DNA from: Desulfotomaculum sp.
Lineage (GTDB): Bacteria > Bacillota > Desulfotomaculia > Desulfotomaculales > Nap2-2B
Direction: 5' to 3'
DNA length: 64,000 nucleotides
Assembly: GCA_003513005.1 (NCBI GenBank)
Contig: DOTD01000072.1
Location: forward strand, 16,108 to 80,107
The translations under genes were made by a program, and so were the position numbers. Shown here in pieces: positions 1-64,000 of the stretch (its first letter is position 1; the number at the start of each line of letters is the position of its first letter). The notes beneath the pieces are model-generated. The model ran no database searches. It was not told the origin of the DNA and saw nothing but the letters and a program-made list of their open reading frames with translations.

Positions 1-878
1 AAATGGCCGGAATTGGCCAGGATGGCTCCGTCTTTCATAACTTCAAAATGCTTGCGGTCAATAACGCTTTTATTGCCGGTTACAGTAAGAAAAATATCTC
101 CTGCGGCTGCCGCGTCTGTCATATTTTTTACTTGAAAACCATCCATCAAAGCTTCGAGGGCTCTTAAGGGATCTACTTCAACAACTGAAACATTTGCTCC
201 CATTCCTCTTGCTTTGGAGGCGACACCCTTTCCGCACCATCCATAACCTACAACAACAAAATTTGTTCCGGCAATAAGGTAGTTGGTAGCGCGCAATATT
301 CCGTCAAGCGATGACTGTCCGGTCCCGTACCGGTTATCAAAAAGATGCTTGGTAAGAGCATCATTTACAGCGACAATCGGATATGCCAATGCGCCGCTTT
401 TCTCCATAGAACGCAGCCTGATCACTCCCGTGGTCGTTTCTTCAGTTCCGGCCAGGATTTCCTTGAGGAGTTCTTTTTTCTGAGTATGGATTGTGCTTAC
501 AAGATCGGCTCCGTCGTCCATAGTGATTTGAGGCGCTGTGTCCAAAACGTTCAGTATGTGCTGGTAATATGTATTTGTATCTTCCCCCCGTTTGGCGTAG
601 GTGGGAATTCCATAAGCGCTGTTAAGAGCGGCCGCAACATCGTCCTGTGTGCTCAAGGGATTTGAAGCACACAGCGAAACTGAAGCTCCCCCTTCTTTTA
701 ACGCTATGACCAGATTTGCGGTTTCGGTTGTAACATGCAGGCATGCCCCAATCCTGATACCATTTAATGGTTTTTCTTCTTTCCATTTTTCCGCTATTGC
801 GCTTACGACAGGCATCTTTGCACGAGCCCAATTGATTCTGGAGACACCTTTTTGTACAAGCTCTTTTTTAGTCATCAT
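1..878 (-). CDS. ahcY: Adenosylhomocysteinase, C-terminus runs off window start
   Basis: Own translation from ATG 878 (GGAG RBS): [59 protein letters not shown]. Not in ORF track because there is no stop inside the window. Confidence 0.9.
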
Positions 879-1438
879 CTAACTCCTTTTAATAAGAAAG
901 TCTTTAAATCACAGAAGTACTTCAGCTGGCAGATATGCTCAACTGAACAAGTGTAAATGTACGCCTGTTCAAGTGATGCGCCGGCGGCAAAAATACCATG
1001 CCCTTTTGTTATTGCCGCCTTATGATCAACAAGAGCATTTGCCACTTCCTCAGCTAATTCCTGAGATCCCGCCTCTCCGGCAATAATTGGGATTTCCCGC
1101 ATAAAACTTTTGCTTTCCGTATCGTCAGAAAAAATTACCCTGCTGTTGGTTAGCATAGACTCTATTGTTGCAAAAGGAGAATGAACATGTACTACTGCCT
1201 GCGCCGGTGTTTTAATATAGATCTGGCGGTGAACTATTGTTTCAGAGGAAGCATTTGCAGCGTTTCCTTTTTGAATATTTACTTCGACCAGCATTTGTTC
1301 ATTAATCTCATCCAAAAGACATCCGCTTCTGGTGATCAGCAGAGTATCTCCTCTACGGATACTAATATTTCCAAAATGTGAGTGATTCAGGCCATAAGCC
1401 ACTAACTTTTTTCCGTACTTTTCTATTTCCTGCCACAC
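875..1438 (-). CDS. Class II aldolase/adducin-family protein (MtnB dehydratase-like or MTRu-1-P aldolase-like)
   Basis: 187 aa with HVHSP and KGHG zinc-ligand-type His motifs. TGA overlaps ahcY start (ATGATGA). Sits next to mtnA/mtnP. Confidence 0.7.
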
Positions 1439-1519
1439 GTAAATTTCACCACGCCCTCAACGCTGACAATCAATGGCAGCATTTAAGCAATATCGCTCAC
1501 CTGTGAACAACGATGCGCT

Positions 1520-2557
1520 TTATCCCACAATCAAAGCTAAATTTTTATCGTATGGTGGCGTGACCACCCCTCGTTCTGTTATAATGGCGGCGATTAAAAC
1601 GTTTGGTGTAACATCGAAGGCGGGGTTCCATACTTTTACCCCTTCAGGGGCAATCATCTGGCCTGAAATATATGTTACCTCAAGATAATTTCTTTCTTCT
1701 ATCGGGATATCTTTCCCCTGTTTTAGTTTTAAATCTATTGTTGAAACAGGCGCAGCGACATAAAAAGGTATTTTGTGTTCTCTGGCCAGCAGGGCAACTC
1801 CATATGTTCCGATCTTATTGGCCGTATCGCCGTTTGCCGCTATTCTGTCAGCTCCTACGATAACCAGGTCAACCATTTGCTGAGCCATCAGGCTTGCCGC
1901 CATATTATCAGTAATCAGTGTGACAGGTATCTTTTCCTGGACCATTTCCCATGCGGTAAGACGGGCGCCCTGTAAAAGAGGTCTTGTTTCATCCGCAAAA
2001 ACACTTACTTCTTTTCCAGCTTCCTTGGCAGCCCTGATTACACCCAGCGCGGTTCCGTAACCTGCTGTTGCAAGAGCGCCTGCGTTGCAATGGGTTAAAA
2101 TCCTTGCTTTATCCGGAATCAGTTTTTCTCCATAATTTCCGATGGATTTATTAGCATTTATATCTTCTGATAAAATTGCGTGAGCTTCTTGGAGAAGCAC
2201 ACTTTTCAGATACTCCGGGGTAAGCGAAGATGCAGCTGCCTCGTTCATTTTTTGCAGCATGCGTTCCAAAGCCCAACGCAGGTTTACTGCGGTTGGGCGG
2301 GTGAGCCACAATTCTTGAGCTATCCTTTTCGCTTCCGCTATCAAATCCTCGCCGGTGATAAATTGTTTTTCTAATAAACCCAGGACAAGTCCATAAGCCG
2401 CGGCTACACCTATAGCCGGCGCTCCCCTGACGCTTAAATCCCTGATTGCTTGGGCAACTGTTTCGTAGTCTTTACATCTTATGTATTCCACTTTTTGCGG
2501 AAGCCTGGTCTGATCAAGAAGTAATAGTGAATCTTTTTCCCAGCGCATTGTATCCAT
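1520..2557 (-). CDS. mtnA: S-methyl-5-thioribose-1-phosphate isomerase
   Basis: LLLLDQTRLP, RGAPAIGVAAAYG, VGADRIAANGDTANKIGTY. Start moved to Met15 (TAATG overlap with mtnP stop) rather than the longest ORF at 2599. Confidence 0.9.
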   Translation of the reverse strand: MDTMRWEKDSLLLLDQTRLPQKVEYIRCKDYETVAQAIRDLSVRGAPAIGVAAAYGLVLGLLEKQFITGEDLIAEAKRIAQELWLTRPTAVNLRWALERMLQKMNEAAASSLTPEYLKSVLLQEAHAILSEDINANKSIGNYGEKLIPDKARILTHCNAGALATAGYGTALGVIRAAKEAGKEVSVFADETRPLLQGARLTAWEMVQEKIPVTLITDNMAASLMAQQMVDLVIVGADRIAANGDTANKIGTYGVALLAREHKIPFYVAAPVSTIDLKLKQGKDIPIEERNYLEVTYISGQMIAPEGVKVWNPAFDVTPNVLIAAIITERGVVTPPYDKNLALIVG

Positions 2558-3342
2558 TAAATCATCTGCCCCTTGATTAGGGATTCCTGACATGAACATG
2601 CCCGTGAAAGATCCAGAACTTCAATTGTTTTTTGCAAAAGGGCATTTATGTTTACGGCATTCTGGGTCATTGTGTCAACAACTTCATTATGTGAAAGCGC
2701 ACGCAATGATGAAATACCGGCCGCAAAATTTGTGATCAAAGCAATTGCCGCGTAACAGATACCTGCTTCCCTGGCCAGGACTGCTTCCGGGACACCTGTC
2801 ATACCTATGACGTCTCCGCCTAAAGAATTGTACATCCGTGTTTCAGCAGGCGTTTCAAACCTCGGGCCTTCAGTGCAGACATATGTTCCTCCATAATGGC
2901 AAGCCAGACCAAGTTGTTTGGTAGTTACGGCAAGCAGTCTGCGCAGGTATGTACAATACGGAGTTGTCATGTCCAGGTGGAGGACTTCTTTTTCCTGGAA
3001 GGTTTGCTGCCGGGACCTGGTGAAATCCAGAAACTGATTTACAAGAACAATTTCTCCAGGTTTTAAGTCTGTGCTTAGAGAACCAACAGCGGCCAGGGCT
3101 AAAATGACTTTTACGCCCAAAGTTTTTAAGCCCCATATATTTGCCCTGTAATTGATCAGATGAGGAGGCACTGTATGACCTTCACCGTGGCGCGCAATAA
3201 AAACAACTTCCTTGTCATGCAAACGCCCGCAATTAATATTTACTTGCCCATAGGGAGTATCCAGTACTTCCTTCCGGGGATTTTCAAGCATTCCGGCATT
3301 ATAAATTCCAGTGCCGCCGATAATGCCAGCAAGTTTTGCCAT
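2557..3342 (-). CDS. mtnP: S-methyl-5'-thioadenosine phosphorylase
   Basis: 261 aa PNP/MTAP family: GIIGGTG, ARHGEGH, INYRANIW, CTEGPRFETPAE. Confidence 0.9.
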   Translation of the reverse strand: MAKLAGIIGGTGIYNAGMLENPRKEVLDTPYGQVNINCGRLHDKEVVFIARHGEGHTVPPHLINYRANIWGLKTLGVKVILALAAVGSLSTDLKPGEIVLVNQFLDFTRSRQQTFQEKEVLHLDMTTPYCTYLRRLLAVTTKQLGLACHYGGTYVCTEGPRFETPAETRMYNSLGGDVIGMTGVPEAVLAREAGICYAAIALITNFAAGISSLRALSHNEVVDTMTQNAVNINALLQKTIEVLDLSRACSCQESLIKGQMI

Positions 3343-3366
3343 ATCCGGCCACTCCGAATCAATGCT

Positions 3367-4275
3367 CTAGGCAAACAAAGCATCGACAAACTCTTCAGCA
3401 TTAAAGGGCTGCAGGTCGTCAATCTTTTCTCCGACGCCGACAAATTTTACCGGCGTGCCCAGAGCGCCTTTTATTCCGATTATTATGCCTCCCTTGGCAG
3501 TGCTGTCCAGTTTTGTCAGCACTATTCCCGTTACTCCCATGATGGCGCCGAATGCTTTGGCCTGAGTTAAAGCGTTCTGACCGTTTGTAGCATCCAGGAC
3601 AAGCAGCACCTCTTGAGGCGCTCCCTGTGTTTCCCGGGATAAAACGCGCGCGATCTTTTTAAGTTCTTCCATAAGGTTGCTTTTTATGTGCAGCCTTCCT
3701 GCCGTATCTACAATAAGGATATCCGCTTTGCGTGCCTTGGCAGCCTGCAGGGCGTCGAAAGCAACTGCGGCAGGATCTGATCTTTCCTGGTGTTTGATAA
3801 CCTCGGCGCCGGCCCTGCTGCTTAGAATCTCCAGTTGATCTATGGCCGCTGCCCTGAAAGTGTCTGCGGCTGCGATAATAACCTTCCTGCCGTCCTGTAC
3901 AAACCGGTGAGCCAGTTTGCCGGTTGTTGTTGTCTTTCCGGTACCGTTTACGCCTATGACCAGAATAACGGTAGGCGGTTCCCCTATATTCAGAGTGTTT
4001 GTTCCTTTTTCAAGGGTATCTCTAATTATTTCTTTAAGCAAAGGTTTTAAACCGGCAGGATCTTTTATTTTTCGCTCCTTTACTGTTTGGCGAAGCTTGT
4101 CTACGAGTTCGGCGGAAACTTCAGCGCCGACATCAGCCTGGATTAAAATATCTTCAAGTTCGTCGTAGATATCTTCATCAATGGCTTTTTTCCCGGTTAC
4201 TAATTCTTCTACTTTGCCGACCAGGTTCTGTCTGGTTTTAGACAGTCCTTTTTTTAGCTTATCAAAAAAAGACAT
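3367..4275 (-). CDS. ftsY: Signal recognition particle receptor FtsY
   Basis: SRP GTPase motifs GVNGTGKTTT, DTAGRLH, TKLDSTAKGG. Confidence 0.95.
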   Translation of the reverse strand: MSFFDKLKKGLSKTRQNLVGKVEELVTGKKAIDEDIYDELEDILIQADVGAEVSAELVDKLRQTVKERKIKDPAGLKPLLKEIIRDTLEKGTNTLNIGEPPTVILVIGVNGTGKTTTTGKLAHRFVQDGRKVIIAAADTFRAAAIDQLEILSSRAGAEVIKHQERSDPAAVAFDALQAAKARKADILIVDTAGRLHIKSNLMEELKKIARVLSRETQGAPQEVLLVLDATNGQNALTQAKAFGAIMGVTGIVLTKLDSTAKGGIIIGIKGALGTPVKFVGVGEKIDDLQPFNAEEFVDALFA

Positions 4276-4283
4276 TTTTCCCC

Positions 4284-5000
4284 CTATGGTGTTTCGCTCC
4301 TGATCTTTTCCAATGCCTGGCGGGCAGCCTGCTGTTCCGCTTCTTTCTTGGAGCGCCCTTTTCCCCGTCCAATTTCTTTTCCGCAGCTATAGACTCCTGA
4401 GGTGAATAACTTGTTATGATCAGGACCTTCTTCATTGATTATTGCATAATTAACAGGTTCGGGACCTCTCTGCTGAAGAAATTCCTGAAGTTCGGTCTTG
4501 TAATCCTTTCCGGCGCGTCCTTCCATAAGATCGTTAATTACTGCTGTTAGACTGTCAATTGCTACCAGTGCTGCCCGATCCAACCCCTGGTCTAAAAAAA
4601 TTGCCCCCAGTAATGCCTCGAAAGCATCTGCAAGAATAGACGGCCGGTTTCTACCTCCGGAATATTCTTCACCTCTTCCGATAAAAAGACAATCTCCAAG
4701 ATTTAGTTCTTTAGCTGCCCTGGCCAGAGACGGCTCACAGACAAGAGTTGACCTGATTTTGGTTAACTCTCCTTCGGCGCTGCCGGGGTATGTTTTAAAA
4801 AGATAATTGCTAATCGAAAGTTCTAATACGGCATCGCCTAGAAATTCAAGACGCTGGTTGTCTTCAAGATCCTGTGTCTTGTTTTCGTATGCATGTGAAC
4901 CATGAGTCAAAGCTGTTTGTAAAAGTATTTCATTGTTCCAGGCAAATCCAAGCGCATCTTTCAAACTGCCGATATTCTGCCTGATGTTGGATTCGTGCAT
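4284..5000 (-). CDS. rnc: Ribonuclease III
   Basis: NQRLEFLGDAVLEL signature plus C-terminal dsRBD-like region. Start set at Met18 to avoid overlap with fabF. Confidence 0.9.
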   Translation of the reverse strand: MHESNIRQNIGSLKDALGFAWNNEILLQTALTHGSHAYENKTQDLEDNQRLEFLGDAVLELSISNYLFKTYPGSAEGELTKIRSTLVCEPSLARAAKELNLGDCLFIGRGEEYSGGRNRPSILADAFEALLGAIFLDQGLDRAALVAIDSLTAVINDLMEGRAGKDYKTELQEFLQQRGPEPVNYAIINEEGPDHNKLFTSGVYSCGKEIGRGKGRSKKEAEQQAARQALEKIRSETP

Positions 5001-5004
5001 TTTC

Positions 5005-6246
5005 TTATCCTTCGAACTCCCTGAACAGCAAAGATACGTTATGACCGCCAAATCCGAGTGAATTGTTCAGAGCGATCTTGACGGGCATTGGACGCGCCTT
5101 ATTCGGAACATAATCAAGATCACATTCCGGATCGGGATGATCATAATTTATAGTTGGGGGAACTACCTTCTTGCAAATAGTCATTACACATGTGACCGCT
5201 TCAACTCCTCCTGCTGCTCCTAGAAGATGACCGGTCATGGACTTGGTGGAACTTACGGCGAGGCGCCCTGTTGAACCATTAAAGAGATGTTTTATGGCCA
5301 TTGTTTCAACCTTATCGCCAAGAGGTGTGGATGTGCCGTGAGCATTTATATAATCTATATCGCTGGTTGAAACACCGGCATCCAACATCGCCAGTTCCAT
5401 GGCTTTTGCGGCTCCTTTGCCGTCGGGTTCAGGGGCTGTAATGTGATATGCGTCACAAGTACACCCGTAACCGGCAATTTCGGCATATATTTTAGCGCCG
5501 CGTACAAGCGCATGTTCCAACTTTTCTAAAACCAACATGGCGGCTCCCTCGCCAATTACAAAACCGTCGCGGTTTGAATCGAAGGGCCTGCTGGCTTTTT
5601 TGGGTTCCTCGTTGTAAGTGGACATTGCCTTCATGGAGCAGAAACCTGCAATAGCTAACGGGGTTATGGGAGCTTCCGCGCCGCCGGCAATCATCACATC
5701 GGTGTAACCTTGCTTAATAAGACTGTATGCGTCTCCAAGAGCGTTGTTGCCGGATGCGCAGGCACTGACCGTAGCCATATTATACCCTCTTAAACCATAT
5801 GCAATAGCTATTTGGCCGGCGCCCATATTGGGAATCAGCATGGTTATGAAAAATGGGCTTATCCTGTCAGGTCCGCGGTTTATTAGAATGTTATGCTGTT
5901 CTTCAAGCGTCCCTATCCCGCCGATACCCGAGCCAAGAATCACTCCAATGCGTTCCCTGTTCAATGTTTCCAGCTTTAATTCTGCGTCTTTAATTGCTTG
6001 ACCAGCAGCCGCCATGGCAAAATGGGTAAAGCGGTCCATTCGCCTGGCTTCTTTTTTCTCAAGAAAATCTGTCGGATTGAAGTCCTTTATTTCGGCAGCA
6101 ATCCGCGTGGCGTAATTTTCAGTATCAAAAAAGGTAATATAATCTACACCGGAAATCCCTGATGTTAGATTTGCCCAAAAATTTTCCACATCTAATCCTA
6201 AAGGAGAAATAACTCCCATGCCTGTAATTACCACACGGTTTTGCAA
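5005..6246 (-). CDS. fabF: 3-oxoacyl-ACP synthase II
   Basis: 413 aa with active-site Cys (ATVSACASG), NAHGTSTPLGD, KSMTGHLLGAAG. Confidence 0.95.
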   Translation of the reverse strand: MQNRVVITGMGVISPLGLDVENFWANLTSGISGVDYITFFDTENYATRIAAEIKDFNPTDFLEKKEARRMDRFTHFAMAAAGQAIKDAELKLETLNRERIGVILGSGIGGIGTLEEQHNILINRGPDRISPFFITMLIPNMGAGQIAIAYGLRGYNMATVSACASGNNALGDAYSLIKQGYTDVMIAGGAEAPITPLAIAGFCSMKAMSTYNEEPKKASRPFDSNRDGFVIGEGAAMLVLEKLEHALVRGAKIYAEIAGYGCTCDAYHITAPEPDGKGAAKAMELAMLDAGVSTSDIDYINAHGTSTPLGDKVETMAIKHLFNGSTGRLAVSSTKSMTGHLLGAAGGVEAVTCVMTICKKVVPPTINYDHPDPECDLDYVPNKARPMPVKIALNNSLGFGGHNVSLLFREFEG

Positions 6247-6308
6247 ACCTTAAACCTCCCTGCAATAAAAAATTAAGCCTGTTTTTAAAACCTGTACTTA
6301 GACACGGT

Positions 6309-6551
6309 CTACCTGTGATCTTGAATATATTTGACTGCCTGACCGACTGTTCTAATTTTTTCTGCGTTTTCATCTGGAATAACTATATCAAATTCTTCTT
6401 CAAAAGCCATGACAAGTTCGACTATATCCAAAGAATCCGCCCCAAGGTCTTCGATGAAAGAAGAATCTAAGTTTACTTCTTCTTCCTCAACACCAAGCTG
6501 TTCTACTATTATTGCTTTTACTTTTTCTGCGATAGATTCCTGACTGGACAT
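6309..6551 (-). CDS. acpP: Acyl carrier protein
   Basis: 80 aa with [12 protein letters not shown] phosphopantetheine-attachment motif. Confidence 0.95.
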
Positions 6552-6587
6552 TTTTTCACCTCCTTTTCTTTTTTTATAGCATTATAT

Positions 6588-7331
6588 TTATACTGCGATA
6601 CCGCCATCCACTATAATGGTCTGGCCGGTTATATAGCTTGCCGCATCGCTGGCCAGGAAAACTGCCACCGAACCTATTTCCTCCGGTCTTCCCAGGCGTC
6701 TCAGGGCGATGCGGGAGAGCATTTTCTCCCTGAATGCTTCCGGAAGGCTTTGCGTCATGTCAGTTTCAATGTATCCCGGAGCAATTGCATTTACAGTAAT
6801 CTTTCTCGAACCCAGTTCCTGCGCGACCGATTTTGTAAATGCAATTAGTCCGCCTTTACTGGCTGCATAATTTGCCTGACCGACGTTTCCTGTATAAGCA
6901 ATAATGGAACTAATGTTAATTATTCGTCCCCATTTCGCTTTGAGCATAGGTCGTGTTACAGCTCTTACACAGTTGAAGGCGCCTTTGAGATTGATCGAAA
7001 GAACGCTGTCCCAGTCTTCATCACGAAGCGATACAACCAGATTGTCCCGGGTAACGCCGGCGTTGTTAACCAGGATATCTACACGTCCCAACTGTTTTAC
7101 GGCGAATTGGATCATTGACGAGGCCTGCTCCGGATCAGCGACATTTGCCCGGTAGGCGATTGCCTGACGGCCAAATTTTTCAATATCGCTGCATACCTTT
7201 TCCGCAGCCTCTGCGTCATTAGTAAAATTTACCAGTACATCCGCTCCCGATTCAGCCAGGGACATGGCGATTGCGCGTCCTATGCCCCTGGAGGCCCCCG
7301 TAACAACAGCCTTTTTGCCGTTAAGGACCAT
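6588..7331 (-). CDS. fabG: 3-oxoacyl-ACP reductase
   Basis: SDR motifs VTGASRGIG and NYAASKGG. Start set at Met14, just after the fabD stop. Confidence 0.9.
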   Translation of the reverse strand: MVLNGKKAVVTGASRGIGRAIAMSLAESGADVLVNFTNDAEAAEKVCSDIEKFGRQAIAYRANVADPEQASSMIQFAVKQLGRVDILVNNAGVTRDNLVVSLRDEDWDSVLSINLKGAFNCVRAVTRPMLKAKWGRIINISSIIAYTGNVGQANYAASKGGLIAFTKSVAQELGSRKITVNAIAPGYIETDMTQSLPEAFREKMLSRIALRRLGRPEEIGSVAVFLASDAASYITGQTIIVDGGIAV

Positions 7332-7332
7332 T

Positions 7333-8271
7333 TTAGCCAGCCTCCCCGGGTTGCATAAGAAATTTTTCAATTGACTCCGGGTTTTCGGTATTTGCTATGG
7401 ATACTTTCCTGCTTATTTTTTTTAGAAGGCCGGTTAAAACATTTCCGGGGCCTGCTTCTATAAAAGACTCAAAATCATTTACCAGGCGTACCATGCTTTC
7501 TTCCCAGCGAACAGGGCTGTATACCTGTTCAACAAGAAACCTGCGGACATCGTCCCCTTTTGTAACGTAATCCGCTGAAACGTTAGCTACAACCGGTATC
7601 CGGGGGTCTTTAATCTCTACGGCGGCCAGCTCGGCGGCCATTTTATCCCCTGCCGGCCGCAAAAGAGTGGAGTGGAAGGGTGCGCTTACGGCCAGAGGAA
7701 TACATCTTTTTGCCCCTGCTTCTTTAGCCAGGATTTTGGCCCTTTCCAAAGCCTCATTCTCACCTGCGATAACCACCTGTCCGGGACAGTTAAAATTAGC
7801 CACGTCAACAATTTTACCCTCAGATCTTACCTCGCTGCAGACCCTTGTAATCTCCGGCGCATCGAGGCCCAGAACAGCCACCATGCCGCCCGTGCCCAGC
7901 GGTACCGTCTCCTGCATATATTGACCCCTTTTGCGTACAAGCATTAAGCCGTCCGCAAAGGAAATTGACCCCGCTGTTGCAAGGGCGCTGTATTCTCCAA
8001 GACTGTGGCCGGCAGCCGCAGAAGGTTCGATACCCCTTTCCAGCAGTACCCTGGCGCAGGCTACACTGAAAGTATAGATTGCCGGTTGTGCGTTAATAGT
8101 TTTTTGAAGTTCCTCTTCAGGGCCTTCAAAACACAGTTTGCTCAAGGAAAAACCTAAAATCTCATCTGCTGATTCAAAAATCTCTCTCACCGCGGGATAC
8201 TGATCATATAATTTTTTGCCCATACCGGCATATTGCGCACCCTGTCCGGGAAAGAGAAAAACTGCTTTCAT
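7333..8271 (-). CDS. fabD: Malonyl-CoA:ACP transacylase
   Basis: FPGQGAQY and GHSLGEYSAL active-site serine motif. Confidence 0.9.
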   Translation of the reverse strand: MKAVFLFPGQGAQYAGMGKKLYDQYPAVREIFESADEILGFSLSKLCFEGPEEELQKTINAQPAIYTFSVACARVLLERGIEPSAAAGHSLGEYSALATAGSISFADGLMLVRKRGQYMQETVPLGTGGMVAVLGLDAPEITRVCSEVRSEGKIVDVANFNCPGQVVIAGENEALERAKILAKEAGAKRCIPLAVSAPFHSTLLRPAGDKMAAELAAVEIKDPRIPVVANVSADYVTKGDDVRRFLVEQVYSPVRWEESMVRLVNDFESFIEAGPGNVLTGLLKKISRKVSIANTENPESIEKFLMQPGEAG

Positions 8272-9263
8272 CTGTTGAATTCACCACCTATAGGAGCAAG
8301 ATTTTGAAGTATTTTGGCAGCGCCCTGGACAACATCCAGAATTATTTCACGGGCGGTTTGGATCTCTTTGACCATTGCCGACACCTGCCCGGCCATAACT
8401 GATCCATGTTCTGTGTCCCCTTCCACCATTGCGGCATGAAGTCGTCCCACACCCAGATTTTCTATTTCTTCTGCTGGCGCCCGGCGGTTTTCCAAATCCT
8501 CGTATTTCCTGGTTAGTTTATTCCGGATCACACGCACAGGATGGCCTATACTGTGGCCTGTAACAATAGTGTCCCTATCCTTTGCTTTAATGATCATCTG
8601 CTTGACATTGGGATGAATAGTACATTCCTTTGCGCACATGAAACGGGTGCCCATCTGGACCCCGACAGCTCCCAGGCATAATGCCGCTGCCAAACCGCGG
8701 CCGTCAAAGATTCCACCGGCGGCAATTACAGGTTCCTGAACTGCCTCCACTATCTGGGGAACAAGAGCCATCGTCCCAAGGTCGCCCACGTGTCCACCGC
8801 TTTCCATGCCTTCGGCAATAACAGCATTAACCCCGTTGCGGACCAGACGTTTGGCAAGGGCTACGGACGACACTACAGGAATTACCTTGACGCCGGCGCC
8901 TTGTAAATCGGGAAGATACTTGCCGGGGTTGCCTGCCCCGGTGGTAATTACATGTACTCTTTCCTCAATAATTACCCTGAGGACATCCTCAACATACGGG
9001 GAAAGCAGCAGAACATTAACACCGAAAGGTTTGTTTGTCAACTCTTTGGCCAATCGGACCTGTTCCCGCACCCAACTTGCTTCGGCGGTCCCGGAACCAA
9101 TTATTCCAAGGCCACCGGCTTCACTTACAGCTGCAGCCAGATGTGCTGTTGATACCCAGGCCATTCCTCCCTGGATAACAGGGTATTCAATTCCTAAAAG
9201 TTCGCACAACCTTGTATGGATTGGACACGCCTCCTTAAAAGCTAGTGTGGTTCCGGTAATCAT
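8268..9263 (-). CDS. fabK: Enoyl-ACP reductase II (FMN-dependent, nitronate monooxygenase family)
   Basis: YPVIQGGMAWV and fab-cluster context. The true start is probably internal, since the longest ORF overlaps the fabH 3' end. Confidence 0.8.
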   Translation of the reverse strand: MITGTTLAFKEACPIHTRLCELLGIEYPVIQGGMAWVSTAHLAAAVSEAGGLGIIGSGTAEASWVREQVRLAKELTNKPFGVNVLLLSPYVEDVLRVIIEERVHVITTGAGNPGKYLPDLQGAGVKVIPVVSSVALAKRLVRNGVNAVIAEGMESGGHVGDLGTMALVPQIVEAVQEPVIAAGGIFDGRGLAAALCLGAVGVQMGTRFMCAKECTIHPNVKQMIIKAKDRDTIVTGHSIGHPVRVIRNKLTRKYEDLENRRAPAEEIENLGVGRLHAAMVEGDTEHGSVMAGQVSAMVKEIQTAREIILDVVQGAAKILQNLAPIGGEFNR

Positions 9264-10251
9264 ACCATTTCATTGCCAGAGCGCCCCAGGTAAGTCCGGC
9301 GCCAAAACTAGCCATAACTATATGTTGACCGTCGTTTATCTTATTTTCCTGTAAAGATTCGTATAGTGCCAGCGGGAGTGTCGCCGAGGAAGTATTCCCA
9401 TAACGATCAACATTGACTGCTACCTTATCAAGAGGTACGTTTAAACGTTTGGCGGCTGTTTCTATAATGCGCAGGTTTGCCTGATGAGGAATCAGATAAT
9501 CTATATCACTGCGGGTCAATCCTGCCTCGTTCAGGACATCCAGGCAGCATTCTTCAATGTTCCTGACGGCAAATTTAAAGACCTCCCTGCCGTGCATATG
9601 TAAAAAATGAAGCTTTTTATCTAATGTTTCTTTTGACGCCGGAAACTGGGTCAGCCCACCGGGAAAGGTTAACAAGTGGGCGCCTGAACCGTCCGATCTT
9701 ATGCTGCTGGAGAGAATCCCGTACCCATCCGGGACCGGACCCATTATCACAGCGCCGGCTGCATCGCCGAAGAGGATGCATGTATTGCGGTCCTCCCAGT
9801 TAACAACCCTTGACATGCACTCGGCGCCGATTAAAAGGATCCTGCTGCAAAAGCCGCTGACAATAAATTGGCTTGCAATTACCATCCCGTATAGAAAAGA
9901 TGTGCATCCGGCCTGCAAATCAAACGCTCCCACTTTACGCGCTCCCAGTTTGTCCTGCACAATACAGGCAGTAGCGGGAAACAACATGTCGGGAGTGTTG
10001 GTGGCTACGATGATTAGATCTATCTCGTCCACTTTTACTCCAGCATCAGCAATAGCTTTCTTTGCCGCTTCAGTCGCCATATCAGAAGTTAACTGATCTG
10101 GTTCGGCGATGCGCCTTTCCCTGATACCCGTCCGTGTTACTATCCATTCGTCCCCGGTGTCCACTATTTTCTCCAGGTCCTGGTTAGTCAATTTGCGTTC
10201 TGGTGTATAAATGCCAATTCCCAGAATACCTGCTTGTCGATCATTGTACAT
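9235..10251 (-). CDS. fabH: 3-oxoacyl-ACP synthase III
   Basis: QAGCTSFLYG (active Cys), PHQANLRII, YGNTSSATLP. Confidence 0.9.
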   Translation of the reverse strand: MYNDRQAGILGIGIYTPERKLTNQDLEKIVDTGDEWIVTRTGIRERRIAEPDQLTSDMATEAAKKAIADAGVKVDEIDLIIVATNTPDMLFPATACIVQDKLGARKVGAFDLQAGCTSFLYGMVIASQFIVSGFCSRILLIGAECMSRVVNWEDRNTCILFGDAAGAVIMGPVPDGYGILSSSIRSDGSGAHLLTFPGGLTQFPASKETLDKKLHFLHMHGREVFKFAVRNIEECCLDVLNEAGLTRSDIDYLIPHQANLRIIETAAKRLNVPLDKVAVNVDRYGNTSSATLPLALYESLQENKINDGQHIVMASFGAGLTWGALAMKWYDYRNHTSF

Positions 10252-11254
10252 TAATATTCCTACCTTTGTATTGAATTCTGTGAATGCTGTTTTGTATGGC
10301 CGATGTTAAATTTTTTTGCACAGATTCACGTGCAAAACGGATGGCATTCTTTATAGCCCGGGAAGTGGAACTCCCGTGACAAACAATAATCAGCCCGTTC
10401 AAGCCCAGTAATGGGACTCCGCCGTACTCTGCATAATCCAGCCTTCTTTCAAAATTGCGGAGAGCTGACATTGACATGGTGAACCCCGCCCTGCTAATCC
10501 AATCTTTATTTGTTTCATCTTTCAACATTTGCATAAAAGCGGCGCCGATTCCTTCAAGAGCTTTTAGGACTACATTTCCGATAAAACCGTCACAGACAAC
10601 AACGTCAACTGTGCCCTGACAAATGTCTCTTCCTTCAACATTGCCGATAAAATTAAGATCAGCCTTTTGGAGCAGCGGGAAAGCGGCTAAAGTAAGCTCG
10701 TTGCCTTTCGTAACTTCTGTTCCGATATTTAACAATCCCACCCGCGGGTTTTCTATACCCATTACTTCCTGAGCATAAAGGCGCCCCATGATAGCAAACT
10801 GGAGAATATGAACAGGTTTGCAGTCGACATTGGCGCCGGCGTCCAGGATCATGGCGCACCCGCCTTTACTGGGCACCACTGCGGCAAGAGCAGGCCGGTC
10901 AATGCCCTCCATTAGACGGATCATTAATACGCCTGCAGCCATTAAAGCTCCTGTATTTCCCGCTGAGACAACAGCCGAGGCCGCGCCTTCCTTGAGCAGT
11001 TTAATGACCTGGACTATTGAAGAATCCTTTTTCCTTCGTACAGCAACTGCGGGAGACTCGGACATAGAAATGACTTCGGGCGCATGATGGATAGCCACAA
11101 GCTTGCCCGGATATCCATCAAGTTCTTTTTGCAGCCTCTCTTGGTCACCTACCAGAATAATTTCCTGGTTATACTCCTGAGCGGCTTGTACTGCGCCTTT
11201 GACAATCTCTCCGGGAGCATTGTCGCCACCCATGGCGTCAACGGCAATTTTCAA
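10241..11254 (-). CDS. plsX: Phosphate acyltransferase PlsX
   Basis: KIAVDAMGGDNAP N-terminus, 337 aa, sits between fapR and fabH. Confidence 0.95.
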   Translation of the reverse strand: MKIAVDAMGGDNAPGEIVKGAVQAAQEYNQEIILVGDQERLQKELDGYPGKLVAIHHAPEVISMSESPAVAVRRKKDSSIVQVIKLLKEGAASAVVSAGNTGALMAAGVLMIRLMEGIDRPALAAVVPSKGGCAMILDAGANVDCKPVHILQFAIMGRLYAQEVMGIENPRVGLLNIGTEVTKGNELTLAAFPLLQKADLNFIGNVEGRDICQGTVDVVVCDGFIGNVVLKALEGIGAAFMQMLKDETNKDWISRAGFTMSMSALRNFERRLDYAEYGGVPLLGLNGLIIVCHGSSTSRAIKNAIRFARESVQKNLTSAIQNSIHRIQYKGRNINVQ

Positions 11255-11268
11255 AATCGGCCTACCTC

Positions 11269-11838
11269 CTAGGCTATCGCGAAAATAAGAAATTTTCCTT
11301 GAAAAATTGTTTCATCCTGCACTTTTGAAGTGACCCTAACAATAAATTTGTTGTCTTTTTTACGGCTTATAAAAGCCCTGGCGATCACCTTCTCTCCGCA
11401 ATAAACCGGCCGTTTGAAACTTATTTTTGCTGTGCCTGTTAGAGCAACCTTGGCGTTGATCAGGGAAACGGCAAGGCAGTTTGCCTGGGCGAATATGTAA
11501 TGGCCCCTTGCTACTTTTGTGCTGCTCAAGGTCATCTCTTCAGAGACTTCCAGTACAGAAACACCTTGTCTGCCGGGTTCCAGGTCGACGAGATCGCCTA
11601 CCCATTCTTCTTTTTGTAAAGTGGATACCTGTCCGTAGCTTCCTTTGGCAACTTCCCTTAACCTCTTGCGGAGTTCGGGAATACTCAAACCCCACCGGTC
11701 CAGTCTGACTGTCTGGATACTTACACCAAGCATATGAGCAAGTTCGCTGTCCGTAAGGAATGGATTTCCCTCAATGTATCTGCAGAGAAGTTCCTGACGT
11801 TTGCTTTTCCCCGGACTTTTCATGGTAATAGATGCCAC
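11269..11838 (-). CDS. fapR: Fatty acid/phospholipid biosynthesis repressor FapR
   Basis: N-terminal HTH (LTDSELAHMLGVSIQTVRLDR) plus C-terminal hotdog-like domain, immediately upstream of plsX. Start may be the ATG at 11823. Confidence 0.85.
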   Translation of the reverse strand: MASITMKSPGKSKRQELLCRYIEGNPFLTDSELAHMLGVSIQTVRLDRWGLSIPELRKRLREVAKGSYGQVSTLQKEEWVGDLVDLEPGRQGVSVLEVSEEMTLSSTKVARGHYIFAQANCLAVSLINAKVALTGTAKISFKRPVYCGEKVIARAFISRKKDNKFIVRVTSKVQDETIFQGKFLIFAIA

Positions 11839-11854
11839 CTATGTAAAAATTACT

Positions 11855-11871
11855 TTAATACCAGATACTAA
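11855..11871 (-). promoter_or_regulatory. Candidate FapR operator (17-bp AT-rich inverted repeat)
   Basis: TTAATACCAGATACTAA: half-sites TTAATA / TACTAA are 5/6 complementary. It lies 6-22 nt downstream of the predicted -10 of fapR. Confidence 0.5.
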
Positions 11872-11876
11872 AATAG

Positions 11877-11905
11877 AGTATATCCTTTATCCCAGAAAAA
11901 AGCAA
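11877..11905 (-). promoter_or_regulatory. Candidate sigma-A promoter of the fapR-plsX-fab operon
   Basis: Minus strand reads TTGCTT, 17 nt, TATACT. Confidence 0.45.
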
Positions 11906-11941
11906 CAGAACCAAAATATTTTGATTCAAAAAATTTTTAAA

Positions 11942-11970
11942 TAAAAAACGCCTGGTAAATTTCCAGGCGG
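11942..11970 (-). terminator. Rho-independent terminator after rpmF
   Basis: Minus strand: CGCCTGG-aaattta-CCAGGCG followed by TTTTTT. Confidence 0.6.
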
Positions 11971-12023
11971 CGCTAGTCAGGTATATTAATCTCGAAGGAG
12001 GTTTTTTAAAACCCAAACACAAA

Positions 12024-12197
12024 CTATATCTTGATTACTTCCCGGGCTTTATAATAGCCGCAGGATGGACAGACTCTATGCGATAAAGTCAGTTTATGAC
12101 AATGTGGGCAACTGATCAGGTTGGGAGATTGTATCTTCCAGTTAGCCTGCCGCTGACGCCCGCGTTGTTTTGAAGATCTTCTTTTAGGGACACCCAA
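12024..12197 (-). CDS. rpmF: 50S ribosomal protein L32
   Basis: Own translation, TTG start, below the ORF-track size cutoff: (M)GVPKRRSSKQRGRQRQANWKIQSPNLISCPHCHKLTLSHRVCPSCGYYKAREVIKI. Confidence 0.85.
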   Translation of the reverse strand: MGVPKRRSSKQRGRQRQANWKIQSPNLISCPHCHKLTLSHRVCPSCGYYKAREVIKI

Positions 12198-12246
12198 TTT
12201 CCATACACCCCCTCTTAGTTTTTCTTAATGTTACTAAAACTTTATC

Positions 12247-12768
12247 CTAAAATTTTTCACCATGTCTGTCTTTGATGAATTCCCGAAGTTCAGCAAGCCT
12301 CGGGTCTATTTCTTCCTGGTTGCAGGCGCATTTTCCTATATTAAGGTTTTGACCGCAGGACGGGCATAATCCCTGGCAGTTCTGGTCACAAAGGATTTTC
12401 ATGGGCAGGGCCATGAAAAGTGATTTTAATACTTCGGGCTCTATATCAATAACCTCGTTTTTAAAGGGAATCCACTCATCCTGTAAAATTTCCTGAATTG
12501 TGACGACAGGGAAATATGTCTCTTTGAAAGGCGCTTCAACAAAAAACTCAGCCTGACTCAGGCAACGGTCACAGGGACGCTGGATAACAGCTTCAACGGA
12601 ACCTTCCGCCTGAATATTTTTTCCGGAGCTTGTGAATTCAATTTTTATATTCACCGGCACGGAGAAAGAAATTTCTTCTGTGCCGGTATTTGATAAATCC
12701 GCCTCTTTCTGAAAAAGAAAGGCTTTCCCCTCGTTGTCTTTTATTGTTTCTATGTTCACCTGAATCAT
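12247..12768 (-). CDS. yceD: YceD/DUF177 family protein
   Basis: 173 aa with Cys pairs CDRC...CPSCG, located directly upstream of rpmF as in many bacteria. Confidence 0.8.
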   Translation of the reverse strand: MIQVNIETIKDNEGKAFLFQKEADLSNTGTEEISFSVPVNIKIEFTSSGKNIQAEGSVEAVIQRPCDRCLSQAEFFVEAPFKETYFPVVTIQEILQDEWIPFKNEVIDIEPEVLKSLFMALPMKILCDQNCQGLCPSCGQNLNIGKCACNQEEIDPRLAELREFIKDRHGEKF

Positions 12769-12841
12769 TTTATTACACTCCGTTGTTTTGGCGAAACCAA
12801 TTATATAGAAAAAAAGCCTATTCTGTCAAGGCAATTATAAT

Positions 12842-12865
12842 AGGGGCGCTTTTAAAAGCGCCCCT
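12842..12865 (-). terminator. Possible terminator hairpin after the SASP gene
   Basis: Perfect 24-nt palindrome AGGGGCGCTTTTAAAAGCGCCCCT. The downstream T-tract is weak. Confidence 0.4.
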
Positions 12866-12873
12866 ATATGCCG

Positions 12874-13065
12874 CTAGTATCCTCTTGCCATGCTGCGTTC
12901 AGCTCGCTCGATAGCCAGGCGGACTAAGTTTCCACAGTTCTTTGAGGAAACGTTGCCGAAATAGCCGCCATCCCTCTGTACAACATCGGCTACACCAAGC
13001 TCTTCAGCCAACTCGTACTTCAGCCTGTCGGACATTACGCTTCTGCGCCTATTACCCATGAGCAC
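12874..13065 (-). CDS. Alpha/beta-type small acid-soluble spore protein
   Basis: 63 aa with LKYELAEELGV...GNVSSKNCGNLVRLAIE, which fits the SASP pattern. Confidence 0.8.
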   Translation of the reverse strand: MLMGNRRRSVMSDRLKYELAEELGVADVVQRDGGYFGNVSSKNCGNLVRLAIERAERSMARGY

Positions 13066-13244
13066 GCCTCCTTTTGTTTTAAGGACATCGCGGCAAGGGC
13101 AAAAATTTGATTAAAATCTTTTCATTAATAATATCGCCGGATTGGAAATAAAAAATGAGAGGTAATAATTTCGATAAAAGGCAATAAAATATTTTATGTC
13201 AAGAAAGCTGATTGGATAGTGTTTCAAGATAGTGCTTTCAATTC

Positions 13245-13273
13245 TTGACAATTACATTTAAATAGACTAAAAT
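13245..13273 (+). promoter_or_regulatory. Candidate sigma-A promoter for tRNA-Pro
   Basis: TTGACA (13245-13250), 17-nt spacer, TAAAAT (13268-13273), about 10 nt before the tRNA 5' end. Confidence 0.55.
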
Positions 13274-13283
13274 TTTTATATAA

Positions 13284-13361
13284 CGGGGCGTAGCTCAGTT
13301 TGGCTAGAGCGCTACCTTGGGGTGGTAGAGGTCGCACGTTCAAGTCGTGTCGCTCCGACCA
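13284..13361 (+). tRNA. tRNA-Pro (anticodon GGG), CCA encoded
   Basis: Manual cloverleaf: acceptor CGGGGCG/CGCTCCG, D-arm GCTC/GAGC, anticodon stem CTACC/GGTAG with loop TTGGGGT, T-arm GCACG-TTCAAGT-CGTGT, then ACCA. Confidence 0.9.
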
Positions 13362-13391
13362 ACAGAGAGTATATTGTCAAAGCTTTAGAAG

Positions 13392-13427
13392 AAAACCTAT
13401 CTTTTTACAAGATGGGTTTTTCTTTTA
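13392..13427 (+). terminator. Rho-independent terminator after tRNA-Pro
   Basis: AAAACCTATCT-ttttaca-AGATGGGTTTT followed by TCTTTT. Confidence 0.6.
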
Positions 13428-13545
13428 AGGACCGTGTAAAACGCCGGTTTTCTTACGTTTAAGTGACACACTTTTTTTATGTGTTGGTAACATAGCCATA
13501 TACACCCTCATACTCTGGTAATAAATAATTAAGGGGGGTTTTATC

Positions 13546-13638
13546 ATGGGTTTTGGATGCGGCATCGGTTGTGACACGGGTTCCGGAAGCGGAGCGTTTA
13601 TTATTTTCTTAATCTTAATTCTTCTGGTTTCCCCTTGA
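13546..13638 (+). CDS. 30-aa Gly/Cys-rich peptide with hydrophobic tail (YjcZ-like tiny sporulation membrane protein?)
   Basis: Own ORF with strong RBS (AAGGGGGG, 7 nt upstream): MGFGCGIGCDTGSGSGAFIIFLILILLVSP. Confidence 0.45.
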   Translation: MGFGCGIGCDTGSGSGAFIIFLILILLVSP

Positions 13639-13683
13639 AAAAAAATGGCAAATATATAAATTTACTGCCATGTAGAGATAATC

Positions 13684-14700
13684 GGACTCAGTGTCAACGG
13701 TTCGGGAAGGCAGATTGCCGGGCTTCATGCCCTAACTAAGAGTGTTTACAAAGAAAAGCTGCCGTAAAAAAAGATTTTTGTTATCCTGTCAACCTGGCAT
13801 ATGAATATTTCAAGGAATTAACAAGGATTAATCCGGATTACTGCAAGAGAATAGGAGACAAGTTTCTTGAGGAATTAGGAGAGACCGGAGAAAAGGCGAT
13901 TGTTCTATTTGGAAGGCCCTATGATGCCTTGGTTGAAGATGGAAACATGGGCATACCTGAGAAACTGGCTTCCAGAGGGTATAAGGTGATCCCGTACGAT
14001 TTTCTGCCGCTCGAAGAGGAACCCCCGCAGCAGAAGATGTACTGGTCAATGGGACAGATGATCCTGAAGGCTGCAAAGCTGGTCAGCAGGCGCCCGCAGC
14101 TCTTTGGCACGTTCGTCACCAACTTCAGCTGCGGACCCGATTCGTTCATTATGAGTTACTTCAGGGACATTATGGGGAGCAAGCCGTCGTTGACTCTGGA
14201 GTTGGACAGCCATACAGCGGACGCCGGCATCGATACCCGAATAGATGCTTTTATAGACGTGATCAGAAACTATGAACCTGAAAGAAGAGCCGTCATCAGT
14301 GACGAAGGGATTATGGCTGTGTTTGATGAAAGGAGAAAAAAGATCAGGAGTGTTTCCGGTGATCATATTCCTCTCAGAGATCCCAGGATCAAGATCCTGA
14401 TTCCATCAATGGGATATTCGGCAACCAGGTGCTTTGAGGCAGCCTTCAGGCACATCGGTATTGATGCCGTTGCTTTGAAACCGCCGGCGGAGGAAGAGCT
14501 TCAGTTGGGCAGAGCCAATTCCAACTGCAAGGAATGTCTGCCGTTGGCCCTTACTGTGGAAAGCCTGCTCAACTATCTGAAGAAAAACGGCAATGAAATC
14601 AAAGATGGAATATATGCGTACTTCATGCCTGAAGCCCCGGACCCGTGCCGGTTCAGCCAGTACCATGTATACACTGAGAACCTGTTACTACAGAAAGTTA
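13684..14700 (+). pseudogene. Remnant of a large CoA-substrate-specific enzyme activase (BadF/BcrA-type ATPase plus DUF2229-like region)
   Basis: Short ATPase-like piece (VNGSGRQIAG) in one frame. DFCYPVNLAYEYF...FVTNFSCGPDSF...LELDSHTADAGIDTRIDAF...PCRFSQY in another. No N-terminal ATPase domains, and the C-terminus is lost under the convergent gene. Confidence 0.6.
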
Positions 14701-14804
14701 CTTCAGAAGAAAAATTGAACAAGAGGTCAAGTCGATCTTGTCGAAATCCAAATGCTTTTGCATACTATTTAATCTGCTCCAAATACCGGCAGATGCACAG
14801 CAGA

Positions 14805-16121
14805 TTATTCGGTTTCTTGATTTGCCGGCACAGCATGGCTTACATCAGGGGCTTTAAATGGCTTGCCGAAATCAAATAAATACATTTCACCTTGCATATA
14901 CATATCCATTGTCATTTCTTGGGGAATTTCTTTATCAGGATTTTCTTCTATTTGAACGCTTTCAGAATCAATTCCCAGTTCGGCAATATCAGCATAAGTA
15001 AGGCTGATGTTTATATGAGCGTCATAGTCAACGAAATCGCTGATCAGTGTCTTTTTATTTATAAAGGTTGTCAGATAATAATCTATATCCATTTTGTTCT
15101 TTAGTATTTCTATAATGCTGCTTAACTGTTCAGGATCTGCTTCATCTTCTGGAGAAGCCAGGTCTTTTATTAGAGGATCAATCATCTCTTGAAAAATCCG
15201 GCGTAAATTGTCCATATCAAGTGTGGTATTGACGACGAAATATTCCTGACCATCAATTGTCAGGTCATTTCCAAAGTTAGGCAACATGCCCATTTCCTTC
15301 ATCTGGGATACGGCTTTTATCGGGTTGGACTGGATATTTTGCTGCTGTTGGATAAAATCCTTCATAAAAGTCATTTCCATTACGGACCATTCTTCTCCTT
15401 GTACTTTCATATAAATTTTATTTTCCGTCATGTATGTCTCTGTAACTATCACGTCCTCATTATCAGAATCATCGGCTGGCGTAATACTTATCTTTGCATA
15501 GCATTGAATTGGCTTTGTTTTAATCTGCCCTTCCATTGTGTATGCAATTTCAGGCGAAATACCTTCAATTTGCCCATCAAGTGACATGCCCATGATCATA
15601 TCCATATCCCCTGTCAGCGAATAAGTTTCAATACCATTAACAGCCTGGTCTGATTTGGCTAATAAATCCGCAGGCGTCATACCTTCCCTCGTTTCACTTC
15701 TCTTCAGGGCGATAAGATGTTCTGCTTCTACCCATTTAACTTCGAATCCGAACGTTTTGCACACAAAACGCAGCGGCAATAACAGCCCCTCTTCCGTATC
15801 AATAGGGGCTGCGGGTAATAAAACCGGCTTGCTGTTGAGGGTAGCTTCTTTTTTCCCTGTCGTAACGATCAGGGTATCGCTGTTTTCTGAAAGTTTAAAT
15901 TCCTGGTCAGAAAGCCACTCATAATCGGCGCCGGCAAATTTATCATAATCCTGCGCAAGCACAAATATGGTTCCGTTTTCTGATATAAGGTCGGCAAACG
16001 GTACAGGATCGCCGTTCAGCTTTAACTCTACTATGTCCTCCGCAAGGGCTGCTGAAGTCATTATTAAAAACAACAGCAGTGCAATCGACACAATTATTAC
16101 CGGATTTCTTTTCAAGTACAA
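14805..16121 (-). CDS. Secreted protein with copper-amine-oxidase N-terminal (stalk) domain
   Basis: 438 aa with signal peptide (IVSIALLLFLIMTSAALA) and stalk-like LKLNGDPVPF...LLLPLRFVCKTFGFEVKW. C-terminal function unknown. Confidence 0.6.
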   Translation of the reverse strand: MYLKRNPVIIVSIALLLFLIMTSAALAEDIVELKLNGDPVPFADLISENGTIFVLAQDYDKFAGADYEWLSDQEFKLSENSDTLIVTTGKKEATLNSKPVLLPAAPIDTEEGLLLPLRFVCKTFGFEVKWVEAEHLIALKRSETREGMTPADLLAKSDQAVNGIETYSLTGDMDMIMGMSLDGQIEGISPEIAYTMEGQIKTKPIQCYAKISITPADDSDNEDVIVTETYMTENKIYMKVQGEEWSVMEMTFMKDFIQQQQNIQSNPIKAVSQMKEMGMLPNFGNDLTIDGQEYFVVNTTLDMDNLRRIFQEMIDPLIKDLASPEDEADPEQLSSIIEILKNKMDIDYYLTTFINKKTLISDFVDYDAHINISLTYADIAELGIDSESVQIEENPDKEIPQEMTMDMYMQGEMYLFDFGKPFKAPDVSHAVPANQETE

Positions 16122-16282
16122 GCACCTCCAAAATATGTTATACTTTGATTATTTCGCCACTTTATACCAAATGCCTCTTTTAGAAATATATTTAGACAAT
16201 TGTGTTAAAAATGTCAAAAAAGGATTTTTTATATAAGGTATAGAAAAGTAAGGATAACTAGCTAAGGGAGGTTATATTACCT

Positions 16283-17932
16283 GTGCCGGACAAATATTAT
16301 GAAGCGGGAGAAAACTATAAGTATCCTTTAATAGTTAAAAAGCTTCTTGTGAATCCCCTTCTTTACTCACCTGAACAAGAAATCATCTACCGGGACGAAA
16401 CCCGGTATTCGTACCGTTTTTTAAACGAACGGATCAACAGGTTGGCTGACGGGCTGAGGAGAATAGGAGTCTGTCCCGGTGATACAGTCTGCATTTTTGA
16501 CTATGATAGCCATCGCTACCTGGAATGTTTCTTTGCCGTACCTATGATGGGGGCGGTGCTTCATACTATGAACTGGCGCTTATCCCCCGATCAGATTCTT
16601 TATACGATGAACCACGCCGGGGATGATGCCGTTATAATCCACGCAGACTTCCTTCCTTTATTTGAATCTATCCAGAACGAACTCACTACAGTAAAAAGAA
16701 TTATTCTGATCCGGAACGGGGAAAATGTTCCTGAATGCAGCGTTAAGGTGGATATTGAATATGAGAATATGCTCCGGCAGGCTTCCCCTGTCTATGGCTT
16801 TCCGGATCTGGACGAGAATACGAAGGCAACCACATTTTATACGACCGGAACGACAGGACTTCCCAAGGGTGTTTACTTTTCTCACCGGCAGGTTATTCTA
16901 CACACCTTTTCCCTTGCTGTAACCTTGGGCTGCTTTGTATCCTCCGTATTTCGCTCCACAGACGTGTATATGCCGCTCACACCAATGTTTCACGCCCATG
17001 CCTGGGGCATTCCCTATCTGGCTACCCTGCTTGGAGTAAAGCAGGTCTACCCGGGGAAGTATGAACCGGGGTATATTTTAAACCTGGTAGAAAATGAGAA
17101 AGTAACCTTTTCGCACTGCGTCCCGACAGTAATGCATATGTTGATTAACAATCAGGAGGCAAAAGACAAGGATTTATCAAAGTGGAAGGTTGTCATTGGC
17201 GGCGCAGCGCTGCCCAAGGGTCTTGCCAAAGAAATCGCTTCCCTGGGAATAAAAATTTTCGCCAGTTTCGGCATGTCGGAAGCTTTTCCGGTGGTTACTA
17301 TATCGAACCTTAAAGAACATATGCAGCAATGGAATGAAGATGAGCAACTGGATGTCCTAATTAAACCCGGCCTCCCGCTTCCCTTGTATGAATTGGAAAT
17401 AGCAGATGTTTCGGGAAATATTTTGTCCAAAGACGGGGTAACGTCGGGAGAGTTGATTATGAGGGCGCCCTGGCTTACGGAAAGCTATTTTAAAGAACCT
17501 GATCGAACAAAAGAACTTTGGCGGGACGGCTGGATGCACGGCGGCGATGTAGCCGCGATTGATCAGGAGGGATATGTACAGATTACCGACAGGCTTAAAG
17601 ATGTTATCAAGTCTGGCGGTGAATGGGTTTCTTCCCTTGAGCTGGAGAATTACACAAGTCAGCATGAATCTGTTTCGGAGGCTGCGGCAGTCGGAATTCC
17701 TGATGAAAAATGGGGAGAGCGCCCCCTGGTCCTGGTGGTTTTGAAGCCGGAGTACAAAGGGAAAGTAAAGGAAGAGGATTTGAAATCTCATTTAAAAGGG
17801 TTTGTGGACAGCGGCATGCTTCCCAGGTACGGACTGCCTGATCGTGTTGAATTTATCGAAGCAATTCCTAAAACAAGCGTAGGCAAAATAAACAAAGTTG
17901 CCATAAGAGAGCTGTACACGAAATGGTCGTAA
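16283..17932 (+). CDS. AMP-dependent acyl-CoA synthetase (fatty-acid-CoA ligase)
   Basis: 549 aa with AMP-binding motif FYTTGTTGLPKGVYFSH and C-terminal IPKTSVGKINK. Confidence 0.85.
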   Translation: MPDKYYEAGENYKYPLIVKKLLVNPLLYSPEQEIIYRDETRYSYRFLNERINRLADGLRRIGVCPGDTVCIFDYDSHRYLECFFAVPMMGAVLHTMNWRLSPDQILYTMNHAGDDAVIIHADFLPLFESIQNELTTVKRIILIRNGENVPECSVKVDIEYENMLRQASPVYGFPDLDENTKATTFYTTGTTGLPKGVYFSHRQVILHTFSLAVTLGCFVSSVFRSTDVYMPLTPMFHAHAWGIPYLATLLGVKQVYPGKYEPGYILNLVENEKVTFSHCVPTVMHMLINNQEAKDKDLSKWKVVIGGAALPKGLAKEIASLGIKIFASFGMSEAFPVVTISNLKEHMQQWNEDEQLDVLIKPGLPLPLYELEIADVSGNILSKDGVTSGELIMRAPWLTESYFKEPDRTKELWRDGWMHGGDVAAIDQEGYVQITDRLKDVIKSGGEWVSSLELENYTSQHESVSEAAAVGIPDEKWGERPLVLVVLKPEYKGKVKEEDLKSHLKGFVDSGMLPRYGLPDRVEFIEAIPKTSVGKINKVAIRELYTKWS

Positions 17933-18083
17933 GCGCCACTGCTCAGATAAAGAAAAATCCGCCTGTTTTGTGTGGTAGGTCTGGCAAAAGGCGTGTCCCG
18001 AACTTTGTGTAAAGTCCAAATTGATGTAGAATAAGGAAGTATATTCAGGAGTTAATTGGCCAAGAAAGACAAGAAAAGCCTAG

Positions 18084-19216
18084 CCCATCTTTTTTATAAG
18101 CGAATATGTAACCGTTAACAAGAAGACACAGACACGCTACGTCACTCATCGTTTGGTCGAATCCTTTCAGACGGAAAAATGGCCGCGTCAAAGGATTATC
18201 ATGCATCTGGGCACACTTTGTCTGCCTCGATCGGAATGGCGCAAACTTGCTGCTTTATTGGAATCCCGGCTGGCCGGCCAGATCTCTATGTTCGAAGAAG
18301 AATACCCGGTGGTTGCGGATGCGGCAGACAAGGCGTTCGAACACTACAAGTTTGTTCAAGCCCATACAAAAGAAAGGATTACAAAAAAGGATAAACGCGA
18401 AATTATTCCTGTTGATCTGCAAAGTATTACAACTGGTTACTCCAGATCACTGGGGCCGGAGCTTGTAGCAAATACATTCTGGGAGCACTTGGACTTCGAT
18501 CAAATTCTGAAATCCGGTGGTTTTGATCAAAAACAGATCTCTTTAGCCAAAGCCGTAATTATCGGCAGACTTATAGCCCCTGCCAGTGAACTCCGGACCA
18601 GGCAGTGGCTGAGCCAGGGGACAGCCCTGGCGGAAATGCTGCCGGTTGATTTGACAAATGCCGGCAAAGACGCTTTTTATGAGATTGCCGACTTGCTCTA
18701 TACAAAGAACGGACCATCAGTACACTCCAGGAAAATCGTTTTTTAGAAGCGCTCACCAGTCTCCAAAAATCAGTTGCTGATTTAAACGGGTGTTACGTGA
18801 TTGAAACCAGCCACCAGGAGCTAACGGCAAAAGAAATATGGGAATCTCACATGACCCTGTCCAGGGTAGAAGGAGCATTCCGGTTTCTAAAAACAGATCT
18901 CGGAGTGCGTCCGGTTTATCATCAAATTGCTGAACGGACAAAAGCGAATTTACTTATTTCGGTTTTGGCTTACCACCTCCTGGTCAGTATTGAGCACGCT
19001 TTGCGCAGCCATAATGATCACCGCCGCTGGTCAACGCTTAGAGAACAATTGTCAACCCATCAGCGAAACACAGTGATCTTTACCGACGCGGACAATAAAA
19101 TTCATCATCTCCGGGTTTCCGGTATGCCGGAAAAGGAGCACTTGAAAATCTATCGTCTTCTTGGGGTAAAAGACCCCCTTAAAAGGAGGCATCAATTAGC
19201 CGGATCAAGGTTGTAG
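18084..19216 (+). mobile_element. IS4/IS1634-like DDE transposase pseudogene (no start codon, internal deletion)
   Basis: N-terminal part FFISEYVTVNKKTQTRYVTHRLVESFQTEKWPRQRIIMHLGTL lacks an ATG. Frame break at 18746-18797. C-terminal part LSRVEGAFRFLKTDLGVRPVYHQ...LLISVLAYHL. About 360 of an expected 550 or more aa remain. Confidence 0.7.
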
Positions 19217-19382
19217 TGACCAAAATAAATTAAGGAATGCTGGAGTAACAAGGATTCTGGGATTATAAATCGAAAGTTGGACTAAGGAAGTTATTGAGAG
19301 AATTGTTGACGGGGCACAAGAGATAGGCTTAAAAATGGCTTCAGCAGGTATTTTTAAGATAAATTGTACTGTTTTACTAAAG

Positions 19383-19432
19383 GCGAACATGAGCACGCAG
19401 GCAGTTGACCTCCCTAATGCAAGTATATTTCC
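19383..19432 (-). repeat. Intergenic repeat, module 1 (reverse-complement copy)
   Basis: Reverse complement reads cattagggaggtcaactgcctgcgtgctcatgttcgc, matching 25589-25643, 32595-32649 and 52410-52473. Confidence 0.8.
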
Positions 19433-19704
19433 AAAGCAGTAACAAATAAATATTGCATCAATTCTGCATTTACTCCTTGTTCCTGTAAATATTGCTATTA
19501 TAGTCCATTTTTTGGCTTAAGTTATGAAAAATCTTAAAAATCTAAAGAATAAGCCTCTTTGTCCAGCTATTGCTTTTGATGCGGCTATTAGAGCAGGTTA
19601 GCCTGTTTAAGGCTGGACTGATATAATATCTTCTAGTGAGCTTATAGAAAAGTTTACCAAATAAAATTCTGACAGGGGTCATATAATTTAAGGAAAAAAA
19701 TGAG

Positions 19705-20916
19705 GTGATTAAGTTTAACGAAGTTGTAATCGTAAGCGCTTGCAGAACGCCGATCGGCAAGTTCGGGGGCGCTCTTAAACAGCTTACAGCGACTGAACTC
19801 GGAGCCCTGGTCATTAAAGAGGCTTTAGCCAGAGCAGGTGTAGAGCCTGAGAAAGTCGACTATGTTTTTATGGGGCAGGTTCTTACAGCAGGCTGCGGCC
19901 AGGCACCCAGCCGGCAGGCGTCAATTAAGGCCGGCATACCTGCGTTAACGCCATCAATAACCATAAACAAGGTATGCTCCTCAGGTATTAAAGCCATTGA
20001 CCTGGCAGTTCAAATGATCCAGACCGGCAGGGCCGACATATGTGTTGCCGGGGGAATGGAAAGCATGTCCAGCGTGCCCTATGGCCTTCCCGACATGCGG
20101 TGGGGAGTGAAAATGGGCGTTCCCAGCAAGGATGTTATCGATCTGATGATTGTGGACGGTTTATGGTGCTCTTTTTACGACCGGCATATGGCTGTCCACG
20201 GTTCAGTTGTTTCCCGGGAGTTTGGAATTACCCGCGAGGAACAGGATGAGTGGGCTTTTTATTCCCAGACAATGGCCAATAGGGCTATTGCAAACGGTGC
20301 TTTAAAAGATGAAATTAAGCCCGTGGAGTTAAACGGGAAAAAGGGTAAGGCAGTTTTATTTGATACAGATGAGGGGCCAAGGGCTGATACAACCTTGGAA
20401 GCGCTTGCCAAGCTTCCTCCTGTTTTTGATCCCGAAGGGACAGTTACAGCCGGCAACGCGCCGGGGATTAACGATGGAGCAGGCGTCGCTGTGCTCATGA
20501 CCCGTGAAAAGGCTGCTCAGTTGGGGATTAAACCCCTGTGTACAATTTTGGGATATGCTGAGGTCTCTCAGGACCCTAAATATATTGCCACTGTCCCCGG
20601 ACTTTCTATAAAGAAGCTTTTGAACCGGACAGGATATTCCCTTAACGATATGAAGCTTATTGAGATTAACGAAGCTTTTGCGGCCGTAGCTATGGTGAGC
20701 GGCAAAAAAATCTTGGGGATGTCGGATTCGGATATGCGAAACCGTGTAAATGTAAATGGGGGAGCTATAGCATTCGGCCACCCGATAGGGGCAACCGGGG
20801 CGCGGATAGCCATGACGATGGCTTACGAGTTAAGACGGCGCGGCGGCGGAATCGGAATCTGCGGGATATGCAGCGGCGCAGCCCAGGGTGACGCCATGTT
20901 AATAAAAGTAGACTAA
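19705..20916 (+). CDS. Acetyl-CoA acetyltransferase (thiolase)
   Basis: 403 aa, GTG start, with NKVCSSGIKA (active Cys), GHPIGATG and a C-terminal CG.CSG motif. Confidence 0.9.
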   Translation: MIKFNEVVIVSACRTPIGKFGGALKQLTATELGALVIKEALARAGVEPEKVDYVFMGQVLTAGCGQAPSRQASIKAGIPALTPSITINKVCSSGIKAIDLAVQMIQTGRADICVAGGMESMSSVPYGLPDMRWGVKMGVPSKDVIDLMIVDGLWCSFYDRHMAVHGSVVSREFGITREEQDEWAFYSQTMANRAIANGALKDEIKPVELNGKKGKAVLFDTDEGPRADTTLEALAKLPPVFDPEGTVTAGNAPGINDGAGVAVLMTREKAAQLGIKPLCTILGYAEVSQDPKYIATVPGLSIKKLLNRTGYSLNDMKLIEINEAFAAVAMVSGKKILGMSDSDMRNRVNVNGGAIAFGHPIGATGARIAMTMAYELRRRGGGIGICGICSGAAQGDAMLIKVD

Positions 20917-20940
20917 AAAAATAAACGGGGTAAACAGAAC

Positions 20941-21190
20941 ATGGAGATAAAAAAAATCATGGTTATAGGAGCCGGACAGATGGGCGGCGGAATTGCCCAG
21001 GTGGCGGCCCAGGCAGGATTTGATGTAATTGTAAACGATCTAACGGCTGAACTGTTGGAAAAAGGTCTTTCTGTAATTGCTAAAAATTTAGACCGGAATG
21101 TAAAAAAAGGCAAGATGAAAGAAGAAGAGGCGCAGGCTGTTTTAAAACGGCTGAGACCCTCCATATCTTTTGAGGATGCGGCCAGTTTTA
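20941..21190 (+). pseudogene. N-terminal ~82 codons of a 3-hydroxyacyl/3-hydroxybutyryl-CoA dehydrogenase
   Basis: MVIGAGQMGGGIAQ Rossmann motif through ...SFEDAA, after which homology stops. The rest of ORF 20941..21372 is read-through. Confidence 0.7.
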
Positions 21191-21551
21191 CGATCGCGGC
21201 CAATCATACCGGACCGCTATTTTTTATCACAGCGAGGAACAAAGGAAAAAGGCTGAAGAATTTAAAAAGGCACTTGCTGAAAGCGGCAGGTTCGATGGTC
21301 CAATCGCAACAAATATCATTTCCGCAGCTGATTTCTACAAGGCTGAAGAATGGTACCAGGACTACTATTTGAAGGAACCCCTAAAATATGCTTCTTACCA
21401 TATCGCCTCCGGGCGGGACAGGTTTATCAAAGAACACTGGAAAGAAGAGACAAAAAAGGAGTTTCTAAAAAGAAAGTTAACTGATTTGCAGTATGAAGTT
21501 ACGCAAAACAGCGCCACTGAAATAAGCACGCTTAAGAAGATTTATCATTAA
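21174..21551 (+). pseudogene. Remnant of a fused MsrA-MsrB methionine sulfoxide reductase (MsrA C-terminus plus first ~15 aa of MsrB)
   Basis: Own translation in the frame of ORF 21369..21551: DRGQSYRTAIFYHSEEQ...FYKAEEWYQDYYLKEP (MsrA tail), then LTDLQYEVTQNSATE (MsrB start), then nonsense. Confidence 0.65.
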
Positions 21552-21571
21552 AAATTTCAGGTAGAAAAATG

Positions 21572-21629
21572 GATGGAGTTTAATGGTTTCCCAATAAGTC
21601 AATTTTTATAATAAGTCAAGCCTGACCCC
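21572..21629 (+). repeat. 58-bp duplicated sequence (copy 1)
   Basis: ggatggagtttaatggtttcccAATAAGTCAAtttttatAATAAGTCAAgcctgacccc. The last 37 nt are identical to the reverse complement of 50975-51011. Confidence 0.85.
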
Positions 21630-21637
21630 ATTTCCTA

Positions 21638-22894
21638 TTAGGAGAGCATATTTGGGAAAACGGAAGTCAGCGCTAGAAGAACCGTAAGGCCGATCATAAC
21701 TGCTATTGTCGCCCAGGCAATAATGTTATAGATCCGGGAATTAACATATTTGCCCATTAAATCAGTGTTATTGACCAGCTGCAGCATGAAAATCAAGATA
21801 AAGGGCAGCAGAATCCCGTTGATTATCTGAGACCACAGCATTACCAGGATAAGTGAGATTTTCGGAATTAAAATTATGCTGGCGCCGATGACTATAAAAA
21901 TAGTATACAATGAATAAAAAACAGGCGCTTCAGACCACGATTTATCAATTCCGGCTTCAAATCCGAAAGCTTCGCAAACATAATACGAGGTTGATAACGG
22001 CAGTATTGAAGCAGCAAAAAGCGAGGCGTTTAAAAGCCCGAGCGCAAATAGTATTGAAGCCCATTTCCCTGCCAGGGGGGCAAGGGCCTGTGCCGCGTCT
22101 TTGGCCGTTTCGACATGAACACCGTGTGTAAAAAGTGTGGCTGAACAAGCAACTACGATGAAAATTGCGACTAAAACAGCCATAAAACTGCCTACTATAA
22201 CATCCAGTCTGGAATAGGCGTATCTTTGTGCTGTTATGCCCTTTTCAACGACCGTTGATTGGATGTAAAACTGCATCCAGGGGGCTATTGTTGTTCCGAC
22301 CAGTCCGATTATCATGCTTAGGTAGCCGCTTTGCAGGCTAAAAGTTGGTTTCACTGCTCCTTCGAGTACGGCGCCCCAGTCTGGTTTCGCCAATGCTCCA
22401 GATATAATATAGCTTAGAAATAAGACAGAAGCGAACAGAAAAACCCTCTCAACAGTTTTGTATGATCCTTTCAGAACAATACCCCAGACTAATAGCGCTC
22501 CAATGGGTATGGAAATGTATTTGCTCAGACCGAAGAGCTCCGTACTGGCCGCTATTCCGGCAAATTCAGCGACTGTGTTGCCGAGGTTGGTAAAAATAAG
22601 GCCAATCATGACGAATAAGATGATCCGTATACCATAGCGTTCCCTGATTAGATCGGCAAGCCCTTTGCCTGTAACTGCTCCCATCCGGGCGCACATCTCC
22701 TGAACAACAATCAGGGCAATGGTTATAGGGATAAAAACCCACAGCAGACTGTATCCAAAATCAGCCCCGGCTATCGAATAAGTAGTAATTCCGCCTGCGT
22801 CGTTATCAACATTGGATGTGACAATCCCGGGTCCAAGTACTGCAATAAATATAAACAGATTGCGTAAAAAGCTGCTTCGTTTTAGTTTCATCAA
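21638..22894 (-). CDS. NRAMP-related divalent cation transporter, probable Mg2+-transporting clade
   Basis: 418 aa polytopic protein. TM1 motif is DAGG (NVDNDAGGITTYS) instead of DPGN. TM6 is TIAPW instead of the Met-Pro-His motif. Under M-box control. Confidence 0.75.
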   Translation of the reverse strand: MMKLKRSSFLRNLFIFIAVLGPGIVTSNVDNDAGGITTYSIAGADFGYSLLWVFIPITIALIVVQEMCARMGAVTGKGLADLIRERYGIRIILFVMIGLIFTNLGNTVAEFAGIAASTELFGLSKYISIPIGALLVWGIVLKGSYKTVERVFLFASVLFLSYIISGALAKPDWGAVLEGAVKPTFSLQSGYLSMIIGLVGTTIAPWMQFYIQSTVVEKGITAQRYAYSRLDVIVGSFMAVLVAIFIVVACSATLFTHGVHVETAKDAAQALAPLAGKWASILFALGLLNASLFAASILPLSTSYYVCEAFGFEAGIDKSWSEAPVFYSLYTIFIVIGASIILIPKISLILVMLWSQIINGILLPFILIFMLQLVNNTDLMGKYVNSRIYNIIAWATIAVMIGLTVLLALTSVFPNMLS

Positions 22895-22895
22895 C

Positions 22896-24185
22896 TTACC
22901 CCCGGCCGGGTCTCCTCGGCGGCATGAACCACGAGAATGTTTTTAAGTCACTGCGGTTTGGTATCAGAGTTTCGATTACATCATCCACTGTAATTATGCC
23001 CTGCAGTATATTTTGATCATCTACAACCGGAACCGCTAAGAGGTTGTATTTGCTCACAACCTCAAGAACTTTTCTATTGTCGTCATGATGGTTGACTGAT
23101 ATTATCCTTGTGTTCATCAGATCCCCGATAACTGCGTTCGGCTGTGCAACAATCAGGTCTCTCAAAGAGAGTACTCCAAGCAGTGACTCATTTTCTTCAC
23201 CAATAACGTACAGGTAATAGATTGTTTCAGCAGACGGCGCCAGTTCACGTAAACGGTTGATTGTTTCTTCTGCAGTCATTCCAATCGGGAAGGCGATATA
23301 TTCTGTAGTCATCAGGGCGCCTGCCGTATCCTCCGGATAACTCATCAGTTCGCGTACGTCCCTGGCTTCTTCAGGTTCCATCAGGTTTAAAAGCTCGCTG
23401 GACTTTTGTTCGGTCAATTCGCCAAGTATATCAGCCGCTTCATCCGGAGGCATTTCTTCAAGAATGTCGGAAGCTCTCTCGATGTCCATTTGTTCAATGA
23501 TTTTCACCTGGGTTTCGAGATCAACTTCCGCTAAAGCTTCAGCCGCTGTCTGGTTATCCAGGTTATCCAGGAAGTCGGTGCGTTCATGATGGTCAAGATC
23601 CTCTATAATATCCGCGATGTCGGCAGGGTGCATTCTTTTTAGGTGATCTTGTTCCTGACTTAGTCTTAAGCTGGCTGTCTTGCTTTCCAGGGGTTTGACG
23701 AACTGCCAGCCGATAAAGTTGCTTTCCTTTTCTTTTGCAATAAACTCCATGCCAACTCTGCGCAGCAAGCCCCGTAAACCAATGTCAAAAGACACCAGAA
23801 TTATATCTACAGTCTCCCCGTGTTTCACCCAGGAAATCTTAATGTCGTTTACGCGTACGAGCTTGGATCCTTTTAAATCGATGACCTGCTTATCCATCAG
23901 CCACTTGCTGACGTATATTTCGTCATTCTTAAGCAAAGTAAGGTTTTCTGCGCTGAATTTACTCTTTAATTTGAGGCCGCTTTCGTCCCAGCTTTCAATC
24001 TGGTTTATATCAATATGGCTCTGGACACCCTTTGCATACTTGATTCCTGTTACACGCGGGCAGATACTGTCCCAACGGATAGCCATATCTTTTATGCGGC
24101 CTACTTTTTTCCCTTCAGCGTCGATAATCGGCATTCCAACCACACGGCTGAAAAAGAATTCGCCCAAAACGTCTACCTGTGCCAT
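22896..24185 (-). CDS. Soluble MgtE-N/CBS-pair protein with N-terminal PRC-barrel-like region (no MgtE membrane domain)
   Basis: 429 aa with MgtE intracellular-domain-like HPADIADIIEDLD...ASDILEEMPPDEAADILGEL, then two CBS-like repeats. Stop is 1 nt from the transporter start. Confidence 0.75.
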   Translation of the reverse strand: MAQVDVLGEFFFSRVVGMPIIDAEGKKVGRIKDMAIRWDSICPRVTGIKYAKGVQSHIDINQIESWDESGLKLKSKFSAENLTLLKNDEIYVSKWLMDKQVIDLKGSKLVRVNDIKISWVKHGETVDIILVSFDIGLRGLLRRVGMEFIAKEKESNFIGWQFVKPLESKTASLRLSQEQDHLKRMHPADIADIIEDLDHHERTDFLDNLDNQTAAEALAEVDLETQVKIIEQMDIERASDILEEMPPDEAADILGELTEQKSSELLNLMEPEEARDVRELMSYPEDTAGALMTTEYIAFPIGMTAEETINRLRELAPSAETIYYLYVIGEENESLLGVLSLRDLIVAQPNAVIGDLMNTRIISVNHHDDNRKVLEVVSKYNLLAVPVVDDQNILQGIITVDDVIETLIPNRSDLKTFSWFMPPRRPGRG

Positions 24186-24210
24186 CTTGATTCCCCCGGA
24201 CCAATCAATA

Positions 24211-24437
24211 TAAAAATAAACTTCCCAATAACGGGAAGTTTATTTGAAAACAAAAAATAATTGTTTTTAGTTTGTCTTCCCCGTCGTTTGAGTTTTGGCA
24301 CATACACAGCTAGGGGTAAATTACCCCAGCCACACTAGGTAAAGCCTTAATCCGACAAAACCTGTTATCCCATTGGTGTCTCTCGACATTTCCGGGCAGT
24401 GGCGTATGTTCTATGTAGAAGCCTCACCTAACAAGGA
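24211..24437 (-). promoter_or_regulatory. M-box (ykoK-type) Mg2+ riboswitch with intrinsic terminator
   Basis: Minus strand: GTTAGGTGAGGCTTCTACATAGAACATACGCCACTGCCCGGAAATGTCGAGAGACACCAATGGGATAACAGG...TAAGGC...GTGCCAAAACTCAAACGACGGGG, close to my memory of the B. subtilis mgtE leader. Terminator AAACTTCCC-gttatt-GGGAAGTTT plus T-run at 24211-24241. Confidence 0.85.
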
Positions 24438-24500
24438 TTCTTTTTTTAAGTATAAACCTTTCTTTAACTTATGGTCAAGTCAGAAAGGAAGAAATAGCGA

Positions 24501-24580
24501 TAAAAAATGAAAACCCGCCCGGTTCTGTGGGTGGGTTTAACCTTCAAAGTCTGTAGTTGCCGTTTAATAGACAAAACGGC
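24501..24580 (-). terminator. Two hairpins downstream of folD; the distal one has a T-tract
   Basis: GCCGTTT/AAACGGC at 24559-24580. AAACCCACCC/GGGCGGGTTT followed by TCATTTTTTA on the minus strand at 24501-24538. Confidence 0.45.
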
Positions 24581-24582
24581 TG

Positions 24583-25476
24583 TTAAAGGGAGTTTTTATC
24601 TGTATTGACTTTTGCCGCCTTAATTACGTTTAACATGAGCATCATTCTTGTCATCGGACCGACACCGCCTGGAACCGGTGTGATCAGGCCGGCTTTTCCC
24701 TTGACAGTTTCAAAATCAACATCTCCGCAAAGGATCGCTTTTCCCTGAGGGGTCATGCCTATCCTGTTTACCCCGACATCGATGATTACGGATCCCTCTT
24801 TAACCATATCTGCAGTAACAGTTTTGGGGCGGCCTGCGGCAACGATTAGAATATCAGCCCTTTTTGTATGTCCGGCGAGGTTTTTCGTGCCCGTATGGCA
24901 CATGGTGACTGTCGCGTTGGCATTGCTTTGTTTCTGGACCAGGATCATGGAAATTGGTTTGCCGACAAGGTTGCTTCTGCCCAATACAACTACTTCGGCT
25001 CCGTCTAAACTAATGCCGGATCTGATCAGCATTTGGTGGATGCCGTAAGGTGTGCAGGGATAAAAGTAAGCTTCTCCAACCATCAGCCTGCCGGCATTTA
25101 CCGGGTGAAGAGCGTCTACGTCTTTATCAGGGTCGATAGCATAAATTACCCTATTTTCGTTGAGCTGTCCCGGCAGGGGCAACTGTACCAGTATGCCATG
25201 AATCAGCGGGTCCCTATTGTACTTGTCGATCAGAGAAATAAGCTGTTCCTCGCTTATATCAGACGGTTGATTGTCTTGAATGGAATGAAAACCAAGTTCT
25301 TTGGCGTTAGTCTGTTTTCCCTTGACATAACTTACAGATGCGGGATCGTTGCCCACAAGAATGGTTACCAAGCCAGGTGTGATCCCATGGCGCTCCTTCA
25401 GGAATTTAACTTCCTCCTTGAGTTCCTCGCCGATAGTCAAAGCCATCTCGGTTCCGTTAATAATTTTTGCAGTCAT
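24583..25476 (-). CDS. folD: Bifunctional methylene-THF dehydrogenase/methenyl-THF cyclohydrolase
   Basis: 297 aa with SVSYVKGK, GRSNLVGKPISMIL, PVPGGVGPMT. Confidence 0.95.
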   Translation of the reverse strand: MTAKIINGTEMALTIGEELKEEVKFLKERHGITPGLVTILVGNDPASVSYVKGKQTNAKELGFHSIQDNQPSDISEEQLISLIDKYNRDPLIHGILVQLPLPGQLNENRVIYAIDPDKDVDALHPVNAGRLMVGEAYFYPCTPYGIHQMLIRSGISLDGAEVVVLGRSNLVGKPISMILVQKQSNANATVTMCHTGTKNLAGHTKRADILIVAAGRPKTVTADMVKEGSVIIDVGVNRIGMTPQGKAILCGDVDFETVKGKAGLITPVPGGVGPMTRMMLMLNVIKAAKVNTDKNSL

Positions 25477-25509
25477 TATAATTCTTCCTTCATCTTATTA
25501 ACACAGGGG

Positions 25510-25592
25510 AACACAGGGGGACGGTTCTTCTGTGTCTATCCTGGGATTAACATAGGGGGACGGTTCGAGACCACTGTTCTGTGTCTATCCTG
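25510..25592. repeat. Two copies of a ~25-nt hairpin repeat (left arm, inverted relative to 25913-26059)
   Basis: aacacagggggacggttcttctgtgtctatcctg and aacatagggggacggttc..ctgttctgtgtctatcctg. Confidence 0.85.
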
Positions 25593-25843
25593 AAAATTAA
25601 CCTATCTCTTAGGCAGGTCAACTGCCTACGTACTCATATCGCCTCTTATACTTGTACGAACTCGTTCACCCTCGGGCTCGGTTAAACTCGGCGCTATGCG
25701 CCTCAAACAGTAACCTCGCTTATCATCGGGTTCTCTCGTTCTTTGAATAAAGGCTCAAAAATCGCACTTAAGGCATTGACCTCCCGTTGTTGATGATTCT
25801 TCATCTTTCTGATGGCGCTGCATTAGCAGCATGGGTGTCTATT
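25589..25843 (+). repeat. Longest copy of the intergenic repeat family (module 1, ~110-nt core, module 2)
   Basis: Module 1 at 25589-25643 (..aggcaggtcaactgcctacgtactcatatcgcc). Module 2 at 25757-25843 (aaaatcgcacttaaggcattgacctccc...cagcatgggtgtctat). Confidence 0.8.
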
Positions 25844-25912
25844 TATATTCTTTTTATCTATGTTTCCCTTTTTTAAAAATCAATAGATGATACTATCTCT
25901 TCAATGCGCTTG

Positions 25913-26059
25913 CTGATTGACACAGGAGAACCGTCCCCCTGTGTTTCACGCAGGAGAACCGTCCCCCTGTGTTTCGTCCTGTGTTTCATGCGTCCCCTGT
26001 GTTTCACACCCTGTGTTTCACACTGATTGACACAGGAGAACCGTCCCCCTGTGTTTTGC
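25913..26059. repeat. Array of hairpin repeats (right arm): 3 good copies plus degenerate ones
   Basis: ctgattgacacaggagaaccgtccccctgtgtttcac (25913-25949), gcaggagaaccgtccccctgtgtttcg, ctgtgtttca x3, ctgattgacacaggagaaccgtccccctgtgttttgc (26023-26059). Confidence 0.85.
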
Positions 26060-26061
26060 TT

Positions 26062-27267
26062 TTATTCAGGTATTGTATCTTCTACCAGGCAGAGCAGCCT
26101 TCCTTTAAAAAGTTCCACCCGGACAAGCTCTCCTTCCGCTGTTTCTTCTGCGTTGTGGATTATCTGGTGTGAATCTGCCCGGCTGCAAATACTGTAACCC
26201 CTTGCCAGGGTTGCCAGAGGGCTTAATGTTTCCAGGCAGTTTACCTGAACAGCGAGCCTGTTCCGGTTTTGTTCAAGTAAACGGTCTGCAGCCTGCAGCA
26301 ACTTTTGTGAAATAAAATCCAGCTGCTGCTCCTTGCTGGTACATATTTCATGTACGGGCCGGCGTAAAACCGGACGATCCAGGCAGGCTTCCAGGCGCTG
26401 CATACACCTGTTTAAATGGGTTTGCGTCTCCTGGAAAAGCCTGTCTTTTAAATTCCGGGTTAATTTCAGCATTTCCTGTTTTACCGGCACTACGAGTTCT
26501 GCTGCAGCGGACGGCGTAGCAGCGCGTACATCGGCAACAAAGTCAGCTATTGTGAAATCAGTTTCATGTCCAACGGCGGAAACAACAGGTATCCTTGAAT
26601 TAAAAATACTGCGGGCCACTATTTCCGTATTAAATGCCCACAATTCTTCAATTGACCCCCCGCCCCTGCCGATTATGATTACGTCTATTAAATCAATTTT
26701 GTTTAAAAGCTCAATTGATCTCGCTATTTCATAGCCGGCAGTATCTCCCTGGACTGCTGCAGGTGCAAATACAATACACATTCCAGGCCAGCGCCGCCCG
26801 ATAATGTCAACCATGTCGCGGATTACAGCGCCGGTTGGAGAAGTGACAATCCCAATCCTCTTGGGTAAAAGAGGGAGTCTTTTCTTTTTTTCGCTGTCAA
26901 AAAAGCCTTCTGCCTGTAATCTCTTTTTCAGAAGTTCGAAAGCCTGATAGAGGGAGCCTGTCCCGTCAGGTTCCATTTCTTCAACATATAATTGGTAAAT
27001 CCCATCACGCTCGTATACTGTCACATAACCGCGGGCCCTTACGGAAAACCCGTTCTCAAGCCGGAAAGGAAGGTTTTTAGATCTGGATCGAAACATGACG
27101 GACCTGATTGTGCTTTGTTCGTCCTTGAGTGTAAAGTAAAGATGTCCGCTGCCTGCCTGCTTGCAGTTCGATATTTCTCCTTTTACCCAAAAGTTTAGGA
27201 GTAAAAGGTCATTATCCATAATTTCTTTAATATGTGCGTTTACTTCCGAAACTGAAAGTATTTTCAT
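26062..27267 (-). CDS. xseA: Exodeoxyribonuclease VII large subunit
   Basis: 401 aa with N-terminal OB-fold region (LSVSEVNAHIKEIMDND..FWVKGEISN) and a long C-terminal coiled segment. Confidence 0.9.
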   Translation of the reverse strand: MKILSVSEVNAHIKEIMDNDLLLLNFWVKGEISNCKQAGSGHLYFTLKDEQSTIRSVMFRSRSKNLPFRLENGFSVRARGYVTVYERDGIYQLYVEEMEPDGTGSLYQAFELLKKRLQAEGFFDSEKKKRLPLLPKRIGIVTSPTGAVIRDMVDIIGRRWPGMCIVFAPAAVQGDTAGYEIARSIELLNKIDLIDVIIIGRGGGSIEELWAFNTEIVARSIFNSRIPVVSAVGHETDFTIADFVADVRAATPSAAAELVVPVKQEMLKLTRNLKDRLFQETQTHLNRCMQRLEACLDRPVLRRPVHEICTSKEQQLDFISQKLLQAADRLLEQNRNRLAVQVNCLETLSPLATLARGYSICSRADSHQIIHNAEETAEGELVRVELFKGRLLCLVEDTIPE

Positions 27268-27292
27268 TCTGGCGGCCTCTTCAAGCCTGGTA

Positions 27293-28720
27293 CTAATTTT
27301 TATTAGTTAAAAATTCATGGATGGATCTGGCTGCGACGCGGCCTGCGCCCATCGCAAGAATAACTGTTGCGGCGCCGGTGACTACATCACCGCCTGCGTA
27401 AACACCCTGTTTTGATGTGGCGCCTGTCTGCAGCTCAGCTACAATGTTGCCCCTTTTGGTAACTTCCAGTCCCTTGGTAGTCCTTGGGACAAGCGGGTTT
27501 GGCCCCTGACCTATGGCTACAACAACAGTATCCACGTCCATGATAAATTCTGAACCCGGGATGGGGACAGGGCTTCGTCTGCCTGAAGCGTCAGGTTCTC
27601 CAAGCTCATACCTCAAGCATTCCATGCTTTTAACAATGCCTTTTTCATCAGCTATTATTTTAACCGGACTGGTTAGGAAGGCAAATTTGACGCCCTCTTC
27701 AATTGCGTGTTCTACTTCTTCATGCCGGGCAGGAAGTTCTTTCTCAGACCGCCTGTATACTATCCAGGATTCTTCCGCACCAAGGCGAAGTGCTGTACGG
27801 GCCGAGTCCATGGCAACGTTTCCGCCGCCTAAAACGGCAACCTTCTTGCCTATCTTAACAGGTGTGTCCCAATCGGGGAACAGGTATGCTTTCATCAGGT
27901 TTACCCTGGTAAGAAATTCGTTGGCCGAGTACACCCCACAGGAATTTTCACCCGGGATGTCCATGAAGTACGGTAGCCCTGCTCCTGTACCGATGTATAT
28001 CGCATTAAAACCTCCTTCGTCGAGAAGCTCATCTATGGTGGCGAACTTGCCGACGACGGAGTTGACTTTTACATCTACACCAATCTTTTTAAGGTTTTGA
28101 ATTTCTGTCTGAACGACTTTCTTGGGCAGCCTGAACTCGGGGATGCCGTACATAAGCACCCCGCCGGGTACGTGCAGGGCTTCGAAAATAGTAACCTGAT
28201 GCCCTAGTTTGGCAAGATCCGCGGCGCAGGTCAGACCTCCCGGGCCGGAACCCACAACAGCTACCTTAAATCCGGTGGGCTGTTCAACTTTGGGTGGAGT
28301 TACTTCCCCGGCAAGTTCCCAATCGGCGCAGAATCTTTCCAGTCTGCCAATTGCCACCGGCTCGTGTTTCTTACCCATTGTACAGACTTGTTCGCACTGG
28401 TTTTCCTGGGGGCAGACACGCCCGCAGATTGCCGGCAGGGCGTTTTTTTCCTTGATTACTCTGATTCCCCCGGCAAAGTCTCCTTCGGAGACGAGCTTTA
28501 TGAAACCGGGTATGTCCACGTCTACCGGGCAGCCTTCCCGGCAGAAAGGTTTTTTGCACTGGATGCACCTTTTTGCTTCGGCAATGGCCATTTCTGTTGT
28601 ATATCCGGTTGCTACTTCACTGAAATTTTTTACGCGGGCGGCGGCGTCCTGTGAGGGCATAGGATGCTTTTTAGGGACGATCTCTTTTTTCTGTTTGACT
28701 GCTTTCTGTTCGGAATCCAT
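27293..28720 (-). CDS. nfnB: GltD-like NAD(P)H-dependent FAD/Fe-S oxidoreductase (NfnB-like)
   Basis: Cys clusters CIQCKKPFCREGCPV, Rossmann VAVVGSGPGGLTCA. Start set at Met7 (TAATG overlap with the upstream gene). Confidence 0.7.
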   Translation of the reverse strand: MDSEQKAVKQKKEIVPKKHPMPSQDAAARVKNFSEVATGYTTEMAIAEAKRCIQCKKPFCREGCPVDVDIPGFIKLVSEGDFAGGIRVIKEKNALPAICGRVCPQENQCEQVCTMGKKHEPVAIGRLERFCADWELAGEVTPPKVEQPTGFKVAVVGSGPGGLTCAADLAKLGHQVTIFEALHVPGGVLMYGIPEFRLPKKVVQTEIQNLKKIGVDVKVNSVVGKFATIDELLDEGGFNAIYIGTGAGLPYFMDIPGENSCGVYSANEFLTRVNLMKAYLFPDWDTPVKIGKKVAVLGGGNVAMDSARTALRLGAEESWIVYRRSEKELPARHEEVEHAIEEGVKFAFLTSPVKIIADEKGIVKSMECLRYELGEPDASGRRSPVPIPGSEFIMDVDTVVVAIGQGPNPLVPRTTKGLEVTKRGNIVAELQTGATSKQGVYAGGDVVTGAATVILAMGAGRVAARSIHEFLTNKN

Positions 28721-29571
28721 TATTGAGCACCTCCGCAATTACAATGTGCTGAAAAACGTTCCATTGCTGCCCGTTCTTCGTTTTGGAAGAAAGCGGACCT
28801 GAGGGCAAGTTCGTTAAAATCAACCTGGTGACCGTCGAATTCCGGGCCGTCCACGCAGACAAACTTTGTTTTTCCGCCGACGGTTACCCTGCAGCAACCG
28901 CACATGCCTGTACCGTCAACCATGAGAGAATTCAGGCTAACGATGGTTTTAATCCCGTATTCCTCGGTTAAACGGCAGCATACTCTCATCATCGGCTGCG
29001 GCCCTATAGCAAGGACCATGGCTATATTGTCTTTTCCCCTGTCTTCGATGATCTCCTTTAAAACATCGGAAACAAAACCTTTCCTTACATAGGAGCCGTC
29101 ATCAGTAGTAATGTAAAGCTCTGATGACGCTTCCCGCATCTTGTCCTCCCAGAATAAGAGCTCCTTGTTCCTTGCTCCGATAATTCCTATGACATGGTTT
29201 CCAGCTTCTTTGAGGGCGCGGGTAATTGGAAATACAGGGGCCACGCCTACTCCTCCACCGACACATACTACGGCGCCGAAATTCTCCACATGCGAGGGTA
29301 ATCCCAGAGGTCCTGCAAGGTCCCTGATCGGATCCCCTATTTCGAGCATACCCATTTGCTTTGTAGTCTTCCCCACTTCCTGAAAGACAAGCGTGATGGT
29401 CCCGTTTTCACGGCTGAAATCGGCAATAGTTAAAGGAATACGTTCACTCTCTTCGCCGATACGCAGGATAATGAACTGTCCTGGCAGGCATTTTTTGGCT
29501 ATTTCAGGCGCTTCGACTACCATAAGTTTAATAACTGGTGAAAGAACCCGCTTGTCCAGTATCTTGGACAT
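28720..29571 (-). CDS. nfnA: FNR-like FAD/NAD-binding subunit with C-terminal 2Fe-2S cysteines (NfnA-like)
   Basis: 283 aa with RIPLTIADF, GGGVGVAP, CGTGMCGCC. Confidence 0.7.
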   Translation of the reverse strand: MSKILDKRVLSPVIKLMVVEAPEIAKKCLPGQFIILRIGEESERIPLTIADFSRENGTITLVFQEVGKTTKQMGMLEIGDPIRDLAGPLGLPSHVENFGAVVCVGGGVGVAPVFPITRALKEAGNHVIGIIGARNKELLFWEDKMREASSELYITTDDGSYVRKGFVSDVLKEIIEDRGKDNIAMVLAIGPQPMMRVCCRLTEEYGIKTIVSLNSLMVDGTGMCGCCRVTVGGKTKFVCVDGPEFDGHQVDFNELALRSAFFQNEERAAMERFSAHCNCGGAQ

Positions 29572-29625
29572 AAATTTCTTCTCTCCATTCCCTTTTATTT
29601 TTTATTATAATTTATGCCAAGTTAT

Positions 29626-30045
29626 TTATGTACAGGTTAAATATTCGCACGGGGATTCGACTATCTTGCCCAGGACTCCGTTTACAAACCTGCCGGAGTC
29701 GTCCGTACCAAAAATTTTGGCCAGTTCAATTGCCTCGTTAAGGGATACGCTTCCGGGGATATCTTCGCAGTAGAATATTTCAAAAAGGGCCATGCGCATT
29801 ATATTGCGATCCACTGTGGCCATACGCCCTAAATCCCAATCGCGGCTGACACTGGCTATTGCTTTATCGAGGTTTTTTATGTTTTGAAGTGTTCCGAAGA
29901 CAATTCTGCGGATGAATTCTATGCTTTCCTGATTAAGATTCTTCCCCTGGATAGTGTATTGAAAAGCTGTTTCGGGAGACGCCTGGCCCAGGTCAATTTG
30001 AAATAGGATCTGTAAAGCGAGTTCTCTGGCCTGCCTTCTCTTCAT
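29626..30045 (-). CDS. nusB: Transcription antitermination factor NusB
   Basis: 139 aa starting RRQARELALQILFQIDL. Confidence 0.9.
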   Translation of the reverse strand: MKRRQARELALQILFQIDLGQASPETAFQYTIQGKNLNQESIEFIRRIVFGTLQNIKNLDKAIASVSRDWDLGRMATVDRNIMRMALFEIFYCEDIPGSVSLNEAIELAKIFGTDDSGRFVNGVLGKIVESPCEYLTCT

Positions 30046-30060
30046 CTGCAGCTCCCTTGT

Positions 30061-30279
30061 TTAATCTTTACGGAATATACTGTAAAAGATATCTCTTATT
30101 CCCAGGTTTTCATCAAGGCGCTTTCCTACATAGTAGCCAATCCCCATGCAGATTGCCACAAAAATAGACTTTATAATTCCGTATTTGATTACCAGCCAGC
30201 CAAAGATCAGTCCTATAACAATCCCTGTTGCCTTGCCGCGGTGTCTGCTTAGGAAATCAATAATATCGGCCAGATTCAT
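30061..30279 (-). CDS. Small membrane protein (DUF2273-like)
   Basis: 72 aa with two TM segments, last gene of the asp23-amaP-type cluster. Confidence 0.6.
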   Translation of the reverse strand: MNLADIIDFLSRHRGKATGIVIGLIFGWLVIKYGIIKSIFVAICMGIGYYVGKRLDENLGIRDIFYSIFRKD

Positions 30280-30310
30280 TATCGGCGCCCCTTAAATAAA
30301 AATAAATCAA

Positions 30311-30841
30311 TCACTCTACACGCAGTTTACCGGCTGAAATACTGTGAACTAGAAATTCGACCTGCTGTACAGTGATTCCTGTTACAGAAAGAACCCTTTC
30401 CTTTACCTGTTCCTGGACGGTGTCGGACACTTCCGGAATACTTATGTCAGGTGTCACTGCAGCTTTAATCCGTATTCCAATTCCCTGAGGCCGGTTAAAA
30501 ACCTGTGCTTTAACCTCGCGGATGCCGTTGTTCTGTGAGACAACTTTTTCTGCGAGACTCTCTATCGCACCCAGTGCAATATGTACATTTCCAAGTTTGC
30601 TTTCATAGACGACAGCCTGTTCCCGGGCTGGTTTTATATTAACCCACAGGAGGCGAATTCCGGCAATGATAAACAAGCCCAGCAGTAAAATGATTACTGC
30701 CGGCTGTTGAACTGACTGCAATAACCGGGGCTGATTTTGGCTAATCTGCAGCCAACCGGCAAAGAAAGGAACCGCAGCCAAAAATATAGCTGTCAGAATA
30801 AAAGTATACAAAAACAGCAGAAAGCGGTCGAAAGGCCGCAA
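30311..30841 (-). CDS. AmaP-like alkaline-shock membrane anchor protein
   Basis: 176 aa with two N-terminal TM helices, position directly after asp23. Confidence 0.55.
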   Translation of the reverse strand: MRPFDRFLLFLYTFILTAIFLAAVPFFAGWLQISQNQPRLLQSVQQPAVIILLLGLFIIAGIRLLWVNIKPAREQAVVYESKLGNVHIALGAIESLAEKVVSQNNGIREVKAQVFNRPQGIGIRIKAAVTPDISIPEVSDTVQEQVKERVLSVTGITVQQVEFLVHSISAGKLRVE

Positions 30842-30855
30842 TTTAATAAGCCTCC

Positions 30856-31251
30856 CTATTTTGTCCGCAGTTCGTCTTCCTTGTCCGAATTGCTGAACGA
30901 AACTCCCTGTATATGAACATTCACTTCTATTACATTCAAGCCGGTCATATCGTTAACTGCTTTTTTTACTTTTTGCTGAATTTCTGATGCAATGTCCGGT
31001 ATCTTTGCGCCATAATCAACTATGACATAAATATCTACCGCCGCTTCCTTCTCTCCGACTTCAACCTTTACACCTTTAGAAAGGTTTTTGCGTCCCAGGA
31101 TTTCGGCAATACCGCCGGCCAAGCCCCCGCTCATACCGGCAACTCCCTGCACTTCAGTTGCGGCAAGGCCGGCAATTATTCTAACAACTTCGTCGGCGAT
31201 CCGGATAGAACCGATGCTTGTCTGTTCCTCCCTGACAACAATATCTTCCAT
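30856..31251 (-). CDS. Asp23/Gls24-family alkaline shock protein
   Basis: 131 aa with IADEVVRIIAGLAATEVQGVAGMSG. Confidence 0.8.
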   Translation of the reverse strand: MEDIVVREEQTSIGSIRIADEVVRIIAGLAATEVQGVAGMSGGLAGGIAEILGRKNLSKGVKVEVGEKEAAVDIYVIVDYGAKIPDIASEIQQKVKKAVNDMTGLNVIEVNVHIQGVSFSNSDKEDELRTK

Positions 31252-31352
31252 TATTTTTGCCTCCTTAGAAAAAATTTAGCCCAATCCTCCCAAAAAAGGA
31301 CATATTAATTATAACAAAGATAGCAGATCCGCGCAACCATTTGTGTCAGGGT

Positions 31353-31934
31353 TTAATCTTTGGCAAGGATGATAATATTCTGTCCCTCCACTCCGGTACC
31401 CCAGGTAACTAACTGACGGATTCCCTCTTCGTCCTGAGGTGATAGCGAAGCAGCCTGTACTATTATAGTAATCTTATTATTTCCTTTAAGACAGACTGTG
31501 CTGTCACGGAATCCGCGGGCGCTGATCAGGTGCTCAAGTTCGCTTTCTCTGGCCAGTTTTTCACTTAAAAAGAGGAGTTTTTCCTGAGCCTCCTGCCGTG
31601 TCTGGGAACTTGACGAAGGGTTGTCGATAATATCATGCAGCAGTTCAATCTGTCTGCCGTTTGTGCGTTCTCTGTCCAAACGATACTCAATAAAAAACTC
31701 CGAACTGCTGTCGTTTGAGGTGGCTTGAAATTGGTCAGCGTTTAAGACTAATGGCTCGCCTGCAACGTTTGTTTCCTTACTGGCAACGTCGGCCTGAGGA
31801 ACTGTATTTTCAGGCTGTCCCATTTTAGCAAGTTTACCCGGCAGGTTAAGACAGCATGCCGCCAGCAGGCATATCCCTAATATAAGCGCTGCGATTATGT
31901 AGATTGTTTTCTTGTTAATCACCAGTGAGTACAT
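31353..31934 (-). CDS. spoIIIAH: Stage III sporulation protein AH
   Basis: 193 aa with one N-terminal TM, FFIEYRLDRERTNGRQIELL, last gene of the operon. Confidence 0.8.
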   Translation of the reverse strand: MYSLVINKKTIYIIAALILGICLLAACCLNLPGKLAKMGQPENTVPQADVASKETNVAGEPLVLNADQFQATSNDSSSEFFIEYRLDRERTNGRQIELLHDIIDNPSSSSQTRQEAQEKLLFLSEKLARESELEHLISARGFRDSTVCLKGNNKITIIVQAASLSPQDEEGIRQLVTWGTGVEGQNIIILAKD

Positions 31935-31951
31935 TTTTTTCGCCTCCTTGA

Positions 31952-32572
31952 TTATGATTTGGGCAGCACAAGCACTTTCTGCGGTTCTATTCCCAGGGCA
32001 ACCTGGACGGCTTCGAATAGCCGGGCTTTTATTTCGGAATTTTTTGCGCCCTGGGCAACTACCAGGACGCCCGCCACTTTTGATGAGCCTGTTTGTTCAA
32101 CTACTGCAGTTTCTTCCTGGCCGTTTCTGGTAAAGACGAGCTGTCCGCTATCGGTATATTCGGTTATAGACCTGACACCTCCAACCTGATCTTTCTCTTC
32201 GGTCGTTTTTTTACTACTGTTTGTGTTGACTGCATATTTGTCATGCTCAGAGGAGGCTAATCTTACAGTTACGTCAAGGTCCCCAACTCCTTCAATTTCT
32301 TTTAAGATATTTTTCAAATCGGCGGCCAGTGTTTTCTCTTCACTTTCTATAACAGAACGGTCATTGGTTTGAAGAACCTGATGATCAGTGTTTTCAGCTG
32401 CTTTTCCGGGTGTTTTGTCTGTCTTGCCGTTATTTCCGATAATTAAAAGAAGGATTGCAAAAGCAATTATTAAAGTCAGCCAAATAATTTTTTGTTTCTG
32501 TAATTTAGGAGGGTAGTCCCCGCTTTTTAATGATCCGAAAATGTTGTTCAGGTATTCTTTAAAACCTGTCAT
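31952..32572 (-). CDS. spoIIIAG: Stage III sporulation protein AG
   Basis: 206 aa with one N-terminal TM; assigned by size and position in the operon. Confidence 0.8.
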   Translation of the reverse strand: MTGFKEYLNNIFGSLKSGDYPPKLQKQKIIWLTLIIAFAILLLIIGNNGKTDKTPGKAAENTDHQVLQTNDRSVIESEEKTLAADLKNILKEIEGVGDLDVTVRLASSEHDKYAVNTNSSKKTTEEKDQVGGVRSITEYTDSGQLVFTRNGQEETAVVEQTGSSKVAGVLVVAQGAKNSEIKARLFEAVQVALGIEPQKVLVLPKS

Positions 32573-32594
32573 AGCTTAAATCCTCCTCCTCCTC

Positions 32595-32649
32595 CTCTGA
32601 AAACTACTTTACATTAGGGAGGTCACTGTCTGCGTGTGTTCATGTTCGC
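32595..32649 (+). repeat. Intergenic repeat, module 1 copy inside the spoIIIA operon
   Basis: ctctgaaaactactttacattagggaggtcactgtctgcgtgtgttcatgttcgc. Confidence 0.8.
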
Positions 32650-32656
32650 TTGTTTT

Positions 32657-33307
32657 TCATTCTTCCAAAATAATTATCTGCTCAGGTGAAAGGCTGTAGA
32701 AGTCTGTCAGTATTTTTACCAGCTTGTCTTTTGTCTGGATTGAAATTTGCGATCCTTTTTTTTGATCATTTGTATCATCAGTTCCTGAATCAGGGGCATT
32801 TTCCCCGGTTTTTATTTCAACAGGCCTGACAATAGATTTATTTTTGACTTCCGTAGAGGAGTCATTGTTCTTAAGTCGCAGGATTATCTTTTTTATCTGC
32901 CCTAGTTTTGGGCTGTCAGGTTCATCATATATTTGGACCTGTGCAGAAACAACTTCAATGTCCGATCTGATACCAACCAGTGCGCTTACCTGGCGGGCAA
33001 GCGACTTACGGTATCTCTCCTGGGCTTGTTCGCTTTGATCTTTGTTAAGATTCTCACCCGCCGCCGTAATTTCTCCTAAGCTGGGGAATTCCAGATTCTC
33101 CGCATCGATGGCTTGTTCGGGCAGCGACTGCTGCCAATTGCTATTGGCCAGGCTGCTAACCGCCTGAAGCACAGCCACGATAATCAGAAGGCCCATGACG
33201 AGCCTGATATATCGTCTAAGATCGCTTTGGGGGAGAAACATTTCTAGGAAAACAGCAAGCATAATTATCACGATTAAATTTTGAACAAGCAAACGGATAG
33301 ATTCCAT
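32657..33307 (-). CDS. spoIIIAF: Stage III sporulation protein AF
   Basis: 216 aa with two N-terminal TM helices; assigned by operon position. Confidence 0.8.
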   Translation of the reverse strand: MESIRLLVQNLIVIIMLAVFLEMFLPQSDLRRYIRLVMGLLIIVAVLQAVSSLANSNWQQSLPEQAIDAENLEFPSLGEITAAGENLNKDQSEQAQERYRKSLARQVSALVGIRSDIEVVSAQVQIYDEPDSPKLGQIKKIILRLKNNDSSTEVKNKSIVRPVEIKTGENAPDSGTDDTNDQKKGSQISIQTKDKLVKILTDFYSLSPEQIIILEE

Positions 33308-33335
33308 TATTTCATCCCTGGCTTAAGATTATTTT

Positions 33336-34556
33336 TCAGCGCAGCATAACCGTCATGTTGCCGACGCCGATAAGTATGGTAATAGAGAAAAAGAACAGCA
33401 GGCCAACGACGCCGACAGCGGCAAAAACCAGGAGCAGGCTTGAACCCATCTCATTTAGGCAGTTCACCACCTGCCCCTCCGCTACGGGTTGCACCAGCGC
33501 CCCGGCCAGCTTGTAGATGAAGGACAGGCTGATGATTTTAAGCATCGGCAGGCCCATAATCAGGAAGATTGAGATCATCCCGGCTATTCCTGCAGCATTT
33601 TTAATCAATAGCGAGGAACTTACGACGGACTCCAGGGCGTCTGAGAACATACCCCCGACAACAGGTATGAAAGCATCTATAGCAAATTTGGCCGTTCTTA
33701 AGGTTACCCCGTCGCCAACTGCTCCGGCTACGCCCTGTATGGCCAGAACTCCCAGAAAAATCGTGCTGAATATCCCCAACAGGCCCATGGCCACAGTTTT
33801 TAAAAGGCTGGCCAGCCGGGAGACTTTAAAATTAGCGGAAAGATTATCCACAATTCCCAAAACTGCGCTGAAAAAAATCAAAGGCAGCACAACATTCTTG
33901 GTCAAGGTCCCAATGACGGTCAGGCTGATTAGAATTACCGGGTGGAAAATTGCCGCTGAAGCTACTCCTCCCATAGCAACAAGCAGCGTAAGCAGAAGAG
34001 GCATAATTGCCTGCATAAAGGAAACCATCCGGTCGATCAGTTCCCTGCCTGTGTTTATAGCCAGGGCGAAGGAGCCGATTGCAATAGTTGACAGCACCAG
34101 ATAAACAACAAGGTAGCTTAACTGCCCGGTAGTTCCCCTGTCGAAAGCGCTGGTCAGGTTATGCAGCACGGCGCAGATCATTGTTAAGACAATCAGCCTG
34201 CCGAGCAATGAAGTATTGGCTACGATTTCTTTAAACAGGTATTTCAACAGATTGTTGAAAACCTCAGCAGGTTTCCACGAAACATCGCCTCTGATAATTT
34301 TAAAAAACATGTCTTTAAAGCTTAAACCCGGAACAGCAGACTTTATATCCGTATCAACCCGGTCAATATATTTTTCTACCTCACGAAGGTTAAGCTCGGA
34401 TTCCTGCTGATTGCTTTCAGCAATATTGGCCGGTCCTTGAAGAATGCTTCCTTCTTGACCAACTGTGGCAGTCTGGTCGAACGCATAAGCTAACGGAACG
34501 GGCAGCAGATAGAAAAAGAATAAAAGCAAGAGCGCTGAAAGCTTTGTAAAGTTCAA
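33336..34556 (-). CDS. spoIIIAE: Stage III sporulation protein AE
   Basis: 406 aa polytopic membrane protein with signal peptide; assigned by operon position. Confidence 0.85.
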   Translation of the reverse strand: MNFTKLSALLLLFFFYLLPVPLAYAFDQTATVGQEGSILQGPANIAESNQQESELNLREVEKYIDRVDTDIKSAVPGLSFKDMFFKIIRGDVSWKPAEVFNNLLKYLFKEIVANTSLLGRLIVLTMICAVLHNLTSAFDRGTTGQLSYLVVYLVLSTIAIGSFALAINTGRELIDRMVSFMQAIMPLLLTLLVAMGGVASAAIFHPVILISLTVIGTLTKNVVLPLIFFSAVLGIVDNLSANFKVSRLASLLKTVAMGLLGIFSTIFLGVLAIQGVAGAVGDGVTLRTAKFAIDAFIPVVGGMFSDALESVVSSSLLIKNAAGIAGMISIFLIMGLPMLKIISLSFIYKLAGALVQPVAEGQVVNCLNEMGSSLLLVFAAVGVVGLLFFFSITILIGVGNMTVMLR

Positions 34557-34568
34557 CCGTCTTCACCT

Positions 34569-34955
34569 CTAAGGGACTAATTTTAATAATGCCTGTAAAA
34601 CTGCCGCTACAATAGGCACGGCTAAAATGAGCACAAGTATTTTGGCGGCGAACTCTATTTTAACCGCAAGCGCTCCCTCGCCGGCGTCCCTGCAAATCTG
34701 CGAGCCAAAATCCGCTATATAGGCAATCGCGATGATCTTTAAAATGGTTGCCAGATAAACTGTGCTTAAATTTGCCCGGTTGGATAGTTCCCTGAGAACG
34801 TCAATGACGGACCCAATCTTTCCGATAACCGTCAGAAAGATGATGATTCCGGTGGCGATGCTCAAGCCGATGGCAATCTCCGGCTTGCTCTGACGGATGG
34901 TAACCGCCAGAACTGCCGCAACTATTCCAATCCCCACAATCTGCATAATTTCCAA
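34569..34955 (-). CDS. spoIIIAD: Stage III sporulation protein AD
   Basis: 128 aa with about 4 TM helices; assigned by operon position. Confidence 0.85.
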   Translation of the reverse strand: MEIMQIVGIGIVAAVLAVTIRQSKPEIAIGLSIATGIIIFLTVIGKIGSVIDVLRELSNRANLSTVYLATILKIIAIAYIADFGSQICRDAGEGALAVKIEFAAKILVLILAVPIVAAVLQALLKLVP

Positions 34956-34974
34956 GGTGTTCCTCTCCTTGAGG

Positions 34975-35181
34975 CTAAAAAAGTTTAAAAACCGATTTTA
35001 CCTGTTCGAAGAAAACTCCCAGGAGCTGAACTACCCAGAACAGGACGATGCCCAGGCCTGCAAGCGTTGCAATTAAGGCGTATTCTTCCTTGTTAGAACA
35101 TTTGAGGACATACTGGGCTGCAGCGACCAAGATTCCTATGCCAACGATTTTAAAAACGATGTTGATATCAAACCCTGTCAT
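34975..35181 (-). CDS. spoIIIAC: Stage III sporulation protein AC
   Basis: 68 aa with 2 TM helices; assigned by operon position. Confidence 0.85.
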   Translation of the reverse strand: MTGFDINIVFKIVGIGILVAAAQYVLKCSNKEEYALIATLAGLGIVLFWVVQLLGVFFEQVKSVFKLF

Positions 35182-35193
35182 TTAAATCCCCTC

Positions 35194-35712
35194 CTAATAA
35201 AAGATAAGTACTATCACCAGGCCTCCCAGGAAGCCAATGTAATTCCATAATTTAACATGCTGCAGGGCGCTGATTTCGGCCTTTTTCAGCTCTGCTTCAA
35301 TTTGTTCCATGGCCAGACTGAGGTGTTTGCTCTGCCCGGAACTGTCTGAAATTCCGAGGGCTCCGCCAAGGCTGCGCAGGATGGCCATATCACAGCCAAT
35401 CAGAGACGAATGGGGATAAAATTCCAAAAGCGCCTTTTCCCATGCCTCCCTTGCCGTACATCCCGACATGGATAATAATTCCTTGCGGGTTTCCTCAAAT
35501 AAAGGCGCCAGCCGGTAATCCGTCCTGGACGCAACCAGGCCGAGCGCTTCGGCTAAAGGCGTAGCGGCATAGGTAATCTCTGTTTCCAGCATCTGCAGGG
35601 CTGATTTTAAAGAACGCAGTTCGACCGGTCTTAAGGAATAACTCCTGGCAACCAACATTCCGCAGATGCCGCCGGCCGAAACAATTACAAGGCAGGCAAT
35701 AGTTTTAAGCAT
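35194..35712 (-). CDS. spoIIIAB: Stage III sporulation protein AB
   Basis: 172 aa; assigned by operon position. Confidence 0.85.
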   Translation of the reverse strand: MLKTIACLVIVSAGGICGMLVARSYSLRPVELRSLKSALQMLETEITYAATPLAEALGLVASRTDYRLAPLFEETRKELLSMSGCTAREAWEKALLEFYPHSSLIGCDMAILRSLGGALGISDSSGQSKHLSLAMEQIEAELKKAEISALQHVKLWNYIGFLGGLVIVLIFY

Positions 35713-36737
35713 TGTTCCACCTCTTTTGCGGGCAGCGGAAGCATCGTTCTGCCGTCGATAATTTCCTCTATAGTTCCAACATTTTTTGAACGGCCCAATA
35801 AGACAAAACGTGCGATTACTTTCATATTCAGGAGATTGCGCAGGGCCGGCCTCTGGTTGAGTTCCGCAAAAGAAGCCGCGTGAACGGTTGTAAGCACTTT
35901 TACTCCGGCGTTAAAGACTCCTTCCAAAGCGGCAAAGTCCTCGTCCGTACCAATCTCATCCGTAGCAATTACACGCGGCGCCATGGAGCGCAGGAGCATG
36001 AACATTCCTTCCGCCTTGCGGCATCCGTCCAGGATATCCGTGCGGATTCCCACTTCCCGCTGGGGCACACCCTGGAAGCAGCCCGCCAGTTCGGATCGTT
36101 CATCAACCACGCCGATTACTGCTCCCCTGAAATTCAGTTCGGGGATGCCGTTGCTTAATTGCCTGATGACATCCCTTAATATGGTGGTTTTCCCGCAGCG
36201 GGGCGGGGAAAAAATAAGGGTGTTGAGGACGCTTCCGGATTTCTGATCAATTATAAAAGGAAGCAGAGGAGAGGCGGCGCCCTTGACCTCCCGGGAGATC
36301 CTTATATTAAGTCCGGAGATGTATTTGAGTGTCCTGACCCGTCCGTTTTCAAGGACTGTTTTTCCTGTTAAACCAACCCTGTGTCCACCGGGCAAAGTTA
36401 TAAAACCGTTCTTCAGTTCTTCCTCAAAAGCATATAAAGAACAGCCGCTGATTAACTGGGTAACCCGCTGTATATCATCAGCCGTAACTAAATAACAATC
36501 ACGGGGGGCAGCTGCGGGCTTTCCGCTATTATCAAGGAGAATATCCCCATCAGCCAAACCCAGGATTAAAGGCCTGTTCTGCCGGAGGCGTATTTCTTCA
36601 AGTTTTTCAAGAATATTCAAAGGCAGGCCGGTAATCATGCTGCGTATACTGGCCGGCAGTACCGGTATGATTTCCTGCCAGGGGGAGGGGTTTATAAAAA
36701 CCCGGCAACTGTCTGAAGAGTAAAATACGCGGCTCAC
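35685..36737 (-). CDS. spoIIIAA: Stage III sporulation protein AA (secretion-type ATPase)
   Basis: 350 aa, GTG start with GGGGGG RBS, Walker A SPPRCGKTT. Confidence 0.85.
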   Translation of the reverse strand: MSRVFYSSDSCRVFINPSPWQEIIPVLPASIRSMITGLPLNILEKLEEIRLRQNRPLILGLADGDILLDNSGKPAAAPRDCYLVTADDIQRVTQLISGCSLYAFEEELKNGFITLPGGHRVGLTGKTVLENGRVRTLKYISGLNIRISREVKGAASPLLPFIIDQKSGSVLNTLIFSPPRCGKTTILRDVIRQLSNGIPELNFRGAVIGVVDERSELAGCFQGVPQREVGIRTDILDGCRKAEGMFMLLRSMAPRVIATDEIGTDEDFAALEGVFNAGVKVLTTVHAASFAELNQRPALRNLLNMKVIARFVLLGRSKNVGTIEEIIDGRTMLPLPAKEVEQCLKLLPAL

Positions 36738-36810
36738 CTGTTTGTCCCCCCTTCTTATATTTCATAAATATGGGATCGGAGGGTATTTTAGACCTATATG
36801 TTTTTAACGC

Positions 36811-36841
36811 AAAAAAAAGGACCAAATCTGAATTGGTCCTT
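36811..36841 (-). terminator. Rho-independent terminator after efp
   Basis: Minus strand: AAGGACCAA-ttcagat-TTGGTCCTT followed by TTTTTTTT. Confidence 0.65.
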
Positions 36842-36917
36842 GACAGGGATTTATTTCGGTTAGCGAGTCTTTATATGAAATTTACTTGTCTGGGGGTCTT
36901 AAACATCTTAAGCCGCT

Positions 36918-37475
36918 TTATGCTCTTTTCAGGTACTGCCCTGTTCTTGTATCAATTTGAAGAATGTCCCCGGCATTAATGAAAAAGGGAACCTGAACAG
37001 TGTAGCCGGTTTCCAGGACAGCCGGCTTGGATCCGCCGGAAGCTGTATCGCCTTTTATGCCGGGTGTTGTTTCGACAACTTCCAGCTCGACAAAATTGGG
37101 CAAATCGATGCCGATTGAAGTACCCTGAAACATCAATACGTTTATCGTCATATTTTCCTTGATAAACTTAACTGCCTCACCCAGTTCCTCTTTGCTCAAT
37201 GAAATCTGTTCAAAAGTCTCCATGTCCATAAAAAAATAATTATTATCGTCATTGTACAGATACTGAGCCGAGCGCCTTTCCACGTGTGCACGCGGTATTT
37301 TTTCCCCCGCGTTAAAAGTTCTTTCAACAGTCGATCCGGTGCGCAGGTTCTTGATCTTGCAACGAACAAAAGCTGCTCCCTTTCCGGGCTTTACATGCTG
37401 AAAGTCAATCACCTGATAAACGTCGCCGTCAATATTGATCGTCAGGCCTGTCCGAAAATCATTGGTGGAAATCAA
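36918..37475 (-). CDS. efp: Elongation factor P
   Basis: 185 aa with [14 protein letters not shown]. Confidence 0.95.
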
Positions 37476-37539
37476 GGTTTTCGCCTCCTTTCACTTCTGC
37501 TGCAAAATACCTGTTTGTTCTAAGAATTTTATAAGATTA

Positions 37540-38610
37540 TTATAATGCCATCAGGTGATCCCTCGGCGCATTGGTAAGCAGCCGCGCTCCTTTTTCCTCA
37601 ACCAGGACCATATCTTCAATACGCACCCCGCCCCAGCCGGGAAGATAAATCCCCGGTTCAACAGTTATTACCATGCCCGCCTGAAGTATAGTCCCGTCTT
37701 TTGCTGAAATCACAGGGTTTTCATGTACGATCAGCCCTACACCGTGCCCTGTGCTGTGACGAAAATTTTCGCCGAAATGATATTTTTCAATAATGCTGCG
37801 GGTTGCCTGATCAACATCGGAAGCCTTCACTCCCTGCCTGATTGAATTAACACCCGCATCATGGGCCTCAAGAACGGTTTGGTAAATACGTTCCTGCATT
37901 TCCGTGGGAGCACCCAGGCAAACAGTTCTGGTAATATCTGAACAATAATCATTGAACTCGCATCCAAAATCCATTGTTACAAGATCACCGGCTTGCAATT
38001 GTTTGTTCGAGGCCACTCCATGAGGCATTGCCCCGCGTACCCCGGAGGCAACTATTATATCAAAGGAGCTCTTTTTTGCACCCCCTTTGCGCATAAAATA
38101 CTCCATTTCCAGAGATATTTCAATCTCTGTGCAGCCTGGTTTAAGATAATTAAGAATATGTGTAAAAGCCTCATCGGCCAGTCTGGCGGAATCAATAATC
38201 TGCGTGATCTCATCCTGGCCTTTGATCATCCTTAAATCTTCAACCATACCGGCGGCGGGGACTAAGACACCGTCAGGGATCTTTTCGCTTAACTCGAGGA
38301 ACTGCTTATGTGTCAGAAAATCCTCTTCGTAACCAAGACGCGATATTTTCCAGTCCTGCAAACAAGTTTTTATCAGATCAAAAGTGGAAGTTTTTATTTC
38401 AATAACTTGCCACTGCCTGCACTCCTGCCGCGCCTGTTCTATGTAGCGGAAATCGGTCAGCAGAAAAAGCTGTTCCCGGGTAACCACCAGGGAGCCGGCG
38501 GTTCCGGAAAAGCCGCTCAGGTATTTCCGGTTTTCTGGCTTCGTTACAAGCAGGCCGTCAATTGCCTTCATGTGCAGCTTGTCTCTTAAAAGACCAGCTC
38601 TTCTTTTCAT
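37540..38610 (-). CDS. Xaa-Pro aminopeptidase (M24B)
   Basis: 356 aa with DFGCEFNDYCSD, HSTGHGVGLIVHE, VEPGIY. Conserved aroQ-pepP-efp order. Confidence 0.85.
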   Translation of the reverse strand: MKRRAGLLRDKLHMKAIDGLLVTKPENRKYLSGFSGTAGSLVVTREQLFLLTDFRYIEQARQECRQWQVIEIKTSTFDLIKTCLQDWKISRLGYEEDFLTHKQFLELSEKIPDGVLVPAAGMVEDLRMIKGQDEITQIIDSARLADEAFTHILNYLKPGCTEIEISLEMEYFMRKGGAKKSSFDIIVASGVRGAMPHGVASNKQLQAGDLVTMDFGCEFNDYCSDITRTVCLGAPTEMQERIYQTVLEAHDAGVNSIRQGVKASDVDQATRSIIEKYHFGENFRHSTGHGVGLIVHENPVISAKDGTILQAGMVITVEPGIYLPGWGGVRIEDMVLVEEKGARLLTNAPRDHLMAL

Positions 38611-39050
38611 CTTTCCTCTTTCTTAACAAGGCTTACCGCAGCCCTTAAACCCAGCAGGTAGCTTTCCGCTCCGAATCCGCTGATCTGTCCTGCGGCTGCA
38701 GGGGAAATTACGGATTGACGGCGAAACTGTTCGCGGGCATAAATGTTAGACAGGTGAACCTCGACTACCGGAATTGATATTGCCGCTGCGGCGTCTGCCA
38801 AAGCGTAGCTGTAATGCGTAAAGGCGCCGGGGTTAAAAACTACTGCGTCTGTTTCGGGCGCGGCATTGTGAAGCCAGTTGATCAGCTCGCTTTCGGAATT
38901 TGACTGGCGGCATTCCAGTTCAACATTTAATTCAGCCGCCAGCCGCTGCAGGAGCGAGTTAATTGATTCCAGGGATAAAGACCCGTAAATCCCCGGTTCA
39001 CGCTTTCCAAGCAGGTTAAGGTTTGGCCCGTGAAGGACTAGAATTCTCAA
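38607..39050 (-). CDS. aroQ: Type II 3-dehydroquinate dehydratase
   Basis: 147 aa with VLHGPNLNLLGKREP. Confidence 0.9.
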   Translation of the reverse strand: MRILVLHGPNLNLLGKREPGIYGSLSLESINSLLQRLAAELNVELECRQSNSESELINWLHNAAPETDAVVFNPGAFTHYSYALADAAAAISIPVVEVHLSNIYAREQFRRQSVISPAAAGQISGFGAESYLLGLRAAVSLVKKEER

Positions 39051-39076
39051 GAAAATAACTTCCCTTCCTCTAATGT

Positions 39077-40426
39077 CTAATGTCCGCTGACGATCATCCG
39101 GGCTATTCGCAATGTGGGTGAACCCTGACTGCCAAAAAAGATCAGGTCGCTGCCTATTCCATCAACCTGCTGAAGGACTTCCTGAATATTTCCGGCAATG
39201 GCAATTCCCCTGACAGGTTTGGTCAGCTGCCCGTTTTCAATTAAAATCCCGGCTGCTCCAACCGAAAAGTCGCCTGAAATAGGGTTCGCCGTATGCATAC
39301 CGATAACTTCAGTTATATAAATACCGTTCCCGGTAGAATTAATCAGTTCATCCGGGGCATAAACGCCGGGCTGGATGTAGAAGTTTGTAGTTCCGACATC
39401 CGGTGCGCTTTTATATGAAGACCGCATGCAATTTCCGGTAGAGGCGCCGTTTTCTTTGGCGGCTGTATAAGTGTTGTGCAGATACCCTTTGAGAACTCCC
39501 CCTTCTATCAACGTCTTCCTGGACATCTGTACTCCTTCACCGTCAAAGGGAGCGGAAGCGATGCCGCCCGGCATAATTCCGTCGTCAATAATATTTAACG
39601 TCAGCGCTGCAACAGGCTGGTTAACCTTTCCAATGAAAAAGGAACGTCCTTTTTGGACCGCTTCGGCGGTAAGCGCAGGACCGAGCAAATCCAGAAATCC
39701 GGCTGCTACATAGGGATCAAACAATACGGCGGTTTCCCGTGTTGAAACTGGTTTTGCGCCCAACATCCGGACGGCGCGAAAAGCCGCCTCACGGCCGATT
39801 TTTTCTGCGTTGAGATCATCAAACCGCAGGCGGTAATCCATAGCAAAACCTGTTTGTTGATCTTCCCCTTCTCCGGCTACCAGGGAGAGGTTAACTCCGC
39901 AGTATGTCGCACGGTAAGAATTTTTTATTCCTTTGCTGTTGACGAGTATTACGCAGGCATCTATGTCCTGGTAGTTCGAACTTTCGATTATCTTTATCCG
40001 TGGATCAAAAGCACGCGCTGCCTCCTCCATCGCCTTGGCAAGGTCGATTTTTGTCTCGACAGGAGTTTTGATGACAGCAGAATCATACAGGTCCAGCTCG
40101 GGGTACAGGGGAGAAGGGGATGGAAATATCCGGTATGGATCAGCGGCCGTTTCACGGGCATTTGCTATTGCCTGATCAGCGATATTTTTCAGAGAAGCCT
40201 TTTCCAAATCGGAAGTATAGGCGAACCCGACCTTTCCATTTTTTACGACGCGCAGACCCAAGCCCTGATCCAGGGCTACTTTTATTGTCTCGGTTTTGCC
40301 CTCACGGACTTCGGCAGAAAATTCCTTGTTGTAACTAAGGTAAGCTTCGGCTTCGCCTGCTCCCGCCAGCTTGGCGTTATTACACGCAGATTCGGCCAAG
40401 TTTAATAATGCTTGCTCATCCAACAC
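39077..40426 (-). CDS. pmbA: TldE/PmbA-family metalloprotease subunit
   Basis: 449 aa PmbA_TldD family protein lacking the HExxxH of TldD, near tldD. Confidence 0.8.
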   Translation of the reverse strand: MLDEQALLNLAESACNNAKLAGAGEAEAYLSYNKEFSAEVREGKTETIKVALDQGLGLRVVKNGKVGFAYTSDLEKASLKNIADQAIANARETAADPYRIFPSPSPLYPELDLYDSAVIKTPVETKIDLAKAMEEAARAFDPRIKIIESSNYQDIDACVILVNSKGIKNSYRATYCGVNLSLVAGEGEDQQTGFAMDYRLRFDDLNAEKIGREAAFRAVRMLGAKPVSTRETAVLFDPYVAAGFLDLLGPALTAEAVQKGRSFFIGKVNQPVAALTLNIIDDGIMPGGIASAPFDGEGVQMSRKTLIEGGVLKGYLHNTYTAAKENGASTGNCMRSSYKSAPDVGTTNFYIQPGVYAPDELINSTGNGIYITEVIGMHTANPISGDFSVGAAGILIENGQLTKPVRGIAIAGNIQEVLQQVDGIGSDLIFFGSQGSPTLRIARMIVSGH

Positions 40427-40533
40427 TACTTTTTCGCTCCTTTCCTCAAAGTAGTATTATTCAATAAAATCAGTCGTATTCCTTTTTTGGCCGGAGAAAA
40501 CTGCGGTATTTTTCCAGTTGGATGTTTTTCCTC

Positions 40534-40746
40534 CTAATGAGTGTAAATATTGGTGGTCAAAGCAAAAATATTTCTAAGAGAAGCAGGCGATAATTCCTCA
40601 ACTCGCGCCTCTATAACCGAGGAAGGATCAAGCATAGCAAGAATAGCCACACGCTCGCCGGAATCCTGTTTGGTATAAAAACCGAGAATACAAAACTGCA
40701 TGTCGGAACCGAAAACCCTCCGTGTTACTATGTCACCGATCCTCAT
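40534..40746 (-). CDS. Hypothetical 70-aa protein resembling the N-terminal region of sporulation protease YabG
   Basis: MRIGDIVTRRVFGSDMQFCILGF...AILAMLD...EARVEEL matches the IGD.V.RKSY..D..F.I...AIL.G...RL.AD pattern I recall from YabG. No protease domain. Confidence 0.35.
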   Translation of the reverse strand: MRIGDIVTRRVFGSDMQFCILGFYTKQDSGERVAILAMLDPSSVIEARVEELSPASLRNIFALTTNIYTH

Positions 40747-40955
40747 TTTATGAAAACCTCCCTGAATTTCTTTGCAGAAATTGTGTTTAAAAAGTCAGTC
40801 CTTCTAGATAAAAAATATGCTCCAATTAAAAATGTGTGTATCTTTGACAAGAATATCTTGCTGCATATTTAAGGAAGAAAATAAACAAAATAAAAAAGTC
40901 AGGTAGTTGATCTTCTAATGCAAGTTAAATTTCAAGTTTACGAGGAGAAAAGAAT

Positions 40956-41222
40956 ATGGATAATGAGGATATCAAACAAGTAATGTCAGAATGGGGAAGC
41001 TGGAAGAACTTTTTAGGCCAGGCAGTAGAGTTTGCCGATGAATTGGGGATTGGCAGGGAGCGTATTTTTTCTTTAGCCCAGCAGGCGGGAGATATACTTG
41101 CTGATAATGTTGATCCCAGCAATCCTGAACAAAAGACCGTTAAAGAACTCTGGTCAGTCGCCGATAAAGGGGAAAAGCAAGTTCTGGCTTCCCTGATGGT
41201 CAGACTGGTGTCGAAAAAGTAG
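40956..41222 (+). CDS. DUF3243 (YmfJ-like) small protein
   Basis: 88 aa with WGSWKNFLGQAVEFADELG...GDILADNVDPSNPEQKTVKELW. Confidence 0.6.
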   Translation: MDNEDIKQVMSEWGSWKNFLGQAVEFADELGIGRERIFSLAQQAGDILADNVDPSNPEQKTVKELWSVADKGEKQVLASLMVRLVSKK

Positions 41223-41279
41223 GCCGCCCGAGCACAAGGGTTTAAAGGGCGTTGTTGTTCACAGGTGAGCGATTTAGTT

Positions 41280-42698
41280 TTAGATGCGTCTAATCTGGCC
41301 GTTTGCAGAAACCTGTGTTCCTCCGACAATAAGTTCACGGATTAAGAGTGTCGGCTGAGCATCGCTGACCGGCACTCCCTGGCCATCTTTTCCACAGGTA
41401 CCGATCGTAAAACCTAAATCACGGCCGACCATTTCCACTATTTTGAGCACTTCAGGGCCGTTGCCGGTAAGGGTTGCCCCTCTTACCATAGGACCGACCT
41501 GGCCGTCAACGATCAGGTAACCTTCTGCAACATCAAAAACAAAATCGCCTGTTGTTGTGTTTACCTGGCCTCCGCCCATTTTTTTGACCAGCAGGCCGTT
41601 TTTGATCTGGCTGATAATCTTTTCTGGATCAGCTTTGCCCGGCGCGATAAAAGTGTTGCCCATCCGGGGGATCGGTTTATGCTGGTACGACTCCCGCCTC
41701 CCATGGCCGTTGGATCTCTTACCATCCCTGCCCGCCGTCATCCTGTCGTAGAGATACTCTTTGAGAATCCCGTCCTCAATCAGGACTACCTTGCGGGAAG
41801 GCGTTCCTTCGTCATCGAAACGGTATGAGCCATAACGGTCAGCCAAAGTTGCATCATCAATAATAGTTGCCTCTTTGGAAGCTACCTGCTCACCCATCTT
41901 CCCGGCATATACCGAGAGTTTCTTCTGGACAAGATCTGCTTCAAGCCCATGACCGCAGGCTTCATGTACCATAGTGCCTCCGGCTTCTCCCGACATTACC
42001 ACGGGAAACTTTCCTGCCGGCGCCGGTTTGGCGTGCAGCATTTGAATCGCCCTTTCGCCAGCCTTCCTGCCCAGTTCCTCCGGGGGGAAACGCTTTAGAA
42101 GATCAAAGCCCGCTAAACTTCCTGCCGCTTCATAGCCTGTTTGGATAACCGCACCGTCTCCGGCGACGGCATGGACCAGAAATCTTGTGCGGATGCGTTC
42201 ATCTTCAACATATTCACCTGCGCTGTTGGCAATTGTTACCTGCTGGATAACATCACCATAACCGACCATCACTTGCTTGATCAGTTCGCTGTTCACCTGG
42301 CGCGTCGCTTTATCCGCCGATTCAACCATTTCCGCTTTGCGGGATGTTTCCACTTTGTCAGGGCGTTCCGGGAAAGAGAAGTCCACTGCAGGTTTAACCT
42401 TGCGCAGGTCAAAATTATATTCTTTCCGGTCGGCTGTCTTGACCGTACGGCCGACTGTACTGGCAATTTCCAGCAGGCTTTCCTTGCTAAGGTCATTTGT
42501 ATAGGCATAGGCGGTCATATCACCGGCCAGGACCCGTAGTCCTGCGCCGGCGTCTATACCGGAATGGACCCGTTCTATTTTCCCTCCCTCGGCCGAGATT
42601 CCGGTAGTGATTTTCTTTTCCACAAAAATATCAGCAAAATCCCCCCCGTTGGCCAGGGCGAGATCAAGGACTGTTTTTAAAGTTTTCTTGTCGATCAT
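41280..42698 (-). CDS. tldD: Metalloprotease TldD
   Basis: 472 aa with HEACGHGLEAD zinc motif. Confidence 0.9.
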   Translation of the reverse strand: MIDKKTLKTVLDLALANGGDFADIFVEKKITTGISAEGGKIERVHSGIDAGAGLRVLAGDMTAYAYTNDLSKESLLEIASTVGRTVKTADRKEYNFDLRKVKPAVDFSFPERPDKVETSRKAEMVESADKATRQVNSELIKQVMVGYGDVIQQVTIANSAGEYVEDERIRTRFLVHAVAGDGAVIQTGYEAAGSLAGFDLLKRFPPEELGRKAGERAIQMLHAKPAPAGKFPVVMSGEAGGTMVHEACGHGLEADLVQKKLSVYAGKMGEQVASKEATIIDDATLADRYGSYRFDDEGTPSRKVVLIEDGILKEYLYDRMTAGRDGKRSNGHGRRESYQHKPIPRMGNTFIAPGKADPEKIISQIKNGLLVKKMGGGQVNTTTGDFVFDVAEGYLIVDGQVGPMVRGATLTGNGPEVLKIVEMVGRDLGFTIGTCGKDGQGVPVSDAQPTLLIRELIVGGTQVSANGQIRRI

Positions 42699-42774
42699 TT
42701 TTTCACCTCTTCTATGTATATATTTACCTTAAAGCTATTGTATTATTGATCAATTTATTCTCTTAAAACGTCTT

Positions 42775-43713
42775 TTAACCGAGCACTGTTCCGGTCCTGA
42801 CCGGGCGACCGCGCAGGAAATCAACTGCCGGAAGGCGTTTGCCGCCCTGCAGCTGCAGTTCTTTAACATCCACCAGGCCGTGGTTGGCCTGGACCACAAG
42901 GCCTTCGGGGCCGGAAACAACCACCTGCCCCGGTATTGTACCTTCCTTCGAACTTTCATTCTCGACGGCTTCTACCCGCCAGATCTTGAGGAGTTTTTCA
43001 TCAAGGGAAGTTTTAGCGCCGGGCCAGGGATCCATTCCCCGCACATGATTAAAAATTGTGGTGGCGGGGGCGTTCCAGTCAAGGACCTCATCTTCAGAGG
43101 AGATCATGCGTGCATAGGTGGCTTTTGAATGATCCTGGGGTACAGGTATTAAATCACCGGTTTCCATCAGTTGCAGGGTTTTAACAAGAAGCTGTGCTCC
43201 CAGTGAGGCCAGGCGGTCGTGCAGAGTCCCAACAGTATCCTCCTTGTGGATCGGGACTGCTTCCTGAAGCAAAATATCGCCGCTGTCCAGGCTTTCGTTG
43301 ATGAGCATGGTTGTAATTCCGGTTATTTTTTCGCCATTCATAATCGCCCGGTGAATCGGGGCGGCGCCCCGGTACTGCGGCAGCAAAGAGGCATGGACGT
43401 TGATGCATCCCATCAGAGGCAGATCAAGGATGATCTTGGGCAGGATCCTGCCAAAAGCTACGACAACAATTACTTCAGGGGATAGTTCCTCCATCAGTCT
43501 GATGAACTCAGAGTCCTTTATGTTTAAAGGCTGGTAAATATCCAGCCCATTAAGAACAGCCTCTTCTTTGACTGCACTGGGGATGTATTTTTGCCCTCTT
43601 CCCTTTGGACGGTCAGGCTGTGTAACAACACCGGCTACCTGTAATCTTTCTTTTAAGAGGGCTTTCAAACAGGGTACGGCGAATACGGGCGTGCCCATAA
43701 AGACGACGCGCAT
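42775..43713 (-). CDS. fmt: Methionyl-tRNA formyltransferase
   Basis: NVHASLLPQYRGAAPI. Confidence 0.95.
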   Translation of the reverse strand: MRVVFMGTPVFAVPCLKALLKERLQVAGVVTQPDRPKGRGQKYIPSAVKEEAVLNGLDIYQPLNIKDSEFIRLMEELSPEVIVVVAFGRILPKIILDLPLMGCINVHASLLPQYRGAAPIHRAIMNGEKITGITTMLINESLDSGDILLQEAVPIHKEDTVGTLHDRLASLGAQLLVKTLQLMETGDLIPVPQDHSKATYARMISSEDEVLDWNAPATTIFNHVRGMDPWPGAKTSLDEKLLKIWRVEAVENESSKEGTIPGQVVVSGPEGLVVQANHGLVDVKELQLQGGKRLPAVDFLRGRPVRTGTVLG

Positions 43714-43727
43714 CTTAATATCTTCCT

Positions 43728-44192
43728 TTACTCGACTACTTTTCGCAGATTTGTTGCCTTGTCGGTAAAAATAATTCCTTCAAGGTGATCGATTTCATGC
43801 TGCAGCGCCCTGGCCTGATAACCCTTGGCCTCTATTTTAATTTCCTCACCAAGGCGGTTAAGCCCCTTAACCAGCACCCAGATTGCCCTGACAACATCCC
43901 CAGCCATTCCCGGCAGGCTCAAACAGCCTTCTTCAGAATTTTCGCTTCCGGACTGTTCGCAAATTTCCGGGTTGATTAGCTCAATGAGTTTTTCGCCGGT
44001 ATCAACTACGATTGCCCGTTTGGACACACCTATCTGCGGAGCGGCGAGACCGACGCCCTTATAGCTGTACATGGTATCGCGCAGGTCATCAAGCAGTTTG
44101 TTTATGCTTGGTGTTATAGTTGTAATTTCCTTCGCCTTTTCCCTTAAGATCCCGTTGTCTTCACCATATTTGATGATCTGATATACTGCCAA
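43728..44192 (-). CDS. def: Peptide deformylase
   Basis: GVGLAAPQIG, EGCLSLPG, QHEIDHLEG. Confidence 0.95.
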   Translation of the reverse strand: MAVYQIIKYGEDNGILREKAKEITTITPSINKLLDDLRDTMYSYKGVGLAAPQIGVSKRAIVVDTGEKLIELINPEICEQSGSENSEEGCLSLPGMAGDVVRAIWVLVKGLNRLGEEIKIEAKGYQARALQHEIDHLEGIIFTDKATNLRKVVE

Positions 44193-44212
44193 GAACTGCT
44201 TTCTCCTTTCAC

Positions 44213-46429
44213 TTAAAACATATTCTGAGGTTCTATGTCAACAATGATTCTAACTTTAGCAGACGGATAACGGCGATCGAATTCATTAAGGCAGGCCTTT
44301 GAGATATCCTGAAGCTGTTTAACATACAATGCTTTAAAAATCAGGTGCCAGCGGTAGCGGTTTTTTATCCTGCTTACCGGGGCGGGTACGGTGTTAAACA
44401 CTTGTACCTGATTATTAAGTCCCTCACTGTTAACAATTTCACTCATTATATTATACAAAGAATTGGCCGCATTTTCTACTTCCATCTGGACTATTCCCGT
44501 AACAACGAATCTGCAAAGGGATGAAAAAGGCGGGTAATTTAAAACTTCCCGGTTTTTTAGTTCCTGTTCAAAAAAAGCCGGGTAATCGTGTTCCCTGGCT
44601 GAGGTAATTGCAAAGTGTTCAGGTGAATGGGTCTGAATCATCACTTCACCTCCGAGATCGCTCCGGCCTGCACGCCCAGCCACCTGGGTAAGGAGTTGAA
44701 AAGTTCTCTCAGCAGCCCGGAAGTCCGGCATGTAAAGTGTCAGATCGGCGTTTACCACTCCTACCAGGGTGACTGCGGGGATGTCCAGCCCCTTGGCAAT
44801 CATCTGGGTGCCGATCATGATATCTGCTTTTCCCTGACAAAAAGTATCCAGTATTTTTTGGTGGGATCCCTTGCGCGACGTGGTGTCGCTGTCCATCCGC
44901 AGGATCCTGGCGTCAGGAAACAGGCGTTTGATTTCAAGTTCAATTTTCTGGGTTCCCGTCCCGGAATAGCTTATATAACTGCTCCTGCAGGACGGGCAAT
45001 ACCTTGGAGCGCCGGCAGTATAATTGCAGTAATGGCAGACAAGGCGTCCGTTAATGTGGTAGGTCAGTGATATGTCGCAATGGGGGCATTTCATGACCTG
45101 GCCGCACTCCCTGCAGGATATGAATGTTGAGAACCCCCTCCTGTTTAGAAACAAGATAGTCTGCTCGTTTTTTTTCAAACGATCCTTAATTGATGAAAGA
45201 AGGACCCGGCTGAACAGCTCCTGGTTGCCCTTTTTTGTTTCCTCCCTCATGTCAACAACCTGGATTTGGGGAAGGGATCTCTTTTCTACCCGCTCGCTGA
45301 TTGTAAGCAGATGGTAAGTTCCGGCGGAGGAAGCGCTAAAAAATGATTCCACTGATGGTGTTGCGCTTCCGAGAACGACGACTGACTGCTTGTTTTTTGC
45401 AATCTCAAGCGCTACCGTACGCGCATGGTAACGCGGACTTTCTTCCTGTTTATAGGATGGTTCGTGTTCTTCGTCAATAACGATTAGCCCAAGGTTTTGA
45501 GCAGGCGCAAACAGAGCCGAGCGTGTTCCCAGGACCACATTTGCGCTGCCTTCCCTGATCCGCAGCCATTCATCACGCCGTTCTCCGTCAGAAAGGCGGC
45601 TGTGCAGGATTGCAACTTCTTCCCCGAATCTGGAGCGAAAAGTATGCAGCATCTGCGGCGTAAGCGCAATTTCCGGCACCAGGATTAAAGCCTGCCTTCC
45701 CATTCCAAGGGCAGCGGCCACGCTGTGGCAGTATACCTCGGTTTTCCCGCTTCCTGTAATCCCGTTAAGCAAGAAGACTTCATGCTCTTTTTTCTTCAGC
45801 CGGTCGAAGATCGGATCAAAAGCTGTCTTCTGCTGGGCGGTTAAATCAAAAGGCCGGGATGGTATAAGATTGTTTAACTGGGCAGGGCTTTGGCTAGCTC
45901 GTTTTTTGGCGGTTAACAGGCCCTTGGACGTTAAAGCGTCAACTGCCGATACGGATACTTTTGCTGTCGCAGCCAACTCAAGACGTGTTAAGCCGGGTTG
46001 GTCTAAAGCGGTTTCCCAGGCGGTTTTTTGAGAGGGCGCGCGCTTAAAAACAGGCTCTGCTCCGGAATTTAAAGGCCAGAGGCCCGGCGCCTGCCGTGGG
46101 GGATGGGCAAGCCGGGGCCAAATAATTGTTTGCAGTGCACTGACAGTGGGACATAGATAGTACGAGGACATCCATAAGGCAAGGTTTAACTGTTCGTCAG
46201 TAAAAACAGGTCCCCTCTCTATGACAGCGGAAAGATCTTTAATACCCGCAGGTTCAGGGGCGCCGGGATTGCTCAGGCGGATAACATAGCCTTCAATTTT
46301 TTGCCTGCCGAAGCTGATCTGCACAAGACTGCCCGTAATTACACGCCCTTCAAGTTCGGACGGAATCCGGTAGGAAAAAGTTCGATCAAGCCGGCGTGTC
46401 GACAGGTTAACTAAAACTTCGGCATACAT
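44213..46429 (-). CDS. priA: Primosomal replication protein N' (PriA helicase)
   Basis: 738 aa with GITGSGKTEVY, VIDEEHEPSYKQ, Zn-binding CRECG..CPHC..CHYC..CPSC. Confidence 0.95.
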   Translation of the reverse strand: MYAEVLVNLSTRRLDRTFSYRIPSELEGRVITGSLVQISFGRQKIEGYVIRLSNPGAPEPAGIKDLSAVIERGPVFTDEQLNLALWMSSYYLCPTVSALQTIIWPRLAHPPRQAPGLWPLNSGAEPVFKRAPSQKTAWETALDQPGLTRLELAATAKVSVSAVDALTSKGLLTAKKRASQSPAQLNNLIPSRPFDLTAQQKTAFDPIFDRLKKKEHEVFLLNGITGSGKTEVYCHSVAAALGMGRQALILVPEIALTPQMLHTFRSRFGEEVAILHSRLSDGERRDEWLRIREGSANVVLGTRSALFAPAQNLGLIVIDEEHEPSYKQEESPRYHARTVALEIAKNKQSVVVLGSATPSVESFFSASSAGTYHLLTISERVEKRSLPQIQVVDMREETKKGNQELFSRVLLSSIKDRLKKNEQTILFLNRRGFSTFISCRECGQVMKCPHCDISLTYHINGRLVCHYCNYTAGAPRYCPSCRSSYISYSGTGTQKIELEIKRLFPDARILRMDSDTTSRKGSHQKILDTFCQGKADIMIGTQMIAKGLDIPAVTLVGVVNADLTLYMPDFRAAERTFQLLTQVAGRAGRSDLGGEVMIQTHSPEHFAITSAREHDYPAFFEQELKNREVLNYPPFSSLCRFVVTGIVQMEVENAANSLYNIMSEIVNSEGLNNQVQVFNTVPAPVSRIKNRYRWHLIFKALYVKQLQDISKACLNEFDRRYPSAKVRIIVDIEPQNMF

Positions 46430-46474
46430 ATCTCGCTCCTGCCAAAAAGGTAATTCTTATGTTCCCAATAGCCT

Positions 46475-47692
46475 TTATTGCTGTTCGTGGCATTGGCGGT
46501 GCAGCAACAGTGCGGCGTCAAGGATCCGGCCGGCTACATCGAGCTTGTCCATTAAAGGAAGGTCGGTTATTTCCCCGTCGCGGTAGATTAATTTAACAAT
46601 GTTGGTGTCCGTGTCAAAGCCGGCTCCTGGAACGGTAATATCGTTTGTAACGATCAGATCAAGGTTTTTCTGCTCAATTTTTTGCCGCGCCGACTCGAGC
46701 AAGTTTTCAGTTTCTGCGGCAAAACCGACGAGCACCTGATTGGGCTTCTTTATTTTTCCAATCTCCATCAGAATGTCAGTGTTCTTTTCCAGTTCAATAG
46801 TAAGATTATTATTACTGTCTTTTTTGATCTTGCTTTTCGATGGCTTTGCAGGCCTGAAATCGGCAACTGCGGCTGCTTTAATCACTATGTCGTATTTTGG
46901 AAAAATATCCATTACGGCGCGCTGCATTTCTGCTGCAGTTACAACCGGAATATAGTTTATTCCGGGCGGGGGACTTAAGTTTGCCGGCGCTGAAACCAAT
47001 GTAACATCTGCGCCTCTTATCGCCGCGGAGCGGGCAAGGGCAAATCCCATTTTCCCTGAACTCCTGTTTGAGATAAACCTTACAGGATCAAGCGGTTCTC
47101 TTGTTCCCCCGGCGGTAATCAGGACAGATATCCCCTTAAAATCCCCTGCCGGTAAAATGAGCTGAATAATCTGCTGACAGATCATCTCCGGCTCGGGGAA
47201 TCTCCCTTGGCCATGTTCACCGCAGGCCAGGTACCCTGTTCCTGCTTCCATAATCAGATAATTCAACTCTTTTAACCGGGCCAGATTGGCTTGTGTGGCC
47301 GGATTATTGTACATATGAACGTTCATGGCGGGACAGATCAAAACAGGGCAGGTAGCTGCCATTACTATAGTCGTGAGAAGGTCGTCTGCAATTCCGTGGG
47401 CTATTTTCCCCAGAATATTGGCTGTCGCGGGGGCTATGACAACTAAGTCCGCCTTTTGAGCCAATGCAATGTGGGGTATCTGAAAATTAGACGAACCCCC
47501 GAAAGAACCGGTATGGACATGGTTTTTTGTAAGCGCCTGAAAAGTCAGGGGAGTTACGAATTTTTGGCCTGCGTCTGTCATTACCACATGTACGTCAAAC
47601 CCTGTTTTGGTTAATAAGCTAGCCAGGCTTGCCGCCTTAAAGGCAGCGATACTGCCTGTAACACCGAGAGTGACAAACTTATCCGCCAGCAT
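46475..47692 (-). CDS. coaBC: Phosphopantothenoylcysteine decarboxylase/synthetase
   Basis: GVTGSIAAFKA flavoprotein N-terminus. Start set at Met17, after the rpoZ stop. Confidence 0.9.
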   Translation of the reverse strand: MLADKFVTLGVTGSIAAFKAASLASLLTKTGFDVHVVMTDAGQKFVTPLTFQALTKNHVHTGSFGGSSNFQIPHIALAQKADLVVIAPATANILGKIAHGIADDLLTTIVMAATCPVLICPAMNVHMYNNPATQANLARLKELNYLIMEAGTGYLACGEHGQGRFPEPEMICQQIIQLILPAGDFKGISVLITAGGTREPLDPVRFISNRSSGKMGFALARSAAIRGADVTLVSAPANLSPPPGINYIPVVTAAEMQRAVMDIFPKYDIVIKAAAVADFRPAKPSKSKIKKDSNNNLTIELEKNTDILMEIGKIKKPNQVLVGFAAETENLLESARQKIEQKNLDLIVTNDITVPGAGFDTDTNIVKLIYRDGEITDLPLMDKLDVAGRILDAALLLHRQCHEQQ

Positions 47693-47696
47693 CTTG

Positions 47697-47906
47697 TTAC
47701 TTCCTCCCCTGCCTTGTATGCTTAAATTTAACCCTGTCATTGGCTATATCCTGTAAAGCAATAGTAACAGGTTTATTGCCGTTGCTGGTAACCTTACTGC
47801 CTTCTTCAGCTTCTGTAATAAAACGCGCTCTTTTTGCGGTAATGACCACAAGAGCATAACGGTTATCAACTTTACGCATCAAAACATCTAGGGATGGTTT
47901 ATTCAT
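47697..47906 (-). CDS. rpoZ: RNA polymerase omega subunit
   Basis: 69 aa with NRYALVVITAKRARFI. Confidence 0.9.
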   Translation of the reverse strand: MNKPSLDVLMRKVDNRYALVVITAKRARFITEAEEGSKVTSNGNKPVTIALQDIANDRVKFKHTRQGRK

Positions 47907-47937
47907 CCTTTTCCCCCCAGGTAAATATTTTGTGCTC

Positions 47938-48519
47938 TTATTTCAACCGCCAGGTACGGCATTTCTCAGCCACCATGATCGATTGGATTCTTGAAACAAC
48001 TTCGTCAACCCAGTCGTTAACTACCGCGTAATCATAAAGCATAAGGTATTCAAACTCTTCTTTCGCCCAACTCAAACGCTTTTTTACATCCGCTTCAGAT
48101 TCACTTGCTCTTTTCGTTAAGCGGGATTCAAGTTCATTCTGACTTGGCGGAAGGAGAAAAATTAAAACCGCTTGAGGAAATTTTTGCTTGACCTGTATGC
48201 CTCCCTGAACGTCTATTTCAAGAAGCACATCTTTTCCGCCGGACAGGGCGCGTTCTACCGGCAACCGTAGTGTGCCATAGAAACTGCCGTAAATTTGAGC
48301 CCATTCCAGAAATTCCTGACGGTCTACTTTTCTGTGGAATTCATCTGTTGAAAGAAAATAATAACTACTCCCGTTCACTTCACCCTTTCTGGGAAGACGG
48401 GTAGTAGCAGATATGGAGCAAACCAAGTTTCTTGTTTTTTCCTGCAGAGCCTTTGCCACAGTACTCTTTCCTACTCCGGAAGGCCCGGACAGTACAGTTA
48501 AAATACCCTGTCCTATCAT
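47938..48519 (-). CDS. gmk: Guanylate kinase
   Basis: LSGPSGVGKST P-loop, 193 aa. Confidence 0.95.
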   Translation of the reverse strand: MIGQGILTVLSGPSGVGKSTVAKALQEKTRNLVCSISATTRLPRKGEVNGSSYYFLSTDEFHRKVDRQEFLEWAQIYGSFYGTLRLPVERALSGGKDVLLEIDVQGGIQVKQKFPQAVLIFLLPPSQNELESRLTKRASESEADVKKRLSWAKEEFEYLMLYDYAVVNDWVDEVVSRIQSIMVAEKCRTWRLK

Positions 48520-48530
48520 ATCAAACTAAT

Positions 48531-48809
48531 TTATTTTTCCTGTTCTTCAGCTGACGCAGGATGTGCCTCTCTGCTGCCAAGGCGGTTTGCCACGGTCTCG
48601 GGTTGGACGGCTGATAAAATCACATGGTCGCTGTCTGTTATGATCACAGCCCTTGTACGGCGGCCATAAGTAGCGTCCACCAGCATACCGCGATCACGGG
48701 CTTCGTTGATTATCCTTTTAATAGGAGCGGATTCAGGCCCGACAATTGCTATGATCCGGTTGGCCGAAACAATATTTCCAAACCCTATGTTGATCAATTT
48801 TATATCCAT
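48531..48809 (-). CDS. remA: RemA/DUF370-family regulator
   Basis: 92 aa with [27 protein letters not shown]. Confidence 0.85.
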
Positions 48810-48845
48810 GTTCCCTCCCTTGTTCTTAAAATGTGAAATACTTAG

Positions 48846-49724
48846 CTACTCCACATTTTGAACTTGCTCACGAATTTTCTCAAGCTCGCTCTTAACCTCG
48901 ACAGCAGTTTGACTGATCAATAAGTCATTGGCTTTGGAAGCAATCGTATTTATCTCACGGTTGATTTCCTGGATCAGGAAATCAAGCTTGCGCCCTACGG
49001 GTTCTTCCGCATCCAAAGATGAGATTAATTGTGAAAGGTGGCTTTGAATGCGGACATTCTCTTCGGTGATATTGGAACGCTCCGCAAAAAAAGCTATTTC
49101 GGTAACCATTCTTCCGGGGTCAACTTTGCTTTCAGGCAATAACTCCTGCAGACGTTGAGTAAGGCGCGCCCTGTATTCTTGTGTAACCAGCGGCGCCCTT
49201 GTTTCTATTTCGGTATTTAGATGCTTAATCCTTTCTGTGCGGCAGCGGATGTCTTCCTGAAGCCTTTTTCCCTCTTTGTCGCGCATTTCCAATAAGGATC
49301 TAACTGCTTCCCCAAGTACCTGGTGGACGACAGGCCAAAAATTCTCAATATCCTCATCAGGTTCTTCCAAAGTCAGCAGGCCGGGAAGGGATAAAATGTG
49401 CTCAGGACCGACTTCCCCGGAAATATTTAACTCGCTGAATACTTCTTTTATTGCCTTATAATACGATGCAGCAAGGTTTTTGTCAACTTTCACCTTTATT
49501 ATTTTGCTGGCTGATTCTTCTACTGTAAAATAGCAATCGACGCGCCCCCGGGAAATTTTTGACTGAACATATTGGCGGACCCTGTCCTCAAGTTGATTCA
49601 TGCTTTTGGGCAGGCGTACGACCACCTCACTGAAACGGTGATTTACCGCCTTTAACTCTATGGTTAGTTTTTTCCCTAATGCTGTTGCTTCTCCCCGGCC
49701 ATAGCCGGTCATGCTTCTGAGCAA
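48846..49724 (-). CDS. YicC/YloC-family protein
   Basis: 292 aa with MLRSMTGYGRGE N-terminus and C-terminal IREQVQNVE. Confidence 0.85.
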   Translation of the reverse strand: MLRSMTGYGRGEATALGKKLTIELKAVNHRFSEVVVRLPKSMNQLEDRVRQYVQSKISRGRVDCYFTVEESASKIIKVKVDKNLAASYYKAIKEVFSELNISGEVGPEHILSLPGLLTLEEPDEDIENFWPVVHQVLGEAVRSLLEMRDKEGKRLQEDIRCRTERIKHLNTEIETRAPLVTQEYRARLTQRLQELLPESKVDPGRMVTEIAFFAERSNITEENVRIQSHLSQLISSLDAEEPVGRKLDFLIQEINREINTIASKANDLLISQTAVEVKSELEKIREQVQNVE

Positions 49725-49748
49725 GAAATTTCCTCCGTTACGTTATTA

Positions 49749-50945
49749 TTAAATATCAATTTCTTTAAAAATATTTTCCATACGTTTAAGACCCTCTACA
49801 ATATTTTCCATAGAAGTGGCGTAAGAAAGCCGGAAGCAACTGTCGTCACCAAAGGCAACTCCCGGAACCACGGCTACCTTTGCCTCTTCTAAAAGGATGC
49901 CGGCTAAATCAGATGAGCTATTTAATTGCCTTCCTTTGCAGGAGCATCCCAAATAGTTTTTAACGCAGGGAAACAGGTAGAAGGCGCCCTCAGAGAGGTG
50001 GCAGGCAACGCCTTTTATTGCCGTCAGCCTCTCATACATATAATTCCTCCTCTTTTCAAATTCAATCACCATTTTTTTCAATGGTTCCTGAGTTCCGGTC
50101 AAGGCGCTTACACTTGCCGCCTGGGCAATAGATGTAGGATTCGAAGTCGAATGGCTCTGCAGGTCGGACATGGCCTTTGCAACGGGCAAACAGGAGGCTG
50201 AATAACCAATACGCCAGCCGGTCATCGAGTATGCTTTCGAGACACCATTGATTAAAACCGTTTTCTCCTTTAAGGCAGGGTCGAGGGAAGCAATGCTGAT
50301 GTGTTCGCTGCCGCTGTATATAAGCTTTTCATAGATTTCGTCCGAAATAATTGTTATATCCTTGTCAATTAAAAATTCACCCAGCGCAATCAGCTCGCTC
50401 CTGCTGTATACCGTACCGGTTGGGTTGCAGGGGGAATTTAAAATGAGCATCGCAGACCGTTCGCTGAGTACGGATTTCAATTCATCCACAGTCAATTTAT
50501 AGCCGTTTTCAGCTTTTGTTTTTACTATTATGGGTGTAGCTCCGGCCAACTTAATTTGCTCAAAGTAACTAACCCAGTATGGCGCCGGGACGATAACCTC
50601 CCTGCCCGCTTCGCAGAGGACCTGGATTGCGTTATACAGGCAGTGTTTGCCCCCGGCTGAGACAACAATTTGATCTGTCTGGTAATCCAAACCGTTATCT
50701 CTTTTGAATTTTTCAACAATTGCCAGCTTTAAGGCCGGGATTCCCGATACCGGTGTGTATTTGGTCATTCCTTTTTGGAGAGCTTCAATAGCGGCCTGTT
50801 TAATATGCTCCGGGGTATCAAAGTCCGGTTCACCCGTGCCAAAATTTATAACATTCTCGCCGGATGCAATTAGTTTCTTTGCCTGGGCGTCGATGGCCAG
50901 TGTGGGCGATGGGCTGAGCTCTAATGCTCGCGTTGAGAGTTTCAT
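49749..50945 (-). CDS. PLP-dependent (aspartate-type, class I) aminotransferase
   Basis: 398 aa with PLP-lysine motif GVSKAYSMTGWRIGY. Confidence 0.85.
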   Translation of the reverse strand: MKLSTRALELSPSPTLAIDAQAKKLIASGENVINFGTGEPDFDTPEHIKQAAIEALQKGMTKYTPVSGIPALKLAIVEKFKRDNGLDYQTDQIVVSAGGKHCLYNAIQVLCEAGREVIVPAPYWVSYFEQIKLAGATPIIVKTKAENGYKLTVDELKSVLSERSAMLILNSPCNPTGTVYSRSELIALGEFLIDKDITIISDEIYEKLIYSGSEHISIASLDPALKEKTVLINGVSKAYSMTGWRIGYSASCLPVAKAMSDLQSHSTSNPTSIAQAASVSALTGTQEPLKKMVIEFEKRRNYMYERLTAIKGVACHLSEGAFYLFPCVKNYLGCSCKGRQLNSSSDLAGILLEEAKVAVVPGVAFGDDSCFRLSYATSMENIVEGLKRMENIFKEIDI

Positions 50946-50974
50946 TGTAACCTCCTAAATTTCTGTAAATTTCT

Positions 50975-51034
50975 GGGGTCAGGCTTGACTTATTATAAAA
51001 ATTGACTTATTAGAGAAGCCATTTAACTCCATGC
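50975..51034 (-). repeat. 58-bp duplicated sequence (copy 2, inverted relative to 21572-21629)
   Basis: Reverse complement: gcatggagttaaatggcttctctAATAAGTCAAtttttatAATAAGTCAAgcctgacccc. Confidence 0.85.
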
Positions 51035-51080
51035 ATTTTTTTTGTCTGAAATATTTGATGATAAAAAATCTTAGGCTGTC

Positions 51081-51190
51081 GTTATTACGGTTCACTTGCT
51101 CTTTAAACAAAATTATGCTTAAGGCATTGACCTCCCTCTGTGAATTATCATCCTCCTGCTGCCGCTGCTTCAGCTGCATGGGGTCTATCC
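51081..51190 (+). repeat. Intergenic repeat: partial core plus module 2
   Basis: gttattacggttcacttgctctttaaac aaaattatgcttaaggcattgacctccc...tcatcctcctgctgccgctgcttcagctgcatggggtctatcc. Confidence 0.8.
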
Positions 51191-51195
51191 CTATG

Positions 51196-52374
51196 TCAAA
51201 AGTTGACCTCGCCGATATTTTGTCTGATCCTTTCCATCGCTTCTTTCAAGCGTCCGGTATCAACAGTTATCGAGATGCGGCAATAACCGGCCCCGTTAGC
51301 GCCGTATCCTGTTCCCGGAGTAATTACCACACCCGCCTTTTCAAGGATAAGCTCGGCGAAGGACTCGGATGTATGCCCCGCCGGTACGGGGATCCAGAGG
51401 TAAAAAGCTGCTCTGGGCTTTTCGAGCCGCCACCCGAGTGAATTAAGACAGTCAACAATAATATCCCTGCGCTCGCTGTAGATCCTGTTCACTCTTTCCA
51501 AATCTTCATAGGTTCCGTTCAGCCCTGCGACAGCAGCTTTCTGGATCGCCTGGAACTGTCCCGAGTCTATATTTGATTTAAGACGCCCGAGAGCGTTTAT
51601 AACGTCAAAGTTGCCTGCCGCCCACCCGATGCGCCAGCCGGTCATGTTATAGGTTTTGGACATGGAGTGGAATTCAATGCCGGCCTCCTTGCCGCCCTTA
51701 ACCTGCAGGAAAGAGGGATGCCGGTAGCCGTCGTAGGCTATCTCAGTGTAAGGCGTATCATGGCAGAGAAGCACCCCGAACTCGTTGGAAAAAGCAATAG
51801 CCTCCCGGAAAAAGTTTTCGTCCGCAACTGCCCCGGTGGGGTTATTGGGATAATTAAGGAACATCATCTTGGCTTTTCTGGCCACTTCGGTTGGGATTTC
51901 CGAGAAGTCGGGCAGGAACTTATTTTTTTCCTTGAGCGGCATATGATACGGCTGGGCGCCCGCCAGTATGGAACCTATGGCATAGACCGGGTAACCGGGA
52001 TCGGGAACCAGCGATATATCCCCAGGATCGAGATAACACCAGCAGATATGGGCGATTCCTTCCTTTGATCCGATCAGGTTGACTATTTCGTTTTTTGGAT
52101 CCAGGTCGACATTAAACCGCCGTTTGTACCATCCGGCCACAGCCTGTCTGAATTCAAGCATGCCGGCAGAAGAAGGGTACTGGTGATTGACAGGATTTCT
52201 CGCTTCCTTAATCAGTTCCTCAATTATGTGCTCCGGTGTGGGCATGTCCGGATCACCTATGCCAAGGCTTATTACATCCACGCCCTGAGCTTTCTTGTGA
52301 TCAATTAACTGCTCGATACGGGCAAAAAGGTAAGGGGGCAATTTTTGCAGCCGCTGTGCCTCGATGAAGTTCAT
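51196..52374 (-). CDS. dapL: LL-diaminopimelate aminotransferase (DapL-type), probable
   Basis: 392 aa with [44 protein letters not shown]. Adjacent to dapF. Confidence 0.7.
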
Positions 52375-52409
52375 GAATAAACCTCCCGGATTAAAATACG
52401 CACTACTCT

Positions 52410-52556
52410 ACTCTGAAAATTACTTGAAGTCAACTTGCATCAGGGAGGTCAACTGTCTACGTGCTCATGTTCGCAAGCCAAAATCGCACTTAAGACATTG
52501 CCATCCCTTGTTTATTGATGACTTTTAATCCTCCTGCTGATGCCGTTTTAACAGCA
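52410..52556 (+). repeat. Intergenic repeat: module 1 plus module 2, internally deleted copy
   Basis: ctctgaaaattacttgaagtcaacttgcatcagggaggtcaactgtctacgtgctcatgttcgc aagcc aaaatcgcacttaagacattgccatccc...tcctcctgctgatgccgttttaacagcat. Confidence 0.8.
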
Positions 52557-52563
52557 TAGAGTT

Positions 52564-53403
52564 TTATACAGGAAACTCGCCGCAAAAGACTTCTTCGGCG
52601 GGGCCTGTCATGTAAACATGGTTATTGCCTGCCCAATCTATCAAAAGGTCGCCCAGGGCAAGATGGACAGCCGCCTTTCTATTCGTCAGGCCGTTTAAGA
52701 CACATCCTACCAGTGTGGCGCATGTTCCCGTGCCGCAGGCCAGGGTTGCCCCTGCTCCCCGCTCCCAGACACGCATTTTTATTTCAGTGCGGTTGAGGAC
52801 CTGGATAAATTCAACATTGGTCCGTTCAGGAAAAGAGGGATGATTTTCGATTTGCGGGCCCCACTGTGCTAAAGGAAAAGTATCCGGATCATCTACAAAG
52901 ATCAGACAATGCGGGTTTCCCATTGAAACTGCTGTAACTTGCCAAATATGATCACCAATTGCCAGGGGTTCGTTTATTACCTGCCCTGGCGGGCCGATCA
53001 TAGGGATCTCTTTTCTTTCCAGCCGCGGTTCACCCATATCTACTTTTACGGCTGCCAACTTTCCGTCTTGAAGAATAATTTCCGGCGCGATAATGCCGGC
53101 AAGTGTTTCTATCCTGATTTTTTTATGTGGAACAATTTTATGTTCGAACAGGTATCTGGCAACACAGCGGATGGCGTTGCCGCATATCTGGGGTTCGCTG
53201 CCGTCCGGATTAAAAATGCGCATTCTTGCGTCCGCCTGTTCGTCAGGTAGAATTAAAACCAGACCGTCTGCGCCGATACCCAGCCGGCGGTGGCACGCTT
53301 TTCTGGCCAGACTGCTCAAATCCGTATGCAGATAGTCTTTGTTTTTCAGTAGATCGATCATCACGAAATCGTTGCCCAGTCCCTGGACCTTCCTAAACTG
53401 CAT
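52564..53403 (-). CDS. dapF: Diaminopimelate epimerase
   Basis: GLGNDFVMID and catalytic Cys contexts ICGNAIRC and ACGTGTCA. Confidence 0.95.
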   Translation of the reverse strand: MQFRKVQGLGNDFVMIDLLKNKDYLHTDLSSLARKACHRRLGIGADGLVLILPDEQADARMRIFNPDGSEPQICGNAIRCVARYLFEHKIVPHKKIRIETLAGIIAPEIILQDGKLAAVKVDMGEPRLERKEIPMIGPPGQVINEPLAIGDHIWQVTAVSMGNPHCLIFVDDPDTFPLAQWGPQIENHPSFPERTNVEFIQVLNRTEIKMRVWERGAGATLACGTGTCATLVGCVLNGLTNRKAAVHLALGDLLIDWAGNNHVYMTGPAEEVFCGEFPV

Positions 53404-53491
53404 AGCCCGCCTTCTTTTTGTAAAATAATTAGCTTTAATTCTCCCGGTTTTTTAATATCTCCTGCAAAAAGCGCAAAAGAATATTGTATTC

Positions 53492-54742
53492 TTAAATAAA
53501 CAAAGGTTTGATATAGTCCAGGACTTCCTGGACCTTTTGCCTGGCTTCGGGAGCCTTTTGATCAATTAAGCGACGGGCCTCGTCTACTTTTGCCGAAAGG
53601 CTTTGATTCAGAAGTCCGCTGATGCTCATGTAAGCTGACAGGCGTCTGTCCAGCCATACTTTCAGGCGTTCATGTTCAGGTTTCTGGAGGTGATTGTTAA
53701 TCATTTTCAGTATGACCTCTTTGTCCTGGGGAAGCTGACCTTCGATTTCCCAGAGCAGGTTGACCATCTGGTCGCTGATCAGGTAAGAGTTACAGTTTAG
53801 ATTCTCTACAAAAAGGCCTATTTCAGCGATAACCTCATCCTCATTAAGGGTTGAGAACTGCCCGGCTAAAACCTTGTCATACACAGGGCTGTTTCGACGC
53901 GGAGTAAAGCTCCTCAGCCTGATAAAATCGGCGCCGACTTCATTTAATACTCTTGCCGATTCAACAGCATGGCGCTCCGACCATTTTCTTCCCCCAAGGC
54001 CCGGCATAATATATTCGCTTAAGGTAATTCCCGCGGCTTTTGTTTTTTTGCCTGCTATGATCTGTTCCTCAGCCGTGACGCCTTTCTTTACGTCTTCAAG
54101 GACCTCGTCAAGTCCGGATTCCATGCCGATATGGAGGCGGCTAAGCCCCGCTTCTTTCAACTGCCTCATTTGTTCATCCGTCTTGCGGGCGATAGTTTTT
54201 GACCTTGCGTAAGATGTTATCCTTTCAATACCCGGGAATTTCTCCCTGAGGTAAACAAGTATTTCAAGCAGATCGGGTGTGCGCATCTGCGGCGTGTTTG
54301 CATCTTGAAGAAAAACGGTAGCTCCGCCGGAATAAAGCCAGTTAGCGACGCTGAACAGGCAGTTGAGCCTCTGGTTAACCAGTTCCTCATCATCTATTCC
54401 GTATAATTCCGGGTTGCTCTTAATCATTGCCGTGATAACTTCATTAGTTACATTGCCGCCCATACCTATTTGCCAGGAAGCTGACTTTATTTCTTCAGCA
54501 AGCGCTTTGACTGTATCAATATCTGCTTTGACTTCCTCTACGGTACGTGCGCTGTATTTTTGTTTTTTATAAGTACGGCAGAACTCGCAGAGGTTCCAGG
54601 GACAATTTCTAGTTACCCTGAGCAAAAGAGAATGGTCTCTCCCTTCGCTGGGGGGCCTGATCGGTCCGATTTCAAACCAGCCTTTTCCGGCCTTATCCAA
54701 ATCTATCTTGTAGAAAGAGCCAATTTTACCACCCTTATACAT
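53492..54742 (-). CDS. Radical-SAM-like protein of unknown function
   Basis: 416 aa with Cys triad CPWNLCEFC (C-x4-C-x2-C as read), then TIM-barrel-like region and a helical C-terminus. Confidence 0.6.
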   Translation of the reverse strand: MYKGGKIGSFYKIDLDKAGKGWFEIGPIRPPSEGRDHSLLLRVTRNCPWNLCEFCRTYKKQKYSARTVEEVKADIDTVKALAEEIKSASWQIGMGGNVTNEVITAMIKSNPELYGIDDEELVNQRLNCLFSVANWLYSGGATVFLQDANTPQMRTPDLLEILVYLREKFPGIERITSYARSKTIARKTDEQMRQLKEAGLSRLHIGMESGLDEVLEDVKKGVTAEEQIIAGKKTKAAGITLSEYIMPGLGGRKWSERHAVESARVLNEVGADFIRLRSFTPRRNSPVYDKVLAGQFSTLNEDEVIAEIGLFVENLNCNSYLISDQMVNLLWEIEGQLPQDKEVILKMINNHLQKPEHERLKVWLDRRLSAYMSISGLLNQSLSAKVDEARRLIDQKAPEARQKVQEVLDYIKPLFI

Positions 54743-54817
54743 TATTATCGCCCCTATTTTTATTGATAATATCCCAATTTAGTATAGCATAAACGGTATC
54801 CCGCCAACAACCATCTC

Positions 54818-55459
54818 TTATTGACAGCTGTAATGAAAACTGCCTCCGCTTGCAGACGAAGAGTTGATATTGTCGCCTGTAAACTGGTATTCTGCCATGG
54901 CCTTAATTGTACTACTCACCTGGTAGCGACCGTCGGTGGCTTTGGAATCAGAAACCGTATTCCAGTCACTGGAATATTTAATCGTCAGAGAGGTATTCTC
55001 GGTCGGCGAGTTAAGGAATTTCATGGTGCGGTCCATCACATTGGACCGTTCGTTAGCTCCGTTTATACCCTCAAAGCCAAAAGAGAAGTACATCAACCTG
55101 TGCAGCGGGCCGTCCACCGCAAGCGCGCCGGACCCTCCAGTTGAATAATTGGCTACGCTTACCGCCTGGCTGTTGGCAGGGGCCACCACATCCGGCCAAG
55201 ATTGATTGTTAGCTCCATCTCCGCTTAAACTGATGTCCAGATTAACTCCATCGTAGATTCCCAGAGGCCAGTTGCCGGACGATATGCCCTGGACCAGCCA
55301 GCTTCCCACATCGTTAAAAAAACTGGCATGTAGATATTTGCTGTAAAACTCAGGATAATTATAGTAGCTTAAACTTCCTATGCCCTGACCGCTGACGAAC
55401 ATCTTGCGTCCCGAATCCAGATAATCCCTAAGGAGTCGCGAGAAAATAACTTTTTTCAA
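54818..55459 (-). pseudogene. Orphan ORF, probably the C-terminal fragment of a larger secreted protein
   Basis: Only a TTG start, which overlaps the stop of the IS remnant. No RBS seen. Gly/Ser/Asn-rich sequence I cannot assign. Confidence 0.3.
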
Positions 55460-55689
55460 CTATGTGGCCGGATGACATAATTCCAATCACCATGGAAGTC
55501 CGAGTGCTCCAGTTGGACAGCAGCCAGTTCGGTGTCTGATACCTTAATGCCGGCCGGGTACGGATTGGTGTCAAGTTGGCCCTGAACCTTCAGGCCCGCA
55601 GCAGTAGTTGTGTTGGCGATGAGGTTGACGATGACCTCGTGGCTCTCCAGCGGTCGGCCACGCCAGTTCTGCGTGATGTGATTGCCAAT
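55456..55689 (-). mobile_element. ISAzo13-like transposase remnant (last ~77 codons only)
   Basis: Own translation: IGNHITQNWRGRPLESHEVIVNLIANTTTAAGLKVQGQLDTNPYPAGIKVSDTELAAVQLEHSDFHGDWNYVIRPHS*, matching the conserved C-terminus of ISAzo13-family transposases as I recall it. Confidence 0.65.
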
Positions 55690-56108
55690 TTAGGGGATAA
55701 GGATGATACCAGCTTGTTAGCGTGTTCTACATCAATTATAACCGCATTAGGAGCAAACTCTTTCTTTTTATCAGCACCCTCCTCAACCAAAAGCGGGGTC
55801 GGAGAAAAGAACCACGCCTCCTCGTCCGCTATGAATATACCTGCCCTCAAACCGGTACATTTACGGACCTCTAACCCGTTTTCTAATAATATCTCCACGG
55901 CTTCAATCTCCCCATAACCGAGGCGGCAAATATGTGGCGGGTCATCAAGAAGGATTGCTAACTTCCCTGGACCGTTGTTTCTCACAAAATTTACGAGCGC
56001 TTTGGCTGCATCCAACCACAAACCCGGGGCTACATAAATCACTCGATCTCTGGCATGACCAATCCTTTCGCAGATCGCCTCATTGGTCAGCATACATAAC
56101 GTATTCAT
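55590..56108 (-). pseudogene. Truncated last gene of the BREX-like operon (tentatively PLD-fold-like N-terminal domain)
   Basis: Starts 3 nt after the brxL stop. The first ~135 aa look like a real domain (VIYVAPGLWLD...LAILLDD...LEVRKCTGLRAGIFIADEEAWFFS). The last ~35 aa are out-of-frame read-through into the IS remnant. No HxK motif seen. Confidence 0.4.
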
Positions 56109-56111
56109 AGA

Positions 56112-58157
56112 CTACTCCTTTAACTCTTCCTCGGTTAACGCAATTTTCAATACATCTTGAACCGTTTTTATAGGGGTGAGCTTTACTGCTTCAAGTACAT
56201 AGGAGGGCAGGTGGCGGGCCTCGTCCAGATTCTCCACCGGCAACAGGACCTCTTTGACCCCGGCGTCAAAGGCGGCTCTTACCTTCTGTTGAATCCCACC
56301 CACCGGCAAGATCTTGCCCATGATGGTAATCTCACCGGTCATGGCTAAATCATTACGCACCGGAACGCCTTTCAGGGCTGATACTATACCTGTAACCATA
56401 GCAACACCCGCTGAGGGTCCTTCTTTGGGTATCCCCATATATGTAGCCAGGACAGCCACGTCATAATTTTGTCTCCATTCTAAGGAAATGCCTAATTTAT
56501 CATGACTGGCTTTGATATATTGCGCTGCTGCTTCAATACTCTCACGCATTACTTTTTGTATGGAACCCAGCGGCACTATTCGCCCATGCCCGCGGGTGGC
56601 CTGCATCTCAAAGCGCATTATGCAGCCGTGGTCTCCGGAAACAGCCAGGCCTACGACCTCACCGACACTTGGTTCGAAAGGCAAAGACACGTTCTGGACC
56701 CTGTCCGCGTCAGGCAGATGAGGAACGCTTTGCTTTCCGGAAGGCAGGATCTTCACGCCAAGTTTTATACGCTCATATTCCCCCTGCGCGATCAGGTGCA
56801 GTTGCTCGCGCACCCGCTGGCGCAATTCGCAGGATAAAAGCAGGATTTCATCCAATTCCTCGTCAGTAACCTGCCCGTCCGGGTAGATAAGTTTGAGCAG
56901 GCCTGAGCTTAACTTCATGACTGCTCTCTGATCGCGGCCGGACACCCCCTGGGCGGTATTCCCCAGGTCAAGGACCTCGAAGCGGTGACGGACACTGCTG
57001 AGCAAATCTATACGCCGCAATTCATGCATAATTTCACAGAAATAATCGGTGATAAAGCCGTAATCCTTAGCATAACTGTCCGGACCCAGTTTGGGTATTT
57101 CCCACCCGGGCAGGTAGCCGTGAATCCGGTCGAGGAAAGCAATTACCTGCATAAAATCAGGCAGCGGCTCAAAGAGATGATAATATTTTTCGTGGGGCAG
57201 CCGTCCCTGCACGTCAATATTCCCCACAAAGACCAGGCTGGCAAAAGCCAGGATCTCTTTCTTGCCCCGGCTGAACTTGGCGTCCTGCATATAGCCCTGC
57301 ATAATGCTGACCAGCGCTTTCGGATCCTGGAAATCGGTATTGGCGATCTCGTCAAAAACCACCGCGTCCCTGGCGCCCACTTCACCGATTTTGCCGTTAT
57401 TAAGATTGATAAAAAGCTGCGCGGGGGTGGCCTTACCTCCCGAAAGCACATGCGCATAGTATGAAATGTTGCGATAAAGATAGGTTTTCCCCGTTTCCCT
57501 GGGGGCCAATTCGATGAAATTCACATTGTTCTCCACCAGGGGAATGCAGCGGGATAAATACAAGAGCTTCTGCCGCCGGCTCATTTTTGACGGAGAGAGG
57601 CCGCAGGAATTGATCAGGATATCAATCCATTGATCAGTAGAAAAATTCCGCCGTTTGGCTATATACTCATCCAGGTTGATAATACTGACCTGAAAAGGAG
57701 TAAAGCCGGTCACCTTGAACGGCCTTATTTTTTTATTGTGAACCTCGGTTTCGTCATAAGTAAGGTCAATCGTGCCCCACATGCCCCCCGACAGCAGCAT
57801 GGGGTATTGATTGACGATCGACTCCGGGATGTTGACGTAGTTCTCGTTGATGGCCGATATGCCGGCCCAGTATTTGTCTTCGGTTTCCACCAGCCGGGCT
57901 TCCAGGCTGGCTATCACCGAATGGCTGCGGTTTTCTCTGATATGGTGGCGTATTTTCTCAGCCTCGGCCCCGTGCACAAAGTTCTCCTTGAGCCGGCGGA
58001 CCACCATGTCCAGATCAGCATAAAAAGTCTCTTCCTGACAGTAATTATCAATCAGGTATTCAACCACATAGCGGGGAAATTCATCCACGCCGGTATTGAT
58101 GGTGTGCGCCTTGTTGACTACTTTGCCGCGGAATATTTCTTTGAGCTCGATGTTCAT
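56112..58157 (-). CDS. brxL: BrxL-type Lon-like protease/ATPase
   Basis: 681 aa with BrxL-like N-terminus ([14 protein letters not shown]), degenerate P-loop [12 protein letters not shown], and C-terminal Lon protease domain [16 protein letters not shown]...[13 protein letters not shown]. Confidence 0.85.
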
Positions 58158-60754
58158 GCGCCTCCCTTTTTACGGGCGAGTTTGGCCTGTTTCTGCTCCG
58201 CTAAGCTCGCTGACAAAGACCGGACGCAGACCAGGTAGTCCTCTTCCACATTAACAGCAGCCTCTTCAGAGAAATTGTCCAGGTTCAGCCCGCCCTGCTC
58301 ATAAAGGTACTTGCCCCGGGCATACATGCCGGAGCGCTTGCAGGCCCTGATCCATTCAGCCAGGGTGGCGTCAGAGGCTCTCTCCTTCTCCGGTACCGGC
58401 AGCCCGTTTTCCAGGTAAGACACATAACGTTTGATGCGGCGGCTAACGCCGGAGCTACGGGCTTCCTCCTTGGCTTTTCTCTCCTCGTCAGTGCCCGGCA
58501 AGCGGTAAGCGCCTTCCAGGGTTTTATAGAAATAATCCGGCAGCCAATCAATTAACTGCCGCCTGGGTTTCTCCTTAACGGCATAGATGTAGTGCTCAAA
58601 GAGGTCCGAATAGTGAACGCCCTCCCGGTGCGGGTTATCTTTAAGCCATTTCTTCATAAACTGTGCGAGTTTTTGCGCCGCCGCATCTTCCCGGGCGATC
58701 TCCGGCTCATCTTCCAGCGCCGGGTCGCTTTCTTTTAAGTACCAGTGGCTGCTTTTATGGGCGCCGGATAAATCCGGATCTTCATATTCAGACAGGTTCT
58801 TCCGGACCGGCTTTTTTACCTCATCGGCCACCTGTTTTAACAATTCATCAAAATTGTGGGCTTCCATCTGCCCTCTACGGACCATACGGCTGACCACTTC
58901 GTCGTAAATGCGGTCCTTGCCGCAACCTGGGTGGGCAGAGAGGTAATCGCGGATGATGGAGTGAACTTTTTGGGCAAAGGTGGTCCGATCCTCGTCCTCG
59001 CCTATAATAATTAATTGATTCATTTCACCCGGCTTGGGTTTGCGGAAATTGATCACCAGGTCGCGCTTGTTAACCTTGTCGGCGGTTAGCTGGTTATATG
59101 ACTTCTGCCCGGTATCAATGAATAACGCCCTGTCTGATGCATCGGGGATAAAGCCGGCTTCAGCCATAATATCCTGTACCATTTCCCATGTCCCTTCTGA
59201 GGTATCATGATAGCAAAGAGAAAGCCAGCGACCGGGTTTTAAAACCCGGTAACATTCTGCCATAGCCTGTGACATCATTTCTTTCCAATCATCAACTGTC
59301 TTTCCTCTGATTTCGTTGACAATAATTTCCTCATCGTGCCAGTGGGTATCAAAACCAAGCCAGGCTTCCCAAACAAAGTTGAGTTCACCGTATTGTACTT
59401 TTTCTGCATAGGGGGGATCGGTAAAGATATAATCTACGGTTTCACTAGCTATCATACTGCAGTTACATGCATTTTGTGTTGAAATCATCATCTTATAAAC
59501 CTTAGTATTTTCATTTTGCTTTTGTTGATCTTTTAGTACTTTCTTAATTTTATTTTGATAATTATGCCAGACGTCAACTTCTTGCATTATTTGCGGAAGA
59601 TAATATGTTCCCTCTAAAATATTTGTTGGAAATGATACATCTGGCCTAAACCTATTCATTCTACTCATACCTAACAATATCGCGGAAAAAGAATATAACA
59701 ACGGCCAATTACTATTATTGAGATCTGAAATCCCATCTCTTATCGCAGCTAGCGCCCACAAATTACGCCGTGTAAAAAGCTCATCCACCGTACGGAAATT
59801 CCGCCCAGGCCGCCATTCTGCACCCCAGCATTCCTGCTCCTCCGGGGCGTGCATCATACGGTCTGTGGGATACCAGTGCGGTATGGTTTTACCCTCAATC
59901 TCCCTGATTTTAGCCAGATCATACCGTTCAAAGTAATCTCTTTTTACCGGATCAGAATCGTTGTACCGCCTTTCATCCCGCTTCGGCTTACACCCGTTTT
60001 CACACTGATAACTGACCAGCACGGGCATGGCGCCGAACCTCTCCCCCGTTGTCTTGATCTCCTCTACCCGGTCCTTCTCATAGCAATGAGGACAGGCCTT
60101 TATTTTCTTAGGCTTGCCTGCCTGCGTCAGCCCTTCCAACTCAATACAGTCAAAAAGCGGTATCTTTTGCAGGCAGCGCGGGCATTGAAACACCTGCGAA
60201 TAGACGGTGTAGCCGGTGGTCGCCTTTCCTCCGCAGCGGTCGCACCTGGTCTCGTAAAGCCAGTCGATTTCCGGTTTCACCTTGGCCTTCAATTTTTCAA
60301 AAGCCTCTTGCAATTCATCTGCATCCACCGGGGTGCAGTAGTTTTTGGTAATGAAGGTAGCCGCCGGGCTGCGGTCGATGGCAATGGTTTTCCGCCCTTC
60401 CATCAGCGCGGCCAGGGCCGTTCCGCCCGACCCGCAAAAGGGGTCCAGCACTAGGTCGCCCGGCTTTGTATAGTGCCTTATGTACTGGCGGATAGCGTCA
60501 TGGGGCTTTTTTGACCAGTAGGTGTGCATGTTATAGATAGCTGTGGCTTTGGTCGTGTCGATCGGCCGGTCAAACGCCGGGATGTCATAGTCATCGGATT
60601 CCGGATCGTAAGGGTTTTCTTTTAAATGCTGTTCCACAAAAGCTTTTAAATTAGGGTTGGGCTGATCTCCCGAGTAATAGCCCTCCGGCAGGACAACAAC
60701 TTCTTTCTTGAAAAAGCTCTGCTGCTTTGCGCTATACGAGACCTTCTTCGGCAT
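58154..60754 (-). CDS. DNA methyltransferase, PF01555/COG1743-like with Zn-ribbon insert (PglXI-like rather than PglX-like)
   Basis: 866 aa with [10 protein letters not shown] (aa 103-112), Cys pairs CDRC/CPRC/CPHC/CENGC (aa 171-255) and IFTDPPYAE (aa 443-451). ATGA overlap with brxL. Confidence 0.8.
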
Positions 60755-60758
60755 AGTT

Positions 60759-63674
60759 TCACCTTATTTTCTTGGGAGCAAGTCCCAGTATGTTACCTAA
60801 ATGAGTCGGCACGCCGCGGCGGATCACCTGCTCTGAATTGAGCTTAACCAGGAAGACACGGTTCAGGCTCTGCCGGACCGTGCGCAGGCCGTCTTTGTAT
60901 TTTAATTCTATAGTGAGCAGCCTTTTCATTACCCCGTCTATTCTCTCTTGCTTAGCAGCCTCATCGGCGCCCGGCTTGAAACGGTAGATTATTTCACTGC
61001 CGGCAGTCCCCACATATAACACCTGGTGAGCTAGTTCCACCTGATCAGCCGTACTTTTACCGGTATAATACGCGTCCACATCCACCCGCAGCTCAGCGCC
61101 GAAAAGAGCCGGCGCCTTGTATTCCAGCCGCACTCTTACCTCAAGCTCTTCCCCTTCCAAGACTTCGGCCGGTCCGGTAATGGGTCCGGCCATGAGCAGG
61201 CTGTCCGGGCCGGCTTTCACCCGCATAACCACCATCGGTATGATCATTTCCTGGAGAGAGACGCCCCCGTGCGAGTAGGCATCCGGATTGTATGGAGAAC
61301 CCTGCCGTTTGAATGAATAACCAGGGCGCGGGAAGACAATACTGCGGTATTCCTTCTCTATTAACTGGCCCCGGGCTTTTACAAAACGGGTTGACCTGGA
61401 GGGTACCCGCAATTCCTGCGGGGAAAAAGCAATCATATTCGCCTTGAGTTCTTTTTTTAAGTTCACCCGCTCGAAAGTAACCTTGAGCATGGTATTCTGG
61501 TAGCTGCAGTCGATCTGTTCGTTTAGATCGCCGTCGTCAAACCAGACAGGTTTCCTGCCCAGCCGGACAAAGCCGTGATCGGCAGTAATAAAAACCTTGG
61601 TACCAGGCTCCAGGGTGCGCATTATGGCCATAACTTCATGGTCTAAAATATTCTTAATGAGCTGCTGGTAAATAAATGCCAGCGGGCGGGCCGGAACCTC
61701 CCGGCCATCACCCAGGGTCTTTACGTGAATCCCGTGCAGTTCCTTATCGCAAAGCTCAAATATGTATACGTCCAGGTTGCCGCAGCGGTAATGCACTGTC
61801 TCTCCGGTCCCGTGACCCTCCGGGACCACTGCTGCAACATCCCTACGTATCCCCATTTCCCGTTCCAGGCCTTCTTTGAGCAGTTTATCCTCGCCGCTAT
61901 CAGGATCAAACTGGTCGGGAAAGGTTCCCGCGCTGATCGCTTTGCGGGTGAGCTGAGTCTCGGTCGGCAGGATGGAGACAGCGGGGTAATCATGCAGCAG
62001 TTCAAGCTTCTCCGCCAGTGCCGGATAAAGCAATTCCTCCCAGATATCATAACGCATGCCGTCAAATATAAATATTACCGCTTTTTCGTTCTGGGGATCC
62101 CAGTTTGGTTTGAGGCGCCTGCTGATGAACTGGCTGGTCAAAACAACCTCGTCTTTTCCGGCCGCCCAGCGCGGGTACTGCAGCGCGACCAGGTCCTGAA
62201 AGCTCCTGTTGACTGCGTTCAGTTGGTGATACACCTCATCGCTGATTGCCCTGACCCTTTTTTGCGCCCGGGAGAAGGCTTGAAGAAATAACTCAGGCAA
62301 TTCTGTTTCGCGTTTGGGCAAGATGACGCCTGTATCCAGCAGCCGCTCCAGTGATGACAGGTAATACTCCAGCCGGTTTAATTTCTGCTGGTTCCACTGC
62401 TGCCAGTAATATATAAAGCCAAGCTGATCAGGTTTTTTGACACTGATATTTTTAAGCATGCTGAGTAGCTGCCGGCGTAAATGATGAATTTCCACAGCCA
62501 GTTTATAGGCCTCGCTTAACCTGGCCCAGGATTCTGACTGCCAATAATCAGCGAAACATTCGCTTTTTTCGGCGCCGTACAACTGTTCCTTAAGTTTTTT
62601 TATAGCGTCCGGGGACGGTTTTTCACCAAGACAGTCGTCTAAAGCCATCAGCAAGGCCAGGGAACGAAATAGATTGGAATACTTCTCCTTCTCGATAATT
62701 GAGATAAAGCCGGCGGGGGTATCAATGCGCAATTCTTTAACCAGCAGCAGGTCGAGATCTTCCTGATCCAGGCTGCCCTCCGCCTCCTGCGCATCTCTTT
62801 TTGCCTGGTGAGGATCAAGTTTGATCAACCGGGGGGTGGTTTCAGTCAGGACTTTTTCCTCCACCTGCTTAAAACAGGACAGACCGGGATCAATATTGGC
62901 CAGAAGTAAGTTCCATTTATCGGTGTGCTGGGCCAGTATCGCCGACAGGTAGAATCCCGTTACCACCATCTCCGCGTCCTGTTCGGCAAACCAGCAAAAT
63001 GGGGCGGGCGCCTGCAGCAACTGCTGCTTGATGGGCTTTAACACTTCGCCGGTCAGCCGGTCTAAATCCTTCATGGTCTGGTGGCCTAACAGGCCTATGC
63101 GCCAGTAATCTTCACTGCGGAGCTTTTTGAAAGCCAGTTCGGGCAACCCCAAGGCGGCAAAGGCGATAACGGTCTTAAAGTCAAAATCTGTAAAACCCTG
63201 CGTTTTCGCTCTTCTTAAATTTTTATGAGCCCGGACTACCCCGTCCAGGTGGGTAACGATCAGCCTGGCGTAGCCCTGGTCATTGCATAAAGCCGGCCAC
63301 TCCGGATCGCCGGTTATGTCCCTGAGAAACTGGCGGACATCCAGATTTATTCGGGCGTCGTCGGGCGCCGTGGCTAAAAAATCCGGGTAGAACAACGGTG
63401 GAGCGGTACTGTCGCTAATATTACGGAGCCTGTTCAGAGGAGTCCGGTCAACCACCATTATCCGCTGGGCCCCGCTCTCAACCACTGTCTCGTAACACAT
63501 GCGGAAGGCCAGGTTTGTGGCCCCGGTCACCACCACATAAGCCGCCTCGCTGCCAAACTGGTCAATAAGCCTGTCAGCTTTGCCGAGAAGGCCATAGTGG
63601 TCCCTGACCAGAACATGATCGTAGCCCCTGACCATTTCAAGTTTATCTTTAATCCAATCATTCAATAATGTCAT
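60759..63674 (-). CDS. pglZ: PglZ-domain (alkaline-phosphatase superfamily) protein
   Basis: 971 aa with VIFIFDGMRYDIWEE, SILPTETQLTRKAISAGTFP, KVFITADHGF. Confidence 0.85.
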   Translation of the reverse strand: MTLLNDWIKDKLEMVRGYDHVLVRDHYGLLGKADRLIDQFGSEAAYVVVTGATNLAFRMCYETVVESGAQRIMVVDRTPLNRLRNISDSTAPPLFYPDFLATAPDDARINLDVRQFLRDITGDPEWPALCNDQGYARLIVTHLDGVVRAHKNLRRAKTQGFTDFDFKTVIAFAALGLPELAFKKLRSEDYWRIGLLGHQTMKDLDRLTGEVLKPIKQQLLQAPAPFCWFAEQDAEMVVTGFYLSAILAQHTDKWNLLLANIDPGLSCFKQVEEKVLTETTPRLIKLDPHQAKRDAQEAEGSLDQEDLDLLLVKELRIDTPAGFISIIEKEKYSNLFRSLALLMALDDCLGEKPSPDAIKKLKEQLYGAEKSECFADYWQSESWARLSEAYKLAVEIHHLRRQLLSMLKNISVKKPDQLGFIYYWQQWNQQKLNRLEYYLSSLERLLDTGVILPKRETELPELFLQAFSRAQKRVRAISDEVYHQLNAVNRSFQDLVALQYPRWAAGKDEVVLTSQFISRRLKPNWDPQNEKAVIFIFDGMRYDIWEELLYPALAEKLELLHDYPAVSILPTETQLTRKAISAGTFPDQFDPDSGEDKLLKEGLEREMGIRRDVAAVVPEGHGTGETVHYRCGNLDVYIFELCDKELHGIHVKTLGDGREVPARPLAFIYQQLIKNILDHEVMAIMRTLEPGTKVFITADHGFVRLGRKPVWFDDGDLNEQIDCSYQNTMLKVTFERVNLKKELKANMIAFSPQELRVPSRSTRFVKARGQLIEKEYRSIVFPRPGYSFKRQGSPYNPDAYSHGGVSLQEMIIPMVVMRVKAGPDSLLMAGPITGPAEVLEGEELEVRVRLEYKAPALFGAELRVDVDAYYTGKSTADQVELAHQVLYVGTAGSEIIYRFKPGADEAAKQERIDGVMKRLLTIELKYKDGLRTVRQSLNRVFLVKLNSEQVIRRGVPTHLGNILGLAPKKIR

Positions 63675-63683
63675 ACTCTACCC

Positions 63684-64000
63684 CTACTCCAGCTTTAAGA
63701 CAGGTATGGTATCCTCATCGGGCTCCATGCCCGCAAACTGCTTGGCCAGGAAATCTTTGAATTCCCGCGCTATATCCTCTAGCTGATCTTCTTCCACTAC
63801 TGTTACGGAAGGTTTAAAATCAGCTTTTTTTACTACTTTGACCACAATCTCTTTTAAGAAACGGTTGATTGTATCGACAATCGCGGGATCAGCGGCAACC
63901 TCCCGCAGCAAAAGTATCCTCACTTCTTCTACTGTAGAACAAGCCAGTAAAGCGGCGATAATGGGTTCGTTTTCGCCCTGTTGCAGCCTTTCTTTTATTG
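63684..64000 (-). CDS. C-terminal end of a larger upstream operon gene (candidate BrxC/PglY-like, unverified)
   Basis: The reading frame of ORF 63684..63923 stays open to the window edge: ..IKERLQQGENEPIIAALLACSTVEEVRILLLREV... Its stop is 9 nt before the pglZ start. Confidence 0.4.
   Translation of the reverse strand, partial: IKERLQQGENEPIIAALLACSTVEEVRILLLREVAADPAIVDTINRFLKEIVVKVVKKADFKPSVTVVEEDQLEDIAREFKDFLAKQFAGMEPDEDTIPVLKLE

Follow-up and report, generated by a model that had tools for sequence, protein, structure and literature searches.

A complete six-gene BREX-superfamily operon, probably of a lineage outside the six published types, in a Desulfotomaculum genome

The window analysed here, a 64,000-nt stretch of a Desulfotomaculum sp. 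contig, ends inside a complete and intact six-gene operon of the BREX superfamily, which probably represents a defence lineage outside the six published types, its function being assigned by homology. As such it would be a new subtype within BREX, and its loci may sit uncommented in the type-1, type-3 or 'unassigned' sets of the January 2026 BREX survey. Resemblances to type 3 prevail in the methylase, the BrxF/BrxB-like and BrxC-like proteins and the sequence of PglZ, and resemblances to type 1 in BrxL and the domain architecture of PglZ.

All sequence outside the window, including the missing upstream genes, was taken from L001, the same contig in the public assembly, which over the 13-kb overlap compared (13,000 nt) is identical to the window except for one base. 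The contiguous operon encodes, in order, an HhH-BrxA-like protein (A), a BrxF/BrxB-like protein (B), a BrxC-like ATPase (C), PglZ (Z), a PglXI-class methylase (X) and BrxL (L), with a truncated seventh gene downstream (Table 1). The minus-strand open reading frames described in an earlier, sequence-only reading of the window (971, 866, 681 and 172 aa, and one running off the window from 63684) were confirmed with their coordinates, and its junctions (a 9-nt gap, a 4-nt gap, a 4-nt ATGA overlap and a 3-nt gap) were recomputed with the same result. The motifs FDGMRYD, PTETQLTR and ADHGF were found in PglZ, and DPFCGSGG and DPPY in the methylase. The impression that the region is relatively GC-rich also held, with a GC fraction of 0.507 in 55590-64000 vs 0.465 +/- 0.013 (maximum 0.489) in equally long stretches elsewhere. 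After extension of the contig, the order and composition of the operon match none of the six BREX types, as had been suspected from the partial operon, and a helicase gene, BrxP/PAPS reductase and type-1 PglX are absent from its genes. Two findings had been named in advance as fatal to that suspicion, namely a published layout emerging upstream and a cognate endonuclease near the methylase; both were looked for at the locus and neither was found.

Table 1. Genes of the operon and of its downstream edge (positions in the window unless L001 is given)
Feature	Position	Strand	Basis or remark
HhH-BrxA-like, 393 aa	L001:3974-5155		outside window, upstream of BrxC-like gene; gene list of L001
BrxF/BrxB-like, 178 aa	L001:5152-5688		outside window, upstream of BrxC-like gene; gene list of L001
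BrxC-like P-loop ATPase, last 105 codons in window	63684..64000	-	full gene 1437 aa = L001:5678-9991, continues past window
PglZ, 971 aa	60759..63674	-	Pfam PglZ, catalytic residues, fold match
PglXI-class N6-adenine DNA methyltransferase, 866 aa	58154..60754	-	PADLOC PglXI, motifs
BrxL, 681 aa	56112..58157	-	PADLOC BrxL, NCBIfam TIGR02688, 8EMC match
Truncated seventh gene, 172 aa	55590..56108	-	BLASTP to 427-aa protein
IS remnant, DDE_Tnp_ISAZ013 transposase end	55456..55689	-	Pfam PF07592; mapped from L001:17986-18219

Three features that mark membership of the BREX superfamily are found in the operon: a PglZ-domain protein, a BrxC/PglY-type P-loop ATPase adjoining it (on family-wide matches) and a DNA-modifying enzyme, here a PglXI-class methylase in which motif I and DPPY are invariant. 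Profile searches upheld the earlier family calls for PglZ, the methylase and BrxL, the match of PglZ to Pfam PF08665 being weak (36.8 bits vs cut-off 25). PglZ has an alpha/beta domain at its N-terminus, followed by a long helical stretch, a phosphodiesterase/nuclease core (~530-820) and a C-terminal beta-sandwich (~827-944), and its metal-site and nucleophile residues D538, D543, T573, D699, H700, D798 and H802 are invariant in the family. A fold search with its AlphaFold model (pLDDT 85.9) returned the Acinetobacter BREX PglZ 9zn5_B as the top PDB match (E 3.9e-14), and PorX was also matched.

The methylase was recognised as PglXI by PADLOC (1.8e-112) and as Pfam N6_N4_Mtase (9e-20), so that the proposal of a type-3-class methylase alongside BrxL is borne out by profile scores. 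It carries motif I (DPFCGSG, 104-110), a Cys-rich insert with eight Cys, motif IV (DPPY, 446-449) and a helical C-terminal region, and these motifs and Cys residues are kept in 49-54 of 54 family members. DUF1156 models reached 33-45 bits, with an NCBIfam cut-off of 1000.

BrxL was identified by PADLOC (6.5e-171), by NCBIfam TIGR02688 (467 bits, above the cut-off of 329; TIGR02653 gave 501 bits, below its cut-off of 628) and by comparison with the solved Acinetobacter BrxL 8EMC (E 1.7e-105). Its domains BrxL_N, BrxL_ATPase and Lon_C correspond to an N-terminal DNA-binding region, an AAA+ ATPase domain and a C-terminal Lon protease domain, the last being a mark of type 1. The C-terminal domain aligns without gaps with the E. 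coli Lon P domain (1RR9), and the Ser582-Lys625 dyad is intact, with Ser present in 62/62 and Lys in 61/61 family members. Characterised BrxL proteins lack this Lon Ser-Lys dyad, whereas BrxL of the present family keeps it invariantly.

Taken as single sequences, the window's A, B and C proteins resemble named BREX families only weakly (E 0.055, 0.022 and 0.00045), and their assignment becomes convincing only through family-wide counts, profiles or structure. The window's own BrxC-like protein is marginal alone (E 0.011, 15.1 bits vs cut-off 22.2). Across its family, Pfam BrxC_BrxD is matched by 29/29 members tested (best 2.6e-7) and DUF6079 by 16/29 (best 9.8e-16), and the Walker A (GSGKS) and Walker B (DE) motifs do not vary. 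The NCBIfam BrxF model (NF033453) is matched by 30 of the 31 members of the 178-aa B family with E up to 1 (best 7.7e-6); in the window's lineage the score is 14.4 bits vs a cut-off of 50. The ~190-residue chains of PDB 9zll, taken as BrxB by length, are the best match to the predicted structure of B (pLDDT 86). For the A family, the C-terminal 230 aa align with a BrxA family protein annotated by PGAP (hhalign probability 98.6%, E 1e-15), and Pfam BrxA is matched by 9/26 members.

The family was followed through 80 non-redundant related loci, of which a scan of species-representative genomes supplied 77; every locus lies in a metagenome-assembled genome. All six genes occur together in 33/80 loci, all from uncultured organisms, and this combination recurs, co-inherited, across more than 16 bacterial phyla and in Methanothrix archaea. 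BrxL is present in 61/80 loci, and a full-length methylase in 44/80. Pairwise identities of PglZ, BrxC and BrxL correlate with r 0.92-0.96 (32 loci) and those of the methylase with r 0.52, showing that the former three co-evolve tightly and the methylase loosely. The loci lie in a defence-island context, with AbiEi, an OLD-TOPRIM and UvrD pair and restriction genes inside or beside them.

The methylase had been described as lying between pglZ and brxL, which is true of the window's order (A-B-C-Z-X-L) and is only one of three positions in the family, the others being A-B-X-C-Z-L and A-B-C-X-Z-L. Such shifts, the looser correlation of the methylase and the adjacency of PglZ and BrxL in many loci might point to a type-4-like BrxC-PglZ-BrxL core that secondarily took up an orphan or RM methylase foreign to the system. 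This is highly improbable, given that a same-family methylase with invariant catalytic motifs lies inside the operon in 33/33 complete loci from many phyla, that an endonuclease partner is absent and that the methylase junctions are tight (the 4-nt gap and ATGA overlap). In type 4, moreover, BrxP (PAPS reductase) replaces the methylase and BrxL has no C-terminal Lon domain according to the 2026 survey; neither holds here, and BrxA-like and BrxF/BrxB-like genes are present. The suggestion that a type-4-like core had gained a methylase was therefore dropped.

Downstream of brxL, the seventh gene is a remnant of what would be a putative accessory protein. As the sequence-only reading had supposed, it is truncated: only its N-terminal 143 aa match (80% identity by BLASTP) the start of an intact 427-aa protein in a related Pelotomaculum locus (L011:17539-18819). 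Profile searches with the 172-aa product gave no family match, and among the related loci its homologues are restricted to near relatives and a single Armatimonadota locus. At the break lies a 77-aa remnant of an ISAZ013-type transposase (Pfam PF07592, 8e-25), which covers profile positions 237-308 of 308, that is, the last 72 residues. This IS remnant marks where the island ends downstream and where the seventh gene is cut off.

The likely mechanism is drawn by homology with type-1 BREX, from which we infer methylation, self/non-self discrimination, phage exclusion and protease activity. The PglXI-class enzyme would N6-methylate adenine within a particular motif in host chromosomal DNA, probably working with a core complex in which the BrxC-like ATPase is joined by the BrxF/BrxB-like protein (a P-loop protein that is catalytically dead) and PglZ, assisted by the DNA-binding BrxA-like protein. 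The same complex may recognise incoming unmethylated phage or plasmid DNA. PglZ, a predicted metal-dependent phosphodiesterase/nuclease with all catalytic residues conserved, might then help to block replication of the recognised DNA, as might BrxL, predicted to act as a ring-shaped AAA+ DNA-binding motor. Because BrxL keeps the Lon dyad that characterised BrxL proteins lack, proteolysis of a phage or host protein may also be part of the restriction step. A more far-reaching proposal, which is offered tentatively as a possibility, is that the family forms a seventh subtype of BREX, known to date from uncultured anaerobes and Methanothrix only, in which BrxL is an active Lon-type AAA+ protease, restriction involves the ATP-dependent breakdown of a phage or host protein on DNA, and the methylase, as well as a kinase or a DUF7662 protein at some loci, joins a constant BrxC-BrxF-PglZ-BrxL core via a shared C-terminal docking tail of ~70 aa.

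Among known systems, type 1 (brxA-brxB-brxC-pglX-pglZ-brxL, as in E. fergusonii pEFER (L089), Acinetobacter and E. coli HS) has the same six roles, and a divergent type-1 system with a methylase of another class that has moved would account for this parallel. A clade at ~30% identity has exactly the type-1 order (A-B-C-X-Z-L), type-1 BrxL is a clear homologue (34% identity, Lon domain in both), type-1 BrxB probably shares the fold of B, and the architecture of PglZ is closest to that of Acinetobacter type-1 PglZ, including the C-terminal beta-sandwich. However, the defining PglX of ~1200 aa belongs to an unrelated class, the present 866-aa enzyme (motif I, Zn-finger insert, DPPY) resembling pEFER PglX in nothing but the GxG motif. 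The sequences of A, B, C and Z can hardly be aligned with their type-1 counterparts; hhalign against pEFER aligns short motifs only (53 columns for the PglZ family), and A and B have no significant match to pEFER BrxA and BrxB, B matching the type-3 BrxF model instead. PglZ scores 21.2 and 24.5 bits with the type-1 models TIGR02687 and NF033450 (cut-offs 270 and 400), the BrxC-like protein scores 18.6 with the NCBIfam BrxC model (cut-off 400), and type-1 PglX, PglZ, BrxC, BrxA and BrxB found no match as phmmer queries in 86 loci. A further difference from type 1 is an additional N-terminal (HhH)2 domain in A, and the Lon dyad and the variable methylase position likewise set the family apart. 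Thus, a divergent type 1 is unlikely, and the earlier notion of a type-1 core with a swapped methylase fails since its BrxF/BrxB-like, BrxC-like and PglZ proteins have little or no type-1 similarity and score better with type-3 models.

Type 3 (brxF-brxC-pglXI-brxHII-pglZ-brxA, as in Roseicitreum antarcticum pRA04, L090) shares the PglXI-class methylase (30% identity over 639 aa with that of a canonical type-3 locus, BLASTP E 4e-71) and the BrxF-like dead P-loop protein. Its BrxC is also of the DUF6079 type and aligns at full length (966 columns by hhalign vs 73 with type-1 BrxC), and the best NCBIfam BREX model for PglZ is that of type 3. A type-3 system in which BrxL has replaced the BrxHII helicase could be proposed on these grounds, the more so as the 2026 survey reports BrxHII in only 77% of type-3 loci. 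Yet the operon has BrxL in the place of BrxHII; as a phmmer query, type-3 BrxHII found nothing in 86 loci except one weak helicase match (22 bits) at the edge of L058. Subtype models all stay below cut-off, those for PglZ and BrxC included (BREX_PglZ_3, NF033449, 40.2 bits vs 250), and PglZ here is 300 aa longer than the 667-aa type-3 reference and ends in a beta-sandwich, whereas type-3 PglZ is described as having no C-terminal domains. The gene order also differs, with the BrxA-like gene first here and last in type 3, and A does not match the gene that closes the reference locus and occupies the usual BrxA position. BrxL is, according to the survey, entirely missing from type 3. This explanation is unlikely too, and a lineage outside the published types is preferred.

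Of the relatives found, a haloarchaeal five-gene locus on a Halorarius halobius plasmid (L087), encoding a methylase, a BrxA family protein, proteins of 173 and 1301 aa and a 726-aa PglZ, comes closest in sequence to A (hhalign 98.6%), B (94.9%) and the PglZ core (97.6%). It also shares the methylase class, with 30% identity over 82% of the query. However, it has neither BrxL nor BrxHII, its PglZ is shorter and a metallophosphoesterase follows the operon; tblastn with the present PglZ family gave no match to this plasmid at 1e-5, and the PglZ families differ.

The DUF499-centred BREX-related (BR) systems, including type-3 BR with a stand-alone PglZ (Rakesh & Krishnan 2026), share a PglXI-like methylase with an inserted TRD and Zn finger, and some also have PglZ and a dead P-loop protein. 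They are built on a DUF499 ATPase, a DUF1156 methylase and a helicase(-nuclease) and lack BrxL, whereas the present BrxC-like ATPase matches BrxC_BrxD/DUF6079, DUF499 not being among the families listed. 'MANTIS' probably belongs with these systems. The union of a PglXI methylase and BrxL in one operon is a combination that matches none of the published types and departs from the survey, which describes BrxL as confined to types 1 and 4 and missing from PglXI systems.

The four open reading frames (ORFs) that the sequence-only reading had placed on the minus strand were all found, as was the ORF running off the window, and the gene junctions (a 9-nt gap, a 4-nt gap, a 4-nt ATGA overlap and a 3-nt gap) were as claimed. 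The motifs it had quoted were present in the PglZ and methylase alignments, and profile searches agreed with its assignments of PglZ (Pfam, 36.8 bits, weak but confirmed), of the methylase (PglXI class; PADLOC, 1.8e-112) and of BrxL, which was strongly matched (PADLOC, 6.5e-171) and contains BrxL_N, BrxL_ATPase and Lon_C domains. A rise in GC content, suspected by eye, was borne out by calculation (0.507 in 55590-64000 versus 0.465 +/- 0.013, maximum 0.489, in equal-sized windows elsewhere), and this region is thus compositionally distinct. An identical PglZ protein is encoded on contig DMCV01000005.1 (assembly GCA_003445665.1), and the same operon on the extended public contig (L001) differs from the window by one base over 13,000 nt, so that L001 shows the sequence past position 64000. 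There, where further genes had been expected, three same-strand genes were found, designated A, B and C. The nearest relatives are in Pelotomaculum and Peptococcaceae genomes. No BrxP, helicase or endonuclease is present among the operon genes, and scans for promoters upstream of the first gene and for terminators downstream of the operon gave nothing better than shuffled sequences. The 172-aa ORF, described earlier as truncated, proved to be what an IS remnant has left of an accessory seventh gene. Its break coincides exactly with the start of that remnant (the C-terminus of a transposase); an intact version in a related locus matched no Pfam family.

Features of the operon, its flanks and related loci (window positions unless a locus is named)
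Feature	Location	Remark
HAD hydrolase, ParB-CE and HTH genes	Upstream of A	Divergent orientation
A, HhH-BrxA-like, 393 aa	L001, upstream, same strand	
B, BrxF/BrxB-like, 178 aa	L001, upstream, same strand	4-nt overlap with A
C, BrxC-like ATPase, 1437 aa	L001, upstream, same strand; in window from 63684	Its final 105 codons form the ORF running off the window
PglZ, 971 aa	60759-63674, minus	
PglXI-class methylase, 866 aa	58154-60754, minus	
Methylase tail, aa 774-848	58211-58435	
BrxL, 681 aa	56112-58157, minus	
BrxL C-terminal domain	56112-56700	
172-aa ORF	55590-56108, minus	
Seventh gene together with the transposase remnant	55456-56108	Gene broken after codon 143
ISAZ013-type transposase remnant (77 aa), 213-aa ORF, radical SAM gene, dapF	Downstream of 172-aa ORF	
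Intact seventh gene, 427 aa	L011:17539-18819	
Proteins with a tail like that of the methylase	L009:4821-5621; L007:8877-10001	
Restriction-like genes and Gabija-like pair	L009:18122-21466 and 1-3023	Smithella
AbiEi gene and 277-aa gene	L008:15655-17540	Chloroflexi MAG
Haloarchaeal plasmid locus L087	NZ_CP101162.1, 14184-25420	Halorarius halobius

The window's own A, B and C are nearly invisible to curated models (BrxA E 0.055, BrxF E 0.022, BrxC E 0.00045), and their assignments are clear at the family level. Among the relatives of B, 30 of 31 match the BrxF model that NCBIfam provides for type 3 (best E 7.7e-6), and both Walker A (GRHLYGVLG) and Walker B (LLLLPG) are eroded in the alignment. 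The structure of B, predicted via a homologue 90% identical to it (pLDDT 86, pTM 0.84), has as its top two PDB matches the ~190-residue chains (E 2e-5, TM about 0.5) of 9zll, an Acinetobacter BrxC-BrxB-PglZ complex; judging by their length, these chains were taken to be BrxB. Of 26 members of A, 22 begin with an (HhH)2/UPF0758_N domain, which is missing in the Planctomycetota clade. The conserved C-terminal 230 aa of A align in hhalign (probability 98.6%, E 1e-15) with a protein that PGAP assigns to the BrxA family. In a clade of ~30% identity (L065, L068, L073 and L086; Planctomycetota/Terriglobia), A lacks (HhH)2 and keeps the BrxA-like C-terminal part. All 29 tested members of C match Pfam BrxC_BrxD and 16 of them DUF6079, with DUF499 absent from the families listed, and neither Walker A (GSGKS) nor Walker B (DE) varies. 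When the A, B and C family profiles were compared with PDB sequences, an HhH match was obtained for A and none for B or C. On this family-level evidence, the operon is a full six-role BREX-like system, comprising BrxA-like, BrxB/F-like and BrxC-like proteins, PglZ, a methylase and BrxL.

Full-length relatives of PglZ (about 970 aa, roughly 50% identity) occur in many phyla. By scanning one genome per species, 77 loci were identified, every one from a metagenome-assembled genome, in Bacillota, Desulfobacterota, Chloroflexota, Planctomycetota, Acidobacteriota, Verrucomicrobiota, Omnitrophota, Armatimonadota, Synergistota, Spirochaetota, Nitrospirota, Cyanobacteriota, WOR-3 and others, as well as in archaea (Methanothrix/Methanosaeta). 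A HMMER search of 1.84 billion representative proteins with the PglZ family returned 386 matches with E<=1e-3, of which 93 had E<=1e-30; this is a small family well apart from mainstream PglZ. No member was found on PLSDB plasmids, nor any cultured or annotated example there. Three IMG/VR contigs classed as viral (L091-L093) encode a PglZ of this family (42-51% identity). Three of the six genes are missed or scored too low by curated models (PADLOC 2023, NCBIfam 2026), which probably leads to under-counting of such systems in the genomes of anaerobes and archaea.

An HMM was made from each of the six proteins and applied to 80 non-redundant loci, many of which end at contig ends. All six genes were present in 33 loci and BrxL in 61. 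Tabulation of gene order across genomes, which the sequence-only reading had proposed, revealed three arrangements differing in the position of the methylase (X; Z, PglZ; L, BrxL): A-B-C-Z-X-L in 18 loci, including the window; A-B-X-C-Z-L in four, with X-C-Z-L in archaea in addition; and A-B-C-X-Z-L in five, which make up the ~30%-identity clade. Across 32 loci, strong co-variation was seen between the pairwise identities of PglZ, BrxC and BrxL (Pearson 0.92-0.96), which indicates that BrxL is an integral, co-inherited part of the system. Co-variation of the methylase is weak (0.52 overall; Spearman 0.18 inside the main clade), and it is the methylase that forms the exchangeable, mobile module. 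In Mantel tests of the PglZ-BrxL and PglZ-methylase pairs, none of 2000 permutations reached the observed value. Six loci (L007, L024, L028, L045, L059 and L067) carry two full-length methylases of the same family at different positions, which suggests either two specificities or continuing exchange of this module.

The final ~70 residues of the methylase resemble the C-terminal tails of two otherwise unrelated proteins encoded within related loci, a DUF7662 protein between B and C and a Ser/Thr kinase between C and PglZ (38-40% identity, E 7e-11 and 1e-12). Kinase-sized ORFs at the same position in L041, L045 and L058 were also matched by the methylase HMM. The presence of a common tail on three different enzymes suggests that it may serve as a docking module for the core complex. 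Various defence genes lie in or beside the loci, such as AbiEi, Ser/Thr kinase, DUF4062 with SLFN/AlbA_2, an OLD-TOPRIM + UvrD pair and restriction genes. A Smithella locus has restriction-like genes (ResIII/RE_endonuc, AAA_13) on one side and a Gabija-like pair (AAA/OLD-TOPRIM + UvrD) on the other, and a Chloroflexi MAG has two genes, AbiEi and one of 277 aa, inserted between the methylase and BrxL.

BrxL is the most conserved component (mean identity 75%, versus 45% for PglZ). The C-terminal domain of BrxL gives an ungapped alignment with the protease domain of E. coli Lon (1RR9, 145 bits), in which Ser582 corresponds to Lon Ser679 (PKEGPSAG versus PKDGPSAG) and Lys625 to Lon Lys722. A first impression by eye, that Lys722 was replaced by Gln, was ruled out by this alignment. 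The Ser is kept in 62 of 62 family members and the Lys in 61 of 61, whereas the type-1 BrxL proteins of E. fergusonii pEFER and of Haloarcula each lack one dyad residue, and Acinetobacter BrxL has not kept the aligned Ser motif of Lon. According to the BrxL structure paper, the residues that Lon requires for protease activity are not significantly conserved, and the Lon domain of BrxL was considered inactive in a recent BREX survey (Rakesh and Krishnan 2026).

In type 1, BrxB, BrxC and PglZ form a core complex, and BrxL is an ATP-dependent DNA-binding ring required for restriction in some hosts. By homology, the PglXI-class enzyme would mark host DNA together with a BrxC-like/BrxF-like/PglZ core and the HhH-BrxA-like DNA binder, incoming unmarked DNA would be blocked by PglZ and BrxL, and the intact Lon site might add a proteolytic contribution. 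The catalytic motifs required by this scheme are all conserved, namely motif I and DPPY of the methylase, the metal site and Thr573 of PglZ, Walker A/B of BrxC and the Walker motifs of BrxL. Among BREX types, type 1 alone has received detailed study. The family contradicts the generalisation that BrxL is confined to systems with PglX (type 1) or BrxP (type 4) and is never paired with PglXI, and it also appears to contradict the view that the BrxL Lon domain is catalytically dead. It represents a natural experiment, in which the same BrxL motor works beside a methylase of another class and a BrxC/PglZ core that differs greatly, and the features still conserved thus point to the real requirements of the motor. 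The invariant Ser-Lys dyad provides a directly testable hypothesis of a proteolytic step.

In the literature, nothing was found that joins PglXI or BrxF with BrxL in one system, nor any "type 7/VII BREX", and the loci of this family may be hidden in the counts or the "unassigned" fraction of the survey. Six NCBI accessions of this PglZ family were absent from the survey supplements outside neighbourhood table S1, and a paper on an Antarctic cyanobacterium merely lists gene names. MANTIS was rejected as the same system, as term counts for its preprint include DUF499 and never BrxL.

Compared with published types, the methylase is related to that of type 3 (Roseicitreum pRA04, L090; 30% identity over 639 aa, E 4e-71) and unrelated to type-1 PglX (pEFER, L089). 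Its layout (motif I, a Cys-rich insert with eight conserved Cys, and DPPY) is that of BrxXI, which the survey treats as type-3-specific. The type-3 reference comprises brxF, DUF6079, a methylase, a helicase and BREX-3 pglZ, followed by a 242-aa gene. The BrxC-like protein aligns over 966 columns with its type-3 counterpart versus 73 with that of type 1, and the PglZ core favours type 3 (probability 94% versus 43% for type 1), BREX_PglZ_3 ranking first among NCBIfam BREX models (40 bits, cut-off 250). The predicted PglZ structure (pLDDT 85.9) has the type-1 architecture, in which an alpha/beta domain at the N-terminus is followed by a helical region, the PglZ core and, at the C-terminus, a beta-sandwich. 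Its closest match in the PDB is the Acinetobacter type-1 PglZ (9zn5_B, E 3.9e-14); according to the survey, type-3 PglZ lacks C-terminal domains. BrxL is clearly of the type-1 form (E 1.7e-105 to 8EMC) and carries a Lon domain, which type-4 BrxL lacks (survey). Phmmer searches of 86 loci with BrxHII and type-1 PglX, PglZ, BrxC, BrxA and BrxB gave no match, save one weak helicase hit at a locus edge. In sequence, A, B and the PglZ core come closest to the unclassified haloarchaeal plasmid locus L087, also their nearest relative from a cultured organism, whose five genes (methylase, BrxA family protein, 173 aa, 1301 aa and a 726-aa PglZ) are followed by a metallophosphoesterase; it has neither BrxL nor BrxHII and is itself not a canonical type. 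The earlier claim of a layout outside the published types stands, and the two origins offered for it, a type-4-like core that gained a methylase or a type-1 core with a swapped one, are unsupported as stated. The operon is a coherent and widespread BREX lineage, not classified before, in which type-3-like parts are combined with type-1-like ones, and it is a new variant within BREX rather than a new kind of system.
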